64,000 nucleotides of DNA from Thermofilaceae archaeon (lineage in GTDB: Archaea > Thermoproteota > Thermoprotei > Thermofilales > Thermofilaceae): positions 74,986-138,985 of the forward strand of contig JAVYQJ010000002.1 of assembly GCA_038731975.1 (NCBI GenBank), in the 5' to 3' direction. Positions 1 through 64,000 of this stretch are shown piece by piece. Positions within the stretch are counted from its first letter, which is position 1. Each line of letters opens with the position of its first letter. The position numbers were made by a program, and so were the translations under genes. The notes beneath the pieces were generated by a model. The model saw only the letters and a program-made list of their open reading frames with translations, searched no databases and had not been told where the DNA came from.

Positions 1-875
1 AGCTAGCGATCCCCTTCCTCTTCCTAAGACGCCCCCAGTGGGACAAGTTCGCCGGAGCTGAGGACACGTATGCCGCTGACACGGTAATGCCCGACGGCAG
101 AGTCCTACAGATCTCCTCAACGCATGATCTAGGTCAACGCTTCGCAAAAGCGTTCGGGATAACGTTCATGAGAGAGGACGGCAGCCGGGATTACGTTTGG
201 CAAACCTGCTATGGTCCAGGCATCTGGAGGATTGTGGCGGCTCTCATAGCCATCCATGGAGATGAGAAAGGGTTGATCCTACCGTTCGACGTGGCACCCG
301 TGCAAATTGTGATAATCCCGATATACTATGGGGAGGAGAGGGAAGCCGTGCTGCAGAAGTGCAAGCGGATCGAGGAAGTATTGAGGGAATCAGGCTACAG
401 GGTGCATATAGACTTAAGAGAGAGGACGCCTGGGTGGAAGTTTAACGACTGGGAGCTACGCGGCGTACCTGTAAGGGTTGAAGTGGGGCGAAGGGAGGTT
501 GAAGAAGGCTATGTCACGGTCTTCCGCAGGGATTTGAGAGCTAGAACGAAGGTCCCGGACGCAGAGCTTCTTAGCGTTATCCCCAAGATCGCCAGGGACA
601 TGCTAGAGAATTTAAAGAAGCGGGCTGAGGAGTTTTTCAAGTCTAGAATAGCAAAAGCCAGTGATAGAAGTGAAGTTATCGAAGCAATCAAGGCGGGAAA
701 GATTGTGTACATGCCCTTCTGCGGTAGGGAAGAGTGCGCGGAGGACATGCGCCTCAATGCTGATGGTGCTAAGGTCAGGGGCACAGAGATCGACCATCAC
801 GATGGCGATTACGGAGTTTGCGCGTGGTGCGGGATGCCGGCTAGACAGATGGTTTATGTAGCCAGGGCCTACTGA
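1..875 (+). CDS. proS: Prolyl-tRNA synthetase, C-terminal ~290 aa (gene starts upstream of the window)
   Basis: Frame 3 is open from nt 3. The translation ...RPQWDKFAGAEDTYAADTVMPDGRVLQISSTHDLGQRF... continues through an anticodon-binding region and the Cys-rich C-terminal domain (FCGREECAED...CAWCG), ending in Tyr as in archaeal-type ProRS. Confidence 0.9.
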   Translation, partial: LAIPFLFLRRPQWDKFAGAEDTYAADTVMPDGRVLQISSTHDLGQRFAKAFGITFMREDGSRDYVWQTCYGPGIWRIVAALIAIHGDEKGLILPFDVAPVQIVIIPIYYGEEREAVLQKCKRIEEVLRESGYRVHIDLRERTPGWKFNDWELRGVPVRVEVGRREVEEGYVTVFRRDLRARTKVPDAELLSVIPKIARDMLENLKKRAEEFFKSRIAKASDRSEVIEAIKAGKIVYMPFCGREECAEDMRLNADGAKVRGTEIDHHDGDYGVCAWCGMPARQMVYVARAY

Positions 876-3049
876 AATCGTAGAAGGGATCTCTTCGCAG
901 CGAGTTCAGCAGCAAGCTTGACGTAGAGACCTCTCACCTCCTCAAGCACCCTTTCTTTCTCTGCGCGATCAGCCGAGGCGAACTTCGATATCGCATCACT
1001 CATCCGCTCGTAGGCAGCTGTCGCCACCTCTAGCGCAGCTTCCACCTCAGCACGGTTCATCGCCTTGAATATGGATCTCGATCGGGATAGAGCCTCCTCG
1101 ATCGTTCCTGAAGAGATGATCTCGTAAACCTTTGCCACTTTACCGGGAGTCCATCGGAGAACCCTACCGACCCGCTGAACCATCTGCCTTACCTGCCCTG
1201 TACCCGAGAGTATGATGGCCACGTCTGCATCGGGCACGTCGATCCCTTCATCCAATACGGAGGTAGCTACAAGGACCCTTAGACTGCCGTTTTTAAAGCT
1301 CTCAAACGACCTCAATCGCTCCCCCTTCGGTGTTGAGCCAGTTATCAGTGCTGTTCGAGGCTCGACCTCTCGCACGGCTTCGTAAGCCTTCAAAGCCTGT
1401 TCAACGTACTGGCAAAACACTAGGATTTTCCCCTTTTCAGAGCGGACTATCGTCTTTAGAGCTTCTAGCTTCGCCTTTGCACACGAAGCTATCCGTATCA
1501 GTTCCGTTACACGCCTGTAGTCCGTGTCCGCTCCGCTAGCCTCCATGTACCTTGCAGTCTCCTCAGCGTCAAGCTGGACGGGGATGACCTCTACCTTGAG
1601 AGGGGCGAGTAAACCCCTGACAACCAACTCGTAGTATGACGTCGAGTACACGGGTTCGCCGCACATTTTGTAGATAAGCGCCTCATTCTTGTCGGACCTC
1701 TCCGGGGTCGCTGACAGTACAATCACGTATCTGGCCTTAGCTCGCAGAGCTATCTCCTTGAACGTGCGCGCTGGAACATGATGCCCCTCATCGAACACGA
1801 TAAAGCCAAACCTGCCGTATATTTCGGGGAGAGCTTTGACAGCGCTGTGGTAAGTAGCGACTGTGAGAGGCTCGATCCTCTTTTCGCCGCCCGCTAGAAT
1901 GCCCGCCCTCAAGCCTAGACACTCGTAAACGCGCCTTACCCACTGCTTTGCGAGCTCCACAGTAGTGACGCAAACAAGGGTGGGAACCTTCAGCTCGGCG
2001 ATTGCTGCGAGAGCCACAAAAGTTTTGCCAGCACCGGTCGGCATGACTATAGTGCCGCGGCGACCCGCCCGTCTCCACGCGTTAAGCGCCTCCTCTTGAA
2101 ACGAATACAACGTGAAGCGGGGGGTTGGTGAGAGAGAAGGGGTTAGGGGCCAGTTTATCTTCTCTACGACTTGAAGATTGGACTTCTCCAGGAATCTTGC
2201 GGCAATTGGAACTGCAAAGTAGGGAACTTTCACTACACGTCCCGAAAGATTCTTGACCAGCTGAAGCTTCGTAGGCACCAGTTCAATTCCGTTTGCGCTC
2301 ATCACCTGACGGTAGTAATCAACAGACAATTCTGATTGCAACCTGATGACCAAATCTTCGCCTACAGTCTTGGGCAGGATGATAAGAGCCCCTCTCATCC
2401 CCCACTCTACGAGCGTGGCCGCGTTGTCCTGCCCTATCAGCTGCTCAGCTCGCTGCTTCACAAAGTCCTGTTGCTTCGCGGTCAGCGCAGGATCCAGGTG
2501 CGCTAGCAACTCGAGTAGAGCGCTCGCAGATTTCTCGGGTTCCGCCCCCCACTCTACAACAGTTTCTAAAGCCGCTTCTATGTCCAGCTCGTAGTAGTTC
2601 ACGGGCCAGCACTCAATCGTTATCGTTCGCTTTCGCGCGTAGCGCCTTAATAGTTGCCAGCAGAAGGAGCAACCCTCAACTGGTAGTATAATTAACTTTC
2701 CATTATCTATTTCTCTATCTCTAATTTCTTTATCTTTACGTAAGAGCTCTATAATTAAATTCTCACTTTCACTATTGAATATTTCTTTAAATGTTTTCAG
2801 AGCTTCTGCCGAGTATTTTAAAAGTTCCTCAACGCTGGCATCCCATAACCTCTCTTGGGGATGCCACTTGCAGAATTTTTTCACCCTTTCCTTAAATCTT
2901 TCGATTTCGCTCCACGTACACTCCCTCTCCAGCACTTTCCCGCAAATCTTCACCCTGAAAACGCGTGTTGCTTCACGTGTCTGCATCCCTGCAGCCTCTA
3001 CGCACACAGTGAGAGTCTTATATAGGTAGTTTTCAGGCAGGTTTGACAA
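869..3049 (-). CDS. SF2 DNA helicase, XPB/Rad25-like core with ~320-aa N-terminal extension
   Basis: Helicase motifs: I MPTGAGKT, II FDEGHH, III SAT followed by PERSD (compare the XPB RED motif), VI QRVGRVLR. TTG start at 3049. The N-terminal third has no family I recognise and contains an AT-rich K/E/I-rich insert (nt ~2690-2830). Confidence 0.7.
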   Translation of the reverse strand: MSNLPENYLYKTLTVCVEAAGMQTREATRVFRVKICGKVLERECTWSEIERFKERVKKFCKWHPQERLWDASVEELLKYSAEALKTFKEIFNSESENLIIELLRKDKEIRDREIDNGKLIILPVEGCSFCWQLLRRYARKRTITIECWPVNYYELDIEAALETVVEWGAEPEKSASALLELLAHLDPALTAKQQDFVKQRAEQLIGQDNAATLVEWGMRGALIILPKTVGEDLVIRLQSELSVDYYRQVMSANGIELVPTKLQLVKNLSGRVVKVPYFAVPIAARFLEKSNLQVVEKINWPLTPSLSPTPRFTLYSFQEEALNAWRRAGRRGTIVMPTGAGKTFVALAAIAELKVPTLVCVTTVELAKQWVRRVYECLGLRAGILAGGEKRIEPLTVATYHSAVKALPEIYGRFGFIVFDEGHHVPARTFKEIALRAKARYVIVLSATPERSDKNEALIYKMCGEPVYSTSYYELVVRGLLAPLKVEVIPVQLDAEETARYMEASGADTDYRRVTELIRIASCAKAKLEALKTIVRSEKGKILVFCQYVEQALKAYEAVREVEPRTALITGSTPKGERLRSFESFKNGSLRVLVATSVLDEGIDVPDADVAIILSGTGQVRQMVQRVGRVLRWTPGKVAKVYEIISSGTIEEALSRSRSIFKAMNRAEVEAALEVATAAYERMSDAISKFASADRAEKERVLEEVRGLYVKLAAELAAKRSLLRFQ

Positions 3050-3051
3050 GC

Positions 3052-3102
3052 GTGATGAGGGTAGAGACGCTTGACAACGTGATGATAAACCCGCGGGGCT
3101 GA
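3052..3102 (+). ncRNA. C/D-box sRNA (2'-O-methylation guide)
   Basis: Layout: C box GTGATGA 3052-3058, 12-nt spacer GGGTAGAGACGC, D' TTGA 3071-3074, 4-nt loop, C' GTGATGA 3079-3085, 13-nt spacer TAAACCCGCGGGG, D box CTGA 3099-3102. A TATA-like TTATATAG at 3018-3025 lies about 27 nt upstream of the C box. The element sits in the 113-nt spacer between divergent genes. Confidence 0.7.
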
Positions 3103-3162
3103 GTATGGAACCCCTTTAGCAAGCTTTTTACGCTTCCTGCCACACCTCTATCGGCGCTGACG

Positions 3163-3729
3163 ATGGAGTGGAAAAGAGATGTGCTAAGCGCGATGGGGCT
3201 GTCCCTCGTCAGCTTGAGCGCGAAGGACTGGGTACTCCTAATCCTCCATGTAGGCGGTCAAAGCCCCATAAAGGGGGAGGAAATTCTGCATACTATCTTC
3301 TTCATGATGCAATACCCTCCGTTTAACTTTAGACCGCTTATTCTTTCGGTTTATTCTAACGAGCTTCATCATGCGATTGAAGAGTTGACCGAGATGGGCC
3401 TCGTTAAACGAGAATACGCGTTCGAGAAAGGCAGAGCAGTAGAGGTTCTCGCTTTGACGGAGAAAGGCGCCTTCGAGGCCTCCAAACTTGCTGAAAAAGT
3501 GGGGGAGAGCTGGATCTCAATTGGGGGGGTCATGGTTCGTGAAGGTTCTAAAGTGCTTTCTGAATTGGAGGCCATGAAGAAAACCTACAACGGTAGAGAC
3601 ATCACAGAATTGCTGAAGCTCTTCTTAGATAGAATCGATGATCCTGAGAGCACATTTGATCTGTGGTTCACAAGGGATGAGATCGAATATCTGAAGAAAG
3701 TTTACAGATCTTTTAAAAGAATTATGTAA
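3163..3729 (+). CDS. Hypothetical protein, probable winged-helix domain
   Basis: 188-aa ORF with no competing frame. The segment SNELHHAIEELTEMGLVKREYAFEKGRAVEVLALTEKG looks like a wHTH recognition helix plus wing. No family recognised. Confidence 0.5.
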   Translation: MEWKRDVLSAMGLSLVSLSAKDWVLLILHVGGQSPIKGEEILHTIFFMMQYPPFNFRPLILSVYSNELHHAIEELTEMGLVKREYAFEKGRAVEVLALTEKGAFEASKLAEKVGESWISIGGVMVREGSKVLSELEAMKKTYNGRDITELLKLFLDRIDDPESTFDLWFTRDEIEYLKKVYRSFKRIM

Positions 3730-3762
3730 GTAAAACTATTTATCTATTTAAGTAGTAAAAAA

Positions 3763-4788
3763 TCATAGTTTTGAGAATTCTTCATCTAATTTTTCAAATG
3801 TCCATCCCATTCTTCCTAAACCTAGATGCGCTGTTAAGCCTTGGTAAATGAATCCGTCAGCGTCTATATACGCTAGAAGTTCAGCCTTCTTTACACCCTC
3901 AACACGTAGCAATGCCTTATGCACGGCAGACAGTTTCTTAAGAGGTTCATCAACAATCAGGTAAATAGCCTCATCTTCCCCCTGTGGGATGAAAGAATCA
4001 ACAATGCTGGGCACCTCCGATAAAGATTTCAGAAGTAAGAGGGATACAATGGGTTCGGATGCTTCAACCCTGTAAAGGACAGCATTTTCCAGACGCTTAT
4101 GCTCTATGCAATTGCCTATCCACATCCTCCTGAGGTGTAGGCGGTAGTGGTAAGAGGCTAGCTGCTGGGAGAGCCCGTACGATCTCCCGATTTCGCTCAA
4201 ACTGGTAAAGCAGAACTCCTCCTTCATCCGCAAGATCATTAGGTCGACTTTATCTACATCTAGCTTAGGCTTTAGCCGCACATTTATGCCCGTACGTTTA
4301 AGCTCTGAAACCACCTGCGGTAGAGCGTTCCAAGAGGTCGATAACGCCCCCTCGCTAGAGTCCAGCAGCGCACCGGTTGATGGTTGAAACTTTACTTCCC
4401 ATTCCTTCACCCAAACATTTACGGGGGAAAAAGGGAAAATTTGCGCAAACCTTCTTTCCAACCCAACCGGCGGTGCAGCTTCGATCAGTAGTTTAACTCC
4501 CTCTCTGTCCCAGATCTTTACAGCGCACCGTATGAAAGGCAGTGGCTTTGACGCTAGCAACTCGTAGACCCTTTGATCGTACTTTAGCAATAGGTAGAGC
4601 GGAGAAAGCCCAATAGCGCGATAGTCGACCAGGTACCGCAGCCTAGCGTTCCTCGCCAGCTTCTTCACCCTCGCGCTTACGTAAGAGGGAGCTAAACCCG
4701 TAGCTCGAGAAATGTCGCTGTAGGTTTGAGAAAAAGTGATGCTCATAACAATCTTTCTCTCACTATCTGAAAGTGCGTCCCACAGCAT
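3763..4788 (-). CDS. Putative transcription regulator with two HTH + alpha/beta (Lrp/AsnC-like) modules in tandem
   Basis: HTH-like segments are YSDISRATGLAPSYVSARVKKL (N-terminal) and SLSEIGRSYGLSQQLASYHYRL (middle). Each is followed by a ~90-aa region with beta-alpha-beta character. The assignment is by pattern only. Confidence 0.5.
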   Translation of the reverse strand: MLWDALSDSERKIVMSITFSQTYSDISRATGLAPSYVSARVKKLARNARLRYLVDYRAIGLSPLYLLLKYDQRVYELLASKPLPFIRCAVKIWDREGVKLLIEAAPPVGLERRFAQIFPFSPVNVWVKEWEVKFQPSTGALLDSSEGALSTSWNALPQVVSELKRTGINVRLKPKLDVDKVDLMILRMKEEFCFTSLSEIGRSYGLSQQLASYHYRLHLRRMWIGNCIEHKRLENAVLYRVEASEPIVSLLLLKSLSEVPSIVDSFIPQGEDEAIYLIVDEPLKKLSAVHKALLRVEGVKKAELLAYIDADGFIYQGLTAHLGLGRMGWTFEKLDEEFSKL

Positions 4789-5083
4789 TCAATGGATCAT
4801 CAGGCCCGACCATTTATCCTTCTCTCACTCAACGAGATCCACGTCTGTTCGTAAGCCAAAGTGTTTTCCTAATACATCATAATCTTACTTTTACTATTTT
4901 TTAAGAACCTTTTATTTTCCTAAAATTTTTCACATTCGGTTATATTATGTATAAATTAAATAATTAAAAATAACAGTATTGTATCTAATTCATTCCACGG
5001 TTCAGATAAAGAGGGTTGCGCTACTACAGCCAAAGTCAAGGGTAAACATATATACACCCGCCTGAGGGTCTATAGCGACAGCC

Positions 5084-5218
5084 ATGAAAGCGCCTATGAT
5101 GCCGTACGAAGAGGAGGAGGAATGGGAGGAGGAAGAGGAAGAAGAGTGGGAAGAAGAGGAGGAAGAGGAGGAATGGGAGGAGGAATGGGAAGAGGAGGAG
5201 GAAGAGGAAGAGTGGTAA
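5084..5218 (+). CDS. Candidate micro-protein, 44 aa, poly-Glu punctuated by Trp
   Basis: ATG 5084 to TAA 5216-5218 encodes MKAPMMPYEEEEEWEEEEEEEWEEEEEEEEWEEEWEEEEEEEEEW. A TATA-like ATATATA at ~5048-5054 lies about 30 nt upstream of the ATG. The ORF is below the 60-aa cutoff of the supplied track. Coding status is uncertain because the DNA is a polypurine repeat. Confidence 0.35.
   Translation: MKAPMMPYEEEEEWEEEEEEEWEEEEEEEEWEEEWEEEEEEEEW
5108..5215. repeat. Polypurine (GAR)n low-complexity tract
   Basis: About 108 nt of GAA/GAG/GGA units on the + strand, interrupted only by the T of five TGG triplets. Confidence 0.9.
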
Positions 5219-5265
5219 GCCGCCGATTCGGAAAAACCTTATCATAGCCATTTAGTCTTTCTTTA

Positions 5266-6117
5266 TTAAATGAGTTCGGTCAGATCCCAAACCAGTTTAG
5301 CTATTTTAAGCAATGATCTGAATGCTGGAGCGTCACTGAACATGATGTTTAAATCTTCTAGTGCATTTGTTGCTTCAGGCCGCATACTTCTATTTAAAAA
5401 TGCTTCAACACTCCTTTTCTGATACTTTGCTATGATTTTCGCTGTATCGAGTAAACCTTCACTAGGCTGTAAGTAAGTCATCCTCTCGGCTTCATCCCCA
5501 ATTTCTTCGAGAAGTTTAGCAAAAAGGCGTGCATCAACCATGAATAGCCTTTCTTGGTCGCTTGCTTCAGGGGATCGAATCGTGCTTCTGATTAATCGCA
5601 CTGTGAGAAAGTAGAGCCGATCTAGCCTATCGTCGCGCGCACGAACGAGCTTTAGGGTCTCTTCGTCCCCTGCTTCCAGCGCTGCCGCCGCATCGACGTA
5701 CATGCTTCTGGAGATTGCATCCATTCGAGAAAGAACCCCCTTAACGTCGTACCCTTCACTGATGAAACACTGTAGCACAAGCCGATCGGGCCCCTCTTCA
5801 ACAACTTCTAAGCCAACCAGTAGATTTAAAAGATTATCCATTTTTTTCAATAACTTATCACTAGGTTGCTCAATCTCTATGACCTCATAACCTTCCAGGT
5901 AAGCCTTGATGATATCCCGTCCACTGCCACCAACTATCTGCTTTACCCTTACATCGGGAAAAACCTTCTCAACGGGCTTCAGAAGAAGCCCCTCCTCAAC
6001 AACCTCTATTGCTAACACGCTGCCCGGAGCCAACCTCCTACTCTCAATCCAACCCCTAGGTATGGACACGTACAAGCTATTACCCACCTTCACCAGCCTC
6101 CTGTAAACCCTAGTCAT
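5266..6117 (-). CDS. AbrB/SpoVT-domain + PhoU-like regulator
   Basis: The N-terminus VKVGNSLYVSIPRGWIESRRLAPGSVLAIEV is a swapped-hairpin AbrB-type motif. The remainder is helical with the D..R.DRLY pattern typical of PhoU repeats, an architecture common in archaeal phosphate uptake regulator homologues. Confidence 0.7.
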   Translation of the reverse strand: MTRVYRRLVKVGNSLYVSIPRGWIESRRLAPGSVLAIEVVEEGLLLKPVEKVFPDVRVKQIVGGSGRDIIKAYLEGYEVIEIEQPSDKLLKKMDNLLNLLVGLEVVEEGPDRLVLQCFISEGYDVKGVLSRMDAISRSMYVDAAAALEAGDEETLKLVRARDDRLDRLYFLTVRLIRSTIRSPEASDQERLFMVDARLFAKLLEEIGDEAERMTYLQPSEGLLDTAKIIAKYQKRSVEAFLNRSMRPEATNALEDLNIMFSDAPAFRSLLKIAKLVWDLTELI

Positions 6118-6265
6118 CGTTTAAGCCACCACAGCTACTGCTAAAACTGTCTTAAGTGTTTTAACACTAGAAAGCGTGCCACATATTCTCACAAATGCTT
6201 ATCCGTCGAAGAATCTCTTCTCACTCGCGTAAAACTTTAAACCCCCGACTTACTGCCTTTTCAGG

Positions 6266-6449
6266 GGCCCACCCCCGAAAGTCCGGGCGCGGGGACCAGC
6301 CCCGCGTAGCTCAGCGGTAGAGCGGCCGGCTGTAGTCGGCGCCCGCGGCGACATGGCCGTAAGGCCAAAGGATGAGAACGCGGCAGCCGGCAGGAAACCG
6401 CGCTTAAGTAGTAGAAACCGGTAGGCCCCCGGTTCGAAGGGGGTGGGCC
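6266..6449 (+). tRNA. Circularly permuted tRNA-Tyr(GUA) gene with two additional introns
   Basis: The 3' piece (T60-A73 plus CCA, 6282-6298) lies 1 nt upstream of C1 (6300). Acceptor strands CCCCGCG (6300-6306) and CGCGGGG (6288-6294) pair, giving C1-G72. D arm is GCTC/GAGC and the anticodon GTA is at 6332-6334. T stem is CCCGG 6428-6432 with CCGGG 6283-6287. Leader 6266-6275 pairs with trailer 6440-6449 around a 4-bp helix and two 3-nt bulges. A TATA-like AAAACTTTAAA lies at ~6229-6240. Confidence 0.8.
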
Positions 6450-6555
6450 TTTACGCTACCCTCTTCTAAAAATTCTTCCCAACCATACTAGAGAACTTTT
6501 GTTATATTACCTTAGTTTACCTACTCAGTTTGCTCAGTAAAGAATTATGCAAGCT

Positions 6556-8370
6556 TCAGTTATTTTCTAGATCGTAAACCTCTACTTCAGCTTCTCTTCC
6601 GCCTCGAGCGACTTTCAACGCGAGACTAGCAATTACTATGACTAGAACTACTGTGACAATGTAGTGCAAGGGGGCGTCGGCGTATAAGACGAAATACTCT
6701 CCGCCGCTCCTCACGTTTACGCGCTTACGCAACCCAATTGCTCCCACTTCGACATCGTACCAGCCGAGGGGCAAATCGAGAGTCACTACGCCCCTTTCAT
6801 CTGTGCACCCCTCAACTGAAACACTGCCCTTGACTTGCACGTTGACATGGGGAAGAGGTCTACCGAGGAAATCTACAACCTTTAAGTGAACCTTGCTCAC
6901 GTTAGCAATAATCGCGTAACTCACTCGCTGAGGCTCAACTTTCAGAACCCCGGAGGCCACGACAACCCCATCCTTGACCACCCAGTAGTTGTATAGGCCC
7001 GAGGGAACATCATTGAATGCAGCCCGCCCCTGAAGCTCCCTAGCCTCGTACCTTAAACCGTAAGCCTGCAGCAGAACGACATACCCCAGCATCCTTTCCC
7101 CCGTCGGATAGAGAACGACCACATCGAAATCGGTGAGGTCCGCTCTTAGGTTAACAACTTGATCGCCCCTCTCTAGAATCAACGATGTTCTCCCAACCTC
7201 CTTCTCCCCCACGTAAGCTGAGATGATGTAAGCGCCAGGAGGGATATCCTGGAAGGAGCACACGCCATTTAATAGCCGGCAGGTTACCCGGATGGAGTTG
7301 CTCGTTCCCGATACGATAACCGTAACGTTGCTCGCCGGTCTCCCCCCGCTATCGACTACGAACACATTAACGTTGTAGGCGTAAGAAGGTAACTCCAGCA
7401 GGCCGGGAAGGCCGTAAATGGTGAGCGTGTACACTTTTACCCCACCCCTGTACGCGTCCGCGCTCAATGTGCCGTTCGGCGCTATTGAAACTTCACGCTT
7501 GGAACCCGCAGGTATGTACACACCAGCGATAAAGTAGTCGAAGGGCCCTGGGTTCGACACTGTTACACTACACGTACCCAAAATCGTAGCTTCCTGTGGA
7601 GCGTACAGGGCTGGATTATCCGGGAACGCTCTTCCCACGATATCTCTAGCCCGGAGAGAGGCGTTAAAACGCTCGACACAGGCCGCCGGTAAATTGACGT
7701 AGAAGTAGAGCGGTTGCTGTGCCGGCTTAGCCGTTGAGTAGTAGAGGGTTCTCACGCGTACTTCTACGGAAGCTCTACGGACGATCTCGAGTAGGGAGTC
7801 GAGCTCGCCACCGGTTTGAAGCACCACGACATCCCATAGCGAAACTACGCCCATCGATGTTTGAATGCTCAGAAGCCTTTTCGATAGCACTGTAACCTTT
7901 AAGCCGGCCAGACCCTCCAATACATTAGCGTCGCTGCAGAGCGCCTCTACTAAGTGCCCCCATACTCTTTCACCACGCTCGCTTAGAGCGTAAGCGTGAG
8001 GCTTTGGCTCGCTGTAGTTGAACCTCACAGTTATCGTTCGCGGCCTCCACCCTAACCGAGTGAAGTTGACCCACACGAAATCCTCTATCAGGGTAACGCC
8101 ATCCTCGTAGCAGGCTGTGACGCGGGTCCCGTCGAAGAAGACCGCATAGGGCTTGTAGGGGGTGCTTGAATCGACCCTCACGACAACCTCCTTAGCATCG
8201 GGGTGCACTTGCAGGGTAAGCGTTGGCGCGTCGCTGAACTCCAAGAGATAGTACTTCACTTCTGTACCACTCAACCTCAGTGCCCTAGCTTCAACCACGA
8301 ACAGCTTGGGCTGTGCGCTGACAGCAACGGCTGCTAGCAGCGGTAACAGGAGACACGCGATAATCCTCAC
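6556..8370 (-). CDS. Secreted, C-terminally membrane-anchored beta-rich protein (carboxypeptidase-regulatory-like repeats)
   Basis: Signal peptide MRIIACLLLPLLAAVAVSAQ and C-terminal TM helix IVTVVLVIVIASLAL. Repeated motifs of the type PPGAYIISAYVG and LPLGWYDVEV are typical of CarboxypepD_reg-like beta-sandwiches. Confidence 0.6.
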   Translation of the reverse strand: MRIIACLLLPLLAAVAVSAQPKLFVVEARALRLSGTEVKYYLLEFSDAPTLTLQVHPDAKEVVVRVDSSTPYKPYAVFFDGTRVTACYEDGVTLIEDFVWVNFTRLGWRPRTITVRFNYSEPKPHAYALSERGERVWGHLVEALCSDANVLEGLAGLKVTVLSKRLLSIQTSMGVVSLWDVVVLQTGGELDSLLEIVRRASVEVRVRTLYYSTAKPAQQPLYFYVNLPAACVERFNASLRARDIVGRAFPDNPALYAPQEATILGTCSVTVSNPGPFDYFIAGVYIPAGSKREVSIAPNGTLSADAYRGGVKVYTLTIYGLPGLLELPSYAYNVNVFVVDSGGRPASNVTVIVSGTSNSIRVTCRLLNGVCSFQDIPPGAYIISAYVGEKEVGRTSLILERGDQVVNLRADLTDFDVVVLYPTGERMLGYVVLLQAYGLRYEARELQGRAAFNDVPSGLYNYWVVKDGVVVASGVLKVEPQRVSYAIIANVSKVHLKVVDFLGRPLPHVNVQVKGSVSVEGCTDERGVVTLDLPLGWYDVEVGAIGLRKRVNVRSGGEYFVLYADAPLHYIVTVVLVIVIASLALKVARGGREAEVEVYDLENN

Positions 8371-8494
8371 GAGCTAATGGTTGCGCCTTGAAGGTCTAAG
8401 GGTAGCACGCAACTTTTTCCCGCTAATAGGAGGCTGTTACGCGGAGACTACGGTAGCAAAAACCTTAAGCGTGATCCGCACACTACGTTTTTCG

Positions 8495-8824
8495 ATGAGC
8501 GAAAGAGAGGGGCCGAGCGCGATCCTAGTGGTCATCACAGTCGTAGCTTTCGCCTTCCTAGCCAGTGTATGGGTGCTTACAAGTGGGTTCAGCGAAAATC
8601 CCCCCTATCCACCCCTAATCTCCCGGATACTCCCTCTAACCCTAACTACCGCAGCCGTGCTAGCATCGATTTTCGCTTACAATCTGGCTAAGGATGAGGA
8701 GCCGGAGTGGAGCGTAAAACTGGGTCAAAGGCTTCAGTACAAAGTCATAGAGGGGGCGGCGATCGCCTGCATAATACTTTCGCTAGTGTTCACCGTCCTG
8801 ATCGTAACAACCTACTTTCTGTAG
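8495..8824 (+). CDS. Small integral membrane protein (3 predicted TM helices)
   Basis: The internal ATG at 8495 (MSEREGPSAILVVITVVAFAFLAS...) is preferred over the 8381 start. AAAAACCTTAAG at ~8457-8468 lies about 30 nt upstream. Confidence 0.5.
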   Translation: MSEREGPSAILVVITVVAFAFLASVWVLTSGFSENPPYPPLISRILPLTLTTAAVLASIFAYNLAKDEEPEWSVKLGQRLQYKVIEGAAIACIILSLVFTVLIVTTYFL

Positions 8825-8827
8825 TCG

Positions 8828-10447
8828 CTACTCTAGGAGGCTCCTGAGAGCTTTAACCTCCTCCTCCCGCCTTGCGAGCTCCTCCTTCAACCGCCTGTTC
8901 TCATGTTCCAGCTCCTTTACGCGGGCCTCCAACTCGCTCAGACGCGCTAACTTGCGGGTTAGCTCCTCCTCCCTTGATTTCAATTCAGCCTCTCTCGCCT
9001 CCAACCTCTCTCTCAACTCGTTGAGAAGACCCTCCTTAGTTAAGAGAGAGCGGTGGTAACCGATCAGCTCTCGCTCCTTATCAAGTAACCTCTTTTCCCA
9101 CTCCTTCAGCTTAGCCTCAAGCTCGCCAAGCTCTTGGAGAGGCCTCAGTTTTGCATCAATGTCTGCGCGCTCTCTCTTCAATGCCTCCTCCCACTCCCTA
9201 AGCTTCTTCTCTCTTTCTTCGATCTCTCGTCTTAAGAATTCATATCTATTAAGGAGTTTATTTAATCTATTTTCACGCTCTGCTAATTCTTTCTCCCATT
9301 CTGTTAGTTTAATTAATTTCTCATCGATAGCTCTTTCTCTAGCCCTAATATCGTCTTCTATTTTTCTCAATTTTTCTTCCCATGATCTAAGTCTATTTTC
9401 CTCATCTTTTAGTTTAGCTTCCCATTCGGAAAACCGACGTCGAGCTTCATTGATTCTCTCGTTTTCCGCAATAAGTGACGTTCTAAAGCTTTCTAATTCA
9501 GCTCTTTTTATATTTATTTCATTAAGTTCATCATGTAATTTATTTAATGTTTTAATCATTTCCTGAATTTCTTGAATTAAATTTAACTTATTTGCTATAT
9601 CGTTTCCTATGTTACTTATCATTTGGGATATTTCTAAAATTTTATAATGTAGACTTTTTAATTCATTTTCCTTATTAATTAATTGTTCATCTAGTAATTT
9701 TAAATTCTTTTCTTTCTCTCTCAATTCTTGCTCTTTTTGATTTAACATTTTTTCTCGCTCATCGAGTGATTGCACTCTCGCAGCGGCTTCGGCGTACTCA
9801 GATACAGCCTTATTGTACTTCTCTGCTGCCTCCACTAGAGCCCGTAAGCTGTCAATAAACATTTCCTTCCTTTCTTTCTCTATAGCTTTCAGCTCTTCAA
9901 TAGTAGTTTTAAAATAATTTAAAAATTCAGTTTCTCTTTCTTTATTTATTTTCTCAAATTCGGAAATGATGTTTTTTAAATTGTTTATGAATTCAGTTTC
10001 CCTTTCTCCACTTACTTTCTCGAATTCTGATATGATATTTTTGAGCTGTTCGAGTAATTCGTTTCCAGATTTTATAGCTGGGATCAATTGTTCATTTAAT
10101 GCTTCTAAACTTTTTGATAAATCATTTGATATTGTCGAAAGCTCTGTTATCATAGCTTCAAGCCTGGTGTTGGACTCTGCGAGCTTGGCAACGGAATCTT
10201 CGAGCTTTGCTCGTGAACCCTCGAGTTCGCTTCTTTGCCTTTGGAGCAGATCCACGAGATCCGCTAGTATAGCGCGCTGCTCATCCAGTAATGCTATGAT
10301 TTGAGCTTGAAGCGTTTTGAGCGATTCGATTACTCTACTGCTCACGGTATCTGTCTGTTTGGTCATTAGAGCTGTGAGCTCCTTGCTTAACTGCTCTATT
10401 CTGTTCATCAGCTCGGTTGCGTCTACTTCCCGTCTTCGGCCCAGCAT
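8828..10447 (-). CDS. Long coiled-coil protein (539 aa, K/E/L/N-rich)
   Basis: Heptad-like sequence throughout. The C-terminal half carries recurring xEWExKL units (SEWEAKL, SWEEKL, TEWEKEL, REWEEAL, KEWEKRL). TATA-like GATAATTAATAT lies about 27 nt upstream of the ATG. Confidence 0.7.
   Translation of the reverse strand: MLGRRREVDATELMNRIEQLSKELTALMTKQTDTVSSRVIESLKTLQAQIIALLDEQRAILADLVDLLQRQRSELEGSRAKLEDSVAKLAESNTRLEAMITELSTISNDLSKSLEALNEQLIPAIKSGNELLEQLKNIISEFEKVSGERETEFINNLKNIISEFEKINKERETEFLNYFKTTIEELKAIEKERKEMFIDSLRALVEAAEKYNKAVSEYAEAAARVQSLDEREKMLNQKEQELREKEKNLKLLDEQLINKENELKSLHYKILEISQMISNIGNDIANKLNLIQEIQEMIKTLNKLHDELNEINIKRAELESFRTSLIAENERINEARRRFSEWEAKLKDEENRLRSWEEKLRKIEDDIRARERAIDEKLIKLTEWEKELAERENRLNKLLNRYEFLRREIEEREKKLREWEEALKRERADIDAKLRPLQELGELEAKLKEWEKRLLDKERELIGYHRSLLTKEGLLNELRERLEAREAELKSREEELTRKLARLSELEARVKELEHENRRLKEELARREEEVKALRSLLE
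9914..10045 (-). repeat. Tandem 66-nt (22-aa) duplication inside the coiled-coil gene
   Basis: The protein repeats are LKNIISEFEKVSGERETEFINN and LKNIISEFEKINKERETEFLNY. The corresponding DNA copies are visibly similar. Confidence 0.85.
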
Positions 10448-10499
10448 ACCACGTTATGGCCTCAAGCCATATTAATTATCTTATCGCTGAAGAGGCACG

Positions 10500-11093
10500 T
10501 TAGCTTTTGAGCTGCTGCTCGCGTTTACTAACAGCTAAAAGCAGCTTAATCTCGGTAAGATCGTTTGAGATTTTCGTCTCAAGGTTATTCATCCTCACCT
10601 CGAGATCATAAATGAGTGTTGCTAAATCATTTATTTTTGATTTAATTTCATAAACTTCAATTGTAATATTCTTTAAATTTTCCAATAATTCATTTAGCCG
10701 ATCCTTCTCTTCAAGCCTGTGCGCGTATAGATCTTGGGACAGATTATCGAAGCTGCTCGTTAATGCGGATAGCTTGTAGCTGAGTCCTCTCAGTTCAAGC
10801 TCCACAGCGGTTTTAACCGTGCTCTCCAGTTTGCCCAGGAAGTTATCAAGATACTTTACCGTCTCCTCGTACTGCTGCATCAACTTGCGTTGTCCCTCAT
10901 CAAATGTAGACCTGCTCGTCTCAAGAACCTGTGTCAATCTTTGTAATTCATCTCTTAATTTAACTACCTGTTTATGCATATCTTCTAACTGTATTTTCAA
11001 TCCCCTTACACCGTCTGTGAGTCTCCTAACGCCGAGGGCTAGCGCAGGTAGTACTTCTTCCTCGTACTCTACGTATTCTATTTCATCTCTCAC
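10500..11093 (-). CDS. Coiled-coil protein (197 aa)
   Basis: GTG start at 11093 with a TATA-like TTTAAAATATAA ~30 nt upstream. Helical, heptad-like sequence with no enzymatic motif. Confidence 0.6.
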   Translation of the reverse strand: MRDEIEYVEYEEEVLPALALGVRRLTDGVRGLKIQLEDMHKQVVKLRDELQRLTQVLETSRSTFDEGQRKLMQQYEETVKYLDNFLGKLESTVKTAVELELRGLSYKLSALTSSFDNLSQDLYAHRLEEKDRLNELLENLKNITIEVYEIKSKINDLATLIYDLEVRMNNLETKISNDLTEIKLLLAVSKREQQLKS

Positions 11094-11176
11094 GCTACCT
11101 ACATAGAGACAGGTGTTATATTTTAAACGTCGCCTAACAGTGGTATTTTGCTCACTGTTACGTTATGGAATAAATT

Positions 11177-11443
11177 TTAATCTAACATTTCTGTTTCCTC
11201 CGCATCGCCGTTCTCTACGTCCCTCCCGAAAACGTACGCCAATACCGCTAGTACCACGGCCACAGCGGTGAGAACTAGCCCTAGGGTGATGAAGAAACTT
11301 CGAGCCTGAGGCGTGGGAGCCTGCCAAGGATAACCGCCGAGTATCAAGTTGCTCTCGCCCATCGAGATAAGCGGTATGGGGATCCAGTACAATGCCAGGC
11401 ATATTGTTAGCAAAACTATTGCAATGATGCTCGTCACGCGCAT
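11177..11443 (-). CDS. Small membrane protein (2 TM helices, acidic C-terminus)
   Basis: MRVTSIIAIVLLTICLALYWIPIPL... and ...FFITLGLVLTAVAVVLAVLAYVF, followed by the tail DVENGDAEETEMLD. Preferred over the overlapping frame 11163..11402, which is Arg/Gly-rich and looks non-protein-like. Confidence 0.5.
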   Translation of the reverse strand: MRVTSIIAIVLLTICLALYWIPIPLISMGESNLILGGYPWQAPTPQARSFFITLGLVLTAVAVVLAVLAYVFGRDVENGDAEETEMLD

Positions 11444-11787
11444 GAACTCACCCCTTTGAGGTCGGATCGTCGCGAGCCGATCATCCTCTCACACACCCTG
11501 GAGCGGCTTCCTCATCCCAGAAGGACTCTCCCGGTACCCCTATTAAGGGTTCCGCGCTGCCCGCATCGCAGCTTATGCATGAATCCCGTTGTCCCTGGTC
11601 GCCACCTGCTTGTGCAGCAGAACTCATTGAGCGTCCATTGCCTAGGAAACCTGTGAGCGCTCAGCGGAGGGGGTGTGTGGAGTCGCGCAAGTGTTGTTCT
11701 GGGAGGCTTAAAGTGTATCAGAAATACTTTCGGTGTAATGTATTACGGTTTACGTTTATTAATGCTCACCCAGCGATTAGTCGGGGT

Positions 11788-12936
11788 ATGGGCGGCATAT
11801 TCATTGATAGGGAGAAGCTATCGAGCAGGCATGTGCCTGGGAGGCTGCCCCACCGCGACTACCAGCTAAGTATTCTGAGGAAGTTCATCTTTGACGTGCT
11901 GGAGAGTGATGCTACAACCCTTCGTACGGTTATGCTTGTGGGTCCAACTGGCACCGGGAAGACGTCGAGTATAATCCTTCTGCATCGATCCCTCATGGCC
12001 GAAGGGCGGGAGCACGCGTTCGTGCACGTGAACATGAGGATCGAGGGGGAAACGCCTTTTCAGCTATTCTCCGCCATGTACGAGAAGCTAACAGGTATGC
12101 CTGCCTCTAGGAGCATCGGTGGACAAGAACTGCTGAAGGAGGTCACAAACGTGCTTAGGAGGAGCGGACTCCCCGCTATATTGGCTTTCGACGAGATAGA
12201 GTTCCACGCGAGAAGCTCGCTTCGCAGCGTGCTTTATGCACTGGTCAGACTTAACGAGGTGACCTCCAAGCTGGTACCAATGGCCATCGTATTCGTGGCG
12301 CGCGGGCTCGACTGGTTGAAACTGCTAGAACCTGCTGAGCGCAGTTCGCTAGGAAACCTGATTGTCAGGTATCCACCTTACTCGCGTGAACAGCTTTTCG
12401 ACATCCTGTCTTTCAGGGCTTCAGAGGCTTTCGCGAGCGGCGTTATTGGAGACGACGTACTCAAGTGGTTAGCCGACTACACTTATACCTACATGTCGGG
12501 TGATGTCAGGAGGGCTCTCGACACGCTTCTTTATGCAGGCGTGCTCGCTGAGCAGGAGGGGGCCGGCAAAGTTACTTTAAGGCACGTGCTCGACGCTCTG
12601 CGCAACGTGGAAGCTTTCATAGCTCCGGCCGATATCGGGTCATTGACGGTCCGCGAGAAACTGCTACTTTATGCTGCACTGCAGCTCGTTAAGGCTAGGC
12701 CCTACGCCCGCCTCAGCGAGCTGTGGGAAGAGTACACAGCGCTCGCGGAGAGCTACGGCTTGGATGCTGGAAGCCTCGAGAGTTTTGAAGATATGGTGCA
12801 ACGCTTAATCGATCTGGGTGCTCTCATGGCCGAAGGCCCAGCGCGAGTTGCACCAACCCCCTCTCTCAACTTGGAGGTGCTAAAGGAAGCGTTGAGGGAT
12901 ATTGAACGAGGGCTTGCGATAACCGGGCGGATCTAA
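11788..12936 (+). CDS. orc1: Orc1/Cdc6 replication initiator
   Basis: Walker A LVGPTGTGKTS, Walker B LAFDEIEF, and a C-terminal winged-helix region. The ATG at 11788 (MGGIFIDREKL...) is preferred: TTTATTAA at ~11755-11762 lies about 28 nt upstream, and the 71-codon upstream extension is Cys/Arg-rich. Confidence 0.85.
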   Translation: MGGIFIDREKLSSRHVPGRLPHRDYQLSILRKFIFDVLESDATTLRTVMLVGPTGTGKTSSIILLHRSLMAEGREHAFVHVNMRIEGETPFQLFSAMYEKLTGMPASRSIGGQELLKEVTNVLRRSGLPAILAFDEIEFHARSSLRSVLYALVRLNEVTSKLVPMAIVFVARGLDWLKLLEPAERSSLGNLIVRYPPYSREQLFDILSFRASEAFASGVIGDDVLKWLADYTYTYMSGDVRRALDTLLYAGVLAEQEGAGKVTLRHVLDALRNVEAFIAPADIGSLTVREKLLLYAALQLVKARPYARLSELWEEYTALAESYGLDAGSLESFEDMVQRLIDLGALMAEGPARVAPTPSLNLEVLKEALRDIERGLAITGRI

Positions 12937-13605
12937 ATGATAATCGTCGATTACAGGGAAAGGGGTAGCGGAGTTCCCGAAGCGCTGATAAAGCTGGGCT
13001 CCCCGCTAGAGTTCAAGAGCTTAGACGTCGGCGACTACTTGGTTAGCAGCGATGTATGCATTGAGAGGAAAAGCAGCAACGATCTCGTATCCTCAATCAT
13101 TGATAAGAGATTGTTCGAACAGGTGCGCCGGCTTAAAAGGGCCTATGGAAAACCTGTACTGATAGTGGAGGGGGGGCTCGCTGAAACGTTGAGGTTTCGC
13201 AGAGTTAGTTACCCACAGGTTTACGGCGCGCTAGCAGCTGTGATGAGCATGGGGGTAACCGTGCTCTCCACCACTAGCTACCTCGAAACAGCTCGCGTGA
13301 TCTACTGCCTTTATACGCTCTCGGCAGGCACCAAAGGTCGCGTAAGCGAGCAGCTCCCACTGAAAAGCGTCAAGAGGGACGGCAGCAGCATAGAGGTCGT
13401 ACAGCTTAACATGGTAGCTTCAATACCCGGCATCGATAGGGAGCTAGCAGAGAGAATCCTTCAGCACTTTAGGACCCCACGCCGATTCTTCAAGGCCACT
13501 CCTTCAGAGTTGAGGAGAATTAAAGGGCTAGGCCATGCCCGTATAGCGAAAATAATCGAAGTCCTCGACACTCTGCATCCTCACGCCGAAAAATGCGCGG
13601 GATAA
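12937..13605 (+). CDS. xpf: Short crenarchaeal-type XPF/ERCC4 nuclease with (HhH)2 domain
   Basis: ERCC4 signature VGDYLVSSDVCIERKSSNDLVSS. C-terminal HhH pair IPGIDRELAERIL and IKGLGHARIAKII. The start codon directly follows the orc1 stop. Confidence 0.85.
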   Translation: MIIVDYRERGSGVPEALIKLGSPLEFKSLDVGDYLVSSDVCIERKSSNDLVSSIIDKRLFEQVRRLKRAYGKPVLIVEGGLAETLRFRRVSYPQVYGALAAVMSMGVTVLSTTSYLETARVIYCLYTLSAGTKGRVSEQLPLKSVKRDGSSIEVVQLNMVASIPGIDRELAERILQHFRTPRRFFKATPSELRRIKGLGHARIAKIIEVLDTLHPHAEKCAG

Positions 13606-14183
13606 AGAGCGACGTTTACGAGCCAGCGGAGGATACCTTCTTCTTAGCTAGGGGAGTTGATTGCTTGACCCCCTGCACAGCCTTGGCAGCCGAGATAGGC
13701 TGCGGTAAAGGTTTTGTCACGGAGGCTTTAGCAACCTACGCCGTTGAAGTCGTCGCCACAGACGTGGATTACGCCTCCGCCCAGGCCACTTGGCAACGTG
13801 CTAAAAGCAGAAGGCTAGATCACGCAATTCACGTTATCTGCTGCGATCGTTTAGAAGCCGTGCGGGTAGGCGAAGTGTTCGACTTCGTCGCGTTTAACCC
13901 GCCATACCTCCCAGAGGAGGGGGACAGTCGATGGTCAGGCGGCCCTACGGGCATAGAAGTCCCGCTGGCGTTCGCTAGATCAGCCTTGATGCGTCTCAAA
14001 AGGCTAGGTGTGATAGTGTTTCTCCTTTCTAGCCTGTCAAACTGGAGAAGCGCTCTTGAGGTGTTAAAATCGGCGGGTAACATCGTAAGTTTAATAGGGG
14101 CGATGCATGTTGGCCTCTTCGAGGAGCTACTCCTTGTCTTGTGTGCGAGACGGGTGACCCGTGTAGATGATGCCCACCCTTAG
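13593..14183 (+). CDS. HemK/Mtq2-type N5-glutamine methyltransferase
   Basis: N-terminal VYEPAEDTFFL, SAM motif EIGCGKGFV, and catalytic NPPY (FNPPYLPEE). Overlaps xpf by 13 nt. Confidence 0.75.
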   Translation: MRGIKSDVYEPAEDTFFLARGVDCLTPCTALAAEIGCGKGFVTEALATYAVEVVATDVDYASAQATWQRAKSRRLDHAIHVICCDRLEAVRVGEVFDFVAFNPPYLPEEGDSRWSGGPTGIEVPLAFARSALMRLKRLGVIVFLLSSLSNWRSALEVLKSAGNIVSLIGAMHVGLFEELLLVLCARRVTRVDDAHP

Positions 14184-17100
14184 ATTGGAGCCTTCAAGAT
14201 CCCAGTCGCGGATTAGGGTCCCATTAACCAGTTCTTTATCTTCAACGAAGCGTACCTCAGAAGCCCTGGTTTCGACTTTTATGTAGTTGATCTTCGCTGC
14301 TAGAAGCTCGCGAATATCGGGAGGTGCGTAGATTTCCACCTCTATGATCGCTTCCACGGGGAGCGCGGCCATCTTCCTCATGAACTGGATTCTTCGCACA
14401 ACATCCCTAGCAAGTCCTTCCCTAAGCTCTTCTAGTCCGGGCCTCGCTTCGATTACTACGTCCCCTTTCTCGAAGCTTTCCATCACGAAGCCTTCGATGC
14501 ACCGCTCCTCGAACTCGACCATTTCGCGCTTAAGCTCGAAGACTCTACCATCCCGCGATTTTAGCAAATACACACCAGATACCTCGAGCTCGCGCTTGAT
14601 TTCTCTCGCATCCGCGTTTTTAAGCAATTCTAAAACGAGCGGAGAGTCCGACTTGAAGAATGAGCCTATCGATTTGAGTACCGGTTTCATCTCAAGCCGA
14701 ACGAACTCGGATCTCTTCTCAGCAGGCAGTACTTTAACCTCCTTTACATTCGCCTGGGACTCTATTACCCTTCTGAGCCTCGCGACCGAGCTAGCCACTT
14801 CTGGGTCATCTGTTAGAACGTATAGGCGGGGGAGCGGAACTCTGAGCTTTACGCCCACCCTCATCCTAGCCGCGGCAGCTCGCTCGACAATTCTCCTGGC
14901 AATCTCCATCTGCCTTTCAAGCTCCTCGTCGATCATCTCCTCCCTTACTTCTGGCCATGGCAGCATGTGGACGCTATCTGGATCATCTCGCATGCGGAAG
15001 GATTCGAGGTAGATCTGTTCCGCTGTGAACGGTATAAAGGGCGCCGCGAGGACTAAAAACTTCCTCAACGCATAGTAAAGCGTTGCGTAAGCTGAGAGCT
15101 TGTCCGTAATGTTCTCCTCAATCCACACGCGTGGCCTGATAAGCCTGATGTACCACCTGCTAACGTCTTCGACTATGAAGTCGCGAAGAGCTTTAGCCGC
15201 CTTATGCGTCTCGTAGTTATCCAGCCAGCGCGTTACGTTGGCCGTCAGCTTCTCGATCCGTGATAGTAGCCACCTATCCTCCGGACGCGCCTGATCGAGG
15301 TACTTCTCAATTGGGTGCTCCTTCGGATTGAAGCGATCGATACTCATGTACATTGAAGCAAAGACGTACACGTTCCACAGGATGTTCATGTCATCGTAGA
15401 CCTCGGCCATTGCCTTCCAGGAGAACCTCATGTCCTCCCACGGAGTATTTCTCAACACGTACCAGCGGAAGACGTCCCTACTGCCCTTGTCGAAGTCAAG
15501 TACCTGCTCTGGTGCCACATAGTTACCCAAGGACTTGTGCATCTCCCTACCCCTCTCGTCGAGCATGAAACCGTGCATCACCACTGTCGTGTAAGGCCCT
15601 GTGCCGAAAGCTACCAGGCCACATCGCATCAGCGAGAAGAACCACCCTGCTATCTGGTCATGGCCCTCAATTATCACGTCTACGGGTCTCATCCTCTCGT
15701 AAGTTTCCTTATCGCTCGGATAGCCTAACGAGGCGTAAAACGCTACGCCCGAATCGAGCCAAACATCCATTACATCCGATACGCGCCTCATCACTCCACC
15801 GCAGTGCGGACAGCCGAAAGCGATCTCATCTATCCATGGCCTATGAAGATCCTCCAGCTTCAGCTCCCGCCCGACGAGAGACTCAAGCTCCTTCAGCGAC
15901 CCGACTACAATCCTCCCGCCGCAACGCTCGCACAACCAGATTGGAGCGGGCGTCCCCCAGTATCTTTGCCTCGAGATAACCCAGTCCCTTAACCCCTCAA
16001 CCCAACTCTTAAAGCGAGCCGAGCCGGCCCACTCTGGAAACCACCGTACTTTTTCGGCCTCCTCTATGAAGCGGTTTTTCAGGTGCCGTACGCGTATGAA
16101 CCACTGTTGAGTCGCCCTCAGTATTAGCGGCGTCTTACACCTCCAGCATACCGGATATCGATGACTTATCCCCCCTTCCATGAACAATGCACCTCTAGCT
16201 CTAAGGTCAGATACGATTTCCGCGTTAGCCTCTCTTACACTCTTTCCGGAGTACTTGCCCGCCTCCTTTGTGAAAGCACCCGTATCGTCAACTAGCATAA
16301 CAACGGGTAGCCCGTACTCGAGCCCCACTTCGAAATCCTCTTCACCGTGCCCTGGGGCACAGTGAACCAGCCCCGTTCCTTCTTCTGCGCTCACGTACTT
16401 GCTAGAGAGAACGATTCTATGCTGGATGCCCTTTTGCGCGTCAATGAGGTCGGCTAACGGGTGCTCATACTCGAGCCCGAGCAGCTCCCTGCCCTTTACT
16501 CGCTTGATAACCCTGAACTCAGCAATGTTAGCTTCACGCATAACCGCTTCCAGCCTAGATTCTGCTAGCAGCAGACGCTCGCCGCCAACCTCAACCCACA
16601 CGTACTCGAGATCGGGATGAACCATTACAGCAACGTTGGCTGGGAGAGTCCACGGCGTGGTAGTCCATACGAGCAGGTACTCGTTCGCCCTCCCCTTCAC
16701 GGGGAATTTAACGTAGATGGATGGATCAGTCAACTCCCTGTACTCCGTCACCTCGTAGTCAGCAAGGGCGGTCTCGCACCTGGGGCACCAGTGCACAACC
16801 CTCAAACCCCTTTCCAGCAATCCCTGTTCCTCAGCCCTCTTAACAAGCCACCAAGCCGATTGAATGTACTCGGGGTCAAGCGTCATGTACGGCTTATCCC
16901 AGCGTAGCGAAACCCCGAATTCTTCGAACCACCTCGACATGGAAAGAGCATTTCTTATGGAGAATTCCTTACACTTCTCCACGAACTTATCGATACCGTA
17001 AACTTCGATATCCTTCTTCGACTTAAAGCCCAGCTCCTGCTCTATTTTAACCTCGATGGGTAGCCCGTGGCAGTCGTAGCCTGGGGTATCGACAACAGCC

Positions 17101-17381
17101 AGGCCCTGCATTCGCCGGAACCTGACGATAGCGTCCTTCAGGATTTTGTTCCAAAGTGTACCGATGTGCGGGGTGTCAGCTGAAGTGTACGGGGGGCCGT
17201 CGAGGAAGTAGAACTTGCGCCCCCCTTTCAACGCTTCGCGAAGTCTTTCGTAAATCCTCTCGCGCCTCCAGTACTCGAGCACCTGCCGCTCGTACTCTTT
17301 TGGCCTAAACTCCTGGGCGAGGGCTCTCACATGGTTTAGCTCAGCCACAACACCCCCTTTGTTGCGCCATTTAATCTCCAC
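14127..17381 (-). CDS. ileS: Isoleucyl-tRNA synthetase
   Basis: 1084 aa. HIGH-type motif TPHIGTLWNK, a KMSKS variant EMHKSLGN, a CP1 editing-domain-sized insert, and Zn-type CPRCETAL and CERCGG motifs. GTG start. Confidence 0.95.
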   Translation of the reverse strand: MEIKWRNKGGVVAELNHVRALAQEFRPKEYERQVLEYWRRERIYERLREALKGGRKFYFLDGPPYTSADTPHIGTLWNKILKDAIVRFRRMQGLAVVDTPGYDCHGLPIEVKIEQELGFKSKKDIEVYGIDKFVEKCKEFSIRNALSMSRWFEEFGVSLRWDKPYMTLDPEYIQSAWWLVKRAEEQGLLERGLRVVHWCPRCETALADYEVTEYRELTDPSIYVKFPVKGRANEYLLVWTTTPWTLPANVAVMVHPDLEYVWVEVGGERLLLAESRLEAVMREANIAEFRVIKRVKGRELLGLEYEHPLADLIDAQKGIQHRIVLSSKYVSAEEGTGLVHCAPGHGEEDFEVGLEYGLPVVMLVDDTGAFTKEAGKYSGKSVREANAEIVSDLRARGALFMEGGISHRYPVCWRCKTPLILRATQQWFIRVRHLKNRFIEEAEKVRWFPEWAGSARFKSWVEGLRDWVISRQRYWGTPAPIWLCERCGGRIVVGSLKELESLVGRELKLEDLHRPWIDEIAFGCPHCGGVMRRVSDVMDVWLDSGVAFYASLGYPSDKETYERMRPVDVIIEGHDQIAGWFFSLMRCGLVAFGTGPYTTVVMHGFMLDERGREMHKSLGNYVAPEQVLDFDKGSRDVFRWYVLRNTPWEDMRFSWKAMAEVYDDMNILWNVYVFASMYMSIDRFNPKEHPIEKYLDQARPEDRWLLSRIEKLTANVTRWLDNYETHKAAKALRDFIVEDVSRWYIRLIRPRVWIEENITDKLSAYATLYYALRKFLVLAAPFIPFTAEQIYLESFRMRDDPDSVHMLPWPEVREEMIDEELERQMEIARRIVERAAAARMRVGVKLRVPLPRLYVLTDDPEVASSVARLRRVIESQANVKEVKVLPAEKRSEFVRLEMKPVLKSIGSFFKSDSPLVLELLKNADAREIKRELEVSGVYLLKSRDGRVFELKREMVEFEERCIEGFVMESFEKGDVVIEARPGLEELREGLARDVVRRIQFMRKMAALPVEAIIEVEIYAPPDIRELLAAKINYIKVETRASEVRFVEDKELVNGTLIRDWDLEGSNLRVGIIYTGHPSRTQDKE

Positions 17382-17451
17382 CGCGGATAATGGGGGTCAC
17401 CGGGCATCGTGAGCAGGTTAATTTGAAAAACTTTTCGCGTGCAGCAACTGT

Positions 17452-17471
17452 GCGCAAAGAATTTACCCCCC
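17452..17471 (+). promoter_or_regulatory. tRNA-Ala promoter box GCGCAAAGAATTTACCCCCC
   Basis: Ends 17 nt before the tRNA 5' end. An identical 20-mer lies at the same distance from the second tRNA-Ala gene (34483-34502, minus strand). Confidence 0.6.
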
Positions 17472-17488
17472 AGTTCTCCGGCTCAATC

Positions 17489-17592
17489 GGGCCGGTAGCT
17501 CAGACTGGGAGAGCGCCCGCTTCGCAAGCTCGACTCAAATGAGCGGCCGAGATCGCGGGAGGTCCCGGGTTCAAGTCCCGGCCGGTCCACCA
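17489..17592 (+). tRNA. tRNA-Ala(CGC) with 27-nt intron at 37/38, CCA encoded
   Basis: Acceptor GGGCCGG/CCGGTCC includes the G3:U70 Ala identity pair. Anticodon loop is TTCGCA followed by the intron 17527-17553. The BHB is formed by TTCG/CGAG and GCTC/GAGC. T arm is CCGGG TTCAAGT CCCGG. Confidence 0.9.
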
Positions 17593-17663
17593 CGCTTCTT
17601 CGATAACCCACACTAGTTTCCTGCTTCCAACAACCTTTTTAGAATGTTGAGCTGCGCTACCAT

Positions 17664-18590
17664 GTGGACGTAAGATCGTTGAGCGAAGATCCCGGGCTTT
17701 ACGATGAGGTTAGAAAGTTGATTAATAGGGCCCTTTTTAACGACTTTGTTGATAGAAGGTTCTTCCGCCTCTTAACAGTTGATGACCCTAACTTTGATCC
17801 AAAGCTCTCGCTAGTGTGCTTGCGGAATGGCAAGGTTGTGGCGACAGCGATGGGCATCAGAAGGGTTAAGGAGCCCTCAAGCATGGTTGATAAACAGAGG
17901 GAGATCGCCTGGATAAAGGTTCTCGCCTGCCCTCCAGATCACACAGCAGAGCTTAGAAACCTTACCGCTGTACTGGAGGAGGAGCTTCGCAGGAGCGGTG
18001 CGAGAATGGTCAGGGTGTCCGATTACGCAAGCTGGTACTTGTCGCCCGGCATCGATTTAGAGTACGAGTGGCTGCGAGCTTTGCTTGAACATCTTGGATA
18101 CAGGAAGGTTGGGGAAGCTGTGAACTACGAGGTTGACATGTCCAAGTACAGAACACCCTCATGGGTTCAAAAGCTTGAATCTGAATTAAAGCAGCAAGGG
18201 TTCATCCTTAGGGAGGCCACAACTCAGGATCAGGATAGGCTGTACGAATGGATTGAGCGCTTCTTCTCTCCGTTTTGGCGCATCGAGGCTGAACTGGCGA
18301 TGCGATCTGAGGAGGGTGGTGTACTGATCGCCGAGAAGGATGGTGTCATCGCCGGTTTCTCTGTATACGGTGCTTTGAGGCCCGACTTCTTTGGACCGAT
18401 CGGAGTCGATCCCGGCGTGAGGGGGAGGGGGCTTGGAACCGTGCTCCTTTTTAGGAGTCTGGAGCGCATGCGTGAAGAGGGGGTTCGCGTTGCGACTATA
18501 CCTTGGACGCTTCACCTCACTTTTTACGCACAGGTACCTGGCGTTACGAAGATAAGGCTGTTCAACGTAATGGCAAAAGAGCTGGCTTGA
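17664..18590 (+). CDS. GNAT-family N-acetyltransferase (two-domain)
   Basis: The acetyl-CoA motif A is VDPGVRGRGLGTVLL in the C-terminal half. GTG start. Confidence 0.7.
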   Translation: MDVRSLSEDPGLYDEVRKLINRALFNDFVDRRFFRLLTVDDPNFDPKLSLVCLRNGKVVATAMGIRRVKEPSSMVDKQREIAWIKVLACPPDHTAELRNLTAVLEEELRRSGARMVRVSDYASWYLSPGIDLEYEWLRALLEHLGYRKVGEAVNYEVDMSKYRTPSWVQKLESELKQQGFILREATTQDQDRLYEWIERFFSPFWRIEAELAMRSEEGGVLIAEKDGVIAGFSVYGALRPDFFGPIGVDPGVRGRGLGTVLLFRSLERMREEGVRVATIPWTLHLTFYAQVPGVTKIRLFNVMAKELA

Positions 18591-19213
18591 TCGAAGCTGG
18601 AGTGGACGAGGCCGGGCGCGGTCCCGTGATAGGCCCTCTAGTGGTGGCCTGCGTCGTCCTTGACGAAAGGGGGGTTTCGGCGCTTAGGGGTATTGTGAGG
18701 GATTCAAAGAAACTGATCCCCCATAAGCGGCTTAAACTGTCAAAGCTGATACGGAACGTAGCGCTGGAGGTGAAGACTAGGGTTGTAGAGCCCTGGGAAA
18801 TCGATTGGGCTGTCGAGAATCTGGAGAGGGGGTTAAACGAGCTCGAGGCCATAGTGACAGCTGAGCTCGTGAACGAGCTGGTATCGCCGGTCTTCAGGGT
18901 CTACTTAGACTCACCGGATCCTCTACCTAAGCGCTATGCAGAGCTCGTTGGTAGGCATCTGAAGCGGAAAGTAGAGGTCGTAGCTTCGAATAAAGCGGAG
19001 GATACATACGTGCATGTTGCAGCCGCCTCTGTAATCGCAAAGGTTGAGCGAGAAAGGCTGATCAACGATCTGAAAGCGGTGTACGGAGATTTTGGCTCTG
19101 GCTATCCCTCCGATCCAAAGACGAGAGGGTTCCTCCTAAGGTACTTGAGAGAGAGGCGAGAGCTACCCCCCATAGTGAGGAGGAGCTGGAAGACGCTACT
19201 GAAGCTTGAGTAG
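18587..19213 (+). CDS. rnhB: Ribonuclease HII
   Basis: GVDEAGRGPVIGPLVVA active-site motif near the N-terminus. The TTG at 18587 overlaps the GNAT stop (TTGA) and is preferred to the 18503 start, which would add 28 non-conserved residues. Confidence 0.85.
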   Translation: MIEAGVDEAGRGPVIGPLVVACVVLDERGVSALRGIVRDSKKLIPHKRLKLSKLIRNVALEVKTRVVEPWEIDWAVENLERGLNELEAIVTAELVNELVSPVFRVYLDSPDPLPKRYAELVGRHLKRKVEVVASNKAEDTYVHVAAASVIAKVERERLINDLKAVYGDFGSGYPSDPKTRGFLLRYLRERRELPPIVRRSWKTLLKLE

Positions 19214-22200
19214 CCTGTCCACACTGACCTCCTCCAATCGGCCCTCCCTGATCACCGCCACCCTCCTGCCTTCAATTGCTGCAGCCAGCGCGAGAGCAGC
19301 GCTAAGCAATCCGTCGTCTGAGTCCAGCGCTACGATATCCGCTTTCGATATTAGTAATCTCAGCTCTTCCACTAACCCGTCAAGACTGTCGCTCTTTACA
19401 GCAATAACCTCAGTGGCTGGAGGCCTTAACCCTTGAGCCCGCAGCCTACTCCGCAGCTCGCGGACGAGCCTCCCATCCCCCCTCCTGGTGGCTAGCAAAA
19501 CAAGCTGCGGCTGGTAATTGCGCACAAGCTCTACCACCTTACTCACGTCTACGCCAACGGGGGCTAGAAGCCTGATCTTTAGCGATGCCCACTCCAGCAC
19601 TATGCCTCTGACAAATGCGACCACCTCTTGCACGTAGCTCTGGTAGAAACGGCTGTAGATGGATAAAGGCTTAACCTTAACCGCGACACTGTAGAACTCG
19701 GGACCAACGGGCTTAACCACGGCGATTACACTTGCGGTGAAGGGGCGCCCCCCTCCTCTGCTGTAGGTGAAGGATACCTCGTAGAGGGTGCGTCCATCTA
19801 CGATCGAAGTGCTCGCACCGACTCTTGCGGTGGACCTCTCGATGCCGCGCTCCTCCTCTCTCAACCTCTCAGCTAGGTAATCCACGAACTGAGCTACTCT
19901 TTCCGCCGAAACCCTTATCGGAATTTCCACGTACCATTCTCCCCCTACAACCTGAGCTTCAAGCTTCCACCTCCTCCGGAGGGACGGAGTGACGTATTGA
20001 GACGCCTTGAGCGAGGGAACGAGTGCGGCGGCGAGTGAGGATGTTATTGAGAGGGTTACAACCCCCATCATGTCCCACACGCTGGTCTTAACGTCTACCG
20101 GTAGCGCTACGCCAGCCCACTGAACCACTCTGAACGCCGACACGCCAACTATGTAGCCTAGCGAGCCGCCAACGAAGCCTAGGAGCAAGGCTTCGGAAAG
20201 GAATACCAGGAGTATGTGCGTTGGATTCATGCCAACCGAGGCCATGGTGACGATCTCGCCTCTTCTTTCGTATACAGACGCCAGAACTACGGATGCTACG
20301 TTGATGAAAACCAATGCTACCGGGAGAATCGCTTCGCTACCCCTGTACTCTATAGTGGGCCCAGTGAAGTAAACGCGCTGGTAATCACCGGCTGGGAGTG
20401 CTACAACTACGTAGTCCGATTGTAGAGCCAGTCTTTCAGCGAGCGCTCTGAGATCGTCTGGGCTGCTGGCTTCCGCATACAACCTTGAAATGAACCCTCC
20501 GAGCCTTAATGCCGTGAGAGCTGGGACTATGATGACTTCGTCGGGGTGCGCAACACCGACGCTGCCGTCTGGTTGTAGTACGCGCGGGAGCAGGTCGTAC
20601 CCTCCAACGTCTCGGATCCTCCCAAGCTCCGCAGGATCGAAGAAGCCGATAATCTTCAATTTTACTTCGCCCACCTGTACCACATCCCCCGGCTTAACGC
20701 CCAAACCCTCAAACGTTGAGCTGACAAAGGCTACGGTGAGGAAATCCTGATGCCCGGTACGTGAAGGAGGAGTGACAAGAGGCAAGCTTATCGGGGTGTA
20801 ACCGTAAAAGCCTATAAAGCCGCGTATCAGCCGCCCCGAGATAACGGCGTAAGGCTCCGCTCTCGCGCGGCTTTCCACCTTGAAGCCGTACCGTAGGACC
20901 TCTGGTTGAGAGGAGAGGTACATGATGTCAGCCAGGCTCAGTTCCCCTCCGCTGAAAGCAGCGAGAACGTTGGGAGCGTCTTGGGGGTGCGGGACGGTCG
21001 TTACCAACTCGCGCAGGCTAACGAAGTAGTTGACGGACGTTAGGTTTGTAACTGCGAGCGCGAAAGCGGCTACTGAGAGGAGAGTTAGGCAGGTTCTCAG
21101 CCTTCTCCTCCTGAGGTTACGCGCGGCAATCGAGAGGGCCGAGGTTGCAGCCGCCAGCAGAGGGACCCCTTTTTCGCTTCTCAAGCCTTCAAGGAGGTAT
21201 GGGAGGAGGAGCATTAGGACTAGCACGAAGAAACTAACGTACAGAGCGATGAAGAGCTCCATTGAGCCGAGGCCTGAGAAACCGGGGTAAGTGAAGTACA
21301 TCAGAACTCCCAATCCGACTAGCAGGAGCGTTCCCGCGGCAGGGCGAGCGGATTCGTTTTCCACGATAAGCGAGCTTAGGCCAAACGAGACGAGAATGAT
21401 CATGAGTAAAAGCAGGGGTAAGTTCAGCTGCGCGGCTGACCTGAGCTCATTCAACCGGGACATTACCCCCTTGAGCAGTAGGGACGCTTCCGCGATAGAG
21501 GCTGCGGCTCGCTCAGGGTATGCTTCGATCAGATCAGCCGCAGCTTCCAGCAGCCTGGAAGCCCTATCGAGAAGCTGCTTGCTCAGCCCTAGGTAGAAGC
21601 CCTGTCGCTCGAGAGATGCGAGCATCGATTTGGCCTGGCGCATCTCCCTCTCACCTCTAGCCAAGGACTGCTGAGCCAGGCTCGAGGCGAAAACCCCTTC
21701 GACAAGACGTTCATTCGGCGCAAGCTCGACCTCCCTTCGAACCACGATCGCCCCATCCACCTCAAGGCTCAGTGTGACGGGAACACCGGCCGGCACGATG
21801 AAATCGTTACCGCGGAGATTGAGCAGCACCCTGAGCTCAGGATCGTCGTACACCGTGATTATCGGGCTTTCGGGGCGAACCCCTGCCTCCACTCGAAGCC
21901 GCAGAGTAGGGGTACGCGCGACTTGAGGAGTGAGCAGGGGTAGCCTTACGGTGTAGATCGCACCTTCTACGAGCCTTACTGTGAGGCTCGTGGTACCGGG
22001 GTTTAGTGAGGGAAGATCTACTCTCACGGGAGTATAGGGTGTTGCACCGTCGAAACGGGGGCCTATTATCGTGACCTTAGAGCCGGCTGATACAGCGAAG
22101 CTTAGCTTCCCACCCTCGCTCGTCACGTAGAAGTTGAATCTATCAGATGCTACGTAGAAGGTTAATCGGCCCTCCACGCCTTCCAGGTTTACAACCACCC

Positions 22201-24574
22201 TGCTAAGCGGCTCTACGGCGAAGTAGATCTCATCCTTGTCGATTAACTGACCCTCGCGCAGCAGCTCGGCCTCAAATCTGATCCACCTCAGCCCCTCGGT
22301 GGACGCGGGAGCCTCCATACGTAGGCTCTGAACAAGCCTTGCTGGCTCCCAGGCTGCCGGGAGTGTAACGTTCACAGCACCCTCCGCTATCAGTTGGCCA
22401 CTGACGGCGTCGCTCATCCTCCACCTAACCATCGCACTTCCGGTCTCGTTGGCTAGGTCATTTACGACCCATACGTCGGCCTTGAAAGTGGAGTTCGCCT
22501 TATAGACGACCTGAACCCCCCTACTCTCGAACTCCCCACCAATTGCGACGATCACCTTCAAGGGTTTAAACATCTCAGCGACCGTGTAGTAGGCCAGCTT
22601 AGGGATCCCAAAGTAGTCAACAACGGAGAACGAAGCCTGCGGGAAGCAGTCTCTGAAGAGGAAAACAGCTGCTCCAGCCGTCACGTTGAACTTGAGGACC
22701 CTGTACCTGGCTATAGCTATCCGCAGCAGATTTGCCTGGTACCGCTGGCTCGCTTCGACGTAATCGACCAGCGAGGGGTAGTCGCGAGGCTGACCAAAGG
22801 GGAGCTGGAATGCCCGCGGCGCATACAGACCTCGGTAGACAAGGTCGTAGAATTCCGGGCTCCCCTCTTCAATAGGCCACTTCGAGACATTTACGATCCT
22901 CCAGAAGGGGGAGGTGATAGAGGGCAGGGATTGTGCCCCGAATTCTGTCGGGAAGGTTGAAGCGTCGTAGAGGAAGTCCGTCCAGCTGCCGCTAAACCAG
23001 CCGTGGTATACGTGCTGATCCTCATAACCACCACCCGTGATGATGGGTCGGCTATGACCATCCAACGATGAGATTAGAGCCGCCAGAGCGGTGTCAAGAT
23101 CGCGATTCACGCCACGCCTGTAGAGGTCGCCCATCCACTCGCAGGCCCACGGAGGCTCATTGTGTACAGTCCAGATCACAACGCTCGGGTGGTTGTAGAG
23201 GAGTAGTACCATCTTCGCTATCTGACGGTGCGCGCTCTCAACGAAACGCCCGTACTCAGCACCGCTGAGCCTTGAGGCGTAGGCCCATATTAGTGGGCTG
23301 TCCGCTTGAACGGCCAGGCCCATCTCATCAGCCAAACTGTAGAACTCAGTGGGTCCCACGTGCGCGTAGACTCTGACGAAGTTCGCATGCGCGTCTACGA
23401 TCGACCTTAAATCCCGGTAGAGGGTGTCCGTCGAGGCGTTGACAAGGAAGAAATCGTGGATGTAGTTAAACCCCCTCAGGAAGACGCGGCGGCTGTTTAA
23501 CACGAATGTTGCTCGCCCCTTTACGATCTCGCTGCCTCTCAGGGACCGTATCCCGAACCGTACCGATGATGAGCCCATGAGGACACCGTCCCTGGAGCGT
23601 ATCTCGTACCGGAAAGAGTAAAGGTGTGGAAAGCCCTGATCCCACGTCCACCACAGTCTTGGATTCCGTAGGGTGATTTCGAACTCAATCCACCTTCTAT
23701 CATCTTTTCCGATCTCAAAGGTTAACTGCCCATCGACTCCCTCGCCCTCGAAGTTGTAGGGTGAAATACTGTAACGAAGCACACATTGGGCACGCTCCCC
23801 AACGTTGGAGACGTAGAGCCTAACCCTGACTCTGGCTGAACTGTCTTCAGGTACGGCGTCGATTAGAACAACGTTTACCGCTACGGGCCCACTAACGGCT
23901 AGAACGACCGGTTTCCAAAGCCCTATCGGGACAAACCACTCGTAGTTTCGTGGCAGCTTGCCGAGCGCCCAGCGTGGGTAAGGCTTTACGTTCCCGTCGC
24001 CGAATATACCTATGAAAGCCCTCTTGTTGTCCAAATCAAGTTCTACCGGGGATGATAAGCACACCACCAGAGTGTTTGAACCGCCGAAATTCAGTAGGTC
24101 GGTTACGTCGAAGTAGAAGGGGGAAAAGTAGCCCTCGTGCTCACCTAGGTAGATGCCGTTAAGCCAAACCGCAGCGCGATAAAACGCTCCTAGGAAAATC
24201 AGCCTGACGCGGTTGCCCCCCAGACCCTCCGGCAAGCTAAAATCGCGCCTCAGCCAGACAGTCGAGTTGGCGACTGTAGCGGCATGCGTGAAGGGTACAG
24301 TGACTGTCCTCCAGTCAGCGACCGGTGCGTCGGGCCTGAAGAGCTCCTCGAGGACCCCCTCGTCGTAGCTCTTCACCGTGTAGAGCCACTCTCCGCTGAG
24401 ATCGATAAGGTTGGTCGCGAACAACTCAGGTTGAACAAAGTGCTCCAGCACCTTTTCTACGACACCCACTTCACCCAGGACGATGCCTCTATTCAGCTCT
24501 GGCAAGATCACTGTGAAGATCGTTAAAGCGACGATGGCTGCGCTGGCCAAAGCCGCGATCCTTGAAGATCCCAT
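19196..24574 (-). CDS. 1792-aa fusion: signal anchor + GH2 glycosidase (beta-mannosidase-like) + TM bundle + FtsX/MacB-type permease + unknown cytoplasmic domain
   Basis: GH2 modules: WLRRDFSLP...FLGAFYRAAVWLNG, NFVRVYAHVGPTEFYSLADEMGLAVQAD, VHNEP, PTEFGAQS. FtsX hallmarks: RNLRRRRLRTCLTLLSVAAFALAV, then a ~250-aa loop domain, then ERRGEIVTMASVGMNPTHILLVFLSEALLLGFVGGSLGYIVG. No Walker A motif seen anywhere in the protein. Confidence 0.75.
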   Translation of the reverse strand: MGSSRIAALASAAIVALTIFTVILPELNRGIVLGEVGVVEKVLEHFVQPELFATNLIDLSGEWLYTVKSYDEGVLEELFRPDAPVADWRTVTVPFTHAATVANSTVWLRRDFSLPEGLGGNRVRLIFLGAFYRAAVWLNGIYLGEHEGYFSPFYFDVTDLLNFGGSNTLVVCLSSPVELDLDNKRAFIGIFGDGNVKPYPRWALGKLPRNYEWFVPIGLWKPVVLAVSGPVAVNVVLIDAVPEDSSARVRVRLYVSNVGERAQCVLRYSISPYNFEGEGVDGQLTFEIGKDDRRWIEFEITLRNPRLWWTWDQGFPHLYSFRYEIRSRDGVLMGSSSVRFGIRSLRGSEIVKGRATFVLNSRRVFLRGFNYIHDFFLVNASTDTLYRDLRSIVDAHANFVRVYAHVGPTEFYSLADEMGLAVQADSPLIWAYASRLSGAEYGRFVESAHRQIAKMVLLLYNHPSVVIWTVHNEPPWACEWMGDLYRRGVNRDLDTALAALISSLDGHSRPIITGGGYEDQHVYHGWFSGSWTDFLYDASTFPTEFGAQSLPSITSPFWRIVNVSKWPIEEGSPEFYDLVYRGLYAPRAFQLPFGQPRDYPSLVDYVEASQRYQANLLRIAIARYRVLKFNVTAGAAVFLFRDCFPQASFSVVDYFGIPKLAYYTVAEMFKPLKVIVAIGGEFESRGVQVVYKANSTFKADVWVVNDLANETGSAMVRWRMSDAVSGQLIAEGAVNVTLPAAWEPARLVQSLRMEAPASTEGLRWIRFEAELLREGQLIDKDEIYFAVEPLSRVVVNLEGVEGRLTFYVASDRFNFYVTSEGGKLSFAVSAGSKVTIIGPRFDGATPYTPVRVDLPSLNPGTTSLTVRLVEGAIYTVRLPLLTPQVARTPTLRLRVEAGVRPESPIITVYDDPELRVLLNLRGNDFIVPAGVPVTLSLEVDGAIVVRREVELAPNERLVEGVFASSLAQQSLARGEREMRQAKSMLASLERQGFYLGLSKQLLDRASRLLEAAADLIEAYPERAAASIAEASLLLKGVMSRLNELRSAAQLNLPLLLLMIILVSFGLSSLIVENESARPAAGTLLLVGLGVLMYFTYPGFSGLGSMELFIALYVSFFVLVLMLLLPYLLEGLRSEKGVPLLAAATSALSIAARNLRRRRLRTCLTLLSVAAFALAVTNLTSVNYFVSLRELVTTVPHPQDAPNVLAAFSGGELSLADIMYLSSQPEVLRYGFKVESRARAEPYAVISGRLIRGFIGFYGYTPISLPLVTPPSRTGHQDFLTVAFVSSTFEGLGVKPGDVVQVGEVKLKIIGFFDPAELGRIRDVGGYDLLPRVLQPDGSVGVAHPDEVIIVPALTALRLGGFISRLYAEASSPDDLRALAERLALQSDYVVVALPAGDYQRVYFTGPTIEYRGSEAILPVALVFINVASVVLASVYERRGEIVTMASVGMNPTHILLVFLSEALLLGFVGGSLGYIVGVSAFRVVQWAGVALPVDVKTSVWDMMGVVTLSITSSLAAALVPSLKASQYVTPSLRRRWKLEAQVVGGEWYVEIPIRVSAERVAQFVDYLAERLREEERGIERSTARVGASTSIVDGRTLYEVSFTYSRGGGRPFTASVIAVVKPVGPEFYSVAVKVKPLSIYSRFYQSYVQEVVAFVRGIVLEWASLKIRLLAPVGVDVSKVVELVRNYQPQLVLLATRRGDGRLVRELRSRLRAQGLRPPATEVIAVKSDSLDGLVEELRLLISKADIVALDSDDGLLSAALALAAAIEGRRVAVIREGRLEEVSVDRLLKLQ

Positions 24575-24632
24575 CGGAAGACCGACGAGCGTCGGATAAA
24601 AACTTTAATGAAAGCATGTTAGACGCCAACAG

Positions 24633-26963
24633 ATGCTCGTAAAGGTCAAGGTCCTGCTTGAAGCACTAGCACTGGGCGCAGTGCTGATGTTCGGTATAGC
24701 ATCGGTCAAAACTTTCTTCCGCGACGGCATTCCTCCGGGCTGGGATCATCCACCGCACCTCGTGTGCTCCTACCTTACTTCGAGGTACTTCTTTCCCCGC
24801 ATCCTGGGTTGGGATCCCTACAACAACTTCGGTTGGGTCTTTAACCAGTTCTACAATCCGGGGGCCTACCTACTAGTAGCGCTCATCGATCGAGCCTTCG
24901 CCGGCATTATCGATATACTGGTAGCTTATAAGATAGCCCTGGTCGTTACCTACTTGCTACCGGCCGTAGGCGCCTACGCTCTCGCGAAAGCGCTGGGAAG
25001 TGGTTACACGGGAGCGACTCTCGCAGCGCTACTCTCCCTGCTGATTCTACCGGGGGAGTCGGAGTGGCTCGACGCTGGTCTAAAGCAATTGTACTACATC
25101 GGTATGTGGCCCCACAGGCTGGGAATAGGCTTGGCACTTCTAGCTTTGGCCGCCTACTGGAGCGCCTTAGGCAAGCGGGGAGCAGCGTGGCTCCAAAGGG
25201 TATCCCTAGCCTCTCTGCTAGGTGCAGGAGCAGTTCTGAGTCACGTCATGACCGGTGCTTCACTCCTCATCGCCGAAACGATTGCCGCAGCGGCACATAC
25301 CGTTCGGCGCGTTATGCTTGCCGAGGGTGCGGGAAGAAAGAGAGTATTAGCAGCTTCAAGAGGAGGTCTGCATGTCCTTGTCACGTTCCTAGCCACGGTA
25401 GCCGGCACGTTCGGCCTGTTGGCATTCTGGCTGGTTCCGCTCTTGCTCACAAACGCAACCTATCACAGCTTACCAACGATTAGCTGGTATACGGGCCCTT
25501 GGGGCTTCCTACACTTCCTCTCCTCTCTCGGGATGCTGCCTCTAGCGTTCACGGCAGTATCTCTGCTGCTCTCCGGTTTAACCGTTAAGCGGGCACTGCT
25601 CCCCTTAACGCTGACTGCCGTAATCTCATCTATCCTACTGTGGCTCATCGGAGCTCTATTCCCATACGACGGCTACCTCGGCCTAAGGCTCCTTGTCGCT
25701 GCCCTCTTTCTGCTGATAGTTTCGTCGCTCAGCCAGATGCCTGGCCCAGCGATGCTGCTATCCATCACCTCAGTGCTCCTGACCATTGCTACTGGCCCTG
25801 ACACGTACCGATTCCAGGTGCTTTGGTGGAGCATCGATCTCAACAGAATTCTACCGTTTAGCGAGTGGTATGCGTACTACAAGTTCGCCGGTCTCGCCCG
25901 CTATCTCGCATTGACCGTTGCGGCGCTAGGCCTCTCTGCAGTGCTGGAGAGAGCCTATGCTGCGTCGAAGCGGCTTAAGGGCTCTGCTGCGCAGCTCGCG
26001 CTCGGTGGATTTGGTCTTTCGCTCCTGCTCTTAGTATGGGCCCTCTTAGGCTCACACATCGCGCAGACCGACATCTACTACCCCTTCTCTGACACGCTGC
26101 GCTTCAAGATGGACACCGACTTTCCGGGAATAGCCGACATGGTGGATGTAATGGAGTGGGTCAGGAGCAACGTTCCTGACAACACGTATGTTTTCTACCT
26201 AGATACGTTGTGGAAGCTTGGGGATTGGAGCCGACTTCCAGTTTCTCACTACTTCTACCTCTCATCGATGATCACTGGGGTGCCGCAGGTGGGAGGGGGG
26301 TTTGGCACTAGGTACATAACTCAACCCATCGCGAACACGGAAGCCGACCATTTGTTGGGTCAACCCATCGAATGGCTCGTTAGAAACCCTGAAAGAGTGT
26401 ACGAGATGGCGAAGCAGTTGGGGATCAGCTACTTCGTGATATTTGATAACAGGCTGTCATCGTCGCTAAGGGCGAGACCTGAGTTGTTCGAGGATGTTTA
26501 CAGGAGAGGCTCGTTTCACGTTTTCAGAACCACGACCTTCAACCCGATCGTAAGCATTGACGAAGGCGAAATCGTGAGTGTAACGATAAGACCAAACTCT
26601 ATAGTCGTGCGCTATCGAGCGGGCAACGCCACAGTAGTGAGGGTAAGGCAGGTCTACTTCCCCGGCTGGACGGCATACGTTAACGGTCAACCTGTGCACG
26701 TGGAATCCTATTACCCTGAGATCCCCACCTATGTATGGGTTCCGGGGGATGGAGTCATCACTAACTATAGGGTGCCATTCATCAAGGTCGCTGTACCTTC
26801 GGGCGAGAACACGCTTCATCTTCAGTACGAACTGAACACGTGGGGGGATTACGTAACTCTTTTTACGGCTTCCTTCATATTAATAGTTAACGTTATTGCA
26901 ATATCTCTCAAACATAACTATTATTATTTTCTTCCTAAAATTTTACGAATTCTTAAAGGATGA
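24633..26963 (+). CDS. Large polytopic membrane protein with C-terminal extracytoplasmic domain (GT-C-like glycosyltransferase candidate)
   Basis: At least 12 hydrophobic helices in the first ~480 aa, a first-loop acidic motif RDGIPPGWDHPPH, and then a ~250-aa soluble beta-rich domain and a terminal TM helix. The functional call is inference only. Confidence 0.5.
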   Translation: MLVKVKVLLEALALGAVLMFGIASVKTFFRDGIPPGWDHPPHLVCSYLTSRYFFPRILGWDPYNNFGWVFNQFYNPGAYLLVALIDRAFAGIIDILVAYKIALVVTYLLPAVGAYALAKALGSGYTGATLAALLSLLILPGESEWLDAGLKQLYYIGMWPHRLGIGLALLALAAYWSALGKRGAAWLQRVSLASLLGAGAVLSHVMTGASLLIAETIAAAAHTVRRVMLAEGAGRKRVLAASRGGLHVLVTFLATVAGTFGLLAFWLVPLLLTNATYHSLPTISWYTGPWGFLHFLSSLGMLPLAFTAVSLLLSGLTVKRALLPLTLTAVISSILLWLIGALFPYDGYLGLRLLVAALFLLIVSSLSQMPGPAMLLSITSVLLTIATGPDTYRFQVLWWSIDLNRILPFSEWYAYYKFAGLARYLALTVAALGLSAVLERAYAASKRLKGSAAQLALGGFGLSLLLLVWALLGSHIAQTDIYYPFSDTLRFKMDTDFPGIADMVDVMEWVRSNVPDNTYVFYLDTLWKLGDWSRLPVSHYFYLSSMITGVPQVGGGFGTRYITQPIANTEADHLLGQPIEWLVRNPERVYEMAKQLGISYFVIFDNRLSSSLRARPELFEDVYRRGSFHVFRTTTFNPIVSIDEGEIVSVTIRPNSIVVRYRAGNATVVRVRQVYFPGWTAYVNGQPVHVESYYPEIPTYVWVPGDGVITNYRVPFIKVAVPSGENTLHLQYELNTWGDYVTLFTASFILIVNVIAISLKHNYYYFLPKILRILKG

Positions 26964-27023
26964 TCGTGTTGAGGATGCTGTTGCAGAACGCAGATTTATA
27001 ACTGCACTGTAGTGTTACTCTCG

Positions 27024-29048
27024 ATGAAGGCGACTACATCAACAACATTGATCACAGTCATCGTCGTGGTCGCGCTCAGTGGTATAACCTTCCCTCAACC
27101 GATTGCCCTCAGCATCGGTATTAATGATGTCGCATACGATGGGGGGCAGCTATACCTCTCCCTGACTAACGGCACATTAGTATCGTATAGTGGTGAAGCA
27201 TGGATTTGGAGGTTAACATTCGAGGGTTATGGTATCCCTGTTTTTCTCACGCCGGCTCCTCCCTACGGACTTCTGGTGTTAACCGACGCTGCGTGGCTGG
27301 GGCTCATCGCACGTGATGGAAGACCAATGGGATGGGCGAAGGTTAGTATCGATCCCAACGCCGTAGCGAAAGGAAGGGGAAAGCTACTTTACGCTAACGG
27401 ATTAGCGCTAATTTACGCCGGTGGGACGGCATCAGCCGTCAAAGTGCCCGAGCTTAAGCCGCTGGACTACTATAGCATACGGAACACGTTCTTAGGTGGC
27501 AGCATTAGCTCGCGCGGCGACGCTATCGTGCTCTACGGCTTCGACACGTTTTGCTCAATCTGCATTCAAAATGAAGAGAAACTGTTGCTCATAATCAAGC
27601 CGGAAACGGGAGATCTTCTCTTTCGTGGCGTTGTAACGCACCTGAGAGACGCCGCTGTATTTTGGCGTCGAAACTGGTTGATCCTGGCTAAATGGGATGC
27701 TATGTACGTTTACAATCTGGAGGACAGGGGTCTGGAAAAGCCCGTAAGGGTCTACGCCTACGCTCAGCCAATTGATAGGTGGCTGAGCTGGGGGTTCTCC
27801 CCGAGCGGTAACCTTTTCCACTATATTTTCGCCAGCGGTAATTCGCTGAGCTTAGTCGTCGTAGACATCGAGAGCGGATCGACCATCTCCCGCGACGTGC
27901 CCTTAACGCCTGCGCGACGTGTTCTGTCGTCGATTGATGACAACTACAGGTTAGCAATTTTAAGCTACAATACAGTAGTTGAGGCAGCTTACGTCGTTTT
28001 CAGTGATGCAACGGGAGGGATGCTGATGGAAGCCTTGAGGGACCTTGGCGCCCCTAGGGCGATCAGGATCGCGGTGGACAGAGCTATCGCCTTGTTCGAT
28101 AGAGGCTTCGTAGTAATGCCCCCATTAGTAACTGGTACTACGAGAGAGGGGTCGAAACTAGCGCACCTCGTGGTGCAGGTCATAGATGAGGAGGGTCAGC
28201 CCTTCCACGGAGCGCTCGTCTGCGCTAACACCAGCTGCGTTACAACGTCATCAACGGGCGTCGCCGAACTTGCTCTGGAACCAGGAACGTACCTTCTGAC
28301 CGTCAGGCACTCCTTAGCTCAAGAGTTTCAAACATCGTTCACTATACAGGGCAACTTGACTAAGCTCGTAACGCTCAGAAGGCTTTATAGTTTAAACGTT
28401 AATGTTAATGTTTCTACAGAAAAGAAGTTGACTGAAGGCTGCATAATTAGGGTTTATGACGTGCAGGGCACTAAGTTGGGTGAAGCGAGCAACTGCACGG
28501 CCACGTTCAGCCTTACTAGGGGTCTGTACGCCGTTGAGGCTGAGGCTGCGCAACAAGTGGTCAAGCAAATCGTCGCTATCCAAAGCGACACCCTTCTTAA
28601 TTTCCTGCTGATCGAAAGACCTTCATTCACCCTAACCGTTAGCGTGCTCGACGAAAACGGTACAGCTCTTCGCGACGCTTTCATCAAATTGCTTGACTCC
28701 CGTAACGTTACCGTAGCCTCCGCTCAAGGTAAACTCGTTCTCCAACTGGCTCCTGGTCGCTACACAGTACTGGTCCAGAAACCCGGTTACCTGAACTGGA
28801 GCTCTACGCTTGAATTGAACGACAATTTAAGCGTAGAGACAATGCTTACGCGTTATCCGCGGACGACCGTACACGAAGGAGAGCCCGATGAAACCCGATT
28901 AGTTGCCGCCTCAGCGGCATCGTCGCTGATAACCGCTACTCTGGTCGTTGCTGCGCAGCGATTTAACCTCCCTGAGCGCGTTGTTAAACAGGCTTCTAGA
29001 GTAAGTTCTAAGCTTAGGATGAAGAGAAGTAGGAGACGTGCGAGCTAG
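27024..29048 (+). CDS. Secreted/anchored protein: N-terminal repeat (propeller-like) region + carboxypeptidase-regulatory-like domains + C-terminal TM and basic tail
   Basis: N-terminal hydrophobic helix TLITVIVVVALSG. Motifs LEPGTYLLTVRH and LAPGRYTVLVQKPGY. C-terminal helix LVAASAASSLITATLVVAA followed by KRSRRRAS. Confidence 0.6.
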   Translation: MKATTSTTLITVIVVVALSGITFPQPIALSIGINDVAYDGGQLYLSLTNGTLVSYSGEAWIWRLTFEGYGIPVFLTPAPPYGLLVLTDAAWLGLIARDGRPMGWAKVSIDPNAVAKGRGKLLYANGLALIYAGGTASAVKVPELKPLDYYSIRNTFLGGSISSRGDAIVLYGFDTFCSICIQNEEKLLLIIKPETGDLLFRGVVTHLRDAAVFWRRNWLILAKWDAMYVYNLEDRGLEKPVRVYAYAQPIDRWLSWGFSPSGNLFHYIFASGNSLSLVVVDIESGSTISRDVPLTPARRVLSSIDDNYRLAILSYNTVVEAAYVVFSDATGGMLMEALRDLGAPRAIRIAVDRAIALFDRGFVVMPPLVTGTTREGSKLAHLVVQVIDEEGQPFHGALVCANTSCVTTSSTGVAELALEPGTYLLTVRHSLAQEFQTSFTIQGNLTKLVTLRRLYSLNVNVNVSTEKKLTEGCIIRVYDVQGTKLGEASNCTATFSLTRGLYAVEAEAAQQVVKQIVAIQSDTLLNFLLIERPSFTLTVSVLDENGTALRDAFIKLLDSRNVTVASAQGKLVLQLAPGRYTVLVQKPGYLNWSSTLELNDNLSVETMLTRYPRTTVHEGEPDETRLVAASAASSLITATLVVAAQRFNLPERVVKQASRVSSKLRMKRSRRRAS

Positions 29049-29574
29049 GCAAGCAGCACTAATTTCGGTTTTCTCCGCACTAGCTATAGCTGCTAGGCTC
29101 CTAAAGCACGCGCTTGCAGGAACCCTTCAATTCGTGAACATCCCACTGATAGCGGCGATGGTGGCCGCGCACGCGGGAGGTTCTCTCGTTGGTGCCTTAA
29201 CAGGGGTTCTATCGTTCCTGGGGAGCGATGCCGTACTGGGTCTGGGTCCCTGGACGCTCGTGAACTCTTCGCTCGCCGGCTTAATAGGAGCTGCCTGGGG
29301 ATCCATCGACACGAAGAACAGCTCTTCGGTAAGATTGTTCGTTTTTGCTTTCCTACTCGTCTTCCTGTACGATGTGGTTTCGTCGTTCGCCCTATATGTT
29401 CTTTTCATAGGCGATGCACGCGTAGCACTCCTCTACGCTCTGGTAGGCCTCTTTTTCCCAGTAATGGGCGGATACATGGTGGGGATAGGACCCTTAACAG
29501 AGCTTGTTACGGCGGCTTCAGTAACGCTCTTGATCAATAGGATCAACAGAATAGAGTTGCCTCTGCTGCGATGA
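29038..29574 (+). CDS. Integral membrane protein (5-6 TM helices; ECF S-component-like?)
   Basis: Hydrophobic throughout. GTG start overlaps the upstream stop by 11 nt. The family assignment is uncertain. Confidence 0.45.
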   Translation: MRARQAALISVFSALAIAARLLKHALAGTLQFVNIPLIAAMVAAHAGGSLVGALTGVLSFLGSDAVLGLGPWTLVNSSLAGLIGAAWGSIDTKNSSSVRLFVFAFLLVFLYDVVSSFALYVLFIGDARVALLYALVGLFFPVMGGYMVGIGPLTELVTAASVTLLINRINRIELPLLR

Positions 29575-29575
29575 T

Positions 29576-30475
29576 CTAGAGACTCAATGCTGTTAGCATC
29601 TCATTGACGGCCTTTGCCAGGCTCTCAGCTACGCTAACCCTAGAGACCGGAGAGGGAACGGTATCGGTGGCGACAACTTCCCTCACTCCAGCAGCGTACA
29701 ATCGATCTAGAGCACCCGATACAAGCAGAGCGTGAGTGCACGCCGCGTACACGTTGAGAGCCCCCTCTGTAAGCACCGATTTGGAGGCCGCGGCTATAGT
29801 TCCACCGGTGCTTATGATATCGTCGACTATTAGTACGTCTCTTCCCCTCACGTCTAAGCTCTTGGGCACCACCTTCACTTCGCCCGTGACCCGGTCCCTG
29901 ACCTTCTCCAGGTAGTCGTACTGAGCACCCAGCAGCTGAGCAGCCAGCTGAGCTCTGTGCAGAGCCCCCCTATCTGGTGCCAGTACCACGGGGTTGCTCA
30001 ATCTGCCCCGAAAGTATCCGATTAAAGCCTCAATGGGAATAACGTTTGTGTGGGGTATCTCCAGCCACTCATCAAGCGAGGAAGGCCGGTGAAGATCTAC
30101 AGTAATCAGCGCGTCAGCACCGGCAGCTTCGATCGCTTTGAAGATAACCTTGACGCTTATCGGTTCACCCTCGAGGAACCTCTTATCCTGCCTAGCGTAG
30201 GCCACGTACGGAACAACCACGATAACGTGCTTAGCCCCAGCCCCTTTAGCGGCATCGATCGCCAGCAACAGCTGCAGGAACCTTTCGTCCTGAGGCTGGT
30301 ACAGCGAGTGGACAAGCACGACCGTTGAGCCCTCAAGCCTGTAAGGCACGCGGACGTACTTCTCCCCGTCGGGGAAGACCTTCTCATCGACAGCTATCAT
30401 GCTGCACCCCAGCAGGGTGGAGAGGCGCGCCGCCAAACCTAGCGACGAACTTGTCGCAATAACCTTCACGTTCAC
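29576..30475 (-). CDS. prs: Ribose-phosphate pyrophosphokinase
   Basis: PRPP-binding loop VLIVDDIISTGGTI, plus DLH and VVVPYVAYARQDK motifs. Confidence 0.9.
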   Translation of the reverse strand: MNVKVIATSSSLGLAARLSTLLGCSMIAVDEKVFPDGEKYVRVPYRLEGSTVVLVHSLYQPQDERFLQLLLAIDAAKGAGAKHVIVVVPYVAYARQDKRFLEGEPISVKVIFKAIEAAGADALITVDLHRPSSLDEWLEIPHTNVIPIEALIGYFRGRLSNPVVLAPDRGALHRAQLAAQLLGAQYDYLEKVRDRVTGEVKVVPKSLDVRGRDVLIVDDIISTGGTIAAASKSVLTEGALNVYAACTHALLVSGALDRLYAAGVREVVATDTVPSPVSRVSVAESLAKAVNEMLTALSL

Positions 30476-30518
30476 GTAGCGAGCGCGCGCAATCCCTCAA
30501 AAGCTTAATGCATAGCTA

Positions 30519-32789
30519 TCAACTCTGCTCCAGCGCTGCTACCACGGCCTGGCCTAAAGCTATACCGCCGTCACCGGGAGGGATGCCGATAGGCAGCAGG
30601 ACCTTTCCCAGCACCCTCCTTAACCCTTTTATGATGTAATCGTTTACCGCAGCCCCTCCGCTGGCAATCACAATCGGTTTTTGATCGGGGATCTTATTGA
30701 GTATCAGTTCCGCCAGCGCTTCCCCGAGTCTGGTTAAACAGGTATACGCAAGATCGCGCACGCTGTAGGAGTCGCGAGCGGCGAGTAGCGAGCTTATGAA
30801 CTCCGAGGTCATTACGGTATCGTCCTGAACCTCGATCTTCAGCTTGTCCACAAGCGCTCCACCACGTGCAGCCGCCTCGAGCTTTACCGCCGGTTCACCC
30901 TCGTACGTTCGTACTCCACAAACTCCCAGCAGCGCGGAAACAGCGTCTAAGAAACGCCCCACGCTCGATGAGTAGTAGACCTTGTCGCTTCGCGCAGCTG
31001 CCTCTAGCTCCAAGCGCCCCCCAGGCAGCGTCTTATCGAGACCCAGAGATGAGCAGGCCATTAGCGCCTCGTCCAATCCGATCTTTTCCGCCAGAACCCG
31101 CACCACTATTCTAGCCGGGTAAACAGCGGCTCGGTCGCCCCCCGGTAGCGGAAGGTACTCTAAGTGCCCCACCCTCTCGTAGCTCCTATAAGTCGCCAGC
31201 ATCACTTCACCACCCCACAGCCTGCCATCATCGCCGTAGCCGACGCCGTCCATCGCTACTCCGACCACCTCAGCATCCAGCGGCAGACCTCGCGACGCCA
31301 TAGCTGACACGACGTGGGCGTAGTGGTGCTGGACCTTAACGTGGGGAATGCCCTTTTGCCTGGAAAGCGTTCCAGCTAGCTCGCTCGTAACGTACCGAGG
31401 GTGCTTATCGGATGCTACAACCTTAGGTTCGATCCTGTAGTTAGCGAGCAGGTAGTCTATCGATGAGAGCAGGAATTCAACGTTTTCTAGGTTATCCATG
31501 TCCCCGACGTACTGGGTGAGCACAACTTTATCCTCAAAGGCAACCGCGCCGGCGTTATCGAGATGAGCACCTAGGGCTACAGCCTCTGAGCCGAGTTGGA
31601 AGGGAAGGTTAACCCATTTTGGTGCGTAACCTCTGGCTCTCCTTATCAACTGTGGCTCGCCATCGGTGATCCTGACCACACTGTCATCAACGCGGTTTAC
31701 GATCTTCCTGTTGTGAAGAACAAAGTAATCCGCTATCCCTCGCAACTCCACTAGAGCTTCTTCACCCTTGCATATCGGTAAACCACTGCGGTTACCGCTT
31801 GTCATTATCAGGAACTTATCTCGGGTCTCATTTAGCAAAAGGAAGTGAAGCGGAGTGTATGGCAGCATAACCCCCAGCTCTGAGAGCCCGGGGGCCACGA
31901 GCTCCGACACCGGTGACCCTTCCCTCTTCGGGATCAGCACTATCGGCCTGTGAGGGGAGATCAGCAGGCGTATATGATCCTCCGCCGGATCCGCTAACCT
32001 TTTGACAATCTCCACGTCCAAGGCCATGATCGCGAACGGTTTCTGCGGCCTACGCTTCCTTTCCCGAAGCTTCATAACCACGTCGTCATCGCTCGCCAGC
32101 GACGCTAGATGGAAGCCCCCTAGACCCTTCACTGCCACTATTGAGCCCTCCTCTATCAGAAGAGCCGCCTCACGCAGAGGGTCGTCACAAGGGATCACTT
32201 TTCCGCTGGCGTCGACTAGGGCGAGGCGCGGGCCGCACTTGGGGCAGCTAATGCCTTGAGCGTGGAAGCGCCGCACGTTCTCGGAATCCTTATACTCCCG
32301 TAAGCACTCGTCACAAAGGGGAAAGTCGTTCATAGAGGTGTTCTCCCTGTCATACGGCGCCTTGTACATCATCGAGAAGCGGGGGCCGCACCATGCGCAG
32401 GAGTTGAAGGGGTAGCGGTACCATCGGGAGGCGGGATCTGTGATCTCCCTCAAGCAGTCAGGACAGACGCCGATGTCGGGGGGTATCTGCGACCTCTTGA
32501 CCAGGCTTTCGCCGCTGCTCTTTATCGCAAATGTTTCGAAGAATTTCGGCTGCACCCAAGCCACGGTTATTCCGTCCAGCTCAGCTGGAGGTGGCCTCTG
32601 AACCTTTAGGGCTCGGAGGAACTCCTCAATAGCCCTTTCATCTCCTTCCACCCATATTTCAACTTCAGATCCACCCAGGTTCTGAACGTAGCCGTATAAA
32701 CCGAGTTTAACAGCTAGTCTGTAGACAAAGGGTCGAAAGCCCACGCCTTGCACTACACCTGTGACCCTGATTAGCGCTGCACGCCTCAC
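30519..32789 (-). CDS. hypF: [NiFe]-hydrogenase maturation carbamoyltransferase HypF
   Basis: Acylphosphatase motif VTGVVQGVGFRPFV. Two Zn-finger pairs, CPDCLREI...CAWCGPRFS and CDECLREY...CPKCGPR, followed by YrdC-like and Kae1-like regions. The GTG at 32789 is preferred to the ORF-track start at 32834 (see the promoter finding). Confidence 0.9.
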   Translation of the reverse strand: MRRAALIRVTGVVQGVGFRPFVYRLAVKLGLYGYVQNLGGSEVEIWVEGDERAIEEFLRALKVQRPPPAELDGITVAWVQPKFFETFAIKSSGESLVKRSQIPPDIGVCPDCLREITDPASRWYRYPFNSCAWCGPRFSMMYKAPYDRENTSMNDFPLCDECLREYKDSENVRRFHAQGISCPKCGPRLALVDASGKVIPCDDPLREAALLIEEGSIVAVKGLGGFHLASLASDDDVVMKLRERKRRPQKPFAIMALDVEIVKRLADPAEDHIRLLISPHRPIVLIPKREGSPVSELVAPGLSELGVMLPYTPLHFLLLNETRDKFLIMTSGNRSGLPICKGEEALVELRGIADYFVLHNRKIVNRVDDSVVRITDGEPQLIRRARGYAPKWVNLPFQLGSEAVALGAHLDNAGAVAFEDKVVLTQYVGDMDNLENVEFLLSSIDYLLANYRIEPKVVASDKHPRYVTSELAGTLSRQKGIPHVKVQHHYAHVVSAMASRGLPLDAEVVGVAMDGVGYGDDGRLWGGEVMLATYRSYERVGHLEYLPLPGGDRAAVYPARIVVRVLAEKIGLDEALMACSSLGLDKTLPGGRLELEAAARSDKVYYSSSVGRFLDAVSALLGVCGVRTYEGEPAVKLEAAARGGALVDKLKIEVQDDTVMTSEFISSLLAARDSYSVRDLAYTCLTRLGEALAELILNKIPDQKPIVIASGGAAVNDYIIKGLRRVLGKVLLPIGIPPGDGGIALGQAVVAALEQS

Positions 32790-32812
32790 AGCGGTAAGAC
32801 ACTGGCATAGGC

Positions 32813-32823
32813 ATTTTTTAAGG
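32813..32823. promoter_or_regulatory. Shared A/T box (ATTTTTTAAGG) between divergent hypF and thiI
   Basis: This is the only A/T-rich element between the two genes. It lies about 26 nt from the hypF GTG at 32789 and 22-28 nt from the thiI ATG 32840 / GTG 32846. Confidence 0.5.
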
Positions 32824-32839
32824 CTTAACCTCACCTCTC

Positions 32840-34288
32840 ATGCTTGTGGTTCTGCTACTCAGGCTGGGGGAAATCACGATAAAAGGCCCCCGTACTAGAA
32901 GGAGGTTTGAGAAGCTATTGCAGAGGAACATAAAGGAGGCGCTCCACTCCGCCGGCATCGAGTATACCGAGAGACGTGAGGGTGGAAGGATATTCATCTA
33001 CTGTCAAAACGAGGATAAGGCGCTCGAAATCCTTCGAAGGGTCTTCGGCATCAAGTCGCTCTCCAAAGCTGTTGAAATAGAGTTCACGGATCTCGACGAT
33101 TTAGTCGCCAAGGCCGAGGAGGTCTTCAGGGAGAAGGTTAAAGGGAAACGGTTCGCTGTGAGGGCTCGGAGAGTAGGGTCCCACAGCTTCACGTCGCTGG
33201 ACGTAGAAAAAGCCCTCGGAGCCGCACTGCTAGGGTACGGGGCAGGGGTCGACCTCGAGAACCCCGATGTAACAGTCTACGTTGAAGTGCGCGGGCAAAG
33301 AGCGTACCTCTACACAGACGTCGTAAGAGCGTACGGTGGATTGCCCATCGGGAGCGAGGGTAGAGTTCTGGCGCTGGTGTCCGGAGGCTTCGACTCGGCC
33401 GTCGCAGCATGGTTTATGCTGAGGAGGGGGGCTGAGGTCCACTACCTCTTATGCAGGCTCGGAGGAGCCGTGCAGGAGGCGGGAGTTCTACACGTGTTGA
33501 AAGTCCTGGCTGAGCGCTGGAGCTACGGTTACAGGCCCAAGCTCTACGTGGTCGATTTCAGCGAGATACTGAAGTCCTTGAGGAAAAACTGTGATCCCAG
33601 CTTCCTAACGGTGCTGCTCAAGAGGTTCATGCTGAGAGCGGCTGAAGCGATAGCGCTCAAAGAGGGGTTTGAAGCTGTAGTAACGGGCGATTCCCTAGGG
33701 CAAGCATCGTCCCAGACACTAACCAACCTCTCAGTTACCTCCGAAGCCGTCAGGATCATTGTTTTTAGACCCTTAATAGGCTTCGACAAAGACGATATAG
33801 TCGCCTTGGCGAGAGAGATAGGCACCTACGAAGCTTCGGCAAGAGTAAAGGAATACTGCGGAGCATTCAGCGAGCACCCTCGCACACGGGTGAAACTCGA
33901 TGAGGTAAAGAGGGAGGAAGGCAAGCTCGATCCAACACTACTGGATAAGGCTTTATCCAGGGTCATGATCTACGACTTGAAAGAGGTTAGCGTGGAAGAG
34001 GCTTACGGAGAGCTCGAGGTGGAGACCCCGCCTCCCGACTCGATAATCGTCGACCTGCGAAGCAGTTCAAGCCGCAGGGTGTGGAGTATTCCGGGGTCGA
34101 TCTCCATGGACTTCGACCAGCTAATCGAGGGAGCGGCAGGGCTAGACCCCGCGAAGAAGTACGTTCTCGTGTGCGACGAAGGGGCTTTGAGCCTTGAGGC
34201 AGCATACATACTCCGAAAGCTTGGTTTTCAAGCCTACAGCTTGCGTGGAGGGGCAAAACGCTTACGGCGCAAGTTGACTAAGAGCTGA
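32840..34288 (+). CDS. thiI: tRNA 4-thiouridine synthase ThiI (THUMP + PP-loop + C-terminal rhodanese)
   Basis: RLGEITIKG (ferredoxin-like/THUMP N-terminus), PP-loop LVSGGFDSAVAAW, and a C-terminal rhodanese-like YVLVCDEGALSLEAAYILRKLGF. Confidence 0.9.
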   Translation: MLVVLLLRLGEITIKGPRTRRRFEKLLQRNIKEALHSAGIEYTERREGGRIFIYCQNEDKALEILRRVFGIKSLSKAVEIEFTDLDDLVAKAEEVFREKVKGKRFAVRARRVGSHSFTSLDVEKALGAALLGYGAGVDLENPDVTVYVEVRGQRAYLYTDVVRAYGGLPIGSEGRVLALVSGGFDSAVAAWFMLRRGAEVHYLLCRLGGAVQEAGVLHVLKVLAERWSYGYRPKLYVVDFSEILKSLRKNCDPSFLTVLLKRFMLRAAEAIALKEGFEAVVTGDSLGQASSQTLTNLSVTSEAVRIIVFRPLIGFDKDDIVALAREIGTYEASARVKEYCGAFSEHPRTRVKLDEVKREEGKLDPTLLDKALSRVMIYDLKEVSVEEAYGELEVETPPPDSIIVDLRSSSSRRVWSIPGSISMDFDQLIEGAAGLDPAKKYVLVCDEGALSLEAAYILRKLGFQAYSLRGGAKRLRRKLTKS

Positions 34289-34365
34289 GATCTATCGATC
34301 CGATGGAAGCCATTTTTCGCTGCGCTAAGTAGTAATTCGCCCTCGTGGCACTAGAGGGTAATGAG

Positions 34366-34465
34366 TGGTGGACCGGCCGGGACTTGAACCCGGGACCTCC
34401 CGCGCTCTTGGCCACTGCCACTTGACTTGCAAGGCGGACGCTCTCCCAGCCTGAGCTACCGGCCC
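34366..34465 (-). tRNA. tRNA-Ala(UGC) with ~23-nt intron in the anticodon loop, CCA encoded
   Basis: The reverse complement is GGGCCGGTAGCTCAGGCTGGGAGAGCGTCCGCCTTGCA[intron]GCGGGAGGTCCCGGGTTCAAGTCCCGGCCGGTCCACCA. It has the G3:U70 pair and its 3' half is identical to the tRNA-Ala(CGC) gene. Confidence 0.9.
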
Positions 34466-34482
34466 GACTAAGCCGGAAAGCC

Positions 34483-34502
34483 GGGGGGTAAATTCTTTGC
34501 GC
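34483..34502 (-). promoter_or_regulatory. tRNA-Ala promoter box (second copy of GCGCAAAGAATTTACCCCCC)
   Basis: Exact reverse-complement copy of 17452-17471, also 17 nt from the tRNA 5' end. Confidence 0.6.
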
Positions 34503-34506
34503 GAGC

Positions 34507-35781
34507 ATGGAGGATGGTTTTTTAGGTAGCAGCGCAAAGGCTCTCTGCGTGAGAGTAGACCTCGTAGAGGAGCTCTGCAGATTGATCAGGGTCAAGTCTG
34601 AAGTCGCCGTCACAGAACTCGGAGAGATTAAGAGGAGCAACTACCTGGAGGCTGCAAGAGCTGTGGCAGAGCTTGCTGAGAGGTCGGGTCTCTCGGCTGA
34701 AATCGTGGAACTTGAGGCTAAAGGAGGGGTGATCCCTACGGTGATCATAGAAGGGGGTGGGCAAGGGCCGAGCCTCGCGTTGGTCAGCCACTACGATGTT
34801 GTACCGGCAAGGGGTCCCTGGCTTGTCAACGGACGTGGAATCGATCCTTACGAGCCTCTAATCATCGATGGTAAAGTGTACGGCAGGGGCTCTGCTGACG
34901 ATAAATCGGCTATCGTGGCCAGCATCGCTGGGCTGGCAGAGCTCTTGGAGAGCGGGGTGAAACTTAGGTACAAACCATCGATCGTTGTAACCGGTGATGA
35001 AGAAGTAGGAGGGTTAGGGGTTAAAACGCTCCTCGATAGTGGTTACCGCTGGGATAAGGCCGTAATTCTGGACGCTGGCGCTGAGTACCTCTCCGTGGGA
35101 GCAAGCGGCGTCGCCTTCGGCTGGATACGGGTGCGAGGTCGCTCCGGCCACGCAGGCTACCCTCACAAGGCTGCTAACCCTGTTGAAGGGGCGATAAAGC
35201 TGGCCTACAAGCTTTTGGAGACCTACAAGCCTTTAAGAGCCGCTAAGCTTTCGAGGTTCAACTCGCCTCCGGGCTCGCCCGTTCCTAAAGTCTGGGGACG
35301 CTTTAGCTTCACGATCTTCAAGCTGGCGCAGGGGGAGCCCGAGAAGCACAACCGGATCCCGTCGGAGGTGCTACTTGGTTTCGATTTGCGCCTACTCCCG
35401 GAGGAGGAGCTGGAAGGGGCGCTCGCAGAATTCTACTCGCATGTTTCCTCCGCAGCAGCGGGGCTAGGCGTAGACGTGGAGGTAACAGCTTGGGGTCAGA
35501 AAGGATGGTTCTCTAGGGACGAGAGCCTAATGAGGGAGGCGCTCGAAGCTGCTCGCCGAGCATACGCGGCCGTAGGCCTAAGTGGAGAGGTGGGAGCCGC
35601 AGCTGAGCTCGGCGGAAATGATGGAACGTTCTTCGACTCTGTTGGTATACCTGTAGTCGCGTTCGGTGCGATAAGAGCGGAGTGCAACGTTCACTCCGAA
35701 AACGAATTTGTCTACATTCATGATCTCCAAATGCTGAAGGAGTTCACGAAGAACCTACTGAAGGGTGGTACACATGAGTAA
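34507..35781 (+). CDS. M20-family metallohydrolase (ArgE/DapE/LysK-like deacylase)
   Basis: Motifs VSHYDVVPA, GRGSADDKSA, TGDEEVGG, and a dimerisation insert. The start may instead be the GTG at 34549, because 34507 abuts the tRNA promoter box. Confidence 0.8.
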   Translation: MEDGFLGSSAKALCVRVDLVEELCRLIRVKSEVAVTELGEIKRSNYLEAARAVAELAERSGLSAEIVELEAKGGVIPTVIIEGGGQGPSLALVSHYDVVPARGPWLVNGRGIDPYEPLIIDGKVYGRGSADDKSAIVASIAGLAELLESGVKLRYKPSIVVTGDEEVGGLGVKTLLDSGYRWDKAVILDAGAEYLSVGASGVAFGWIRVRGRSGHAGYPHKAANPVEGAIKLAYKLLETYKPLRAAKLSRFNSPPGSPVPKVWGRFSFTIFKLAQGEPEKHNRIPSEVLLGFDLRLLPEEELEGALAEFYSHVSSAAAGLGVDVEVTAWGQKGWFSRDESLMREALEAARRAYAAVGLSGEVGAAAELGGNDGTFFDSVGIPVVAFGAIRAECNVHSENEFVYIHDLQMLKEFTKNLLKGGTHE

Positions 35782-37456
35782 GCAGACAAGGTACGTATTC
35801 ATCACGGGCGGCGTGCTTAGCGGAATAGGGAAAGGAGTGGTTTCAGCGTCCATCGCGAAGCTGTTCCAGTTTAGAGGGTACAGAGTCGATATGATCAAGA
35901 TCGACCCTTACCTGAACGTTGATCCGGGCACCCTCAACCCGATCGAGCACGGTGAGGTTTTCGTCTGCGATGAAGTCTGGGAGTTTGAGCCAGCACCGGG
36001 CTACAGGTTTCTGATAGCCGAGATAGATCAGGACTTTGGAACATACGAGAGGTTCCTAGACGTAAACATGCACCCCTCTAACAACATAACCTCTGGGCAA
36101 GTTTACTTGAGCGTCATACTCCGCGAGCGCACGGGAGATTACCTGGGCAGAACCATTCAGGTTATTCCGCATATAACTGATGAAATCAAGCGTAGGATCA
36201 AGATGGTGGCGGATAGAAGCCAACCAGACGTACTGATCGTTGAAGTGGGTGGCACAGTCGGCGATATCGAGGCCATGCCCTACCTGGAGGCTATACGCCA
36301 GTTCCGCCTCGAAATGCCGCCGGGCTACACAGCCCTCGTTCATGTCACGCTTGTACCGTACCTTAAGACAGTGGGGCAGCAGAAGACGAAGCCGACTCAG
36401 CACAGCGTACGAGAGCTGCAGAGCATGGGCCTCCAACCCGATGTCATCATAGGGCGATCCGATGACTACCTGACGGAAGATTGCAGGAGGAAGATCAGCC
36501 TGTTCTGTAACGTCCCCCTCGAGGCAGTCATCTCGGACCCCGACCTCGACGTAGTCTACGAGCTCCCTCTGATATTCGAAAAGCAGGGATTGGGCAGATA
36601 TTTATCAAGGATACTGAAACTGGAGCGAGTAGAGAGTGACGCAGCCGCGGTTGGTGAATGGGAGAGAGTGGTTTCCAGGTATAAGAGTAGGCACGAGAAA
36701 GTGACGATAGCGATGCCCGGCAAGTACACGATGATACACGACAGCTACATCAGCATCAACGCCGCACTCGATCACGCAGCAGCCGAGCTGGGGTTAGGCG
36801 TAGAGTTGAAATACATAGACTCTGAGAAATTTGAAGAGGATCCAGGCTTGCTGGAAGCGGAGCTGAAGACTGTAGATGGTATACTTCTGACACCCGGCTT
36901 CGGGTCGAGGGGGGTTGAAGGTATGATCCAGGCAGCCCGCTTCGCTCTGGAGAATGAGAAATGCTTCCTCGGAATATGCTTCGGCGCGCAGCTCCTCTTC
37001 ATCGCTTTCTGCAGGTATGTCCTAGGCCTGAAAGGGGCTAACTCCACCGAGGTCGACCCGAATACACCCTACCCAGTTGTTGACCTGCTACCCGAGCAAA
37101 AGTCTATCACCGCAAAGGGAGGTACAATGAGGCTCGGAGCTCACGAAGTCTACTTGATTGAAGGCACCCGCGTTCACGAAGCTTACGGTGGTAAGAAAGT
37201 GGTAAAAGAGAGGTTCAGGCACCGCTATCACATCATACAAGACTATGCCATCAAGGGAAGGGATGCGGGACTGATAGTATCGGCAACAGACGCATCAGGG
37301 AGGATAATAAATGCAATTGAATTGGAATCTAAGAGTTGGATCGTAGGTGTCCAATTCCACCCCGAGTTCAAGAGCAGAGTTACGAGACCTTCACCCATAT
37401 ACCTAGCCTTTATTCGCGCCGCTTACGAGAGCAAGAAGAAACACGAAACGCGTTAA
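35774..37456 (+). CDS. pyrG: CTP synthase
   Basis: YVFITGGVLSGIGKGV N-terminus and a glutamine amidotransferase domain with LGICFGAQ and the HRY/H..E region. The ATG at 35774 overlaps the upstream stop by 8 nt. Confidence 0.95.
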   Translation: MSKQTRYVFITGGVLSGIGKGVVSASIAKLFQFRGYRVDMIKIDPYLNVDPGTLNPIEHGEVFVCDEVWEFEPAPGYRFLIAEIDQDFGTYERFLDVNMHPSNNITSGQVYLSVILRERTGDYLGRTIQVIPHITDEIKRRIKMVADRSQPDVLIVEVGGTVGDIEAMPYLEAIRQFRLEMPPGYTALVHVTLVPYLKTVGQQKTKPTQHSVRELQSMGLQPDVIIGRSDDYLTEDCRRKISLFCNVPLEAVISDPDLDVVYELPLIFEKQGLGRYLSRILKLERVESDAAAVGEWERVVSRYKSRHEKVTIAMPGKYTMIHDSYISINAALDHAAAELGLGVELKYIDSEKFEEDPGLLEAELKTVDGILLTPGFGSRGVEGMIQAARFALENEKCFLGICFGAQLLFIAFCRYVLGLKGANSTEVDPNTPYPVVDLLPEQKSITAKGGTMRLGAHEVYLIEGTRVHEAYGGKKVVKERFRHRYHIIQDYAIKGRDAGLIVSATDASGRIINAIELESKSWIVGVQFHPEFKSRVTRPSPIYLAFIRAAYESKKKHETR

Positions 37457-37477
37457 GAAATATATACTAGCGGCAAT

Positions 37478-38917
37478 GTGGGACGCGGGGGAACGAACGT
37501 TGTGTTACGAGTTTTCAATACGTTAGGAAGAAGGCTAGAGCCTTTCGTGCCAGTGCATCCGCGCCGCGTCTCCATCTACGTGTGCGGGCCAACGGTCTAC
37601 GACTATACGCACGTGGGTCACGCTCGCACCTACGTGGCTTTTGATACGATCAAGAGGTATCTTAGACTGCTAGGCTACGACGTCCTGCACGTCCAGAACA
37701 TAACCGATATCGATGATAAAATCATCAGGAGATCCAGCGAGGAAGGGAGGAGCTGGAACGAAGTGGCAGACACTTACACGCGCGATTACCTGGACGCGCT
37801 AAAGAAGTTGAATGTAAAGGTCGATCTGCACCCCCGCGTGACCGAGCATATAAAGGACATCATAGACTTCGTCCAACGACTTATCGAAAAGGGCCACGCG
37901 TATGTGACCCCCAGTGGTAGCGTCTATTTCGACGTAAGCACGTACGACGGGTACGGCGAGCTTAGCGGTAGGCTAAGCAGAGAGCTATGGGGTCAGGAGC
38001 AAGAGCTGGTCAGAGAAAAGAAGAATCCGTTCGACTTCGCCCTCTGGAAAGCCGCTAAGCCGGGGGAGCCGTGGTGGGATAGCCCGTGGGGCCCTGGTCG
38101 GCCAGGCTGGCACATTGAGTGCAGTACGATGTCTACGAAGTACCTGGGAGAGCAGTTCGACATACACGGGGGTGGAAGCGATCTAATCTTCCCACACCAT
38201 GAAAACGAAAGAGCGCAGAGTGAGGCCGCACTGGGAAAGAGACCTTGGGTCAAGTACTGGCTGCACACGGGAATGCTTACCGTTAAGGGGGAGAAAATGT
38301 CAAAAAGCTTGGGCAACATAATAACTCTGAAAGAGCTCTTCTCGAGGTGGAAGCCAGAGGTCATCAGGCTCTGGTTGGCTACCGTGCACTATAGGAGCAT
38401 TGTCGACTTCTCGGACGAAGCCCTTCAGCAGGCGCAACGCAACTACGAGAGGCTAGCTCTCACCGCCCATTCTTTACGGGATATCCTTAGGAAGGAGGAT
38501 TACAGCTTCAGTCTGAGCGACAGAGAAGTACGAGTCCTCAGGAGGCTTGAGGAACTGAGGGAAAACTTCCACAACGCCATGGACGACGATTTCAACTCGA
38601 GCAAGGCCTTCAGTTACGTCTATGAATTGACATCGATCGTACACTCTGAGATCCTAAAGAAGCCTGAAGCTGCTACGGTTCTCCGTGCTTATGCGCTCCT
38701 CGAGGAGTTTAACCGGGTGCTTGGGGTTCTTGACAGGTTCTTCTCAGAAGCGCCACCCTTACCCATCGAACAATTGATAGAAGTTGTAATTGAGGTGAGA
38801 AAAAGATTGCGAGCCAGCAAACACTATGAAATGGCCGACTGGATTAGAGAGCAGTTGGCTAAAATTGGCATAAGATTGTATGATAGGGGTGAAGAGACAA
38901 GCTGGGCGTTCACCTAG
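37478..38917 (+). CDS. cysS: Cysteinyl-tRNA synthetase
   Basis: [17 protein letters not shown] (HIGH motif), KMSKSLGN, and a WHIEC Zn ligand region. Confidence 0.95.
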
Positions 38918-38918
38918 T

Positions 38919-39881
38919 TCAGGGCAGTTTCTCTAGACCCAGGGCTAATGCTATAGCCCCGTAAAGCCCTATATCATCGCCGAGCTGAGTGGCCCGTATC
39001 TCAGGTATCCTATTCACAGCGTATTCTGACACTAAGCGCTCTAAAGGCCGTATAACGAGGTCTACGTTGTTCAGAGCGACGGATCCTCCGATCGTGATGA
39101 GGGAGGGATCGTAAACGTTGATAACGTTAGCAACCCCCATAGCGTTGTAACGCTGAGCTTCTTCGACGACAGCGACTGCGAACGGGTCGTTCCTTTTAGC
39201 AGCATCGTAGACATCCTTCGACGTTATCTCCGATAGACCCTTTGAGGCTAGCACGCTCATCCGAAATAGCTCCGGCCTTCTCTCTGCGATGAGCCTAGCT
39301 AGTTTAGGTATGCCGCTACCTGAGGAGTACGCCTCCCAGTGCCCCCTTTTCCCGCATCCGCAAACAAGTTTTCCTTCAGAGTCTATGACCATGTGTCCGA
39401 TCTCGTGCGCGTTTCCATCTTTCCCCAGCAGTAGGTGTCCGTTAACGTAGATACCACCCCCAATGCCCGTACTGATCGTGATGTACACCAGATCGTCATG
39501 GCCCCTACCGGCTCCAAAGAATCGCTCCCCGATGACAGCTGCAACGCAGTCGTTCACTAGGTAAGCCGGGACTCCGAGCGCCTGCTTGATTGGTTCCACT
39601 ATCGGAACGTTCTCGAGAGGTAGGTTCGCAGCCCTCACTATGATCCCCCGCCTCATGTCGAGGGGACCGATGGATCCTATGCCGACCCCTTTGAGAGAGC
39701 TTTCACGAATCCCATTCCTCTTCAACATCTCACGTACCGCTTTGACTATAGCCGCAGCTGGGGCTGAGGAACTATCGCGCGGTGTCGCGAACTTCTCACG
39801 GTCTATTATCGTCGCGTCCCTGTCAGCCAGGACAACCCGAGTGTACGTTGCCCCAATGTCGACGCCCACCACGTAACTCAT
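38919..39881 (-). CDS. ROK-family sugar kinase (glucokinase-like)
   Basis: VGVDIGATYTRVVL phosphate-1 motif and the ROK Zn motif CGCGKRGHWEAY. The ATG at 39881 (MSYVVGVDIG) is preferred to 39941. Confidence 0.8.
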   Translation of the reverse strand: MSYVVGVDIGATYTRVVLADRDATIIDREKFATPRDSSSAPAAAIVKAVREMLKRNGIRESSLKGVGIGSIGPLDMRRGIIVRAANLPLENVPIVEPIKQALGVPAYLVNDCVAAVIGERFFGAGRGHDDLVYITISTGIGGGIYVNGHLLLGKDGNAHEIGHMVIDSEGKLVCGCGKRGHWEAYSSGSGIPKLARLIAERRPELFRMSVLASKGLSEITSKDVYDAAKRNDPFAVAVVEEAQRYNAMGVANVINVYDPSLITIGGSVALNNVDLVIRPLERLVSEYAVNRIPEIRATQLGDDIGLYGAIALALGLEKLP

Positions 39882-40027
39882 GCCGCGTCTCCCGAACCTA
39901 TAGTTGAGTCGCAGCTTTATCTCTGTCTTTACGTTTCTCATCGCTGGTGATGAAAGTACTCGAGCAATACTCGTGGTGGCAGCGTGAGCGGAGGAAATAT
40001 CACCCCCTAATTTCCAGAAATCGTGTA

Positions 40028-40906
40028 ATGGCTAAGCTGGTCGTCTACGTTTGCCGGGAGCCGAACCACGATAAGCTAGTCGAAATGGTGAAAGATGTTC
40101 TGGATAGGGTTAAAGGCAAGAAGCCGAAACTACAGGTAGTTAGGCTAAAGCTGGAGAGAAGTGAGGATTTCCCCGCTTATCTAAGCCAGCTAGAGGAGCT
40201 TTTTGGAGGAGTAGCTACAGCTGAGTTCCGGAAGTACAGGATCGAAAGTTTACCCGCTATCGTTTACAATGATCAACTTGTCCTGCAGGGTAGCGTCCCC
40301 TCACTGGAGGAGCTTGAGGAGGCTCTTGCCTACGCGGGTTTGAAATTCTCGAAAAAGAGTGCAGTAGCTGCTCAGCTGCCAGTGCAGACCCAGCTTCCGT
40401 ATCCAATCCAAAGTGGGATGATGACGGGAACGCCAGCCCATCTCGCTACAGCTAAATCTGGCGAGGAAACGCAAGCTAGGAGAGTACCTCAGCCTCCACC
40501 GAGAATCAAAATAATAGACAGGCTTTCTCCGCCAATTGAAGAAGCGGAAAGGACGGTTAAAGCTGAGGAGAGTGCTAGCTCTGAAGCAAGGATCTCACAG
40601 CCGACGAAGCCTCAAGAGCCTTTACTGCGTCCCGCTCAGAAGCCTGCCCCGCAAGAAACCCAGGCCAAAGCCGTCCAGCTCCCCGAAAAGCGGCCTCCCC
40701 CCTTGAGAACAACACCGCCTCCCCCCTTAGAAAAACAAATTACAGAAGAGGAGTTACTCATAAACGTACCCCCGGCCGCACCCGCGAGCCTCCAAGCGCG
40801 AAGAAGGAAACTTTGCAGGGATTGCATGTTCTACGAGCCTACAGCTAGGAGGTGCTTGCTCTATCGCGCCCCCATAAACGATCCTGAGAAACCTATTTGC
40901 GCATAG
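40028..40906 (+). CDS. Hypothetical protein: small alpha/beta N-domain + Pro/Gln-rich linker + C-terminal 4-Cys knuckle
   Basis: MAKLVVYVCREPNHDKL...LPAIVYNDQLVLQGSVPSLEELEEAL (glutaredoxin-like feel, no CxxC). About 150 aa of P/Q/E/A-rich low complexity follow, then CRDCMFYEPTARRCLLYRAPINDPEKPIC. Confidence 0.5.
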   Translation: MAKLVVYVCREPNHDKLVEMVKDVLDRVKGKKPKLQVVRLKLERSEDFPAYLSQLEELFGGVATAEFRKYRIESLPAIVYNDQLVLQGSVPSLEELEEALAYAGLKFSKKSAVAAQLPVQTQLPYPIQSGMMTGTPAHLATAKSGEETQARRVPQPPPRIKIIDRLSPPIEEAERTVKAEESASSEARISQPTKPQEPLLRPAQKPAPQETQAKAVQLPEKRPPPLRTTPPPPLEKQITEEELLINVPPAAPASLQARRRKLCRDCMFYEPTARRCLLYRAPINDPEKPICA

Positions 40907-41918
40907 CCTGACGCAGCAGCTCCCTCAACGAGTACTTACTCGAAAAAACAGGGTCAGCCTCAATACTGTTGTGTTCGAATGTCCAGGCATACTCCACGAT
41001 GAGGTCTAGACTCTTCGGCTTCAAACCCAACTGCCTTAAAGTTGGTGGATTTAAGTTCTGAAGAAGGTTCTGCACCCAAGCGAGTTCGCTCACAACATCG
41101 CCGTCGCTCTCCAGCTCTCGGGCCCAGTCGAAAACCCTCTCCAGCCAGCTGGGGAGGATCGCTAGTTCAGCGAGGAGCGGGTCAATACCGTAGAACGAAT
41201 GCATGGCTTTCGCCAGTGCCAGCGTTACTGAGCATCGAAGAAGCCCATTAGCAAGTCCGGAAATCACTGTCGAAAAGAGTAGGCTTTCAAGATCTCCCCG
41301 TTGCAGCGCTTTTTTAAGCTCCTTAAGCGCGCCCTGAGCCAGCACACCCACAAAACAGTTAGTTCTCTTAAGCGCGAGCGCTTTCGCGCAAAGCGCGACA
41401 GCCTCCATTACAATTTCTCTATGATCAACAGGAGGCATCACACTGGAATCTAGAATTACAAGCATCGGCTGTTTAAATCGCCTGGGCGGGGGCAGTCGTC
41501 CTCTCGGGGGTATCGGTGTGCAATGCAGGGAGATTCCAAGGCCGGGCGGCGTGGCTACAACTACGAGGTGTGCTCGCAGTTCACTGCACGCGTACATTGA
41601 GAGGGACGTTTGAAGCCAGCCTCCTACAGATACTACCGCATCGCTACCACTAAGGGCTTGCACCGCGTTATCGATCGCAGTCGAATCAAGACGGTCACAC
41701 TCGAAAACCCCTGTTACGCTCCTTCGAGCCGCACTCAAACTTTCGATTATCGCCTTGATGGTGTCCCTTGTTCGCTGACCAGCAATAACGCCTATTCTCT
41801 GCACCCCTATTGAGGCCAGCTCAAAACCCAGGCTTGTTAAGTAGTAAGCTTCGAAGACCAACTGCATCGGCATACTAATGCGAGCCCTAAGACCCACAGT
41901 CAAAGTGGGGCTCCACAA
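40893..41918 (-). CDS. Divergent Fe-ADH / DHQS-like superfamily protein
   Basis: IGVIAGQRT...VVSVGGWLQTS resembles the GGGS.D nucleotide-loop region, and AMHSFYGIDPLLAELAILPSWLE resembles the Fe-ADH H..G..HG...LP helix, but with several ligand positions substituted. TTG start. Confidence 0.4.
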   Translation of the reverse strand: MWSPTLTVGLRARISMPMQLVFEAYYLTSLGFELASIGVQRIGVIAGQRTRDTIKAIIESLSAARRSVTGVFECDRLDSTAIDNAVQALSGSDAVVSVGGWLQTSLSMYACSELRAHLVVVATPPGLGISLHCTPIPPRGRLPPPRRFKQPMLVILDSSVMPPVDHREIVMEAVALCAKALALKRTNCFVGVLAQGALKELKKALQRGDLESLLFSTVISGLANGLLRCSVTLALAKAMHSFYGIDPLLAELAILPSWLERVFDWARELESDGDVVSELAWVQNLLQNLNPPTLRQLGLKPKSLDLIVEYAWTFEHNSIEADPVFSSKYSLRELLRQAMRK

Positions 41919-41935
41919 TTAACATATCGTTAAGC

Positions 41936-41959
41936 GTTGAAGCTAATATTAGCTTCAAC
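41936..41959. promoter_or_regulatory. Perfect 24-bp palindrome GTTGAAGCTAAT|ATTAGCTTCAAC with central TAATATTA
   Basis: The sequence equals its own reverse complement. It lies between or over the starts of the divergent genes 40893..41918 and 41937..42659. Confidence 0.6.
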
Positions 41960-42659
41960 TCTATTCTCGCTCGTGGGGTTGGCTGAGGATATCGACTCAG
42001 TGATCGAACGCCTGAAGGATAGGTTGAACCATCCGGTTAAGGAAACTCTTGATAATCTCGGTAGCAGGTTGAAGGAGCTAGCCTTACGCCGCTTGATAAG
42101 CTCTAACCATACCGTCATGGAGTTGGTGGTGGCAGCCCACCTTCTCTCGAAGGGTTACAGTGTGGAGATCGAGCACGTTCTGGCCCCTAATCTGGTGTGC
42201 GACATATACGCCGTTCTCGACGGCAAAAGCTTAATTGTAGAGGTGGAGACAGGTTTCGTTCCACCCGAGAATTCCATCGACCCTGTTGCTTACAGATTTG
42301 CGAGGGAGCTCAGCAAGGTGGCAAGGTACAGCAGATACGCCGACTTCTTCGCTATGGCTGTTCCCCCCTTCCACATACTGCAACTGCCGTTCATCGTGTT
42401 CATGCCCCCTGAGGAGAGGAAGCACTGGGGTGTAGAGTACTTTAAAAGGCTACTCGACCTTTACTACAGCAAACCGCCCGTAAAGCTGGAGGAGCTTCTC
42501 GACGCAAAACTACACTACGTCTACGTAGTACTCGTCGATACTCTTGAGCTAATCGAACTTACAGCACGCGAATATTTCGTCACTTTCATCGAGAGACCCG
42601 CAATGCTGCTAGCGAAATCGAGGTGGCCCTTAGGCGATATACCCTTCGTAGTTAAGTGA
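41937..42659 (+). CDS. Hypothetical protein, possible PD-(D/E)xK nuclease-fold core
   Basis: ELVVAAHLLSKGYSVEIEH...CDIYAVLDGKSLIVEVETG resembles the E..D..ExK arrangement, but with T in place of K. The start may be the GTG at 41973 rather than the TTG at 41937. Confidence 0.4.
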   Translation: MKLILASTLFSLVGLAEDIDSVIERLKDRLNHPVKETLDNLGSRLKELALRRLISSNHTVMELVVAAHLLSKGYSVEIEHVLAPNLVCDIYAVLDGKSLIVEVETGFVPPENSIDPVAYRFARELSKVARYSRYADFFAMAVPPFHILQLPFIVFMPPEERKHWGVEYFKRLLDLYYSKPPVKLEELLDAKLHYVYVVLVDTLELIELTAREYFVTFIERPAMLLAKSRWPLGDIPFVVK

Positions 42660-42679
42660 TCGAAGGTTAGCGAAAAGCG

Positions 42680-42728
42680 TCAGATGCGACGGCCCAATTC
42701 ATCGCTCGTACCGGATTCGTCTCATCAC
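42680..42728 (-). ncRNA. Candidate C/D-box sRNA (49 nt)
   Basis: Minus-strand layout: GTGATGA | GACGAATCCGGT | ACGA | GCG | ATGAATT | GGGCCGTCGCAT | CTGA. The C and D boxes are perfect, both spacers are 12 nt, and D' and C' are degenerate. TTTTTAAA (42751-42760) lies 27 nt upstream of the C box. Confidence 0.5.
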
Positions 42729-42911
42729 TGTGACAGTGTTGATCTCGCGCTTTAAAAAGGTTTTCACGCCTACGTGGTATCGCCCACTGGACGACTTTGG
42801 CTGTCGCGTGAAGATGCTCACAAGAGCTCTCTTTGTATGCTGCTTCGTGCGGCAGTTTGTAACGCTATCATCAAAACGTTTTTCAAGGTTTTACCTCATT
42901 GACGCCTGATT

Positions 42912-43613
42912 ATGACACTGTTGAAGCTCGAAGATCTCCACGTGGAGATCGAGCATAAGGAAGTTGTAAAGGGGGTCAGCTTAGAAGTAGAAGCGGGAGA
43001 AATACATCTGCTTTTCGGCCCTAACGGTAGCGGTAAGAGCACGCTTCTAAGAGCCGTGATGGGGTTGCCCAGCTGCACTATATCGAAGGGCAGGGTGATT
43101 TTCGGGGGGCGCGACATCACTACGTTAAAGGCCTATGAAAGAGCTTTACTCGGTATTGCATTGATGCACCAGAATCCGAGGCCTCTTAGCGTCAAGCTGC
43201 GGCAAATGGTGGTAGAGCTCAGCAGGAAATTCGGCAGCGATCCGGAGCTGATCAGGGATCTTAACTTGGACGGTCTCATGGATCGGGAGTTGCACAAGGG
43301 GTTCAGCGGCGGTGAGCTTAAGCGAGCCGAGCTGGCTCTCGTCCTCCTCCAGAGGCCCAAACTCGCCCTTCTAGACGAGCCCGACAGCGGCGTTGATCTC
43401 GAGAGCTTGAGGTTGGTGGGGAGAATCATCAATGAGATGGCAGATCGTGGCGTAGCTGTGCTACTCGTCACGCACACCGGAGCGGTAGCCGAACATTTGC
43501 GAAACGTCGCCGCAACGCACGTTCTGGTTAACGGAAGAATCGTAGCGTCGGGTGAGCTACCAAGCATCCTGAGAACTATTAGGCACAAGGGTTACAGCGC
43601 TTTCGAGGGGTGA
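42912..43613 (+). CDS. sufC: Fe-S cluster assembly ATPase SufC
   Basis: Walker A GPNGSGKST, signature FSGGELKR, Walker B LALLDEPDSGVD. Confidence 0.9.
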   Translation: MTLLKLEDLHVEIEHKEVVKGVSLEVEAGEIHLLFGPNGSGKSTLLRAVMGLPSCTISKGRVIFGGRDITTLKAYERALLGIALMHQNPRPLSVKLRQMVVELSRKFGSDPELIRDLNLDGLMDRELHKGFSGGELKRAELALVLLQRPKLALLDEPDSGVDLESLRLVGRIINEMADRGVAVLLVTHTGAVAEHLRNVAATHVLVNGRIVASGELPSILRTIRHKGYSAFEG

Positions 43614-44647
43614 GCTACATGTCGATGCCCTGGTCGATTTTTGAAAGCGGTAAATCGGCAAACTACTTGCAGCGAAACTTTGATATCGTCAGGCTTTTCG
43701 TCGCGAAGAGACTAGCTGAAAAAGGTTTTATTCTCGAGCCTCTCGAGAAGGCTGTAGAAAGGGAGTGGGTCAGAAAACTGCTGTGGAAAGCCCTTCCTGC
43801 ACGAGAGGGGATCGTGAAGGGAGCCTTCGTCTACGTGCCTCCAAACACTCAGATTTCCGCGCCGCTTTCAATGTGCTTCGTAGTGGACAGGGGGGCCCAG
43901 TGGGTGCACAACGTCCTGTTCATTGGAGATAACAGCGAGGTGACGGTTTCAACAACCTGCCTCAGTGCTGGTGGGGGCGAGGAGCATCAGGGGTTCACCG
44001 AGGTTTACCTCGGCAGAGGGGCTAAGCTCGACTACATCACCATACACGGGTGGAGCAAGCAAACCAGCGTCGTGGCTGAAGTCGGAGTAGTGGCAGAAGA
44101 GGGTTCCACAATGAACGAATTATATGTAACTTTGAGAACGCCTCAGGCGTTAAGGAGCTTTACGAGAATCATGGGGGGAAGGAGGGCCAACATACTGAGT
44201 TCAACCCTCTATGTGGCTGGTGCTGGAAACTCGACCCTAGAGACGTACGTTGCGCTTGAAGAAGGAGCGTCAGCCGAGGTTCTTTCGAGAATCGTTGCCA
44301 CGCGGGGGGCTATAGTCAGGCAGCCCATAACGGTTGAGGCACGGGGTGGGAGTGCGAGAGGGCACATCGAGTGCAGGGGACTTCAGCTAGACCCTTCGTC
44401 AGTGATAGAAACCATCCCCGCGCTTCGCTCATTGCACGGTGGCGCCCAATTGACGCATGAAGCAGCGATCGGAAAGCTTTCCCAAGAGGAGCTCGAGTAC
44501 CTAATGTCTAAGGGCTTCTCGGAGGACGAGGCTGTCACACTCCTCGTACGAGGATTCCTCGAGCTTGGGATCAAGAGCCTGCCAGAAGCCTTGAAGCCTC
44601 AAGTAGCCGCAACACTAGACTTAATCGCGAAGGCCGCGAAAGGGTAG
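43610..44647 (+). CDS. SufB/SufD-family Fe-S assembly scaffold protein
   Basis: C-terminal THEAAIGKLSQEELEYLMSKGFSEDEAVTLLVRGF is typical of SufBD proteins. Overlaps sufC by 4 nt. Confidence 0.85.
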   Translation: MSYMSMPWSIFESGKSANYLQRNFDIVRLFVAKRLAEKGFILEPLEKAVEREWVRKLLWKALPAREGIVKGAFVYVPPNTQISAPLSMCFVVDRGAQWVHNVLFIGDNSEVTVSTTCLSAGGGEEHQGFTEVYLGRGAKLDYITIHGWSKQTSVVAEVGVVAEEGSTMNELYVTLRTPQALRSFTRIMGGRRANILSSTLYVAGAGNSTLETYVALEEGASAEVLSRIVATRGAIVRQPITVEARGGSARGHIECRGLQLDPSSVIETIPALRSLHGGAQLTHEAAIGKLSQEELEYLMSKGFSEDEAVTLLVRGFLELGIKSLPEALKPQVAATLDLIAKAAKG

Positions 44648-44701
44648 CATTTAAATAATGGTATTCGCAGAAGCCCTACGCGCTTAAGGTAGTGCGCGAT
44701 T

Positions 44702-45322
44702 ATGCCTCGCCCGCTGCTATTCTCGAAGAAGTATCTGCAGGATCTCCTGAGTGGTAGAAAGACGGCTACGATCCGCTTAGGCAGCGTGAGATACAGGCCG
44801 GGAGACGTTACGCTCGTCCACTGCGGCGGCCTAGTGCTGGGTAGGGTTAGGATCAAGTCCGTTGAGCGTAAGAAGCTCATCGATTTGACGGAGGAGGATG
44901 CTCGCATCGACGGCTTCGAGAGCCTGCGCGACCTACTTGTTGCAATTCGGCAGCACTACCCAAATATCAGGGCCAACACGCCACTCACTGTATTAAGGTT
45001 TGAGTGGGTCGAGAAGTTCGAAAACCCATGCAGCGACGCAAGCTTCGCGTGGAACTACGATAAAAGCCCCGAAGAAGTGGCCAAGCAGGCCCTCGAGAAG
45101 CTGGATGATTTAAGCGAGGAGGAAAAGACTGTGCTCAAGGTCTTCCTCTCTGCGGGGAGCGTGCGTGGAGCAGCGCGCAAGCTTGGAGGCCTCTCAGCAA
45201 GGCCTCTCGTGAGAGGTGTTTTAAGGCGCGTTGCCGAACGCTTGGCAGAACGAGGCTTCATCGAAAGGAAGGCTCCACAGGCGAGCGATACCGACAAAGA
45301 GAATGAATCACGTGGGCAGTGA
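44702..45322 (+). CDS. ASCH-domain protein with C-terminal HTH-like tail
   Basis: FSKKYLQDLLSGRKTATIRLG...GDVTLVHCGG is an ASCH beta-barrel signature. The C-terminus VLKVFLSAGSVRGAARKLG resembles an HTH. Confidence 0.6.
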   Translation: MPRPLLFSKKYLQDLLSGRKTATIRLGSVRYRPGDVTLVHCGGLVLGRVRIKSVERKKLIDLTEEDARIDGFESLRDLLVAIRQHYPNIRANTPLTVLRFEWVEKFENPCSDASFAWNYDKSPEEVAKQALEKLDDLSEEEKTVLKVFLSAGSVRGAARKLGGLSARPLVRGVLRRVAERLAERGFIERKAPQASDTDKENESRGQ

Positions 45323-45325
45323 GGT

Positions 45326-48013
45326 ATGATTGAGTACGCTACACGGGAGTACAGCAAGGAGGAGGTCCTACAGCTTCTGCACCCGCTCGTGGCTGAGTGG
45401 TTTAACACAAAGTACGAGGATTTGACGCCTCCGCAGAAGCTGGGCATCGTCCCTATTTACGAGGGAAAGAACGTCCTCATCTCCAGCCCTACGGGTACGG
45501 GAAAGACTCTTACCGCTTTCCTGGTTGTACTTAGCGAGCTGATCAAGGCTGGTTTCGAAGGCAGGCTTGAGAACGGTATCCACGCTGTATACGTCTCTCC
45601 GCTGAGAGCCCTGAACAATGATATTTACAGGAATCTGGAGGAGCCGCTAGAGGAGATAAGGAAGCTTTCAGCAGAGAGGGGAATCGAGCTGCCAGAGATA
45701 AGGCATGCGGTTAGGACTGGCGATACTAAAGCCAACGATAGGCAGAAGATGCTGAGGAAGCCGCCCCACATACTAATTACCACCCCCGAGACGCTATCGA
45801 TCGTCCTCGTCGCACCGAAGTTCAGAGAACTACTCCGGCGCGTTAGGTGGGTTATAGTCGACGAGATCCACAGCTTGGCTGAGAGCAAGCGCGGAGTGCA
45901 CCTCAGTCTAAGCCTGGAGAGGCTTCAGGAGCTCGTAGGCCGCCCCTTTGTGCGCATCGGGCTTTCCGCTACGATAAACCCCCTCGAGGAAGTTGCCCAA
46001 TTCCTTGTGGGGTTTGACGGGGGCAAGCCTAGAGACTGCGTGATAGTGGACGCGCGCTACGTTAAGAGGAAGGATATCAAAGTGATCGCACCTGTCTCTG
46101 ACCTTATTCACACTCCATCAGGGGTGCTGCAGGAGAAACTCTACGAAACCCTTTACGATCTTGTAATGCGGTACAGGACGTCGCTAATCTTCACGAATAC
46201 ACGCAGCGGAACAGAGAGAGTAGTCTTCCACTTAAAGCTGGTTGGGAAGGAGAAAGGCGGGCTTGATGAGTCACAGATCATGGCGCACCACGGCTCGCTT
46301 TCCAGGAACATCAGGCACGAAGTGGAGGAAAAGCTGAAAGCGGGACAGCTTAAAGCCGTTGTAAGCTCGACCTCCCTCGAGCTCGGGATTGATATTGGTT
46401 ACATCGACGTGGTTCTGCAGGTGGGATCCCCTAAATCTGTAACCCGGTGCCTACAAAGGATCGGTAGGAGCGGACACAGGCTTCACGATACGATCAGAGG
46501 GAGGCTCATCTGTGTTGACCGCGACGACCTCGTCGAGGTAGCGGTGATGGTGAGGGAGGCCTACAGGAACCATCTCGACAGGATCAGAATCCCCCGCAAC
46601 GCGCTAGATGTGCTGGCGCAGCACTTGATGGGGATGGCTATCGAGCGCAAGTGGAGCATCGCTGAGGCCTACGATCTTGTTAAGCGTAGCTACTGTTACC
46701 GCGATCTTCCCTTCAGCGATTTCTTGAACGTCCTCAGGTACCTCTCAGGCAAGTTTGAGGCGCTTGAGAACCACAAAGTTTACGGGAAGATATGGCTCGA
46801 TGAGAAAGAGGGGGTTTTTGGGAGAAGAGGCAAGTACGCGCGCGTGATCTACACGCTGAATGTTGGAACGATACCGGACGAAGTGGATGTTAAGGTTTAC
46901 ACGGTTACCGGTAAGTATGTCGGCAATATTGAGGAGGAGTTCTTAGAAAGGCTGGTCCCAGGAGACCGCTTCATACTTGGGGGTAGAGTCTACGAGTTCG
47001 TCGAGTCGCGCGGTAGCAAGGCTGTAGTGAAGCCGGCCTTCGATTTGAAACCAACCGTCCCGAGCTGGTTCTCAGAAATGCTGCCCCTCAGCTACGACCT
47101 AGCGCTGAAGATAGGGGAGTTCAGAGGGAAGATCTTCAAATGGCTTGAAGAGGGTAAGCCAAAGGAGGAGATAATCTCGTATATTATCAGGAGCTGCCAT
47201 GCGGATCGTAACGCCGCTGAAGCAATTTACGAGTACTTCTTGGAAATGTATGAATTCCTCAAAGCTCTAGGGGTCAGCGAGTACCCCTCCCACAAGGTGA
47301 TCCTCACCGAGAGGTACGTGGATGATAGGGGGCGAACTTACCATGTTTTCCACACGCTTTTCGGCCGCAGGACAAATGATGCTCTCTCCCGGGCTCTAGC
47401 TTACCTAGCTGCATTAAAGGCTGGTGTAAACGTCGGCGTAGCCGTGCATGACAACGGCTTCGCCCTCATCTATCCTCCGGGTGTGGAGCCCCCCGTCACT
47501 CTAAAGAATCTCAGCAGCGATCAACTGGATGCTCTGCTGAAAAGGGCTTTAGCGAACACTGAGCTCTTAAGGAGGAGGTTCAGACACGTAGCATCCAGGG
47601 CCTTGATGGTGCTGAGGAATTACAAGGGGCACGAGATCAGCGTTGAGCGGCAACAGCTTAGTGCGCAAACACTATTGAAAGTTGTGATGGAGCTGGGTGA
47701 GGAGTTCCCCGTCCTCAAGGAGACCTACCGAGAGATCCTAGAGGATTACATGGACATTGAGCATGCCAAAGAAGTCCTCCGTAATGTGGAAAGCGGTAAG
47801 ATAAAAGTCGTGGAGCTACCACCCCTGAGTGTACCTTCACCCTTTGCATACAACATCGTGCTTGAAGGGTTGAGCGACGTGGTTCTGATGGAGGACAAGA
47901 GAGCCATGATGCTGAAGTTCCGTGAGAAACTCATGAAACTAGTTAGCGCGGCTGCGATGACCAACGACTCGATCAAGGTTAGCAGCGGTGAGCGAGGCCG
48001 ATTATCTCGCTAA
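45326..48013 (+). CDS. lhr: Lhr-family large SF2 helicase
   Basis: Motifs: I SSPTGTGKT, II VIVDEIHSL, VI QRIGRSGH, then an Lhr-type WH/DEAD-associated C-terminal region. 895 aa. Confidence 0.85.
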   Translation: MIEYATREYSKEEVLQLLHPLVAEWFNTKYEDLTPPQKLGIVPIYEGKNVLISSPTGTGKTLTAFLVVLSELIKAGFEGRLENGIHAVYVSPLRALNNDIYRNLEEPLEEIRKLSAERGIELPEIRHAVRTGDTKANDRQKMLRKPPHILITTPETLSIVLVAPKFRELLRRVRWVIVDEIHSLAESKRGVHLSLSLERLQELVGRPFVRIGLSATINPLEEVAQFLVGFDGGKPRDCVIVDARYVKRKDIKVIAPVSDLIHTPSGVLQEKLYETLYDLVMRYRTSLIFTNTRSGTERVVFHLKLVGKEKGGLDESQIMAHHGSLSRNIRHEVEEKLKAGQLKAVVSSTSLELGIDIGYIDVVLQVGSPKSVTRCLQRIGRSGHRLHDTIRGRLICVDRDDLVEVAVMVREAYRNHLDRIRIPRNALDVLAQHLMGMAIERKWSIAEAYDLVKRSYCYRDLPFSDFLNVLRYLSGKFEALENHKVYGKIWLDEKEGVFGRRGKYARVIYTLNVGTIPDEVDVKVYTVTGKYVGNIEEEFLERLVPGDRFILGGRVYEFVESRGSKAVVKPAFDLKPTVPSWFSEMLPLSYDLALKIGEFRGKIFKWLEEGKPKEEIISYIIRSCHADRNAAEAIYEYFLEMYEFLKALGVSEYPSHKVILTERYVDDRGRTYHVFHTLFGRRTNDALSRALAYLAALKAGVNVGVAVHDNGFALIYPPGVEPPVTLKNLSSDQLDALLKRALANTELLRRRFRHVASRALMVLRNYKGHEISVERQQLSAQTLLKVVMELGEEFPVLKETYREILEDYMDIEHAKEVLRNVESGKIKVVELPPLSVPSPFAYNIVLEGLSDVVLMEDKRAMMLKFREKLMKLVSAAAMTNDSIKVSSGERGRLSR

Positions 48014-48815
48014 CGCTGGTGAACCCTTCCCTGGCCAGGTAATCGCGAATCCCCTCCACGATCTCGCTAATCACTTGGAAACCCCTTCGCAATACCGTAG
48101 CAATGCCCACGGCCGAGGCTCCTGCAAGGAGCAGCTCAACAGCTTGGAGCCACGTTTCGACTCCGCCAACGCCTACAAGGGGTACACCCGGGAATTCGCG
48201 GTGAAGCTCGTAGACAACGCGAACCGCCACTGGGTGGATGGCGGATCCCGAAAGCCCTCCGTAGATTCCGCCTAATACTGGGCACTTTGCTCTAACGTCT
48301 ATCACCATTGCCTTTAGCGTGTTGATTGCCACGAAACCATCTGCCCCGGCATCCAGGGCTCTACTGGCTACTTTAAGCCAGTCTCCGTGGGCTGAGAGCT
48401 TTACAAAGACGGGGAGTCCAAAGCTTTTCAAGGCTGCCGTTACGCCCGCTAAAGCCTCGGGATCTGACATCAGTTCTGCGCCCAAGCCCTTGACGTGGGG
48501 GCAGCTTGCATTCACCTCTAGGGCGTCAGCTAGCGTCAGGTTCTCTGCGATCTTCTCCGCCTCTTCAGGCGACGATGCCCCGATGCTGGCTATGAGAGGA
48601 ACCTTGATCAACCTTTTAGCCTCTTTGACGAGGAGCCCCATCTCCCTTGCCCCAGGGTTGGGTAGACCCATCGAGTTTACAACGCCGTAACCGAGGTCGT
48701 ACACAACAGGGTTGATGTAGCCTTCCCTGGCTTCAAGCGTTACGGTTTTGAGCGTAATCGCGGCTGCGCCGGCTTCTTCAGCCCTCCTCATGAGTCCTAG
48801 GCTTACACCCAGCAC
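47979..48815 (-). CDS. pyrD: Dihydroorotate dehydrogenase catalytic subunit (class 1B); true N-terminus probably upstream of 48815
   Basis: Motifs NSMGLPNPG, EVNASCPH, GGLSGSAIHPVAV, GVGGV. The conserved N-terminal LKNPIVVASG segment is encoded in-frame upstream of the first canonical start (see finding). Confidence 0.9.
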   Translation of the reverse strand: MLGVSLGLMRRAEEAGAAAITLKTVTLEAREGYINPVVYDLGYGVVNSMGLPNPGAREMGLLVKEAKRLIKVPLIASIGASSPEEAEKIAENLTLADALEVNASCPHVKGLGAELMSDPEALAGVTAALKSFGLPVFVKLSAHGDWLKVASRALDAGADGFVAINTLKAMVIDVRAKCPVLGGIYGGLSGSAIHPVAVRVVYELHREFPGVPLVGVGGVETWLQAVELLLAGASAVGIATVLRRGFQVISEIVEGIRDYLAREGFTSVSEIIGLAHRC

Positions 48816-48874
48816 GCCTGATGCTACTACGATGGGATTCTTGAGCCGAAGATTAGCTACCCTCGTGCTAAGGT

Positions 48875-50272
48875 CTACGGGAACGATAAAGCACCACCCC
48901 TCCTGCGCGAGGAGTATCTTTTCCCGAAACCTTTACTAACCAAAAGCTCATCTCCATCGAACGCTAAGGTCCCTCTAACGAACACCTTTTCGATGCGGCC
49001 GCGCACTTCGAATCCTTCGAAAGGAGTGTACTTTGCCTTGCTTTTAAGGTTCGAACCCTTAATCGTCCATCTCTCTTTAGTATTTACGAATACCAGGTCC
49101 GCGTCTCTCCCAACCTCTATCTTACCCTTCGGTACACCTAGTAAGTCCGCGGGACGGCTAGAATACAGATCCAGAGCGCGGAGCGGGGCCTCCCCCTCAG
49201 CTATCAAAGTTAGGAGTAGCGGCAGGCAGAGTTCAAGGCCCGGAAAACCGGGCGGAACAGCATCGTAGTCCTGACTCAGCTTCTCCTCAAGCGTGTGAGG
49301 CGCGTGATCGGTGACTACCGCATCAAGAAGGCCTGACCTCAGAGACCTACGCAACGCAACAACATCGTTTCGACTTCGCAACGGCGGGTTTACTTTCGCC
49401 AACCCTCCAAGCCTTGTCGCGGTCTCCTCGCTGAGAAAAAGGTAGTGCACCGCTGTGTCGAGCGTGGCACCAACGCTGAGCTTAGCCCTTAACGCTGCTT
49501 TCAATCCCTCGGCTGAGCTAACGTGTGTGAAGTGGAGCTGGAAACCGAGACGCTGCGCCAAGTGAGCCATCAAGTGTATGGCAGAAGCTTCAGCTGCGGG
49601 AGGCCTCAGTCTCCCGTGAGCGGTGAAGCTCTTCTCTCCCAGAGCGTTGGTTGCTCGCAGGAAGAGAGGGTCTTCTGCATGCACGACGACCATTAAGTCG
49701 AGGGTAGCGGCGTACTGTAGAGCAGAGATCAAGTTTTCATGCATAAGATCCTCCGGGTACAGCTTCAAACCTACAACGCCAAAGTCTGTGGCATGGGTTA
49801 GCACGTGGCTCGAGCTCGGCAATCCAATGTAAAAACCGTAGTCAACGACGGCCTTCTTGGAGGCTTCCGCCTCTTTCGCAAGGAGCACTTCCGCCGTGCG
49901 CGCGGGAGGCTTATTGTTCGGCATGTCAGCGACAAAGGTCACTCCTCCTGCTAGGGCAGAGAGCGTACCGGTGAACCAATCCTCTTTCTCGGATTCGTTG
50001 AGATCTCTCATGTGAACGTGCATATCGACCATCCCGGGTAACACGATAACGCCCTCGCCAGCATCGATGCGTTTTTCAGCGCAAGGAGCGAGGGAAGGTT
50101 TACCAACCCAGGCCACTCTACCTCCTTCGACTCCCACGGCTGCCTCTATCAGCTCTCCGCCAATGTACAACTTGCCCGCGACGAGTAGATCCAGGCTAGA
50201 TTGGGATCCTTTTCCCTGCACTATCACGCCACCACCTTCCAAAGTCTTCAACCTCAGCCAGAGTCCTACCAT
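48875..50272 (-). CDS. pyrC: Dihydroorotase
   Basis: Amidohydrolase metal motif VDMHVHMRD, plus later HAED and DHAPH motifs. The start is uncertain (GTG candidates at 50227 and 50221). Overlaps the pyrK 3' end. Confidence 0.85.
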   Translation of the reverse strand: MVGLWLRLKTLEGGGVIVQGKGSQSSLDLLVAGKLYIGGELIEAAVGVEGGRVAWVGKPSLAPCAEKRIDAGEGVIVLPGMVDMHVHMRDLNESEKEDWFTGTLSALAGGVTFVADMPNNKPPARTAEVLLAKEAEASKKAVVDYGFYIGLPSSSHVLTHATDFGVVGLKLYPEDLMHENLISALQYAATLDLMVVVHAEDPLFLRATNALGEKSFTAHGRLRPPAAEASAIHLMAHLAQRLGFQLHFTHVSSAEGLKAALRAKLSVGATLDTAVHYLFLSEETATRLGGLAKVNPPLRSRNDVVALRRSLRSGLLDAVVTDHAPHTLEEKLSQDYDAVPPGFPGLELCLPLLLTLIAEGEAPLRALDLYSSRPADLLGVPKGKIEVGRDADLVFVNTKERWTIKGSNLKSKAKYTPFEGFEVRGRIEKVFVRGTLAFDGDELLVSKGFGKRYSSRRRGGALSFP

Positions 50273-50990
50273 CCAAGACCGGGCCCTCGACGCAAACTCT
50301 GATTCCCTGCGGCTCCAGCACGCATGTCCCGCAGATGCCTATGCCGCATTTGATCAACCGTTCGACGGACGCTTCAACTCTCACATCATTCTTCAACGCG
50401 AGCTCGATGACTCGCCTCATCATATGCTCATTCCCGCACGTGTAAACGATATCGTAAGCGCTCCTCTTGATCAGCTCTGCTGCTAAATCCACAGCCGTGC
50501 CTCTAGCACCCAAGCTCCCATCTTCCGTCGCTATGTGGAGTTCATCCGCATACCTAGAAAAAGAGTCGATGTATGGAGTGCACTTTGCGCTCCGAAAGCC
50601 TACAGCTACTGTAACGCGCGCTCCGCGCTCCTTCAGAGTCTTGCAGAGGTACAAAAGTGGTGCAACGCCAACGCCGCCTCCGACAATAAGCGCTTTGCCA
50701 GCTTCAAGAGTGAAGCCTCGCCCCAGCGGCCCTCTAAGGAAGACTCTGCACCCGGGAGCAACGTTACTGTGCATGTAAGTCGTAACCCTACCCTTGCGGG
50801 CCACTAGAAGCCGTACGCTTTCCCCCTCTTCGAGCGCCACGCTTAGGGGTATTTCGCCGATACGAGGCACCCACAGCATGATGTACTGTCCCGGCCTGGA
50901 AGAGAGGGGTTTCTCAAGCTGTAGATCATAGCTTACAACATCCTCGCACACCAGATCGGCATTCCTCACGGTAGCGCAGATGTACATCAT
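50196..50990 (-). CDS. pyrK: Dihydroorotate dehydrogenase electron-transfer subunit
   Basis: FAD/NAD-binding ferredoxin-reductase fold (IVGGGVGVAPL) and the C-terminal 2Fe-2S motif CGIGICGTC. Confidence 0.9.
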   Translation of the reverse strand: MMYICATVRNADLVCEDVVSYDLQLEKPLSSRPGQYIMLWVPRIGEIPLSVALEEGESVRLLVARKGRVTTYMHSNVAPGCRVFLRGPLGRGFTLEAGKALIVGGGVGVAPLLYLCKTLKERGARVTVAVGFRSAKCTPYIDSFSRYADELHIATEDGSLGARGTAVDLAAELIKRSAYDIVYTCGNEHMMRRVIELALKNDVRVEASVERLIKCGIGICGTCVLEPQGIRVCVEGPVLDGRTLAEVEDFGRWWRDSAGKRIPI

Positions 50991-51384
50991 CCACCTAGTA
51001 CAGGCTCCCTTAAATTACTCTCCAAGCAATTAGGAGCTAAGCTTGAAGTCTGTAAAATCGAGTTAGGGTGAGCCGAGCGGATTATGAAGGGGAGCAAACT
51101 GAATGGGCTGCCAGCATCTAAGCTGGCTACGAAGTGAGAGTGTTAGCAACTTCGAATGAAGCTGAAAAAGGTTTCCTGTTTAAAACATTGATCGAAAGCG
51201 CAGCAGTTGCTTAACGGAAAGCTATCCGTTACACGCCTCTTGCGGACCCGCGCGATTTTCGCTTAGGTGGCTCGACGACTGCTGTGCTGCAGCCGAAGCA
51301 CCTCGTGGCAGTGTCCCCTTTAGCTTTAAAAAGAAAACATTTTTACATTATTATTTAAAGAAAGTTTTTAAAAATATAACGCTA

Positions 51385-51984
51385 TTACTTTCTAGCCACT
51401 GATTTGACCGAATGCTTCCACTTGATTAGGTCATTGAGCAGCCGTGCTACGTCTTCATACGTTAGCTCCGTCGTATTTACCATCAGATCGTACAGCGAAG
51501 GATCTGTGATGCTCTTCTCGAATAACTTCTCAACTAATCTTCTTCTGTCTTCGTCGCTTACCTCGACCTCTCTCTCAGCCTCTTCCAAGCTGATCCCTCT
51601 CCTCTTTGCAACCCTTTCCACTCTGACTTTCTTATCAGCGTACAGGAAAACCTTCAATAGCGCGGGGTGATCCAATAGCATTAGGGCTGTCCTGCCCTCG
51701 ATAATGATGCCACCTTCTCTCGCATAATCAAGCGCTATACTCCTCACCAGATCTTCTAGGTCTACTTCACCGTCCCTCACCATCTCTATGAGTAGTGCAT
51801 ATGGAACCTTTTTCTCCGAGACGATTTCCCTGATTATGCTCTCGCTATTCACGACTGTTAAGCCTGTTAGTTTCGACAGTTCTATGGCCGACGCTGTGCA
51901 GCCTGCGCCTAGAAGTCCGGCGACTAGAATCGTCGGTTTGTCCACGAGAATCATACAAGCAACAGTGTAATATGCTTGTCGCAT
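51385..51984 (-). CDS. Archaeal cytidylate-kinase-like (Cytidylate_kin2-type) protein with atypical P-loop
   Basis: Family-like pattern IIIEGRTA...LKVFLYADKKVRVERVAKRRGISLEEAEREV...YDLMVNT. The P-loop reads GLLGAGCT (Cys where the Walker Lys is expected). The start is possibly the ATG at 51954. Confidence 0.55.
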   Translation of the reverse strand: MRQAYYTVACMILVDKPTILVAGLLGAGCTASAIELSKLTGLTVVNSESIIREIVSEKKVPYALLIEMVRDGEVDLEDLVRSIALDYAREGGIIIEGRTALMLLDHPALLKVFLYADKKVRVERVAKRRGISLEEAEREVEVSDEDRRRLVEKLFEKSITDPSLYDLMVNTTELTYEDVARLLNDLIKWKHSVKSVARK

Positions 51985-52680
51985 CTTAAACCCGTGCTAC
52001 CGATTGGTGATGACGTACGGCGGTGGAGGCGCTCGATAGTTACACTGTTACTGATAGCTTCCAACATAATAGCTTTCGCATACTCGATAGCGGTTGGCTT
52101 CGAGCGAGTTATCCTGGAGAACGGTTTTAAGCCGATCTACCTCTTCGAGTTGTCGAGGATGGAGACGCTCTTCACCTCCCTCTTCCTCCACGGGGATCCT
52201 GCACACCTTGTTGGCAACATGCTGTTCCTATTCATATTCGGTAGGAGTGTGGAAGATAGATTCGGCCCCCTGCAATACTTTACACTATACATGCTCAGCG
52301 GTGTTGCTGGCTCTTTAATGCATACAGCCTCGCTACTACTTCTCCCTCCCTCCACTCTTGCCACTCAGTTGGTGACCCCCTTGATAGGTGCTTCAGGCGC
52401 CATCTCCGGTGTTATAGGTGCTTACATACTCCTTTACCCACACGCTAAGATACTAACGCTGGTTCCCTTCTACTACATAATCGTGTTAAGACTGCCCGCG
52501 CGCTACTTTGTCCTTATCTGGTTCATTTATCAGCTGGTAATCGGAGCTGCAAGTCTGAGGCAACCTTTGACGATAGCAGCCTGGAGTCATGTAGGCGGGT
52601 TCGCTGTAGGAGCAGCATTATCGCTCATTCTCAAACGTTTAGAGCAGCACTACGCTCCTTTGAGCATTCGGAGTCAGTAG
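51976..52680 (+). CDS. Rhomboid-family intramembrane serine protease
   Basis: Motifs LFLHGDPAHLVGNMLFL, catalytic GASGAISGV, and later HVGGF. The start may be the GTG at 51994, because 51976 overlaps the divergent gene. Confidence 0.85.
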   Translation: MSHLKPVLPIGDDVRRWRRSIVTLLLIASNIIAFAYSIAVGFERVILENGFKPIYLFELSRMETLFTSLFLHGDPAHLVGNMLFLFIFGRSVEDRFGPLQYFTLYMLSGVAGSLMHTASLLLLPPSTLATQLVTPLIGASGAISGVIGAYILLYPHAKILTLVPFYYIIVLRLPARYFVLIWFIYQLVIGAASLRQPLTIAAWSHVGGFAVGAALSLILKRLEQHYAPLSIRSQ

Positions 52681-53466
52681 CAAGCCCCTTGGGGTAGTCT
52701 CAGGATAGTAGCGGCAGGAGAACAACGAAATTATTTTACCGTCGAAGTACTCGTGAATGCCCTCCGGGAAGTACTCGTGTGCTCTCAGCATGAGCCGTAT
52801 CCCCGCTGCTTCTGCGAAAGCTTCGAAAACGTCCCTGCCGAATAGGAATATTCCGTAACCCCGAGGACTCGGCGTGAAACCTTGTGAATGTTCGCTCGGA
52901 TCGTTCCAGAGAACTTCAAAGGCTGTGCGGTTCTCGGGGATCTCGTCGGGTCTCGGTAGGCTCCGTAATTCGCTGAGCGATTTTAGCCCGGTGGCTATAC
53001 CCCCGTGAACTGCAAGGGTCGTACCGTTGATCAACGCCGCGTAGGGCAGTCTCGAGAAGACCTCCACGAAGAGCCTGTAGATTTGAGAACCGTATCGATA
53101 TACCACTTCGTCTAGAAAGCCGTAGTGCACATTCGTAATTGGAGACTCGTGATTCCCCCTCAACAAGTAGACCTTCTCAGGCAGTTCAAGCTTCTTCGCT
53201 AGGAGAAAGATCATGTTCTCCAGCTGGTACGGCCCGCGGTCGACGTAGTCCCCCAGAAAAACATACTTCTCGGCCTCTATGCTGAAAGCCCTTACTGAGG
53301 AGTGTACATCACCGTGAGTATCACCTACAACGAGTACAGAGTCACCTTCTACCTCTACCAGGGAATGTTCGGACTCGAAGAGCTTGATAGCTTCAGATAG
53401 AAGCTCGGATAGGCTCTCCCGCTCCAGCTCGCTGAACGGATTTTCAAAAACCTTCCCAATGCTCAT
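52639..53466 (-). CDS. PPP-family Ser/Thr protein phosphatase (metallophosphoesterase)
   Basis: Motifs GDTHGD, GDYVDRG, RGNHE, HGG. Confidence 0.85.
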   Translation of the reverse strand: MSIGKVFENPFSELERESLSELLSEAIKLFESEHSLVEVEGDSVLVVGDTHGDVHSSVRAFSIEAEKYVFLGDYVDRGPYQLENMIFLLAKKLELPEKVYLLRGNHESPITNVHYGFLDEVVYRYGSQIYRLFVEVFSRLPYAALINGTTLAVHGGIATGLKSLSELRSLPRPDEIPENRTAFEVLWNDPSEHSQGFTPSPRGYGIFLFGRDVFEAFAEAAGIRLMLRAHEYFPEGIHEYFDGKIISLFSCRYYPETTPRGLLLTPNAQRSVVLL

Positions 53467-53744
53467 GTTAGTGGAAGGCCTCTACAATGGACGCGTCCTC
53501 TAACCCTTCTAACGAAGTTTGGGCATATGTAGCACTCTACGAATGGCACCTCTCTTCCGAGAACCGGGCAATCGACAGCTTCACGCCTCATCTTCGATAG
53601 CATTTTTGGAGAAATCCCCATCAACCTCTTTTTAACGTCCTCTGATACTTTAAACGATTTCCCCACGTCCTTCACGGCTACCTCGTACACGAGTACACCC
53701 CCGGTTATCGGAATCTTGCTGCTAGCAGTAAGCTTCTCTATCAA
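53463..53744 (-). CDS. Small hypothetical protein with C-terminal 4-Cys cluster
   Basis: 93 aa with DCPVLGREVPFVECYICPNFVRRVRGRVHC. Its stop overlaps the phosphatase start by 4 nt. Confidence 0.45.
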   Translation of the reverse strand: MIEKLTASSKIPITGGVLVYEVAVKDVGKSFKVSEDVKKRLMGISPKMLSKMRREAVDCPVLGREVPFVECYICPNFVRRVRGRVHCRGLPLT

Positions 53745-53956
53745 CGCTTTTTGTGCCTTTCTGCTACGCTTGGTTTCCAGAGGCCTCAGCTAAGGCAACG
53801 ATTAGATGAATTAGTAGTGCTTGACAGCACGTGATATTCTGTGCAGCCCCATAGGACAGAGTAAGCCATAGATCGCTTACAGGGGGCGTATCGCTTTAGA
53901 CAGTTATCAAAACAAAAAAGTACTTAAGGCTGTAAGGTTAGTCCCCTCAGTAGGCC

Positions 53957-54622
53957 ATGGTACTGCGGCACAGCGACGTATTAAAGTTCATCGGGGGATA
54001 CCCCGGCGTTTTTATCGTATCGGTACTGGGTAACCTTGTCCCCTTCATACCAATCCCCTACCTCGCGTTTGTGTACCTATATGCTCTCAGAATTCCCGGA
54101 GCAAACCCAATACTGATAGGCATTGTTAGCGGCCTTGGGGGTGCCGTCGGAAAGATGTCATCCTACCTGCTGGGTAGAGGGGCTAGAGCCCTCATGAGCA
54201 AAGAAAGGGCAGAACGTTACGAAAAGCTGGGTAAACTGCTGAGGAACTATGGGGCTATCGCAGCTTTCCTCTTTGCAGTTACACCATCCCCAGACGATGT
54301 CGTTGTAATACCACTAGGGTTAATGAAGTACGATGCACTAAAACTCTTCTTAGGACTGGCAGCTGGAAAAATAGTACTATCGACAGTCACGGCGTACACC
54401 GGATCAATCGTAGCGATGGTGTGTAGCGGTAGGCTTCTAGAGGAGTTCGTAGCATCCGTAGTACTTTTCGTAGTCGTAATGCTCCTGCTGGTCTACGTGA
54501 ACTGGGATAGTTTTTTGGAAACCCTCGCTGAGAGGGGATGGAAAGGGCTTCTCAACGAAGTAGGGAGGGGAAGGTTACCCCTCCCGCTCAGATCTGAACG
54601 AGGGTCTAAAAGCAATCGCTAA
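53957..54622 (+). CDS. DedA/VTT-family membrane protein
   Basis: Pattern GVFIVSVLGNLVPFIPIPY...GLGGAVGKMSSYLLGRG...AFLFAVTPSPDDVV matches the SNARE-associated/DedA layout. Confidence 0.6.
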   Translation: MVLRHSDVLKFIGGYPGVFIVSVLGNLVPFIPIPYLAFVYLYALRIPGANPILIGIVSGLGGAVGKMSSYLLGRGARALMSKERAERYEKLGKLLRNYGAIAAFLFAVTPSPDDVVVIPLGLMKYDALKLFLGLAAGKIVLSTVTAYTGSIVAMVCSGRLLEEFVASVVLFVVVMLLLVYVNWDSFLETLAERGWKGLLNEVGRGRLPLPLRSERGSKSNR

Positions 54623-54994
54623 GATCTCCACTAGCGCGCCTGCCGGTAATTCATCGACCCCTACCACGGCTCTCGCTGGAGGCGTCCTGAAAAACTCAGA
54701 GTAAACTTCATTAAAATCGCGATATGCTTGCATATCTTTCAAAAATACGATTGTCAGCAGAACATCATCCATTGTGCAGCCTGAGGCTTCTAAGATGGCT
54801 TTTAAGTTCAGTAGAGCTTGCCGTGCCTGCTCACGAACCCCCCCTTCCACCAACCTCCCGCTCCGAGGGTCTATGCCTATCTGTCCCGACACGAACACCA
54901 TGTTACCGGCTGCAACAGCCTGCGAGTAAGGCCCTATCGGCTTTGGAGCTTTTTCCGTAAAAATGGTTTTCACACTCACAAGTACACGGTTCAC
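54575..54994 (-). CDS. ridA: RidA/YjgF-family reactive intermediate deaminase
   Basis: APKPIGPYSQAV...VFVSGQIGIDP...ARAVVGVDELPAGALVEILAIA. A ~12-aa non-conserved tail overlaps the convergent gene. Confidence 0.9.
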   Translation of the reverse strand: MNRVLVSVKTIFTEKAPKPIGPYSQAVAAGNMVFVSGQIGIDPRSGRLVEGGVREQARQALLNLKAILEASGCTMDDVLLTIVFLKDMQAYRDFNEVYSEFFRTPPARAVVGVDELPAGALVEILAIAFRPSFRSEREG

Positions 54995-55002
54995 GTTGCA
55001 AT

Positions 55003-55929
55003 TTAACTCTTGCTTTGAACATCCACGGTTTGTATGCTGTCTAGTATTCTCTGGGCTCTACCTCGAACAACCCAGCGCTCGCGGAGGCTATCAAACCCCT
55101 GCCTCTCAACTCGGAATGATACAGCTGCCGCCGCCATCGCTGCCGCCTCTTCCAAGGGTACTCCGCGAGCATACTCGACTGTAAAAACGGTTAGAAAAAT
55201 GTCACCTGCCCCTGTCGTATCAACCACTTGTGAAGGTTCAAAGGAGGGCACGTATAGGACTTTATCGGACGTCGCCACGTAAGCACCGGCGCTTCCCATC
55301 GTAACAAGCGCAGCTTTGGGACCTCTGCTCGCAATCCATGCCGCCGCGCTGGGCGGTTCAAGACTCGTTAGTACGCTTGCTTCTTCTGCGTCAGCGTGGA
55401 CGATGTCAGCGTTCTCAAGAGCCTTAACTGCCGCTTCGCTTCGTGAGAGCTTCACCTCACCCTTAACCTTAGCCGTTCTTAAATAGCCCTGCAGATCGAC
55501 AGCCGTAAGTGCGGCTCTCGAATGGATAGATTCGAGAATGCTGGGTGCAAGCTCGCCGATTACGGGGCCTGCTACGACGATCTTACCGTCCAGGTTGATG
55601 AGTTCAACGTCGTAAGCTGTGATATCTTCCGCCCTGGACTGGAGAGTGAGCTCCCTTTCGCTATCCTTGTAGGTGAGCTTGAAACGCGTCGTTCGCATCC
55701 CTCTCACGACTCTAACGTGAGACAGATCTATGCCATTCCTAGATAAGAAGAGAAAGTACTCGTCTGGGAAATCCTCCCCGACTTTAGATACTATGGATGG
55801 TTTAGCCTCATGCCTCAGCGCGGCAAAAGCTCCGTAGACAACAGTTCCACCTAAGTTTTGCCACCTTCTCGTCCCCCTCACGATAGTATCGATCACTATG
55901 TGCCCGATGAGGACTACTTCTAAGCTCAC
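55003..55929 (-). CDS. PfkB-family carbohydrate/nucleoside kinase
   Basis: C-terminal signature VVDTTGAGDIF and a ribokinase-like N-terminus. Confidence 0.85.
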   Translation of the reverse strand: MSLEVVLIGHIVIDTIVRGTRRWQNLGGTVVYGAFAALRHEAKPSIVSKVGEDFPDEYFLFLSRNGIDLSHVRVVRGMRTTRFKLTYKDSERELTLQSRAEDITAYDVELINLDGKIVVAGPVIGELAPSILESIHSRAALTAVDLQGYLRTAKVKGEVKLSRSEAAVKALENADIVHADAEEASVLTSLEPPSAAAWIASRGPKAALVTMGSAGAYVATSDKVLYVPSFEPSQVVDTTGAGDIFLTVFTVEYARGVPLEEAAAMAAAAVSFRVERQGFDSLRERWVVRGRAQRILDSIQTVDVQSKS

Positions 55930-56348
55930 TCCCCGATCACCTCTACTAGGACTCTTCTCGTAGGGCGAGGCCCATCAAGCTCGACCAAGAAAATACTCTG
56001 CCAAGTTCCTCGAATGAGTCTACCATCTTTCACTGGGAAAACTCTAGCGGACCCGATGAACGCGGAGGCGAGATGCGCAGCCGCATTATCGTCAATCAAG
56101 TTGTGCTCCCAGCCTCCGTCGGTTGGGTACTCTTCCTCCAGCTTCCTCAAGATATCGTTCATTAAACCCTTCTCATGCTCATTCGCGACAATAGCGGCTG
56201 TAGCGTGGGGGGCAAACACAAGGCATAACCCGTTGCTGATTCCACTTGCAGCGACCGCATGTTCAACCTCATGAGTGATATCTACCAGCTCGCGCCTCTT
56301 CTGTGTCCTTACAATTATCTCCTTGAAATAGACCTTCAAGACCATCAC
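55926..56348 (-). CDS. YjbQ/UPF0047-family protein
   Basis: DITHEV...GLCLVFAPHATAAIVANEHE...HLASAFIGSARVFPVKDGRLIRGTWQSIFLVELDGPR. Confidence 0.85.
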   Translation of the reverse strand: MMVLKVYFKEIIVRTQKRRELVDITHEVEHAVAASGISNGLCLVFAPHATAAIVANEHEKGLMNDILRKLEEEYPTDGGWEHNLIDDNAAAHLASAFIGSARVFPVKDGRLIRGTWQSIFLVELDGPRPTRRVLVEVIGE

Positions 56349-56431
56349 CGCAGCGAGCCGTTCGCTCAGCCCATCCGCTTACAGCAGATATAAACCAATT
56401 GGTGGTGCTAGCTGAACCCTTTTGCCCCAGC

Positions 56432-57181
56432 TTAAGGGATTACTCGGGTGTAGCGGCCCTCCACACCTTCGACAATTGATTTGAGCGCTTTTACGCCACC
56501 TAGGGCTACTTTGACCCCTCGTTCTGCGGCGTAGATTGCTTCACTCAGTTTTAACATTAACCCTCCCGTTACATCGACGCCTGAGCTCCCCCCTCTTATG
56601 CGAGCCACGTCGTCCCTCCTCAAAACAGTGAGCAAAGTCGCTGAGGGGTTCGCCCGTGGATCTTCAGTGTAAACCCCTTCGACATCCATGATAAAGACCA
56701 ATACTGAAGCCGGCAACTCGACAGCGAATCTGCTAGCCAAAGTGTCGCCTGATAGGATCTTGAAGCCTTCATCGGTATTGATCAGGCCTCCGTGAGTAAC
56801 TGGTACAACTCCAACCTCAAGCAGCTTCGCCACTAGTCCCGTTTCAACGTGAAATCCTTCCTTCGAGCCTCGCGCGACGAGCCACGTGGGTAGCCCTACA
56901 GCTGGTACGCCGTGCTGTATGAGCGCGTGCACGACTTTATGGTTTAGGAAGGCCATCCAGTACGCGACGTCGGTCAAGAGCTTCTGAACGTCCCCGCGGG
57001 ACTGCTGTACAGCGTAGTGGCCGAAACTTCCACCCCCGTGCACTATTACGATCCTTCTAGCTCCGTCACGGATAGAAGCAATGCTCTCGGCAACTTCTTC
57101 CAGAGCACGTTCATTCAGCGTGAAAGGCCTCCGTTTATCGGTTATTAGAGAGCCCCCGATCTTTATCACAACTGTGCTCAT
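56432..57181 (-). CDS. Isopentenyl phosphate kinase
   Basis: Amino-acid-kinase fold with VVIKIGGSLITDK and VHGGGSFGH. Directly downstream of the prenyl synthase. Confidence 0.85.
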   Translation of the reverse strand: MSTVVIKIGGSLITDKRRPFTLNERALEEVAESIASIRDGARRIVIVHGGGSFGHYAVQQSRGDVQKLLTDVAYWMAFLNHKVVHALIQHGVPAVGLPTWLVARGSKEGFHVETGLVAKLLEVGVVPVTHGGLINTDEGFKILSGDTLASRFAVELPASVLVFIMDVEGVYTEDPRANPSATLLTVLRRDDVARIRGGSSGVDVTGGLMLKLSEAIYAAERGVKVALGGVKALKSIVEGVEGRYTRVIP

Positions 57182-58194
57182 CAGAACTCCCTTACGGCTA
57201 CAAACTCAGCGAGCTCCTTGAGCAGTCTCTTTCCATCGTTTTCGGGAAGCCGTTCTAAGGCTTTCTTTGCCGCGTTAGCATACGATCTTCTCATTTCCTC
57301 AGCCCTCTTCTTGGAGTTGGTCGACGATATCAACTCGATCGCCCTCTGCACGTCCTCTGCAGAGGTGGAGTCACGCTTTAGTATCGAAAGAAGCTCTTCT
57401 CTACCCCTCTCGGAGAGCTCCTCCAGCGCGAGAAGCACCACGATGTTGCCCAGCTTATGCTCTTCAATATCCTTTCCCACCTTCTTTCCTGTTGTTTCCT
57501 CGCGTCCGAAAATATCGATTATATCATCTCCGATTTGAAAGGCTAGACCCAGGTTTCTACCATAATCCCCTAACGCCTCTACAAGCGGCCGTGGAGCGCG
57601 TCCCGAAAGAGCTCCGAAAACGCAGGCCGTTTCGATGAGCGCGCCCGTCTTCTTGTAAACCATGTCGAGGTAATCTTTCACGGATACCGCGGTCCTCCTT
57701 CTCTCAAGAACGTAAGGTTCGTCCCTTCTCCCAGCCTGCTCGAAAAGCACGTCTAGGCGCTCCCCCTCGACCAACAGCTTCAAGGTTCTGGCCATTATCT
57801 CATTGAAGAGCCTGGGATCGCTAGCATCGTTGAGTGCTTGACTTATCGACTCCCTATAGTGAACAGCCACGAGGATTGCGGTTGTAAGACCGTACTTCTT
57901 CCACAGAGTTGGCTGCCCCCTTCTCAGCTCGCTGTGGTCGATTATATCGTCGAAAATTAGCGAGTAGTTATGGGCTAGCTCGACAGCTACAGCAGCGGGT
58001 ATTGCTTCGTCAACCCCCCCACCCACTGCTAACGATGAAGCTATCGTTAAAGCCGGTCTCAACCTCTTTCCTCCGGTTTTAATTGGGTAGAGGACCGCTT
58101 CGCGAAAGTCCTCATCGGTGTCCCTCAACAGGTAATCCTCGAGAGCCGCTTCGATGATGCTACCCAATTTCAGCAGATCCTCGAGCACTGCCAT
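57181..58194 (-). CDS. Polyprenyl (geranylgeranyl) diphosphate synthase
   Basis: First Asp-rich motif FDDIIDHSELRRG and second FQIGDDIIDI. Confidence 0.9.
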   Translation of the reverse strand: MAVLEDLLKLGSIIEAALEDYLLRDTDEDFREAVLYPIKTGGKRLRPALTIASSLAVGGGVDEAIPAAVAVELAHNYSLIFDDIIDHSELRRGQPTLWKKYGLTTAILVAVHYRESISQALNDASDPRLFNEIMARTLKLLVEGERLDVLFEQAGRRDEPYVLERRRTAVSVKDYLDMVYKKTGALIETACVFGALSGRAPRPLVEALGDYGRNLGLAFQIGDDIIDIFGREETTGKKVGKDIEEHKLGNIVVLLALEELSERGREELLSILKRDSTSAEDVQRAIELISSTNSKKRAEEMRRSYANAAKKALERLPENDGKRLLKELAEFVAVREF

Positions 58195-58312
58195 AGCCGC
58201 CCGAAAACGGCTTTCCCTAAAACTTTAACGTCTTGCTGCACAATCAGTTCGGATAAACCCGCTCGACAAAACAATGGAGAGTTGGCGTTGTGCCTAACGC
58301 ATGTGACCGTTT

Positions 58313-59221
58313 ATGGAAAATACCGTCAACGAGTTTTTAAACCAGTCAACTACTTTTCGCGCTGTGAGGAGGAGCTTCATCAAAGCGCTTATGGTAGCAT
58401 TATCAAGTGTCTTACTGGGAGGAGCTGGCGGCTGGCTTTTGCACGCTTCTGGAGTTTCAGAGGAGCTTGAAGGACCCTTCGTTAGAGAGGAGGGGGCGGG
58501 CGCCGCTTTGTTCAACGCAGCGATGTTCGTAGCTATGCTCTTGCTCGGTGCGCTACTACTGCTCGCTCTACTTCGTTTCAGAGTATCGGCTTTGAAACTT
58601 CTCGGGTATTCCGCATTCGCCCTCGCCGCTTTCACCGTAGGCGAAATCTACCTAGCGGCGTTGAATTTCGAACCAACATATGCTACAATGCTCTCAGCAG
58701 CTTTCACGGTACTCACAATCATCCTTATCGTTTTTCAGCCAATGGCGATTTACACGGTATCGATCCAGGTTCTCGTTGGCGCCCTTGTCGGAGCTATGAT
58801 AGCCGCGATGGTGCCACCACTAAGCATGTTAACTATGCTCGCAGCAGCCGCGCTCTACGACTTGTACTCAGTATACCGTGGTCCGCTTAAACGAATTATC
58901 CAGAGGGTTTCCGGTGAGCATCAGGACGCGGGGGAACAACGGCGCTCTATACTGACACCATTCGCTGTAAACGTTGGAGGTCTAGCGCTTGGAATGGGGG
59001 ATGTAATACTGTATAGTTCGCTCAGTTCCGTCGCTCTCTTAACCCCTACCCTCGACTACTGCAGGCTGGTCGTGATCGCAGCTGCTGTGCTCATAGGGCT
59101 CTTTTTGACACTAAAAATCGTTGAGAAGAAAGGCTATGCACCAGCCTTACCCCTCCCCGTCCTCCTCTCGATCGCCTCATTCTTACTCTACAACTACGTG
59201 CTCTTCGGCTCTGCAATCTGA
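58313..59221 (+). CDS. Presenilin/signal-peptide-peptidase-type intramembrane aspartyl protease (A22)
   Basis: Polytopic protein with LYD (AAALYDLYSVY), GxGD (LALGMGDVILY) and PAL (GYAPALPLP) in the canonical order. Confidence 0.75.
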   Translation: MENTVNEFLNQSTTFRAVRRSFIKALMVALSSVLLGGAGGWLLHASGVSEELEGPFVREEGAGAALFNAAMFVAMLLLGALLLLALLRFRVSALKLLGYSAFALAAFTVGEIYLAALNFEPTYATMLSAAFTVLTIILIVFQPMAIYTVSIQVLVGALVGAMIAAMVPPLSMLTMLAAAALYDLYSVYRGPLKRIIQRVSGEHQDAGEQRRSILTPFAVNVGGLALGMGDVILYSSLSSVALLTPTLDYCRLVVIAAAVLIGLFLTLKIVEKKGYAPALPLPVLLSIASFLLYNYVLFGSAI

Positions 59222-59313
59222 TAGCACTGCCAGAGCTAAGCGGGGTCAGGCCGCCCATCGAGCCACACAGGATAGGCCACCAACGCGGTCGTCATCCCCC
59301 ACTGCTGAGTCAT

Positions 59314-59556
59314 TTAGGCTGATATCAATGTTATGCTCCTCTCCACTCCCGGTATCCTTCGTATGAACATCACTGTTTTCTCGAGCTCGGCTAAATCGGC
59401 AACCTCTAACCTGGCTATAATATCGTATTCACCGTAAACTATGTGAGCCTCGCCCACAGCATTCATTTCTAAAAGTTTCCTTAAAACCTCATATTCCTTA
59501 CCAGCCTCAACGACTAGAATCACATAAGCTGTAATTTTTATTTCTTCTGAAGCCAT
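59314..59556 (-). CDS. Stand-alone Lrp/AsnC ligand-binding (RAM) domain protein
   Basis: 80 aa with ITAYVILVVEAG...AHIVYGEYDIIARLEV...IPGVERSITLI, a beta-alpha-beta-beta-alpha-beta pattern and no HTH. Confidence 0.7.
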   Translation of the reverse strand: MASEEIKITAYVILVVEAGKEYEVLRKLLEMNAVGEAHIVYGEYDIIARLEVADLAELEKTVMFIRRIPGVERSITLISA

Positions 59557-59639
59557 ACGTGCTCACTTAAAGCCGGCTTTAAATGTCCTTCGCGTAGAGC
59601 GCGGTGCGGCTAAACAGATATAAGATCGGGCTCCGAGCG

Positions 59640-60080
59640 ATGAACGTGAGTGAGGAGGTAATCTATGAGGGATACCGTTTCCCTCGAAACCTCAAGTACA
59701 GCGAGTTCCATGCGTGGGTAAAAGTCGTAGGTGAAAGGAGGGTTAGGATTGGAGTAACCGACTTCGCTCAGAAGAAGATTCGTGTCGTGGTCTTCGTCGA
59801 TATGCCCAATGTAGGTTTGAGAGTAAAGCGAGGCGATGTTCTAGTAACGCTGGAGTCCATAAAGGCGGTCAGCGAGGTTCTATCTCCGGTTAGCGGTAAA
59901 GTGGTATCATGCAACGAGAGGCTTGATGACGACCCGAGCTTGATAAATAAGGACCCCTACGGCGAAGGCTGGATAGCTGAAGTTGAAATCGAAGAGCCGG
60001 GGGATTTCGAAAGACTTCTATCGGCAGAAGAATATTTAGAAAGAGTTGTGAAGGCTAGCTTGGGCGAAGCAAAACTTTGA
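59640..60080 (+). CDS. gcvH: Glycine cleavage system H-like lipoyl carrier protein
   Basis: YSEFHAWVK...GVTDFAQ...LESIKAVSEVLSPVSGKV (lipoyl-Lys motif). The ATG at 59640 is preferred. Confidence 0.85.
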   Translation: MNVSEEVIYEGYRFPRNLKYSEFHAWVKVVGERRVRIGVTDFAQKKIRVVVFVDMPNVGLRVKRGDVLVTLESIKAVSEVLSPVSGKVVSCNERLDDDPSLINKDPYGEGWIAEVEIEEPGDFERLLSAEEYLERVVKASLGEAKL

Positions 60081-62190
60081 CATCGATAGCTAGACCTCCC
60101 TTACCCTTCTCATAAACGAAGAATGGATTTATGTCGATGTCACTGATTTCGGGTATATCCATCGCCAGCTGGGAAACTCTCAGCAGCGTGTCTATAACTG
60201 CGTTAACGTCCAGCTCTGCCTGTCCGCGGAAACCCGACATCATCATGTACGCTTTCGTCTTCTTTACCATTTCTTCAGCATCCTCGAGGGATACCGGAGC
60301 AACCCTGAACACGACGTCTTTCATGAGTTCTACCAGCACGCCTCCACTCCCGAATGCGATAACCGGGCCGAAGAATGGATCCCTGTGCATGCCAACAAGA
60401 ACCTCTAATCCACGCGGAGCCATTCTTCTAACTACGATCCCCTTCACCTCCGCGTGAGGCGCTTTCTCTTTCACATTCGCCATGATAGTCCTATACCCCT
60501 TCGCAACTTCCTCTGGGCTCTTCAAATCTAACAAGATTCCTCCGACCTCTGTCTTGTGGATTATCTGCGGGGATTCTACCTCGAGAACAACGGGGTACCC
60601 TATCTCCTCCGCCACTCTGACTGCTTCTTCCTCGCTCGTTGTTAGGCGCTTCTCGAGCACGGGGATTCCGTAGCACTTGACCAGCTGTGCAGCTTCATAG
60701 GGGGTTAATGCGTTTCTTCCCTCGGCTAGGGCTTTTTCCACGATGCTTCTAGCACCCGCCCGATCTACACGAAGCGTAGGGTACGTCTTCCCCTTCAGCA
60801 GCCTTTCCCGTAACCTCTTATACTTGTAGACGGCCCCCATGGCTGCTACAGCCTTCTCCGGGGACTCGTAGGCGGGAACACCCTCGCTCGTAAGGCGCTC
60901 GATCTCCCTAAGGCACTCCTCACCGCCGATTAAGCTTACGATGATCGGTTTTGAAGATCCGGCCTCCCTTTTGGCTTCAAGTATCGCGTCAGCTATAGCC
61001 TTCGGGTTAGTCACTGCCGTATGGCAGTAGAGAACTATAACGGCGTGAACTCTCTCATCCTTCAACGCCTCAAGTATCGCTCCTTTGTACCACTCCTCCG
61101 TCGCCATCCCCGTTAGATCGATAGGATTGAAGACGCTGCCAAAGGGGGGCATGTATTTCCTAAACTTTTCCGCCAGGTCCGGGGGGATGTCCATCAGTTT
61201 GACATCGTATTGCTCCGCCGCATCAGTAGCCATGACGCCAGCCCCTCCCCCGTTCGTAATGATCACGACGTTTTCACCGAGGGGAAGGGGAACCTGGGCC
61301 AGCGCTACAGCCCAGTCGAAGAGCTCTATGAAAGTTGGCACTCTGATGACGCCGCTTTGCTCCAGTGCAGCATCAACGACGGCATCTGCTCCTGCCAGCG
61401 AGCCCGTATGGGACATTATGGCGCTCAAAGCCCTCTCTCCCCTTCCGACCTTGAGGACCAGGATCGGCTTCACCGGAGCGATCTTCGATGCCACCTCCAT
61501 GAACCTCCTTCCACTCTCTATACCCTCCAAGTATGCGGTTATCACCTTGGTGTGAGGATCGCGACCAAAGAACTCTATGAAGTCCACCTCGTTTAAATCG
61601 GCCTTGTTACCCAGGCTAACGAGAGCCGAAAGTCCCACGCCCTTTAACGCCGTCCAGCCCACGAGGGCTATGCTTAGAGCGCCACTCTGTGAGATGAAAG
61701 CGATGCTGCCCCTTATCGGGGCTCCTTGACAGAAGCTGGCGTTGATGGGCGTTATGCTGTCACACACGCCGACGATGTTGGGTCCGAGGATTCGGATTCC
61801 GTGTTTCCTTGCTGTTTCGACGAGTTGTTTCTCGAGCTCGATGTTCCCCACCTCCTTGAATCCGCTGGAGATGACGGCTACCGCTTTCACACCCTTCCTC
61901 CCGCACTCCTCGACCACCTGGGGTACGAGCTTCGCCGGCACAGTAACCACAGCGAGGTCGACAGGCTCCGGGACATCCAGGATACTCGGGTAACACTTCA
62001 CACCCAGAATCTCCGAAGCATTAGGATTCACCGCGTAAACCCGACCCCGGAAACCGGAGGAAAGGATGTTCTTGAGCACCTGGTACCCTATTTTCGAGGG
62101 GTCTCTGGAAGCTCCTATGACAGCTACGCTTTGCGGCCTGAGCAATTTTAGCACGCCATCATCTACTCCATTCATCGTCAGGTCTCTCAC
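60055..62190 (-). CDS. acd: ADP-forming acetyl-CoA synthetase (fused alpha-beta)
   Basis: N-terminal CoA-binding LLRPQSVAVIGASRDPSKIG, succinyl-CoA-synthetase-like ligase domains, and a C-terminal ATP-grasp region. 711 aa. Confidence 0.9.
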   Translation of the reverse strand: MRDLTMNGVDDGVLKLLRPQSVAVIGASRDPSKIGYQVLKNILSSGFRGRVYAVNPNASEILGVKCYPSILDVPEPVDLAVVTVPAKLVPQVVEECGRKGVKAVAVISSGFKEVGNIELEKQLVETARKHGIRILGPNIVGVCDSITPINASFCQGAPIRGSIAFISQSGALSIALVGWTALKGVGLSALVSLGNKADLNEVDFIEFFGRDPHTKVITAYLEGIESGRRFMEVASKIAPVKPILVLKVGRGERALSAIMSHTGSLAGADAVVDAALEQSGVIRVPTFIELFDWAVALAQVPLPLGENVVIITNGGGAGVMATDAAEQYDVKLMDIPPDLAEKFRKYMPPFGSVFNPIDLTGMATEEWYKGAILEALKDERVHAVIVLYCHTAVTNPKAIADAILEAKREAGSSKPIIVSLIGGEECLREIERLTSEGVPAYESPEKAVAAMGAVYKYKRLRERLLKGKTYPTLRVDRAGARSIVEKALAEGRNALTPYEAAQLVKCYGIPVLEKRLTTSEEEAVRVAEEIGYPVVLEVESPQIIHKTEVGGILLDLKSPEEVAKGYRTIMANVKEKAPHAEVKGIVVRRMAPRGLEVLVGMHRDPFFGPVIAFGSGGVLVELMKDVVFRVAPVSLEDAEEMVKKTKAYMMMSGFRGQAELDVNAVIDTLLRVSQLAMDIPEISDIDINPFFVYEKGKGGLAIDVKVLLRPS

Positions 62191-62270
62191 CGGTTTGTTT
62201 AAAGCCTTTAGGTTAGTAGGTCTGGGCTATAGAGAGTTAGTTTACGGCACTCGTCTAATTAACTGCTTTT

Positions 62271-63647
62271 ATGAGATGCTTCACTAAGCAACCTGTGCGC
62301 GTAGCAGTGATCGGTTACGGTGCGGCAGGAACAGCGTCAGCTCGCTACGCCCTCTCAACGAACAGGCAGTGTACAGTCATCGTTTTCGAGAAGCGAAGGC
62401 ATGCGATTTATCACCCATGCTCGCTTCCCAGCGTAATAGCCGGTGAGATAACGCTGGATAGGATAATTGAAGAAGCACCTGTTACACCCCGTCTAACACT
62501 AAGCACGTCAACGGTAGTGGAGGACATCGATGTCGAAGGACGCAGAATTCGCGCCCGAGATCTTCGGAGAGGATGCGTAGTGAATGCAGAGTATGACGCG
62601 CTCGTATTGGCGACGGGTTCCAAACCATACATCCCCAGTAACCTTAGGATAGAAGATAGTAGTGGTGTCTTTACCCTCAAAACTCTTGAGGATGTTAACC
62701 AAGCGTTAGCCGCTATCAGCAAGTATGATGATTCTGTTGTTATTGGGGGCAGCATTCTCGGCGTCGAGGTTGCACATGCTCTGGTGCAGCGTGGCAAGCG
62801 AGTCACTTTGATCGAAAAAGAGTTGCAGCTTCTACCGGGCAGGCTCGATAAGGAGATTGCCGAGCATGTAAGCAAGCAACTCGCGGGAGAGGGTGTCGAC
62901 GTGCTACTGGGCGAAGCAGCTGTGGAAGTGAGAGGCGATCTAGGGGACGTTACTGTCGTGACAAGCTCAGGGCGGGTCCTTAAGGCCGGGTTCGCTATCA
63001 TTGCCACTGGTGTGAAGCCCGATACTCAACTCGCGAAGCAGATTGGACTCGAGCTAGGAATGACAGGCGGAGTTAAGGTAGATGAAACGATGAAGACGAG
63101 TAAAGATTCAGTTTACGCGGCGGGAGATCTCGTTGAAGTCAGGAACATCTTAACTGGAAAGCCTACACTCAGCCTCTTCGCTAGCACCGCTTTCCTTACT
63201 GGCCGCGTAGCAGGCATCAACGCTGCCGGGGGTGAGGCAAGGTTCCCTGGGACCCTGCAGAGCTGGGTTGCCCACATAGGAGCCTTTAAGCTGGGAGCAG
63301 TAGGCTTAAGCGAGGCGGAGGCTGAGAGGGAAGACTTGGAGCCAATCTCCTCAACATTAACCCTCCTGAACAGGCCACCGTTTCACACAGGAGCAAAGGC
63401 GGTAACGGTGAAGCTGATCGCTAGTAGGCTAGACGGTAGGATTCTAGGGTTGCAGGCCGTCGGTGAGGGAAACGTGCTCGAGCTACTTAACGTCGCAGCG
63501 CTCGCCATTGCTAGGGGCACAACGATAGAAGAGCTCTGGAGTTTCGAGCACGCCTACACGCCGACGCTAAACGACGTGGTACACCCGCTTCACGCAGCTG
63601 CGGAAGCGTTGGAGAAAAGGTTGGGCAGACGCGCTATCTCGCGCTAG
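62271..63647 (+). CDS. FAD-dependent pyridine nucleotide-disulfide oxidoreductase (NADH oxidase / CoA-disulfide reductase family)
   Basis: VAVIGYGAAGTASA dinucleotide fold, single redox Cys in YHPCSLP, second Rossmann motif VVIGGSILGVEVA, and AAGD. Confidence 0.8.
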   Translation: MRCFTKQPVRVAVIGYGAAGTASARYALSTNRQCTVIVFEKRRHAIYHPCSLPSVIAGEITLDRIIEEAPVTPRLTLSTSTVVEDIDVEGRRIRARDLRRGCVVNAEYDALVLATGSKPYIPSNLRIEDSSGVFTLKTLEDVNQALAAISKYDDSVVIGGSILGVEVAHALVQRGKRVTLIEKELQLLPGRLDKEIAEHVSKQLAGEGVDVLLGEAAVEVRGDLGDVTVVTSSGRVLKAGFAIIATGVKPDTQLAKQIGLELGMTGGVKVDETMKTSKDSVYAAGDLVEVRNILTGKPTLSLFASTAFLTGRVAGINAAGGEARFPGTLQSWVAHIGAFKLGAVGLSEAEAEREDLEPISSTLTLLNRPPFHTGAKAVTVKLIASRLDGRILGLQAVGEGNVLELLNVAALAIARGTTIEELWSFEHAYTPTLNDVVHPLHAAAEALEKRLGRRAISR

Positions 63648-63973
63648 CGAAGCTCTAGACATTCAAGCTCGGTGATGAAGAAGCCTTTGTTCAAGTTGAG
63701 GAGGAGCCAGGCCCTTAGTTCCTCACCCTCCTCCTGATTCAGCTTCAGCACAACCCGCTCACCGCGAATCTCCATTGAGAGAGGCCTTAGGTTCTTCAAG
63801 TGCTTCCCTACGACCCTTGCGAAAATTGACCTGTGGAAGTTGAAGGTTATCGAGCCCCTTTCCCTTACTACGAGCACCTCCTCCTCCATGAGGTCAGCAT
63901 CTCTCCACTCCACAACCAGCATAATGGGTGCTAGTTGAAAATGGTAACGTTTTTCTAAACAGTTCACGGCCAA
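63644..63973 (-). CDS. Hypothetical protein (109 aa)
   Basis: Clean ORF whose 3' end overlaps the convergent gene by 4 nt. No recognisable motif. Confidence 0.4.
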   Translation of the reverse strand: MAVNCLEKRYHFQLAPIMLVVEWRDADLMEEEVLVVRERGSITFNFHRSIFARVVGKHLKNLRPLSMEIRGERVVLKLNQEEGEELRAWLLLNLNKGFFITELECLELR

Positions 63974-64000
63974 GAGGATGATGGACTGGTCAGCCTATAA

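Follow-up and report, generated by a model that had tools for sequence, protein, structure and literature searches.

The locus lies on the + strand of a 64-kb window (the whole stretch of DNA that was analysed, 64,000 nucleotides) from a Thermofilaceae archaeon and comprises the two pieces of a tRNA gene in permuted order. The gene spans 6263-6452, from the leader helix through the trailer helix, and runs T60-A76 with CCA (6282-6298), a single G (6299), and then C1 onward (6300-6438); the individual features are collected in Table 1. The T-stem 3′ strand of the T60-A76 piece is CCGGG, the acceptor 3′ strand is CGCGGGG, and ACCA occupies 6295-6298. The acceptor pair C1-G72 corresponds to C6300-G6294, and the discriminator is A73. 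The anticodon GTA is at 6332-6334, with GCCGG as the anticodon-stem 5′ strand; pair 27-43 of this stem is G27.U43, and the variable loop AGGCC is unbroken in exon 2. When re-ordered and spliced, the sequence is called by ARAGORN as tRNA-Tyr(gta) of 75 nt with a normal cloverleaf. A first-pass annotation of this DNA had described a permuted tRNA-Tyr(GUA) gene with its 3′ piece first, a C1-G72 pair, an encoded CCA, and a 1-nt spacer, and all of this, together with the sequences and coordinates that it gave, is correct on direct reading.

Table 1. Features of the permuted tRNA-Tyr(GUA) locus, in window coordinates
Feature	Position	Strand	Remarks
BRE/TATA-like promoter GTAAAACTTTAAACCC	6229-6244	+	Sequence read directly; putative function
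Leader strand of outer helix h′ AGGGGCCCACCCC	6263-6275	+	Pairs with trailer 6440-6452, 13 bp
3′ strand CGAA of central helix H	6276-6279	+	4/4 pairs with TTCG 6433-6436
Bulge AGT, 3 nt	6280-6282	+	Predicted cut after G6281; T6282 is T60
3′ exon piece TCCGGGCGCGGGGACCA	6282-6298	+	T60, CCGGG 61-65, CGCGGGG 66-72, A73, encoded CCA
Intervening G between A76 and C1	6299	+	1 nt, direct reading
5′ exon 1, C1-G37	6300-6335	+	Acceptor 5′ strand, D arm, GCCGG, loop CUGUAG
Inner 60 nt of insert	6336-6395	+	Homologous to canonical 59-61-nt intron of relatives (MAFFT)
h′ of inner insert, CGGC/GCCG	6337-6340/6386-6389	+	4 bp
Helix P1, CCGCG/CGCGG	6343-6347/6379-6383	+	Covaries in homologues
Hairpin GGCC-GUAA-GGCC	6355-6366	+	Within inner 60 nt
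First 3′ half-site, GCAG + GAA	6390-6393 + 6394-6396	+	Candidate cut between GA and A; HBh′ half-motif: H 4/4, h′ 4 bp, h 0
21-nt block, 3′ end of insert	6396-6416	+	Classes A and B only; gap in other classes
Second 3′ half-site, GUAG + AAA	6411-6414 + 6415-6417	+	Candidate cut between AA and A; hBH half-motif: H 4/4, h 5 bp, h′ 0
Exon 2, A38-A59	6417-6438	+	CCGGU 39-43, AGGCC 44-48, CCCGG 49-53, TTCGAA 54-59
Bulge AAG, 3 nt	6437-6439	+	Predicted cut after A6438 (A59)
Trailer strand of outer helix GGGGTGGGCCTTT	6440-6452	+	Pairs with leader 6263-6275

Standard finders miss this gene, as the first-pass annotation had anticipated: in native order, ARAGORN reports zero genes and there is no match to the Rfam tRNA model. 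At a permissive threshold, an Rfam search of 6000-6700 returned no tRNA, C/D-box, or other family apart from a weak match to YrlA, a tRNA-like family, that spans the acceptor and D arm. A permuted-aware search of the kind envisaged at the outset, here a generic scan that covered all 64 kb of the window on either strand, matched this locus alone, and no further tRNA-Tyr or second copy of the exons was found within the window. Enumeration of 620 splice combinations through ARAGORN proved non-discriminating because nearly all were called tRNA, with an anticodon call that varied with the borders, and bulge–helix–bulge (BHB) geometry and comparison with relatives were used instead.

The same permuted architecture is found in 28 further loci, in five other Thermofilales genomes and on 23 metagenome contigs, and all five titled genomes with a permuted locus are Thermofilales/Thermofilaceae. 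The 29 permuted loci fall into eight sequence classes (A-H), with 20 distinct homologous sequences. The CCA-spacer-C1 architecture and the start of the D arm were fixed in both search patterns, and the acceptor sequence additionally in the metagenome one, so that exon identity across the loci is partly by construction and that of the 3′ piece in all 29 is imposed by the patterns; beyond the pattern-fixed parts, the exons are identical or near-identical. The spacer between CCA and C1 measures 1-10 nt in the homologues. The gene order, a PhoU-like gene, tRNA-Tyr, and a 604-aa gene, is kept in classes A-E and G, with 40-60% identity between the syntenic flank proteins; shared context and exons thus both support orthology with the other Thermofilaceae permuted tRNA-Tyr genes. 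Within the family, spacer length, bulge size, and intron nesting vary, and one permuted homologue carries an additional D-stem intron.

The leader and trailer form a strict hBHBh′ motif around the permutation junction, with H paired at 4/4 positions, a T stem of 5 bp, and an outer helix of 13 bp. The first-pass annotation had recognized this motif from the leader and trailer portions GGCCCACCCC (6266-6275) and GGGGTGGGCC (6440-6449); the outer helix reaches 13 bp by counting 6263-6265/6450-6452. Archaeal splicing endonuclease cuts after the second bulge nucleotide, and cleavage at the corresponding nucleotide on each strand of the junction is predicted. The junction BHB scores best in the locus in a BHB scan and, among the matches listed, ranks top in every class representative except F, whose absence from the top rank arises because its register is shifted and the scanner works in a fixed register; an alignment-based fold shows the motif in every class, including E and F. 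When the flanks were shuffled 5000 times, the longest helix was 12 bp versus 14 observed. Homologue leader/trailer helices are 10-16 bp long and are built from at least nine different sequences. Computed over 13 representatives, the RNAalifold consensus is hBHBh′ with double compensatory changes in 12/13 outer pairs; over the same set, 91.3% of cells are paired versus 74.0% when shuffled, and covariation is 0.475 versus 0.180, with 0/500 shuffles reaching the observed value in either case and slid registers giving at most 0.247. The H strands of the homologues are CGAA, TGAA, CGAG, CGGG, CGTG, or GGAA, and 3-4 of the four pairs are kept.

Upstream of the leader, the BRE/TATA-like box lies ≈20 nt 5′ of the first leader-helix base (-71 to -56 from C1), and its form matches the crenarchaeal tRNA promoters in the supplement of PMC3218864. 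An A/T box is found 45-54 nt upstream of T60 in classes A-E, with similar boxes by eye in F-H. We regard the box at 6229-6244 as the putative promoter of both pieces, which are 1 nt apart and therefore leave no place for a second promoter. There is no clear oligo-T terminator 3′ of the trailer, where only TTT occurs, and a sigma-70 promoter and intrinsic-terminator scan, the models of which are not applicable to archaea, gave nothing relevant.

The sequence that is extra to the tRNA amounts to 81 nt (6336-6416) and lies wholly between G37 (6335) and A38 (6417). Comparison with the homologues places all 81 nt at the canonical 37/38 site and leaves the variable region uninterrupted; the true 3′ exon begins A6417-CCGGU-AGGCC and covaries with position 27 across homologues. 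Read by eye, the 21-nt block that closes the insert looks like the splice junction repeated in tandem (GCAG-GA-A-ACCGCG against GUAG-AA-A-CCGGU). No strict hBHBh′ is formed at 37/38 in the window, where two half-motifs but no single conformer are present, and the intron is thus of a relaxed or nested kind; relative L118 has the strict 37/38 motif (H 4/4, h 5, h′ 4). On folding, the lowest-energy arm is a continuous helix, GCCGGCUGU/GCAGCCGGC, at -38.8 kcal/mol, against -35.3 kcal/mol for the BHB fold at site 1 and -34.4 kcal/mol for that at site 2; the tested folds differ by no more than about 8 kcal/mol, and the energies do not choose a splice model. An RNAalifold run on the insert together with the anticodon arm is of use for P1 covariation only, and its consensus is no test of the BHB because MAFFT put the short-class 3′ exon on the upstream copy of classes A and B. 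Two other arrangements were rejected: a separate intron of 21 nt that has a 5′ site to itself (cuts at 6395/6396 and 6416/6417, or shifted by one), since GCAG and GUAG cannot pair, and intron registers at 38/39 or within the anticodon-stem 3′ strand, in which a hand check puts the h helix out of register. The internal loop GA...(G/A)AUGA is conserved; a K-turn or C/D-box reading of it is doubtful, as the loop measures 2 × 7 nt, which departs from canonical geometry, and reads AA in one homologue.

That the locus is a non-functional relic, either a rearranged gene or the 3′ fragment of an integrating element, with the real tRNA-Tyr elsewhere, would fit the silence of standard finders and a view confined to 64 kb of sequence, but it is extremely improbable given that 29 loci of eight classes keep the arrangement between syntenic flanks whose proteins are 40-60% identical, and that the exons are preserved whereas leader and trailer evolve by compensatory substitution. 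The promoter box also keeps a constant distance in homologues, the permuted gene is the only tRNA-Tyr in T. pendens (PMC3218864), and the 3′ piece is 1 nt from C1, unlike the geometry of an att-site duplicate. We conclude, with a probability of roughly 0.88, that window positions 6229-6452 (+), promoter included, represent a functional circularly permuted tRNA-Tyr(GUA) gene, orthologous to other Thermofilaceae permuted tRNA-Tyr genes and with the architecture known from Thermofilum pendens. As to its introns, the first-pass annotation had counted two, of ≈50 nt at 37/38 (6336-6385) and ≈31 nt in the variable region (6393-6423). In this division CCGGC 6387-6391 would serve as the 3′ strand of the anticodon stem, and a BHB with the central helix CCGG 6387-6390/CCGG 6418-6421 would release the second intron. 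Taking the first CCGGC as the stem strand yields the loop CUGUAGG, with G38. A survey of 53 ordinary archaeal tRNA-Tyr genes has A at this position in 46, C in six, and T in one, but G in none. In the MFE fold of this form, C32 pairs with G38 and the anticodon loop is closed up, even though the 75-nt product is also tRNA-Tyr by ARAGORN and has a Watson–Crick G27-C43 pair. The BHB-like CUGU/GCGG plus CAG (cut between A and G) plus CCGGC that this division would use is indeed present (H 4/4, h 5 bp), and GCGGCAGCCGG is nearly invariant among homologues, but the covarying intron helix P1 accounts for the conserved GCGG, the fold ranks last in stability among those computed (-31.2 kcal/mol) and lacks an h′ helix, and the CCGG/CCGG helix has no flanking helices by hand check and is not among the matches listed in the BHB scan. 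Covariation is equally adverse: the second copy, A-CCGGY joined to AGGCC-CCCGG-TTCGAA, makes 5/5 pairs with positions 27-31 in 20/20 distinct sequences, whereas in 7/20 the first copy, CCGGN, fails to pair with position 27, and in the U27 class the second copy has become CCGGA (U27-A43) while the first is still CCGGC and mismatched. Where relatives have an insert of 59-61 nt, their first CCGG provides the h′ strand and the first H nucleotide of one canonical 37/38 BHB, and the supposed second intron would shrink to 10-11 nt. In every homologue, AGGCC runs straight on from CCGGU into the T stem, and the repeated AGG to which an ambiguity of boundaries had been attributed is absent after copy 1 in class B (L104/L039), a sister class that has the same extra 21-nt block. 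This division of the insert is accordingly very doubtful; its total of 81 nt stands, the split is unsupported by the comparison, and a count of two introns may survive in the form of nested units of 60 and 21 nt, both at 37/38, a reading that is clear in L104/L039 and half-supported in the window.

How a single 81-nt insert at 37/38 might be removed is a finer question. The 5′ cut would be set by the HBh′ half-motif (CUGU/GCAG plus CGGC/GCCG) and the 3′ cut by the hBH half-motif (CUGU/GUAG plus GCCGG/CCGGU); with two half-motifs, one per cut, removal would be either sequential (60 then 21 nt, both at 37/38) or a single relaxed step. Sequential removal is described for archaeal tRNAs in which a BHB can form only once an earlier intron has been excised (PMC8450103), and the sequential route would here pass through an intermediate in which CUGUAG is joined to AACCGCGCUUAAG. 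In the one-step alternative, a pathway sub-variant of the main explanation to which we give slightly less than even odds, the 81 nt would be a single relaxed bulge-helix-loop intron cut between G37 and U6336 and between A6416 and A6417, without an intermediate containing the 21 nt, and the upstream GCAG-GAA would be a decayed, unused duplicate. Site 2 has H 4/4 and an h of 5 bp and is the sole site that precedes an intact CCGGU, the upstream site has h = 0 in register, and the 21 nt left after a hypothetical first step would lack an h′ in both the window and L008; α2-β2 endonucleases of broad specificity, tolerant of relaxed motifs, are reported for T. pendens (PMC3978253). Against it, the site-2 5′ bulge lacks a flanking h′, the only one (CGGC/GCCG) belonging to the site-1 conformer, and class B contains two nested BHBs, both complete (57 nt first, 21 nt second), the second with a covarying h′, which makes it probable that the 21-nt block was ancestrally spliced on its own. 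A possible, if tentative, history is that in classes A and B the ancestral canonical intron of a tRNA-Tyr gene that was permuted by then acquired 21 nt as a tandem copy of its 3′ splice junction, nested and using the same 5′ site, and that maturation would involve three endonuclease/ligase rounds (junction, inner, and outer 37/38) or a switch between half-BHBs. If true, the nested duplicate would be a natural snapshot of intron growth and multiplication in archaeal tRNAs through duplicated splice sites.

For the permuted gene as a whole, we infer from the sequence a maturation scheme in which transcription, the cut positions, the circular intermediate, and the order of steps are all predictions. 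One promoter would drive a single transcript of leader, T60-A76, G, C1-G37, the 81-nt insert, A38-A59, and trailer. Leader and trailer pair, and cuts after G6281 and A6438 followed by A59-U60 ligation would restore the 7-nt T loop (UUCGAAU) at a 59/60 junction, just as the first-pass annotation had it. Splicing endonuclease (α2-β2 type) and an RtcB-type ligase would act at both junction and insert; insert removal would join G37 to A6417 to give the 75-nt tRNA with loop CUGUAGA, G27.U43, AGGCC, C1-G72, and A73, and with a predicted mature anticodon-arm join of CUGUAG to ACCGGUAGGCC, A38 and U43 reading as CUGUAGACCGGUAGGCC. Junction ligation would give a circular intermediate that RNase P then opens 5′ of C1, and the extra G after CCA would be trimmed, or CCAG removed by tRNase Z and CCA re-added. 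An α2-β2 splicing endonuclease of broad specificity is reported for T. pendens, and experimental proof of a circular tRNA intermediate comes only from the alga Cyanidioschyzon merolae (PMC3978253).

The closest precedent, correctly named in the first-pass annotation (PMC3218864, PMC3978253), is the permuted tRNA-Tyr of T. pendens Hrk5, published in 2011 (Chan, Cozen & Lowe, PMC3218864) and classed as type IV (Soma 2014, PMC3978253), with a 59/60 junction, 1-nt spacer, encoded CCA, 37/38 intron, and promoter at -65 (PMC3218864, PMC3978253); it is this published gene (Chan et al. 2011) that the locus matches in class, isotype, junction, spacer of 1 nt, and encoded CCA. The two genes share isotype, anticodon, a 17-nt 3′ half upstream on one strand, the 59/60 junction in the T loop, a 1-nt intervening sequence, encoded CCA, a 37/38 intron, and a promoter (putative in the present gene) ≈65 nt upstream of C1, a likeness that draws on the published description; the genome-collection pattern search for permuted architecture did not match the Hrk5 gene. 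The Thermofilum-type features (encoded CCA, short spacer, C1-G72, A73, and 37/38 intron) are all present here. Unlike Hrk5, the insert is 81 rather than 59 nt, longer because of the extra 21-nt block at the 3′ splice junction, which also makes the 5′ half 139 rather than 117 nt; the junction is strict hBHBh′, whereas T. pendens junction motifs are partly relaxed according to reviews (PMC3978253); the flanking genes are family-conserved, whereas those of Hrk5 are described as foreign-looking (PMC3218864); and the host is an uncultured Thermofilaceae MAG. The permuted tRNAs of C. merolae (2007, as recounted in PMC3978253) likewise have the 3′ half first, a terminal BHB, and a 59/60 junction, and in that account some also carry an intron with an independent BHB (PMC3978253). 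These differ in being eukaryotic nuclear genes with longer intervening sequences, CCA not encoded, and unrelated isotypes and sequences, and their circular intermediate was demonstrated experimentally, whereas the present gene is known from its sequence.

Permuted tRNA genes are rare, with T. pendens the only archaeon that carries them in the literature found. The family described here makes permuted tRNA-Tyr a conserved, syntenic feature of many Thermofilaceae lineages, with a processing helix maintained by compensatory changes. The distribution, family-wide and syntenic, suggests that the permutation may be old and vertically inherited within Thermofilaceae and not a recent lateral acquisition, a view that we hold with some reserve. 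Because permuted genes are invisible to routine annotation, carrier genomes seem to lack an essential tRNA-Tyr, and tRNA complements of Thermofilaceae MAGs need a permuted-aware search. The family also provides a comparative set for the substrate rules of the crenarchaeal splicing endonuclease and for how RNase P and 3′-end enzymes handle a 1-nt spacer. Finally, the nested 57 + 21 nt of L104/L039, and possibly the 60 + 21 nt of the window, resemble the multi-intron tRNAs of Thermoproteales, with their closely spaced introns, as far as these are presented in PMC8450103 and, for the work of Sugahara and Fujishima, through PMC4033280. In contrast to those tRNAs, both nested units here use the same 5′ site (after G37) and lie in a permuted gene, and the second unit looks like a 3′ splice-junction duplicate and not like an intron inserted at a new position.

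On the evidence of its sequence, we consider the circularly permuted tRNA-Tyr(GUA) gene, in which the 3′ piece (T60 to A76) precedes the 5′ piece, to be real, conserved, and almost certainly functional (probability of about 0.9). The window was read directly from 6100 to 6640 and the named segments were then extracted; each coordinate of the first-pass annotation proved correct. Standard finders miss the locus, as that annotation had expected: the calls of ARAGORN over the whole window (one tRNA-like gene) and of Rfam at gathering thresholds (two tRNAs) fall elsewhere, and ARAGORN returns zero genes from 6200 to 6500 in native order. At permissive settings, Rfam over 6000 to 6700 matches only YrlA, a tRNA-like family, weakly and across the acceptor and D arm. 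Across the 64-kb window, on both strands, a generic permuted-tRNA scan gives exactly one match, the permuted locus. To match, a CCA had to be followed, after a gap of 0 to 30 nt, by seven bases all complementary to the seven ahead of N73, and a T-stem partner and then TTCRA had to lie downstream. Elsewhere in the window, 17489–17589 (+) and 34369–34465 (−) are ordinary tRNA-Ala genes with G3·U70, anticodons CGC and UGC, and a canonical anticodon-loop intron each; ARAGORN mislabels the latter as tRNA-??? with a four-base anticodon "caag."

Features of the permuted tRNA-Tyr locus (window positions; ↓, predicted cut)
Feature	Position	Strand	Remark
PhoU-like protein gene, 283 aa	5266–6117	−	flanks permuted tRNA-Tyr
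Predicted promoter GTAAAACTTTAAACCC	6229–6244	+	−71 to −56 from C1
Leader GGCCCACCCC	6266–6275	+	read directly and by segment extraction
CGAA after leader	6276–6279	+	read directly
Bulge AGT, leader side	6280–6282	+	read directly
3′ piece T-CCGGG-CGCGGGG-A-CCA	6282–6298	+	read directly
Single G between CCA and C1	6299	+	read directly
C1	6300	+	read directly
Anticodon GTA	6332–6334	+	read directly; D arm, then GCCGG-CTGTAG
Site 1 half-motif GCAG + GA↓A	6390–6393 (GCAG)		4-bp h′, CGGC 6337–6340/GCCG 6386–6389
Site 2 half-motif GUAG + AA↓A	6411–6414 (GUAG)		5-bp h, CCGGU 6418–6422
CCCGG-TTCGAA, farther downstream	A59 = 6438	+	read directly
Bulge AAG, trailer side	6437–6439	+	read directly
Trailer GGGGTGGGCC	6440–6449	+	read directly

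A scan of the genome collection for ACCA, a short gap, and a tRNA-Tyr 5′ half matched 107 loci; only five genomes besides this one have ACCA preceded by seven bases that are complementary to the acceptor strand after it. All five are titled Thermofilales, Thermofilaceae, or Thermofilum, and the comparison with such genomes that the annotation had suggested finds the same architecture in each. Another 23 loci came from scanning metagenomes for the permuted junction. These permuted loci sort into eight sequence classes, A to H, with anticodon-loop inserts of 59 to 81 nt and CCA–C1 spacers of 1 to 10 nt. Spacers among all 29 permuted loci include 1 nt (G; window 6299), 2 nt (GG, AG, CG), and 8 to 10 nt (e.g., CGCGCATG, CGGGTGCTAC), and since their length varies, end processing appears to tolerate different "acceptor loop" sizes. 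The PhoU-like gene and a gene for a 604-aa protein adjoin the tRNA in classes A to E and G, with flanking-protein identities of 40 to 60% (amino acid) among classes and ≈90% to the related loci L008/L117; these conserved flanks indicate that the locus is vertically inherited within the family. The wider order of 341-aa HTH protein, PhoU-like protein (283 aa), permuted tRNA-Tyr, 604-aa protein, and 539-aa protein (window 3763–10447) is kept in most Thermofilaceae classes (matching parts of L004 to L130). The PhoU-like protein maps to contig JAVYOS010000002.1 of assembly GCA_038734025.1, which carries the NCBI label Thermofilaceae archaeon.

The leader/trailer motif is the top-ranked bulge-helix-bulge (BHB) of the locus in a BHB scan, with a central helix (H) TTCG/CGAA paired 4/4, a 5-bp T stem, and 13 bp of outer helix counting 6263–6265/6450–6452. 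Shuffling the two 30-nt flanks (n = 5000) gave a longest helix of 12 bp versus 14 observed. The leader/trailer helix is 10 to 16 bp long in 25/25 distinct contexts and is built by at least nine different sequences; the RNAalifold consensus of 13 representatives is the full motif (outer helix, bulge, 4-bp helix, bulge, T stem), and 12 of the 13 outer-helix pairs carry both-sided, pair-keeping changes. Paired cells comprise 91.3% of the junction structure versus 74.0% in column shuffles, and the covariation score is 0.475 versus 0.180 shuffled (0/500 reaching the observed value in each case), with registers slid by one to three columns scoring ≤0.247. Because the paired-cell and covariation scores exceed those of shuffles and slid registers, there is strong evidence for pairing of leader and trailer within one RNA. 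The junction helix is evidently kept by selection, and the predicted co-transcription and BHB processing of the permuted gene are both supported. The motif is relaxed in some lineages: class E (L109, L115, L118, L119, L125, L130) has a 4-nt leader-side bulge with a putative cut, CGAG-CAU↓U, and class F (L110 to L131) forms its 13- to 14-bp outer helix only in a register shifted 1 nt on the trailer side, with 2 nt instead of 1 before the outer helix in the trailer and H paired 3/4.

The first-pass annotation divided the extra sequence between an intron of ≈50 nt in the anticodon loop and one of ≈31 nt in the variable region. Its choice of the upstream CCGGC (6387–6391) as the anticodon-stem 3′ strand requires that the second intron interrupt the variable region and puts G at position 38. 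That base occurs there in 0/53 ordinary archaeal tRNA-Tyr(GUA) genes from fetched loci (46 have A, 6 have C, and 1 has T); the Vulcanisaeta gene reads GCCGG-CTGTAGA-CCGGC-AGGTC. All homologues follow the consensus CTGTAG-(insert)-A-CCGG(Y)-(A/G)GGNC-CCCGG-TTC(G/A)AA, and the insert contains another CCGG, farther upstream and with (C/T)AG before it. Pairing of the downstream copy with positions 27 to 31 is 5/5 in each of the 20 distinct sequences. Class F, with U at position 27, has CCGGA there (U27–A43), and its upstream copy stays CCGGC, mismatched, as the upstream copy also is in L021. By alignment, the first 60 nt of the window insert (6336–6395) are homologous to the entire 59- to 61-nt insert of classes C to H, and an extra 21-nt block stands directly before A38 in classes A (window, L008, L117) and B (L104, L039). 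For the short classes, the upstream CCGG supplies the 3′ strand of flanking helix h′ plus the first H base of one canonical BHB, which in L118 (H CUGU/GCGG 4/4, h 5 bp, h′ 4 bp) removes 59 nt, the same length as the single 37/38 intron published for Thermofilum pendens. The near-invariant GCGG upstream of CCGG is part of a covarying intron-internal helix (AU replaces GC in five sequences, and GC replaces CG in two). Because of the position-38 census, the downstream-copy pairing, the insert homology, the L118 BHB, and the covarying GCGG helix, an insert at 6336–6416, between G37 and A38, is well supported. The proposed intron in the variable region is not supported; the extra sequence lies wholly at 37/38, possibly as two nested units. 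We place the mature tRNA at 6300–6335 + 6417–6438 + 6282–6298, with loop CUGUAGA, G27·U43, and an unbroken variable loop AGGCC. ARAGORN calls both candidate mature forms tRNA-Tyr(gta), 75 nt; in the MFE fold of the first-pass form, C32–G38 and U33–G37 shrink the loop to three bases. Brute-force splice enumeration shows only that the anticodon call varies with splice borders.

Class B harbors two complete BHBs, nested at a shared 37/38 site, the first removing 57 nt (H 3/4, h 5, h′ 8) and the second, after the first, 21 nt (H 3/4, h 5, h′ 5–6); the second h′ differs yet stays paired (L104 ccggug/ugucgg versus L039 ccggu/gccgg). The inserts of L104 and L039, both Thermofilaceae MAGs, contain three copies of ACCGGT. 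The window equivalents are two half-motifs with CUGU in common: at site 1, the following AACCGCG is unable to form h, and site 2 is without h′. The 21-nt block resembles a splice junction duplicated in tandem and since decayed (GCAG-GA-A-ACCGCG versus GUAG-AA-A-CCGGU). Folding energies make no decision among splice folds: the MFE fold, a continuous helix GCCGGCUGU/GCAGCCGGC, has −38.8 kcal/mol, the enforced site 1 and site 2 folds −35.3 and −34.4 kcal/mol, and the two-intron model −31.2 kcal/mol. Removal may proceed by 60 and then 21 nt or by one relaxed cut pair. Sequential removal, with one intron gone before the next BHB can form, is known for archaeal tRNAs (PMC8450103), and a broad-specificity α2β2 endonuclease is reported for T. 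pendens (PMC3978253). Within the intron, at window 6348–6378 and 6384–6390 and in the matching columns of classes A to F, two elements are kept. One is an invariant CAGCCGG complementary to tRNA positions 28 to 34; the continuous helix so formed is the window's MFE fold. The other is an asymmetric internal loop between helices P1 and P2, with GA facing (G/A)AUGA(A/G), K-turn-like but non-canonical. No Rfam family matched the intron, which may do more than splice.

The T. pendens permuted tRNA-Tyr is a single-copy gene with a 59/60 junction, a 17-nt 3′ half, a 1-nt intervening sequence, an encoded CCA, one 37/38 intron, and a 117-nt 5′ half (PMC3218864); its intron is 59 nt (Soma 2014, PMC3978253). 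Compared with this published description, the window gene is of the T. pendens type in every sequence-level defining feature and differs in its host, its 81-nt composite insert and 139-nt 5′ half, and its strict junction BHB. The flanks in T. pendens Hrk5 are reported as foreign-looking (PMC3218864), whereas those here are family-conserved. No Hrk5 orthologue of the PhoU-like neighbor was found on a Mb-sized chromosome, and Hrk5 is not among the genome-collection matches, although every other Thermofilaceae permuted tRNA-Tyr gene fits the pattern; the reason is either a divergent D arm or acceptor in Hrk5 or a stretch missing from the collection. No demonstration of a circular intermediate in archaea existed as of Soma 2014 (PMC3978253), and the later literature examined gives no further archaeal permuted-tRNA examples. 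The predicted promoter has the form of the crenarchaeal tRNA promoters listed in the PMC3218864 supplement; that of Hrk5 tRNA-Tyr is reported at −65 (PMC3218864). Homologues keep an A/T box 45 to 54 nt upstream of T60, and transcription is predicted to start close to where the leader helix begins. Sequence reading and a terminator scan found no terminator-like site after the trailer, only TTT.

The type being already known, a permuted tRNA-Tyr in Thermofilaceae will not surprise a specialist; new are its family-wide occurrence, with synteny and covariation, the apparent duplication of the splice junction, and the third, D-stem BHB intron of a relative, L129 (metagenome contig Ga0180302_10027526, near match 1453–1476 +). 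This extra 22-nt intron would be cut as GGTTAG↓AGCGGCTAGTAGCCGCGGCCAC↓AGC, with H GGUU/GGCC 4/4 and a 6-bp h′ GCGGCU/AGCCGC; L129 also has a 59-nt 37/38 intron and the junction BHB, and three separate BHBs therefore exist in one permuted gene.
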